Origin: Octopus sinensis
Lineage: Eukaryota
Reading direction: 5' to 3'
NCBI RefSeq assembly: GCF_006345805.1
Contig: NW_021824366.1
Coordinates: 1-18,978, forward strand
DNA length: 18,978 nucleotides
In this document: positions 1 to 18,978 of the stretch, piece by piece
Numbering within the stretch: the first letter of the stretch is position 1
Layout of the letters: the number at the start of each line of letters is the position of its first letter
The notes under the pieces: generated by a model
What the model was told of the DNA's origin: nothing
Databases searched by the model: none
What the model saw: the letters and a program-made list of their open reading frames with translations, nothing else
Made by a program: the position numbers and the translations under genes

Positions 1-75
1 TATATATATATATATATATATATATAACTGTCTGTCTGCACATCTGTCTATCTATCTATCTATTTATCCAGCTAT

Positions 76-171
<96 letters not shown>

Positions 172-172
172 T
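1..172. repeat. (TA)n followed by (TCTA)n microsatellite
   Basis: Direct reading: TA run 1-26, (TCTA)n about 47-172. Confidence 0.97.
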
Positions 173-348
173 TATCAATCTCTCTGTCTATATGAAGATA
201 TATATTTGTCTGTTTGTAACATTGTATAACTACCTATTTATTTATACATATATTTTTGCATATTTTGCTATTTTTTTGCATACTTAAATTTTTGCATAAA
301 TCTATCTATGTACATATTTAGAACATTCAATAATTGACAGTTAGTCCG

Positions 349-670
349 TTAGTCCGAATGAAAGCCATTTGTCAACGTATCCCAAGGGAGGCACGCCACT
401 CAATGCTTACAAATACACTCGAAAACACACAACCAAAGACATCTTGACGGGCAACGAATAATTTTAAAGAACTTCTAACAAGTTTCGCACCATCTGCTCA
501 GTCGAGTATTTGAAAGTCAATACGCCTTCTGTTCTGCAGGGCATGTGTACGTCGGTTTCTGTTCTCTATCGTTTCCAAAGCTGAAGATGAACAAGTTTCA
601 ATTGGAGAAAAGTTCGAAGATGGTGCTTATGAAATCATTCCACCTCTCTATATAGTAAGAGCAACAGAGG
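349..670 (+). pseudogene. Decayed reading frame, possibly a CRE-clade non-LTR retrotransposon relic (alternative: short host exon at 540/581-654)
   Basis: One frame reads LVRMKAICQRIPREARHSML..*..ELLTSF..*..EQVSIGEKFEDGAYEIIPPLYI. It loosely resembles the RIPKxAR...VSxKLExG pattern upstream of RT in CRE-like elements. Match is by eye only, with two stops. Confidence 0.25.
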
Positions 671-689
671 TTATGTGACGCTGGTTTAG

Positions 690-721
690 CATATATATAT
701 ATATGCATATATATTATATAT

Positions 722-774
<53 letters not shown>

Positions 775-917
775 TTAATAGTATAGATATATATATATAT
801 AGATATATATCTGTATTGTATGTATGAATCCAAGTATCTATATGTATATTTGTGTATATGAAGTACGTATGTATGTATGTGTATATGTATGTATGTAGGA
901 TTATGTTGTATATGTAT

Positions 918-961
<44 letters not shown>

Positions 962-1199
962 TATATATATATATATATGTAGTATGTATGCTTGTATGTA
1001 TGTATAAATCCAAGTATCTATATGTATATTTGTGTATGTATGAAGTACGTATGTATGTACATATGTATGTATGTGTATATGTATGTATGTAGGATTATGT
1101 TTGTATATGTATTTGTATGTATATATATATATAACTATGTATGTATTTAGTAATATATATGTATGTATGCATACTTGCATGCATGCTTGTATGTATGTA

Positions 1200-1235
<36 letters not shown>

Positions 1236-1380
1236 TGTATGTATGTATGTATGTATGTATGTATGTATGTATGTATGTATATATGTATGTATGTATGTAT
1301 GCATGTATGTATGTAGAATTATCTATGTATGTACAAATGTATTTATAAATGCATGCATTCATGTATCTATGTATGTGTCT
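690..1380. repeat. Compound (TA)n/(TATG)n microsatellite with an internal ~100-bp duplication
   Basis: Direct reading; the block AATCCAAGTATCTA...GAAGTACG...GTAGGATTATG occurs at about 821-919 and 1001-1114. Confidence 0.95.
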
Positions 1381-1659
1381 GTACCACTTTCCCGCTCACA
1401 TACTCTCACCGTTTTTCCATTCCCTTTTTTTCGTTCTCTCTCCATCTGTACAAAAAAAGACATTTATGCACGTGGCATGAAAATGAAAGTAATATTGTCC
1501 AATGAATATGCAAGCAGCGCGAAACTAGCGAAATGTGAATTTCCTTTTTTTCTACTTACTGAGAAATATAAACGTTTGCACACAATTGTTCACTTTTTGC
1601 ACGGTGGCTTATAATTTAAATTTTCTATATCAACATGCATTACAATTCACACTGACAAC

Positions 1660-1822
1660 CAGCCAACCAACTAAACACACGTTCACACACAACACATACA
1701 CTTACACACATGCGCTAACACATACACACAAACACATATACACACACACGCACGCACACGCACGCACACGTACACGCACACTTACACGTACCCCTCACTC
1801 TCTCATACACACACAAATATAT
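1660..1822. repeat. Degenerate (CA)n/(CACG)n microsatellite
   Basis: Direct reading. Confidence 0.9.
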
Positions 1823-2072
1823 ATAGAAGTAAACATAGCACAAATAACAACAATAAAATATGAGGCAAAGAGGAAGCAAACAAAAAATGCTACGTAGATT
1901 GGGACAAACAATTGCACGTGAATGAAAAGCGTAAAAATATACAGCCCAGAAAAAAACAAAGAAGTCCACAATGAAGCGTGGTACAAATGGGAATCTGATA
2001 CTTTGGCCGATACGCTTTATGTACGAAAGTGAAAAATAAGAATTGGGAGGCAAGAGGCAAGAGAAAAAGTGA

Positions 2073-2106
<34 letters not shown>

Positions 2107-2153
2107 CAATGACAAATCTCAGAGCGAGTTATAAACAGTAGCAGCAACACATC

Positions 2154-2510
2154 GTGACGTATATTTGCCATTTGAATATGGCTAACCCCTAAGGGTGGAT
2201 GCTACTGTAGTTTGTAGCCCCAGGAAGACACCTCCTCCAGCTGGCTATAGACACACTTTCTGTGCCCTATAAAGGAACCGAATTCTCATCGACAACTATG
2301 ATTGCCACACGCCGATGACGGGTCAATACCCTGAAACTCGAGTCCGTGTGTATCATAAGTTGAAGACGGGAAGGATGGCTTCCCTTCGCAAATACTGATA
2401 GGGCACAGAAAGTGTGTCTATAGCCAGCTGGAGGAAGTGTCTTCCTGGGGCTACAAACTACAGTAGCATCCACCCTTAGGGGTTAGCCATATTCAAATGG
2501 CAAATATACG

Positions 2511-2514
<4 letters not shown>
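2154..2514. mobile_element. 361-bp foldback element: 117-bp inverted arms around a 127-bp ribozyme-containing spacer
   Basis: 2154-2270 is the reverse complement of 2398-2514, with one mismatch (C2232 opposite A2436). (TA)n lies at about 2075-2104 and 2515-2558. The inverted repeat is directly seen; mobility is inferred. Confidence 0.85.
2294..2361 (+). ncRNA. Minimal type I hammerhead ribozyme motif (Penelope-type) with U4C core variant
   Basis: Stem I CACACG(2306-2311)/CGTGTG(2345-2350), extended by TATGAT/ATCATA. Core CCGATGA at 2312-2318. Stem II GGGT-CAAT-ACCC. GAAA at 2333-2336. Stem III AC-[TCGA palindrome]-GT. Cleavage triplet GUC with C2344. Confidence 0.75.
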
Positions 2515-2555
<41 letters not shown>

Positions 2556-2560
2556 TATCC

Positions 2561-2645
2561 CGCTGAGGATAGCCCTGCATATAAATTGATGTAATGATTA
2601 CATTGTTCAATTAAATGGAGTCGCTTGAAACGGTTGTACTGCACC
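2561..2645 (+). ncRNA. Degenerate hammerhead-like motif with long stem II
   Basis: CTGAGGA at 2563-2569, GAAA at 2627-2630, then C-GGTT-GTA. The intervening sequence can pair (AGC/GCT, AATTGA/TCAATT, TGTAAT/ATTACA). Stem I is poorly paired. Confidence 0.35.
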
Positions 2646-2760
2646 ACCTCTTCATATCCTGTTGCTTATTTCGATTTTAATCACCTTATTTTGAATTTGT
2701 ACGGATAATACAGCGCTAATATTTGGTGCTTCAACGTAAGTACCTAATTCATCTGAATCT

Positions 2761-3090
2761 CAAATATTTTGCTATACATATATAGATTATATGCATTTAT
2801 GTAGCAAAATATTTGGATTAAACACACTTTAAGCCAAATCACAACAATTGTTTCTGTGCATTATCATCAGCTGTTAGTTTCTAAGTGTTGTGAGATTGGG
2901 GTTAAAACCTGTTCTCTCCCTCTTCTTCTATAATAATTTCTTGTATGAATTCTGAGTACACTAACGGTTTTCCATATGCATATTCTGGAAGAAAATTCCT
3001 GCTCTTGGACAGCTTATAGTAGCCGATAATCGTAGAGAAGTCTTGGAAAGCAAATTACAAGGTTATTACCATCGTCATATAAAGTAATAT
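2761..3090 (-). mobile_element. Possible 3' end of a Penelope-like element with degenerate hammerhead motif
   Basis: Minus strand reads FNPNLTTLRN-stop (like the FxPxLN end of PLE GIY-YIG ORFs), followed within a few nt by CTGATGA-TAATGCACA-GAAA-C-AATT-GTT (plus 2843-2870). Stems I and II are decayed. Confidence 0.35.
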
Positions 3091-3124
3091 ATGCATATAT
3101 ACGAGTATATATATATACATACAG

Positions 3125-3168
<44 letters not shown>

Positions 3169-3194
3169 TCATACATACAATGCAATATTTGAAT

Positions 3195-3790
3195 CAAAGT
3201 CAGTGCATAACCTGGTTAATGATGTACCTTTCCAGCTGCATTTCAATAAAATGCAAACGGCTAGCCGCATGGATCCTTCGAAAATTCAGAACGAGATAGA
3301 ACAGGAAACCATGGTGGTCCTCTGGAGTTCATGTGTCCTCAACCATTTAGACTATGCTCCCAACTATGGACAGTATATAATGTAAAATTAACGTTGGAAT
3401 GCGAAGCAATCGAGAGAAGCTCCTAGAGCCTACTCACCCGAAGGAAGGCGGCAAAGGTATGCAGTGACGTATATCTGGAAAAAGTGGATGTACTTGTACT
3501 AAATTTTGGCATTAAAAGTTACGCAAACAGAAGAATGAGGAGCCACTGCTTTGTGCCAAACATACCAACATCACCGTCAAGATACTGGACCAGATGCTAC
3601 AACAGATTTCGTTTCGAGGGCCCACAACTTTTCAATATTCCGTCAAAATCCTGAGAGACTTTTATGGTATGACGTAGGTGTCTTGAAAACAAAACTAGAT
3701 CTCCTGCTGTCACGTGTTCCGGATGAATTTACCACGTGGTAAGAAACGCAGATGAGGCCACCAAAAGCAAACTTCACCAAATGATACATA
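3195..3790 (+). mobile_element. Decayed 3' part of a CR1/L2-group LINE ORF2
   Basis: Frameshifted peptides CKRLAAWILRKFRTR, VLWSSCVLNHLDY-CSQLW, RRQRYAVTYIWK..LVLNFGI and VGVLKTKLDLLLSRVPDE match the post-RT consensus GWILRTFRTR...LDYCSQLW...RERYxIIYxWK...FKxKLDxxLxxIPD. Confidence 0.85.
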
Positions 3791-4107
3791 TCAGAGATGT
3801 GAGGAGTGAAAGTGTACCAAATATATATATATATCGGTATTAGGTACGTGGGTAACCTAATACCGATTGATTTTCGTTATTTTTCCCTTTTGCCTGCGTG
3901 GATTGTTTTCAAGTACTTTGGTTTTTCTGGGAGCCCCTTTTAAAATAGAAGGAATAGCTAAGATTTTTTGATTGCTATTTCTAAACTTCGGTATGTGGCG
4001 AAGCAAATCTCTGCTGAACCCTAATTATAAAGTATTTTTCATGCCGAATTCTGCTTGGTGAAATTACTGATTACTTCTTATTAATTAATTTTACCCTTTG
4101 TTATTAC

Positions 4108-4143
<36 letters not shown>

Positions 4144-4144
4144 T

Positions 4145-4205
<61 letters not shown>

Positions 4206-4351
4206 ATTATATATATATGTATATATATTATGTATATAAATATACATATATATAATTATTATATATATGTATATATATAATATGTATATATACTATATGT
4301 ATAATTATACATATATAATATATATATATGTATATATATATCTATATATAC

Positions 4352-4384
<33 letters not shown>
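4108..4384. repeat. Degenerate (TA)n microsatellite
   Basis: Direct reading. Confidence 0.97.
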
Positions 4385-4388
<4 letters not shown>

Positions 4389-4660
4389 ATCCAAACAAGA
4401 AAACACAGAAAAAAAACACAGCAACGCGAGGACGTGGAACAATTAAAGTATTATTTGACGCTCAGGAAAGAAGGGAAGGGGGTTTAAAACGTTTCGAGCG
4501 GTGCTCTTCGTCGGAAACAAGGAAGAAGGAAGATCACAAGAAGGGAAGACAGAGGAAAAAAATATTTTTGCTGGTGGTGCTCAAGAGATCACATGTTGAA
4601 AGAACAGAAGTTGAGAGGTAGACGAATCATGATTTTTAAAAACAAGAGAGTTTCAAAAAA
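4385..4660 (-). mobile_element. Probable Penelope-like-element terminal fragment
   Basis: Purine-rich non-coding block between microsatellites that contains a minimal hammerhead motif on the minus strand; no coding evidence. Confidence 0.4.
4481..4518 (-). ncRNA. Ultra-minimal hammerhead motif (ACGT stem III, U4C core)
   Basis: Minus strand: GTTT-CCGACGA-A-GAGC-ACC-GCTC-GAAA-CGT-T-TT-AAAC. Stem I GTTT/AAAC is offset by two extra T in this copy. Confidence 0.55.
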
Positions 4661-4664
4661 AGGA

Positions 4665-5510
4665 ATGTGTGTGGGTGCGTGTGTGTGTGCAAGGATGACA
4701 AGTGTGTTTGTGCGTGCGTGCGTGTGTGTGTGTGTGTGTATGTATGGTGAATAATAAGCATGGCAAGTTAGCTGTCATAAGGCACTCCTTTATGACAGCT
4801 AGCTTGTTTGTATCCAGCCAGGTCAAAAAACAAAGGGGTATATGTGTGTGCGTGTAGGTATATGTATCATGTGTGTGTGTTGTTTGTAGTGTGTGTGTGT
4901 GCATGTGTGTGTTCGTGTGTGTATGCGTAGAGTGTGGGTGTGTGGCGAGTAACTGTGCTTAACCTAGTGTATGTGTGCGTGTGTGCTTGTACGTGCGTGT
5001 GTGTGTGTAGGGATGTATGTGTGGGTTCATTTGTGTGAGTGTGTATGTATGTACGTGTATGTGTGTGCGTGTACGTGTGCGTTTGTATGTGTTTATGTGT
5101 ATGTGTGCATGCGCGGATAGGTGTATATTGTGTATGTATATCTGTCGGTGTATATGTGAGTTTGTGTGTGTTTGTACGTGTGTATGTGTGTGTGCGTGTA
5201 TAGTATATATATGTAAATGTGTGTGTGTGTGTGCGTGTGTGTGTACGTGCGTGCGAGTGAATGTATGTATATATGTGTGCGTGTGTGTACAATGTAGAGG
5301 CTTATATGTGTGTTTATATGTTTATATGTGTGTATGTATGTATGTATGTATGTATGTATGTATGTATGTATGTATATATGTATGTATGTATGTGTGTATG
5401 TGTGTAAGTGTGTGTGTGTAGATAAATGCACAGATAGACACATGGAAAGCTAAGCAGATATTTGCACAATGTGTGTGTGTATGTGTGTGTGATATATATA
5501 TATATATATA
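4665..5510. repeat. Long degenerate (TG)n/(TATG)n microsatellite field
   Basis: Direct reading; source of several spurious ORFs. Confidence 0.95.
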
Positions 5511-5511
5511 T

Positions 5512-5660
5512 ACGACGGGCTTCTTTGAGTTTGGGTCTACCAAAACCACTCACAAGGCTTTGGTCGACCCGAGGCTGTGGCAAAAGACACTGAACCCGAA
5601 TCATGTGGTTGAGAGACAAACTTCTTACCAAGGTTCGTTCTACACAGCCACGTCTGAGCC
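5512..5660 (-). mobile_element. SINE family A, 5' part with internal deletion
   Basis: Shares ACGACGGGCTTCTT...CCACTCACAAGGCTTTGGTCGACCCGAGG...CTGAACCCG with copies at 6989, 8461 and 9132. Confidence 0.75.
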
Positions 5661-5895
5661 TTATATATATATAATGTTATAAATGTGATAGAATTGTAAC
5701 ATATATTTTTAAATATCTGTTTGACATAGAAGAATCATGGTTTGGTATATAACTTAATACATTTGGCAGAAAGGATAGACATGTTTATGATATATGGAAA
5801 CTGATAGTCCGCTGAAAGTTTAGCCTTGTATAATGAAAGCATTTCTGATAAACAACAGAGAAACTCAAAGTAGACAGTGGCTTTCGTACATGACG

Positions 5896-6086
5896 TACAC
5901 ACAAACACACACACGCACACTCACACGCAGGCACACACACTCACACGCAGGGACACACACTGACATTTAATAAATCTTCTTATCTCTATTGTTTGTCCGT
6001 CTTCCGTGTGTGTGTATACGTGGTGTGTGTGTGTGTGTGTATGTGTGTGTGTGTGTGTTTGTGTGGTGTGTGTGTGTGTGTGTGTG

Positions 6087-6124
<38 letters not shown>

Positions 6125-6125
6125 A
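5896..6125. repeat. (CA)n block facing a (TG)n block
   Basis: CA-rich 5896-5960 and TG-rich 6006-6123. Confidence 0.9.
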
Positions 6126-6878
6126 ATAGATGTTTCTTGCAATGACTTCTGCAGTGTCACCGCTGAATATCTTTGTCTTACGTTTCTTTCCCTCTTACTC
6201 CTCCATATTGAATTCTTTGCTACAGTCAGGCATTCCGTTTTCATTCTGTCTGTCTGTCTCTCTCTTCTTAATGTTCTCTTTCTCATCTGTTGGCAATCTC
6301 CAAATTTTGTAACATGCTTTCCTTTTCCTTTTAATCTAAACAGCCGCTCTCATTCTACAAAATATCGATTTCACATCTCTTTCCTGTCTTTTCTTTCTCC
6401 CGTTAGAAATCCGAAGCAAAAGGACAGTTTTATCAGAAGCCTTGATAAATATAGAGCTGTTCTTGGTTATCACATTTCAAGTGATATTTATGAATTCAAT
6501 GATGAAAACAAATTCTTGGTTTGTGTTCGAATTACACTCACGCCCAAATGTCTAAAAAGTACTATGCAATAGATGACGTTTCCGTCAATAATATTGGCAA
6601 GAAGGAAAAGGAAAAGTGTTACTTGTACACGTTTAGATCTGATTTACGAATACGAATCGTCTCTTTCAAGTTGATGTTAATCATTTCTTTATATCAAACC
6701 GCCAAGGGACCGGGAATTTTCGTTATGCTGTTAAAATGCTGTGACAAAATTTCAGCTTTGGTTCCAGTACATATTTGACTACCTCGTCGAAGTTTTTAAG
6801 CAAAAAACATAAAAGTTTCACCTTGGTTTGGCAATACGGTGGGTTGCACCAATAAACTGACAACGCGCTCATCATCGA

Positions 6879-6988
6879 CAAGCTCGAGGATAAACTCGTA
6901 TATCGCCAAAATTTTAAAAGTTGCTTTTTATCAAAACAGCTGCGTTGACGTTAACAATTTTGCAATAGAAATTATGCAACTATTGGCA
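6879..6988 (+). repeat. ~105-bp unclassified segment X, copy 1
   Basis: 6925-6988 matches the reverse complement of the 9536 copy at 59 of 64 nt by manual alignment; both also share CAAGCTCGAGGATA at the far end. Confidence 0.85.
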
Positions 6989-7145
6989 TGGTGTGTCTGC
7001 GTGGTAAGTAACTTGATTACCAGCCACATCGTTCCGGGTTCAGTCCCACTGCGTGGCGCCTTGGGCAAGTGTTTTCTGCTATAACCTCGGGCCCACCAAA
7101 GCTGTGTGAGTGGCTTTGGGAGATGAAAACTGAAAGAATCCCGTC

Positions 7146-7233
<88 letters not shown>

Positions 7234-7385
7234 ATGTATGTGTGTGTATATGTTTGTATGTCTGTGTTTGTTTCCGTAACTTAGCAGTTCGGCATAGAAT
7301 AATTTCTGGGGTCGCTTTGTTCGACTAAAGGCGGTGCCCCAGCATGGCCGTAGTCAAATGACTGAAAAAAGTAAAAGAATAAAAG
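6989..7385 (+). mobile_element. tRNA-derived SINE family A with CORE-like segment and internal (TA)n
   Basis: B-box-like GGTTCAGTCCC, CORE-like CCTTGGGCAAGTG, (TA)n after CCCGTCG, tail GTAAAAGAATAAAAG. Confidence 0.85.
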
Positions 7386-7399
7386 TACAACCCAGTAAC

Positions 7400-7955
7400 A
7401 AGAAATTGAAAACTCAGTAACAAGTAGAAGCTAATGTTTTGTTCCCTTTACTGGATTTGGGGCAAGGTTTACGGCGTCTACAAGAATCTCCTACTTTCAT
7501 CCTTGATGTTCATGGAGTAAATGGAAAGACATTAACGATTAGTCTGTTGCATGCTAATGTCTGCCAACACAAATACATGGTTATTATAGCTGCTTTGAAG
7601 GTATTAATGACCGCAGTACTTTTCTCTTTGAACCTGAACAAAACATTTTACGAGAAGACTTTTTTCTGGATTTGGCACAGATAATGTTAGGTTTGTGCAA
7701 CATTGCCAAGAATTATGGAACCGGAGAGATTCTTGTTTGATGCCCAGTGATTGTCTGGAATGAATAAGGGAACATTGGAAACTGTGATAGGAACTATGTG
7801 AGATAGGGTGTTAAAGCTGAGGCTTAGAAATTGTATTGTCAGATCTTACCCGTGATCTCCATTGAATAAACATATACGGAATTTGTGTTTGCTTTAAATC
7901 GTCATCGTTTTGGCCCAAACCTCATCTTCAAACTGTCTACAAATACGACGGAATT
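7400..7955 (+). pseudogene. Helitron RepHel PIF1-family helicase relic (motifs I-III)
   Basis: FILDVHGVNGKTLTISLLHANV is like FFLDAPGGTGKTFLISLLLA; CNIAK..VIVWNE is like CNISK..LIVWDE; QILPVI is like RQTLPVI; FKSSSFW is like LKSSxLW. Confidence 0.8.
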
Positions 7956-7984
7956 GTTTTATCTTTGATTTGCTAAACTATGAA

Positions 7985-8400
7985 GAACTCAAGCACAAAT
8001 AATTTCTGCGTTTGTTCCTTTGGGGTCACTTACAGGCTCAGATAGCATGACTGCTACATTTCCCATTTACGATCTTATTTCACTAAATTCCATCCATTTC
8101 CTACCCAAAGTTTCAAGAGACTTCGTGTGTGCTATCGGACATTCATCCCAGATGATTATTTGACATCTCTTATGAAGGTGTTTGGTTTCTAATTTTCTTA
8201 TAATTTGGAAAGGGAATATTTCATTTCGGCAGTAATTGCGTCCATGAATCCATCTTCCGTTAACTTAATTCTTCAGACAGCAGAGGGATTGATGAATTGA
8301 TATCGGAGATGTTCCTCAATCTGCGAGATCATTAATCAACACAAAAGGAAGTGCCATGAAAATGTTAAGCCACACCATCAACTGGCGTCCACTGCAGATA
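7985..8400 (-). pseudogene. Second Helitron helicase relic (motifs I-III), opposite strand
   Basis: Minus strand VDAS*WCGLTF (decayed DAPGGTGKTF), RCQIIIWDECPIAHTKSLETL (CKLIVWDECTMAHKKSLEAL), PKGTNAEIICA (PKGTPADELxAC). Confidence 0.75.
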
Positions 8401-8460
8401 TTTCCAGCAAATAATCCCAGTCACAAATCAAAGGACATGCCGAAATTCAGAGGAGGGAAA

Positions 8461-8865
8461 TATCTTTTACGCATTTTACTTGTTAGACTGTGGCCATACT
8501 GGAGCACCGTATTGAAGAATTTAAGTCGAACGAATCGACCTTAGTTTTTTTTTATTTACGCCAGATACCTTTATCGGGTATTTTTTCTAGAACTGTTAAA
8601 TTACAAGAACGTAAACACACCTACAGTGGTTCTCGAGCGCTGGTGGGAGACAAATACACAAACATATACACAAACGTACACACTCATACACACACATACG
8701 ACGTGCTTTCCTTTCAGTTCCCTTCCACCGATTCCACTCACAAGGCTTTGATTGGCCCCGAGACTATTGTGGAAGACACACACCCAGGGTGCTACGCAGT
8801 GGGGCTGAACCCGGAACCCTGTGGTTGGGAAGCAAACTCCTTACCATACAGCAACACCTGCGCCT
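8461..8865 (-). mobile_element. SINE family A, full-length diverged copy
   Basis: Head GGCGCAGGTGTTGCTGTATGGTAAG at 8865 on minus, B-box GGTTCAGCCCC, internal CA-rich run, tail TATCTTTTACGCATTTTAC at 8461. Confidence 0.85.
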
Positions 8866-8884
8866 ATAATAGTTTAATCTCCTT

Positions 8885-9115
8885 AAAGAATATACAGAGG
8901 TCACTATCTTTGAAGACTTTAAAAGTAATTGAAATCTTCATGGCTGCTACCACAGAAACTTCAGAGAGGAATGATTGCCCAATAATAATGCCCCATAATT
9001 TGGATAAGCATGGAAACAAAATGTCACAAACAAATAACTAAGAAGCTTATATCATCCTAACGAGACTACGAAGGCTAAAAATAATTAAAAACTGATGCAA
9101 TTTTACGTAGAATTT
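8885..9115 (+). pseudogene. Possible highly decayed Helitron Rep-helicase linker
   Basis: TIFEDFKS resembles TSFEDLKT; AYIILT and TDAILRR resemble FAIILT and SEDILH. Weak. Confidence 0.25.
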
Positions 9116-9131
9116 CATCCATTTTAACAAA

Positions 9132-9683
9132 TACTCTTTTACTCTTTTACTTGTTTCAGTTAGTTGGCTGCGGTCATGCTGAAGCACCGACTTTAGTCGA
9201 GCAAATCGACCCCAGAACTTATTCTTTGTAAGCCTAGTACCTGTTCTATCGGTCTCTTTTGCCGAACCGCTAAGTTGCGGGGACGTAAAAACACCAGCAT
9301 CGGTTGTCAAGCGATGTTGGAGGGACAAACATAGACACACAAACATACATACACACACACACACACACATACGCGCGCGCGCACATATATATACATATAT
9401 ACGACGGGCTTCTTCCAGTTTCCGTCTACCAAATCCACTCACAAGGATTTGGTTGACCCGAGGCTATAGTAGAAGACACTTTCCCAAGGTGCCACGCAGT
9501 GGGACTGAACCCGAAACCATGTAGTTGGTAAGCAATGCCAATAATTGCATAATTTCTATTACAAAATTATCAACTTCAACGCAGCTGTTTTGATAAAAAC
9601 CGAATTTTAAAAGTCCTGGCTGTAAATATCCTCGAGCTTGTAGTTCGTAAGCAAGCTACTTACAACATAGCCACTCCTACGCC
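9132..9683 (-). mobile_element. SINE family A, full-length, interrupted near its head by segment X
   Basis: Head GGCGTAGGAGTGGCTATGTTGTAAGTAGCTTGCTTAC at 9683; body resumes at 9535; tail TACTCTTTTACTCTTTTAC at 9132. Confidence 0.85.
9536..9639 (-). repeat. Segment X, copy 2, flanked by a 15-bp duplication
   Basis: GTAGTTGGTAAGCAA (9521-9535) versus GTAGTTCGTAAGCAA (9640-9654), 14 of 15 identical. Confidence 0.85.
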
Positions 9684-9770
9684 TTGTAGGAGTGGCCACT
9701 TTCCTTTAGATGAAAGTTAGGTACATAGGTAGATAGAAAGATAGATAGATAGATTGATAGACTACTTTTA

Positions 9771-10000
9771 TTTAGATGACTCCAGTTTCTAAGAATTTTA
9801 AGCCTCGCCTCGGTCAATTAGCGAATACCAAGAGCAGGCATTGATAATTACAGGCGTCCACTTGACAAACACTTTGACACAGGCCAATTTTAAATAGGTT
9901 TTTCAAGAGTTGTATTCCCTCTTAATTTCTTAATTTGCTGATTTATGCATATCTCAAGAGGCCAATCTTATGTAGGTTTCTCAAGGGTTGCCAGAGACCT
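9771..10000 (+). pseudogene. Helitron helicase C-terminal relic (motifs V-VI)
   Basis: FR*LQF (FKRLQFP), SISEYQEQALIITGVHL (TINKSQGQSLKIxGVxL), GQF*IGFSRV and GQSYVGFSRV (HGQLYVxxSRV). Confidence 0.7.
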
Positions 10001-10102
10001 TTTGTTCTCTTAAATTTGTTGACATTTCATACATTGAGGGATTAATATGATACGTTTCAAAATTCTCAAATCTATGACGGACATAAATGTAATATGTACA
10101 TA

Positions 10103-10404
10103 TTGTTTGTTCCTTCTCGTGCCACGCCTGGCTCATAAGGGCCGGTTTACCGGTTTCCTTGGGGTATAGGTTCCCCACATGGACGGGACGCCGGTCCGTC
10201 GCAGGTGAGCTGCAAGATGCAGGAGGAAAGAGTGAGAGAAAGTTATGGCGAAAGAGTCAGCAGAAGTTCGCCTTTACCTTCTGCAGGAGGCACGTGAAGT
10301 TTAGGTGTTTCTCTCATAAACACACACATCGCCCGGTCTGAGATTCGAATCTACGAAGCCTCGACTGCGAGTCCGCTGCTCTAACCACTAGGCCATGTGC
10401 CTCT
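10103..10404 (-). mobile_element. tRNA-derived SINE family C (tRNA-Arg-like head, V-domain-like segment)
   Basis: Minus strand A-box TGGCCTAGTGG, anticodon-like GACTCGC, B-box-like GATTCGAATCTC, CCTGCGACGGACCGGCGTCCCGTCCA segment, AAC-rich tail. Confidence 0.9.
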
Positions 10405-10907
10405 ACAATATATACATATAGTCCAGTCAAATTAGTTGCTATTCCCCAGAACCCACCACTAATTGCAACAGAAACGAAACCTGTTGGAATGTGTTCAGTA
10501 GGGTACACTTTATGATAGACTAAAAATCTCACAAAATCTTTGAATGTAACAATATTTTTTTCAGTGGTGAACTTTTGGATTTTAGGATTAGACAACCAAG
10601 GTACAGACATGCACAGCAACACTTCTTATGAAGCTATGAAGCCATTTTTTGTGTTGGAACCTATGTTTTTCTGTTATATCTCTCACATGGAATTGCCTGC
10701 CAAGAGATTTGGGGCTGCCCTATACATTTACCAGGGGTACCCTCACATCGCCTTAACTCTTAACGGGCAATGTATGTGCTATATAATTGGTATAAGAAGT
10801 GTGTATGATATGGCATGTCCAAGTATTGGATTCTATAGTTTGGATATTTGTGCTACATGTATGGCATCAGTATAGGTAGTAATATTCATAACTACATGCA
10901 GGTTTGA

Positions 10908-11222
10908 GGAGGCACATGACCTAGTGGTTAGAGTAGCGGACTCGCGATCAAGGGATCGTTGGTTCGAGTCTCAGATCGGGTGATGTGTGTTTTTATGAGC
11001 GAAACACTTAATCCCCACGCGGCTCTGGCAGAAGGTAATGGCGACCTTCTGCTGACTCTTTCGCCACAACTTACTCTCACTCTTTCCTTTTGCATCTGGC
11101 AGCTCACCTGCTACGGACCGGCGTCCTGTCCAGGCGGAGAGCCTATACGTCAATGAAACTGGGAAACCGGCCCTTATGAGCCAAACATGGCTCGAGAAGG
11201 AACAAACAACAAAAGCAACAAC
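10908..11222 (+). mobile_element. SINE family C, second copy
   Basis: A-box TGACCTAGTGG, B-box GGTTCGAGTCTC, colinear with the 10103-10404 copy, (AAC)-type tail. Confidence 0.9.
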
Positions 11223-11293
11223 ACAACACATGCAGATTTTCTCATAATGTCTGTCTTTAAGTCTATATTAATAATCAACCATTTTTTCTTCAG

Positions 11294-11600
11294 AGTCATC
11301 GTAGCAGACTGCGTATTTTATAACAAGAAACAGAGAAATGGTGCAACAGTCACACCGGGTGGCAAAGGTTGTGAAGGCATAGCAAAATCACGTCTTCAAC
11401 TTGGATCCAATATTGTGGTAAAACCGGGTGAAGTTGTTCACAGAGAATGTAGAAAGAAATTTGGTCATCCGAGTGAAACAGAACGGTTCAAGCGGAAAAG
11501 TACATCAGACAGTGAAACAGTTCGATATACGGCCAACAATGTGGATCGTGATACTAGGACTCCGAGACACTCAACGCATTGGGTATTAGAGCAATTGTAA
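11294..11600 (+). other. Non-repetitive ~100-codon open frame behind a good splice acceptor; host exon or DNA-transposon relic
   Basis: Acceptor ATTTTTTCTTCAG ends at 11293; frame VIVADCVFYNKK...GCEGIAKSRLQLGSNIVVKPGEVVHRECRKKF...; stop at 11598-11600. Family not identified. Confidence 0.3.
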
Positions 11601-11878
11601 CACCCAAATGTGATGGCAACTCTGGGGTAAAACGTGTGACTGTGACAGCAGAGGAGATTACCACAACACATTATATAATTTCTTAATCACTTGCAGTTTG
11701 GATATCCGGTTGTTCGAGTTTTCTCCAAATATTTACTCCGGTTTCCATTGGTTATGTGAATGGTTATATTTGTACGTGTCCTTTACTTGCCAACACTTAT
11801 TTTCCCATTAGTTTAAGAATTATTGCATATTAAGTATAAAATATAGTCATTCAAGAATAAATAACTGAGATTTTATTA

Positions 11879-11905
11879 CTAGTTTTCGACCGCAGCTGCG
11901 CCGGA
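11879..11905 (-). mobile_element. Possible Helitron 3' terminus (hairpin then CTAG|T)
   Basis: Minus strand: palindrome CGCAGCTGCG (11891-11900), short spacer, CTAG (11879-11882), then T. Confidence 0.4.
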
Positions 11906-11915
11906 TGTTCTGCTT

Positions 11916-12420
<505 letters not shown>

Positions 12421-12814
12421 TCGGAGTTGTAATTTGAAATTATAGCTGCAGGTATAACTGATAAAGTTGTGTATTGCTATATAATTAAATTTACATAAAT
12501 GATAGCGAAACATTTTGGGAAGCTGGGAAAACCAATTGAAGAAAAGTAGACGGAGCCCGTAAGCAGAGAAGTCATACTAAAGACGCGCATTCCAGTCACG
12601 GCTGAAGGTTAACAACCTTGCATTTACTAAGTTCTGAAAGACGAGGGTGGACTGGTGAGTGACAGAAAAAAAACTAGGTTTCCAGTGGCTCAGGATTTTC
12701 AGAAGATGCTCGTTGAGGAGAGAGGAAGAGGGAAGGAGAGACGGAGAGAGGAGAAGAGAGGAATAGGGAAAGATGGATGGATGTAGGGAGGGAGTGAGAG
12801 GGGAAGAGAGATAG

Positions 12815-13903
12815 ATAGGCTCAAGGTGTTGGATAACGATATTGTGGGTAACCCACCACTATTTTGGCGATGTTAAAAATGAGATTCATTTGACGATAGT
12901 TGACTAGGATATGGGGAATTGCTTTTGAGGGTGGGTGGGCATCTGGACAAACTGTTGGGTGCTTTTATATATATATATATATATATATTGTCTATGGAAT
13001 GAAAGGGCATCAAACTTGGCATCAAAGTGCAGGTCTATAAAATAGCCATTTTTATTTCTTTACTGCCCACAAGGGGCTAAACATAGAGGGGTTAAACAAG
13101 GACAGACAAAGGGATTAAGTCGATTATATCGACCCCAGTGCGTAATTTGTACTTATTTAATCGACCCCGAAAGGATGAAAGGCAAAGTCGACCTCGGCGG
13201 AATTTGAACTCAGAACGTAGCGACAGACGAAATACTGCTAAATATTTCGCCAGCGTGCTAACGGTTCTGCCAGCTCACCGCCTTAAAATAGCCATTCTTG
13301 ATACTCTCTTGTATTGCCCAGAATCGTGGAGACCTTATAGACAACACATTAACCAACTAGACATCTTCCACAAAGACTGTTGAGGACAATCTGCGGTTAT
13401 TTACGAAAAGACAAAATTCCTAATGCCGACTTGGTTAGCAAGTGTAAGATTGGTGGAATTGAGAGCTTCCTTCTACAATCACAATTGCGCTTGGCTAGAC
13501 ATGTCGTCAGAATGATTGACGAAAAAATACCCGGATTCCTCATGTACTGCCAGCTTTAGAGTGGACACAGGAATTCCCATGGCTCAGATATAAAGACAGC
13601 TGTAGATAGTGATGAAGATAGTTCACAACACGTTTGAGCGAACAGCCTTGGTACGAACAAAATGGAGATCGTTGTGTCAAAATGGTATTAAAAATCTATG
13701 TTGCAACGAGCATTAACAGGCCACGGAGTGCAGGGCAAAGGAGAAAAGCGGCTGCAAATATACCACCTACACTGACCCGTAATCCTTAAACTTGCAACAT
13801 TTGTGGTCTTCTTTGCAAATCGTTGGCGGAACTTAACCGTCACAAAAGCATTAAGCACGTTGTCGAAGCCTCAAACATCGAAACCGACGGGAGAGTCCAT
13901 CAT
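12815..13903 (+). mobile_element. Decayed RTE-clade LINE 3' region, split by (TA)n and a SINE
   Basis: LKVLDN..NEIHL (weaker), LWNERGIKLGIKVQVYKIAILDTLLYCPESW, LRTICG..KDKIPN, QLRLARHVVRM, terminal TCNICG..CKS..ELNRHK, and the 3' end CGACGGGAGAGTCCATCAT typical of RTE. Confidence 0.85.
13051..13283 (-). mobile_element. tRNA-derived SINE family B with 13-bp target-site duplication
   Basis: TAAAATAGCCATT at 13038-13050 and 13284-13296; minus-strand B-box GAGTTCAAATTCC; tail AAAGAAATAAA. Confidence 0.92.
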
Positions 13904-14216
13904 ACACACACACACACACACACACACATCTATGTATATATATATGTATGGGTGTGAGTGTGTGTGTTTGTATATAAACATTGTTTGTGGGTAAACAAAG
14001 CAACCAATGTTTTCATGTACAAAGGTTTTCACAATTGGTCAAGCGTAGGTTCTCGTCACATTTTTGAATGAGAGTACCAAGATGTTTGCCACGTTAACAC
14101 ACAAATAAATAATAATTATCCACCAATACGGTGTTGACCACTCGTTCTCATTGATCCATACTAGTGTGCACACGCGTATATGCACGCACAGACACATACA
14201 TTCATACACACACATC

Positions 14217-14251
<35 letters not shown>

Positions 14252-14254
14252 ATA
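13904..14254. repeat. (CA)n/(TG)n/(TA)n microsatellites with a short unique spacer
   Basis: Direct reading (13904-13980 and about 14165-14254). Confidence 0.85.
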
Positions 14255-14594
14255 GTGAAGGCGCATGGCTCAGTGGTTAGAGCGTCGAGCTTACGATCGT
14301 GAGGTTGTGAGCTCGAATCCCGGACCGGCCGTGTTGTGTTCTCGAGCAAGGCACTTTATTTCACGTTGCTCCAGTTCACTCAGCTGTAGAAATGATTGCG
14401 ACGTCACTGGTGCCAAGCTGTATCGACCTTTGTCTTTCCCTTGATAACACTGGTGGCGTGGAGAGGGGAGGCTGGTATGCATGGCGACTGCTGGCCTTCC
14501 ATAAAAACAACCTTGCCCAGACTTGTGTCTAGGAGGGTAACTTTCTAGGTGCAATCCCATGGTCATTCATGACCGAAGGGGTCTTTACCCTTTT
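14255..14594 (+). mobile_element. tRNA-derived SINE family D with CORE-like segment
   Basis: A-box TGGCTCAGTGG (14266-14276), B-box-like GCTCGAATCC (14311-14320), TGTTGTGTTCTCGAGCAAGGCACTT segment; embedded in (TA)n on both sides. Confidence 0.9.
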
Positions 14595-14747
14595 ATATAT
14601 ATTGATATATATATATATTGATATATATATATATATATATATTGATAGAAAATGGTAAGGCAACAAAAGAATGAAAGAGACCTCGATATTATGTAAATAG
14701 AGGAATTTATCTGTAAATATAATGCGTGACAATTATTCGGTAGCCAT

Positions 14748-14808
14748 GATAAAACTCCGAGTTTCGGATGTCGGCTCGGAAACCCACGCTGCCATCTCTT
14801 CAGTCATC
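14748..14808 (-). ncRNA. Type I hammerhead motif, minus-strand copy
   Basis: GATGA-CTGAAGA-[GATG...CATCC]-GAAA-CTCGGAG-T-T-TTATC; stem I has one G-U pair; triplet GUU. Confidence 0.6.
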
Positions 14809-14829
14809 AGCCCATCGAAAAAATTGCCG

Positions 14830-14890
14830 GATAACTGAAGAGATGGCGGCGTGGGTTTCCGCCCCGACATCCGAAACTCGGAGTTTTATC
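14830..14890 (+). ncRNA. Type I hammerhead motif, plus-strand copy
   Basis: Stem I GATAA(14830-14834)/TTATC(14886-14890); CTGAAGA at 14835-14841; stem II GATG/CATC plus GCGG/CCGC; GAAA at 14873-14876; stem III ACT-CGG-AGT; triplet GUU. Confidence 0.65.
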
Positions 14891-14949
14891 ATGCCTACGA
14901 ATAATTGTCACATACTATATTTACATATATCTATATATATATATATACC

Positions 14950-14956
<7 letters not shown>

Positions 14957-15040
<84 letters not shown>
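14957..15040. repeat. (TCTG)n(TCTA)n microsatellite, 5' flank of the LINE
   Basis: Direct reading. Confidence 0.95.
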
Positions 15041-15041
15041 T

Positions 15042-16945
15042 AACGAACCTGGCATGGGTGGGGCCCTGATCAACTTGGATCAATCAAAAGCCTTTGATAG
15101 GGTGGACCATCGATACTTGGAGGCAGTCCTGAGAGCGGCTGGTTTCGGTCCCGTCTTCCGCGGCTGGATAGCTGCCTTGTACAGAGGCATCCGTTCGGTA
15201 ATTCGCGTAAATGGACATCTATCGAGACCTTTCGACATTGCACGTTCGGTCCGTCAGGGATGCCCCTCTCTGGCGCTTCTATACGTATTGACTCTTGAGC
15301 CACTACTGCGGAAGCTGGCGACTCTAAGGGGCATCCCGCGAGAATTGGGATGCGGGACGAGCGTGTCTGCATACGCGGACGACGTCACGGTCATAGTGTC
15401 TAGCCACGAGCACATCGAGCTGGTCGGCGAGACACTGAAAACTACGAAGCGGTGACAGGAGCGAAAATCACCGGGAAAAGTCAGTGGGCTTGCGACTAGG
15501 CACCTGGAGAAGCAGGCCCATGCCGTCCACCAGCGCCTCCGTCGTGGGACGCTGGACCGACGGCCCGGTTGAGTTGCTCGGGGTCTGGTTTGTCCGGACC
15601 TCCAAGTGGAGAAGAACTGGAACGAGATAACGAGTAGGGTGGTGACTCTCGCCCGGCAATGGGCCGAGAGGAAACTGTCCCTAAAAGGTCGAGCGGAGGT
15701 GGCGAACACGTACATCGCGTCCGTCATCTACTACTACCGCCTGACCGTCGTACCTTGTCCCGACCCTACATCACCAAACTACAACGCATCCTCTTTCGCT
15801 TCTTGTGGAAAGGATGCGTCCCGATGGTCAGGCGATCCATTTGCTGTCACACCCGTTAAAAGGAGGGCTGGCATGCCGTGGTTGATGATGCGCAGACACG
15901 CGCTGAGACTGCGACATCTCTGGCTCTATGTAGACGACGGTGAACAGGTGTGGTCGCCGTTTGTGAGGCACGCTTTCCCGCAGCTCGTCTCCATGACCGA
16001 ACTGCAGTCGTGGATCAAAAGAGGCCGAGGAAGGGCGAATGGCACCGCGAGTGTCGCGTTGCTCTCAAGCAAGTCTGCCGTCCTGGGTCGACCTTAAGTG
16101 ACTTCAACACAACCAAAGCATTCTATAGGGGTTTAGTGGAGGGGAGGTACGACGACGAGCTCGGGGCGAACCTGGACGTCGACGAGGAGTACCTGACCCG
16201 CCTGTTCGGGACGACTTTCGGGCCAGGGCCCATGGACAACTTCCAGAGATCCCTGGCCTGGCAGTGCTACCGAAAGCGCTACCCGTTCGGGATAAGCTCT
16301 ACAGACACGGCTCGAGAAACACGGGGCCGACCTGCCGAGATGCGGTCAGAGCGACGAAACCGTTCTGCACGCACTCGTTCAGTGTCCAACAATTTCCGAC
16401 CTGTGGGCTTATGTCGAACAACTGCTGTCACGTGTGGGACGAGTCGGGTTATCAGCTGAGTCTATCGTCAATATTGTCACGCCCCTCCCTTCCTTCAACG
16501 GGAAGGAAGAGCTATTTTCATCATCCTTGTGGCTATGGCGAAAGAATGTATCTGGTGGACGCGTCTGAAAGGATTGGAGACAAACACTTTCCTCTCTGGT
16601 CAATCTCTCATCAACTTCTTCAAGTACCACTTGAAAAGGAAAGTGAGAGTAGAGAGGCAAGTTTTTGTCTAGCGAATGTTTTAAAAAAAGATGGGTGAAT
16701 GTTGCAAGAATGGCACGTATGAATGACGAAGCCACCTTGAGCATAGTCCTATGAACCCAGAAATCGAAAACAGAGAGTTACTTATTTGCAAAAAAAAAAA
16801 AAAAAAAAAAAAAAGAATATAAAGTGACTTCATTGACCGAGGTACCGTGGTCTTTTCCGTAGGCTTTTCTTTCCACGGGTAAACCTCACCTGTCCTCCCC
16901 TTTACACTTCATATTGACATTTCTGTGATAACGATCCCTATTGAT

Positions 16946-16978
<33 letters not shown>

Positions 16979-17170
16979 CCCTCTCCCCCTTTTTTTTTTT
17001 TTTTTTTTTTTTTACCCCCCTTTTTTTTGTCCTCTTTCTCTCCTTTTACGATCCCTTTTGATCGAACCTCCCCCTCCTATTTTTTTTTTTTTTTTTAATA
17101 CCTTCAAAAGAAAAGCTCTACCTTGTATTTTTCTATCTGTGTGCAGCCCTGTGTGGCTAATAAAGAAACA
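15042..17170 (+). mobile_element. 5'-truncated L1/Tx1-clade LINE: RT domain, C-terminal Zn-binding region, 3' UTR
   Basis: LDQSKAFDRVDH, SVRQGCP, AYADD, GAKINREKS, LSLKGRAEVAN, GGLGMP, CPRCGQSDETVLHALVQC across about 10 frameshifts. Stop near 16752-16754; AATAAA at 17159-17164 followed by (TCTA)n. Confidence 0.9.
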
Positions 17171-17171
17171 T

Positions 17172-17199
17172 ATCTATCTATCTATCTATCTATCTATCA

Positions 17200-17273
<74 letters not shown>

Positions 17274-17452
17274 CGATATATATATATATATATATATTAT
17301 ATAATATATATATATATATATAATATATATAGGTACAATTATATGTACATTTTACTCTATCTCTTCATATTCTTCATATTTATATCACGTTCTTGTCCAA
17401 ACCCACTACCGTTAATTTCTCCTTCATCGCCTATAAAGATACTTATTTATTA

Positions 17453-17533
<81 letters not shown>

Positions 17534-17570
17534 CTATCTATCTATCTATCCATCTATCTATCTATCTATC

Positions 17571-17648
<78 letters not shown>
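17172..17648. repeat. Two (TCTA)n arrays and a (TA)n run around a short unique block
   Basis: Arrays at about 17172-17275 and 17454-17648. Confidence 0.95.
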
Positions 17649-18720
17649 GGGGTTTGTTTGCTGGTTTGTTGTTTTTCTTGGCGTTGTTCCATAATTGAGT
17701 GTGTTGGTGTTGGTGTTGGCAACAAAGGGATTTTATTTGTTTTCTGAATTGTTCTTTCTTGTTTTTTCTGTACCAGATCGCACTTGGCAATCAAATGTTC
17801 GGGGCTGCCCATTTGTAGCATCTAGGCTTTTTGCCTTCTGCCATAACATATAGGCATTGCCCATTCTCCAAGTATATCCGTCGGGTAGGCTCTCGATAGA
17901 GGCCCCCTCAATCTGGATGGTCAAAACTACTGTTTTTCCACCCCATTGTCGTTTAGGTACAAACGGCTGTTTCTAGAATATTGATCTTTTTCAAGTGGTA
18001 ACAGATTGCCCCTGTTATCCATTTGTTCGGCATATCGGGGGGTACATTTCTAATAGTAATTCTACTCACCCTCTGGTTTTTATAATAAGGGACCATGATG
18101 ATTTCATCATTTCCCAGAGACTCAGTAGAGTGAGCTTTTGCCACTTCCTGGTTAGGGAAGCGGACCACTACTGTGTTAAACTGGGGACCCCAGTTTATAT
18201 ACTCTTTTCTTTCATTATGTTTTTTAAACATTTCTCCACATCAGTTTTTGTAATCTGTTCATTTGGTTTTTTGTTTTTTCTAATAATTTTATATACAATT
18301 GTCTTATTTCTATTTCTTGTTTTATATGTTGAGGTGTATGCAGGACTAAATCTTGTCCACGGGTTGTAAAGAGAGCTCTTGTCTCTATGAGCTCTTCATT
18401 TGTGAATGTTACGATTTTTTCTTCTTCTGGCGAAGAATGTCTGCGAAATTTACTGATTTGTTGACTTTTTTGTATTGGCATCTTCACTATTAGATAGTTC
18501 ATTTTTATTGTTGTTCTTGTTGTTGCTGTTGTTTTTGTCAATAGTTTTCGTTTCAGTTTTATTTTTATCATTTATGTTGGTCGTGGTAGTGGTGGTGGTG
18601 GTGGTGGAGGTGGTGGTGGTAGCAGTTGTTGTCTCGTGGTTGCTGTTGTTAGTGGTGGTGGTGGCGGTGGTGACAGGGCTGTTAACGCACGTGGTTGCAG
18701 CGTTCCTTTCACCGAATTTC
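17649..18720 (-). pseudogene. LINE ORF1 (gag-like) relic: T/N-rich N-terminus, RRM-like region, CCHC knuckle
   Basis: VVVRFPNQEVAK, RVSRITIRNVPPDM (RRM-like), YLENGQCLYVMAEGKKPRCYKWAAPEHLIAKC (C-x2-[C>W]-x4-H-x4-C at 17780-17821); frameshifts and stops; cut off at (GATA)n. Confidence 0.75.
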
Positions 18721-18724
18721 ACGT

Positions 18725-18978
18725 TTGCAACAACAATAACAAAACAACAACAAATTTCGCTGAGGCGATTAAAGAAAAAAAAACAACAATATACTTTACG
18801 GCTCAACAATTACAGGACACGAACATCAAAATAACAGAATCAGAAGGTATCGTAAAATTAACATACCAGAAGATATTTTGGAAAATGAAAAAAGACGAAC
18901 AATCATTTATAAAATAGTTAACAAAAAAACAAAATCCCAGAGAAGGCCAACACAGGCAAAATAGAGAAGTGCTTGAAA
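18725..18978 (+). pseudogene. Second related ORF1 relic, divergent orientation, runs off the window
   Basis: NFAEAIKEKKTTIYFTAQQLQDT and AKIEKCLK align by eye with NFADILRQKKKKIVTFTNEELIET and TDVEKCFK of the minus-strand relic. Confidence 0.55.

Follow-up and report, generated by a model that had tools for sequence, protein, structure and literature searches.

In this study, we analysed an inverted repeat that carries a hammerhead ribozyme (HHR) motif at its tip, located in a window of 18,978 bases (the whole stretch of DNA under analysis). To the reading that we favour, we give an even chance: positions 2106-2514 would be one young insertion of the RNA of an HHR-bearing retroelement, of the Penelope-like element (PLE) or non-LTR retrozyme kind. 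The pattern is an ordinary one and not a new class of element; it adds one more example and changes nothing for hammerheads or PLEs.

A repeat search of the window recovered arms at 2151-2270 and 2398-2517, which are 120 nt long, 98% complementary and separated by a spacer of 127 nt, with two mismatches (2153/2515 and 2232/2436). When the arms are taken as 117 nt (2154-2270 and 2398-2514), the pair 2232/2436 is the single mismatch, and both the repeat search and the arm alignment thus bear out the 117-bp inverted arms with one mismatch described in a first-pass annotation made from the sequence alone. The same annotation had called the element young, and the arm identity of 99% agrees: dated by its arms, the insertion is very recent. 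As RNA, the inverted-repeat element has a predicted folding energy of -273 kcal/mol (z = -27 versus shuffles), and blastn within the 18,978-base window found one occurrence of it. A palindrome artefact of sequencing was considered and rejected, as the arms are just 117 nt long and unique sequence continues on both flanks. The parts of the insertion and its flanks are as follows.

2075..2105, no strand: (AT)15 array, left half of a split microsatellite (TRF)
2106..2153, minus strand: extension of 48 nt, non-repeated, lying between (AT)15 and the left arm; candidate PLE-type tail, putatively the 3'-most part of a minus-oriented copy
2154..2270, minus strand: left arm, complementary to 2398-2514 with one mismatch; putative 5'-truncated partial copy, minus-oriented
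2271..2397, plus strand: centre, 127 nt, forming an imperfect hairpin whose tip holds the hammerhead; present only in the putative plus-oriented copy
2398..2514, plus strand: right arm, putatively the 3' part of the plus-oriented copy; ends without a tail
2515..2558, no strand: (TA)22 array, right half of the split microsatellite, abutting the right arm (TRF)

When position 2105 is joined to 2515, an uninterrupted in-phase TA array results, and pure TA arrays make up only about 3% of the window. Because the two flanks join in this way, the inserted DNA is most simply taken as 2106-2514, which would be 409 nt with the asymmetric order of 48 nt, arm, centre and arm. The 48-nt extension is one-sided, without a counterpart on the right. 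With a left flank ending in CACATC (on the 2150-2153 side) and a right flank starting with TATATA (on the 2515-2518 side), no target-site duplication of 2, 3, 4 or 8 bp was found at either candidate boundary. Within the extension, the stretch 2135-2148 shares ACAGTAGCA with 2460-2473 in the right arm (12/14 over 14 nt, blast E = 0.044, of marginal significance); in the RNA proposed below the two stretches would be complementary, and a stem near its 3' end could form. The window as a whole is very dense in microsatellites, with 48 TRF rows that include (TA)n, (ATCT)n, (TATG)n, (TG)n, (TATC)n and (AG)n arrays (for example at 42-191, 691-1376, 4108-4384, 4870-5419, 11917-12044 and 17171-17648), and this density accounts for many long spurious open reading frames.

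Complementarity is 99% in the arms and drops sharply, to about 65-70%, where the centre begins, which is the base of the centre hairpin. The centre (2271-2397) has an MFE of -37.8 kcal/mol (z = -3.2), and its self-complementarity is weak, with 12 of 500 shuffles scoring equally well in self-alignment. No long reading frame was found within the element, and no tRNA-like SINE head in its arms or elsewhere in it. The tip of the centre hairpin reads as a type I hammerhead, with the following parts.

2298..2356, plus strand: type I hammerhead motif with closing stem (sequence reading, covariance model R1, descriptor statistics and dimer prediction)
2298-2302 / 2352-2356, plus strand: closing stem AUGAU/AUCAU (read from the sequence, as are the next seven parts)
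2303-2305 / 2351, plus strand: internal loop UGC/U
2306-2311 / 2345-2350, plus strand: helix I, 6 bp, CACACG/CGUGUG
2312-2318, plus strand: core box CCGAUGA
2320-2323 / 2328-2331, plus strand: helix II GGGU/ACCC, loop CAAU
2333-2335, plus strand: GAA
2336-2343, plus strand: helix III, pairs A2336-U2343 and C2337-G2342, palindromic loop UCGA
2344, plus strand: C17
2344..2345, plus strand: predicted self-cleavage site, 3' of C17 (alignment to HHRs with cleavage sites marked in the source paper)

In its canonical form, the type I HHR of metazoans has a helix I of 6 bp, a helix II of 4 bp and a helix III of 1-2 bp with a palindromic loop of 2-4 nt, and works as a dimer (Cervera and de la Pena, PMC4209133). 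The stretch 2306-2350 has the same three-way junction with an open helix I and helix lengths of this type. Its bases match the invariant core (C3 U4 G5 A6 N7 G8 A9, G12 A13 A14, A15.1-U16.1, H17) at every position except U4, which is C (base 2313), and at the base of helix II, C2319.U2332 stands in place of the conserved G10.1-C11.1 pair. Alternatively, C2319 may be read as an extra nucleotide as in the min-HHRs of PLEs, in which case the pair becomes G2320.U2332. The complete type I hammerhead claimed in the first-pass annotation is thus complete in topology, but its core is not fully canonical, with C4 and with C.U at 10.1-11.1. From hammerhead mutagenesis, changes at U4 are known to reduce activity strongly. 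With C4 and the C.U pair at the base of helix II, this copy of the HHR is probably weak or inactive. An insertion so recent can have gathered only about one substitution in its 127-nt centre, so some of the core deviation, at least, would already have been present in the source copy.

When two copies of 2298-2356 were folded together (ViennaRNA), the predicted lowest-energy dimer was a double hammerhead in which the intermolecular helix III has 8 bp (ACUCGAGU), at -37.9 kcal/mol versus 2 x -16.4 kcal/mol for two monomers. The lowest-energy predicted dimer of a coral HHR, used as a control, was likewise a double hammerhead. As a monomer, 2298-2356 is predicted to form helix II with a probability of about 9% and helix III not at all.

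To judge the motif against background, a covariance model (R1) was built from four retrozyme HHRs that had been studied experimentally (coral Amil224, mussel Mg353 and axolotl Ax353 and Ax330; sequences from PMC7229834, Supplementary Table 2), with the candidate left out; a second, six-sequence model was set aside because MAFFT had misplaced the gaps of helix III. R1 ranks 2306-2350 (plus strand) first in the window, at full length, with 20.3 bits and E = 5e-4, followed by a next-best hit of 13.0 bits, and the background maximum in 53 kb of other eukaryotic contigs is 11.6 bits, which gives the candidate a lead of 7 bits over the whole background of about 72 kb. The positive control was a pair of clear tandem HHRs on another contig (L003), which score 38.5 and 29.0 bits with R1. 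A literature-shaped descriptor, which allowed one core mismatch and an open closing pair and had been relaxed after the candidate was seen, matches the candidate only in the window and has no match in 116 million first-order Markov background positions. With a looser descriptor the candidate is again the sole match, given one core mismatch and an open closing pair, and shuffled windows yield 0.09 matches each (0.013 as good as the candidate), so this descriptor is too permissive to decide. A search with Rfam, of which the first-pass annotation had proposed the Hammerhead_1 model, gave no hammerhead match at the gathering threshold or at E <= 10 with the window, a 471-nt or a 127-nt query. As the clear L003 HHRs themselves score only 20-22 bits with Rfam, as Hammerhead_3, against a gathering score of 48.5, the silence of Rfam on 2306-2350 weighs little.

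It might be argued that the likeness to a hammerhead is a coincidence in the loop of an unrelated inverted repeat, with helix I and the closing stem as residual symmetry of the palindrome. The two departures in the core or closing pair (C4 and C.U), the silence of Rfam, the weak self-complementarity of the centre, the 0.01-0.09 matches of the loose descriptor per shuffled window and the late relaxation of the stricter one all point that way. Weighed against these are the canonical layout in its exact form (helices of 6, 4 and 2 bp, a palindromic tetraloop, GAAAC...GUC), which is the one absent from the 116 million background positions, the lead of the motif in R1 and the insensitivity of Rfam to this class of HHR, and we consider coincidence very unlikely. 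On its sequence, the motif is very probably hammerhead-derived; the hammerhead reading of the first-pass annotation proved sound, given the layout of published invertebrate retrozyme HHRs, the R1 score and the empty descriptor background.

A core-only look-alike of a hammerhead lies at 2841-2874 (minus strand), 330 nt from the element. It reads CUGAUGA-N9-GAAAC-AAUU-GUU without helices I and II, scores 11.5 bits with R1, and has GCACAGAAA in common with the inner end of the arms (2257-2270 / 2398-2411). We estimate that about 0.4 such core pairs are expected per window, and its candidacy as a second hammerhead was dismissed as chance.

The control contig L003 is a 250-kb eukaryotic ENA contig, on which the two clear type I hammerheads lie 325 nt apart as a tandem retrozyme-like pair (15869-16239, minus strand). 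Each of them is preceded by a tRNA-like B-box stretch (GGTTTCGATCCC), and the downstream unit ends about 12 nt past the cut site, straight into a (TA)17 array. Their cores also depart from the canonical one, with CUAAUGA (G5 to A) in one and an A.C mismatch at the base of helix II in the other. Just upstream of the first HHR unit, at 16291-16357, an inverted repeat of about 22 nt (AATTGCACAATA...TTACTT) surrounds a short (TA)7 array, and several sub-threshold matches to microRNA families of Rfam fall on the same stretch.

Relatives of the element were searched for in several collections, and genes that might have moved it in the window. The 21-25-mers of arm and centre had no match in IMG/VR, JGI metagenomes or GTDB genomes, collections outside which the host genome itself lies, and a 68-aa open reading frame spanning arm and centre had none among 5.8 billion proteins and 1.84 billion representatives. 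Blastn of the element against five other eukaryotic loci likewise gave no match. The window holds no direct repeat of the unit and no second HHR, and the tandem arrangement that marks a retrozyme was accordingly not found in it. No reading frame for a PLE reverse transcriptase (RT) or a GIY-YIG endonuclease was found in the element or the window; the copy, if PLE-related, would be non-autonomous or heavily truncated. The only RT in the window is a LINE fragment, 12.5 kb from the element. This frameshifted non-LTR RT fragment (15054-16700, plus strand; RVT_1 E = 1.5e-14) lies in a stretch of 56% GC, and the relative closest to it comes from a metagenome contig of 717 bp, with an identity of 89% in protein and 83% in DNA. 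Its relatives on ENA contigs have an Exo_endo_phos endonuclease upstream, which identifies it as an APE-type LINE and not a PLE. For a second open reading frame, no homologue was found.

PLE insertions are strongly 5'-truncated and often have an immediately adjacent inverted 5'-truncated copy, with which they form inverted repeats; they carry an HHR near the 3' end and a tail of 30-40 bp, often at one end only, and their bias towards microsatellites hides target-site duplications, with (TA)n documented for Naiads and microsatellite bias cited for Neptune (Craig et al. 2021, PMC8557442). The locus resembles them in several respects. The arms 2154-2270 and 2398-2514 form the inverted repeat of two adjacent partial copies, with the centre in one orientation only; the extension is one-sided; the HHR lies about 10^2 nt upstream of the inferred start sites of reverse transcription; and the site is a microsatellite, (AT)15 and (TA)22 flanking the insertion and joining in phase, with no discernible target-site duplication. 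It differs in that the locus and the window have no RT or GIY-YIG reading frame, in that the extension, a candidate for element sequence, is 48 nt and not 30-40, and in the size of the insertion, which at only 409 nt makes the inverted copies overlap into a hairpin with the HHR at its tip. The first-pass annotation had recognised no described family with this architecture, yet each of its features has been described for PLE insertions: the HHR, the inverted 5'-truncated copy alongside, the tail at one end and the microsatellite as target. Its general background, namely that HHRs with a palindromic helix III cleave as dimers and that inverted segments occur at PLE insertions, agrees with the literature.

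The second comparison is with the non-LTR retrozymes of invertebrates (Mg353 and Amil224; PMC7229834), which share with the locus, position for position, a helix I of 6 bp with an internal loop and a closing stem, a helix II of 4 bp, a helix III of 2 bp with a palindromic tetraloop, and a GUC site. Their units are also non-coding, a few hundred nt long, and have a helix I that extends into a longer hairpin. The candidate aligns with the HHRs of Amil224, Mg353, Ax353 and Ax330 without any change of layout, and it shares its two-pair helix III, in the form GAAAC-(palindromic tetraloop)-GU-H, with mussel Mg353 and axolotl Ax353. However, non-LTR retrozymes are tandem head-to-tail repeats of 170-400 nt with an HHR in each, whereas the locus has a single HHR and an inverted duplication, and its core has C4 and the C.U pair at the base of helix II. 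A natural precedent for a mismatch at this place is the U.U in about 60,000 axolotl motifs. The axolotl HHR_Amex2 (retrozyme Ax353) resembles the candidate in its helix III of 2 bp with a palindromic tetraloop and in having a pyrimidine-pyrimidine mismatch at the base of helix II, but its mismatch is U.U where the candidate has C.U, it has a canonical CUGAUGA box, and its units are tandem repeats of 350 nt. Animal retrozymes have been reported as derived from PLE terminal repeats (2026 preprint).

On the favoured reading, the template RNA would consist of the centre with the HHR in sense (2271-2397), followed by the arm sequence (2398-2514) and a 48-nt 3' end (the reverse complement of 2106-2153), and both strands of a cut (TA)n target would prime reverse transcription on it. 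The first cDNA would start from the distal site, keep the 48-nt tail and end, 165 nt long, where the centre hairpin has its base, leaving the minus-oriented copy 2106-2270, and the second would start 48 nt further in and run to 2271, leaving the plus-oriented copy 2271-2514. The stretch of 117 nt present in both cDNAs would form the near-perfect inverted arms. The HHR would be the element's own processing ribozyme, of the invertebrate type, which forms its helix III only together with a second copy, as a dimer. This scheme of two cDNAs would explain why the arms are near-perfect, why complementarity is lost abruptly at the centre, why there is one HHR and a one-sided extension, and why the TA array is split. 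Two-strand priming, the RNA template with its orientation and the PLE machinery are what we infer from this arrangement. In work with a purified PLE protein, the protein cut both target strands, extended them and began reverse transcription at two internal sites, with the tail as the stretch between these (PMC11167929). The start sites of that PLE lie roughly 90 nt downstream of the HHR cut; for those proposed here, the distance downstream from the predicted cut would be 170 and 218 nt.

Several observations speak against a PLE origin. This is a single locus with no second copy in the collections searched, and the window has no PLE RT or GIY-YIG gene; a preference for (TA)n is documented for Naiad PLEs, which are without canonical HHRs, and for the HHR-bearing Neptune only a microsatellite bias is cited. 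In addition, the 5' end of the plus-oriented copy (2271) differs from the HHR cut site (2345), and U4 is C, with no Rfam hammerhead match at E <= 10. As regards the machinery, twin priming of the LINE type would produce the same geometry, with the TA arrays as 3' tails of two copies rather than as target, and fits the locus equally well.

Other routes to the same hairpin differ in how the right arm or the whole repeat arose. A solo HHR fragment (about 2106-2397) may have lain beside a (TA)n array and gained the right arm later, by a local fold-back duplication during repair or replication, which we regard as unlikely. The route itself, to which we attach the same low probability, would have a broken 3' end snap onto the imperfect hairpin of the centre, copy 2270 back to 2154 and rejoin the TA array. 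In its favour, the switch from about 65-70% to 99% complementarity is abrupt and coincides exactly with the base of the centre hairpin, (TA)n arrays can pair with themselves, and the single copy in the window, with none in the other collections searched, suits a local event. However, an extra template switch would be required at 2154, short of the 48-nt segment, the joining of both flanks into one in-phase TA array would go unused, and PLE integration is already known from the literature to leave inverted partial copies behind. A different origin would be a non-autonomous DNA transposon of the MITE or foldback type, with 117-bp terminal inverted repeats and HHR-derived sequence carried or captured inside. 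Its small size and long, near-identical inverted arms are indeed those of MITEs and foldback transposons, since long near-perfect terminal repeats and a size of 361-367 bp are typical, and the right flank starts with TA. To our knowledge, the termini of the arms resemble no known superfamily motif. No target-site duplication can be recognised between CACATC and TATATA, or at 2150-2153 / 2515-2518, the insertion delimited by the split TA array has 48 nt outside the left repeat, which makes it asymmetric, and an HHR has no role in cut-and-paste transposition; a transposon of this type is distinctly unlikely. The same asymmetry is unlike a terminal-inverted-repeat transposon, and the 'retrozyme/MITE-like hybrid' of the first-pass annotation is not needed.

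It is highly improbable, in our judgement, that the hairpin is the design of a family, in which a non-autonomous transcript would be a perfect dsRNA stem of about 120 bp with a dimer-dependent hammerhead as its cap. In one version of this idea, to which we give just as little credence, cleavage at the apex would control the entry of the stem into small-RNA or RNA-editing pathways; in another, no more probable, the element would be a circular RNA folded into a rod whose pairing is unusually perfect.

If an insertion of PLE- or retrozyme-type RNA is the true reading, the locus would be a clean and young natural record of two-strand priming, as the purified PLE protein shows in vitro, with two inverted cDNAs from one RNA whose differing outer ends mark two start sites of reverse transcription, 48 nt apart. 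The 117-bp near-perfect hairpin left by the insertion could yield double-stranded RNA and local DNA instability, and on the same condition, HHR-bearing retroelements would have been recently active in this genome.
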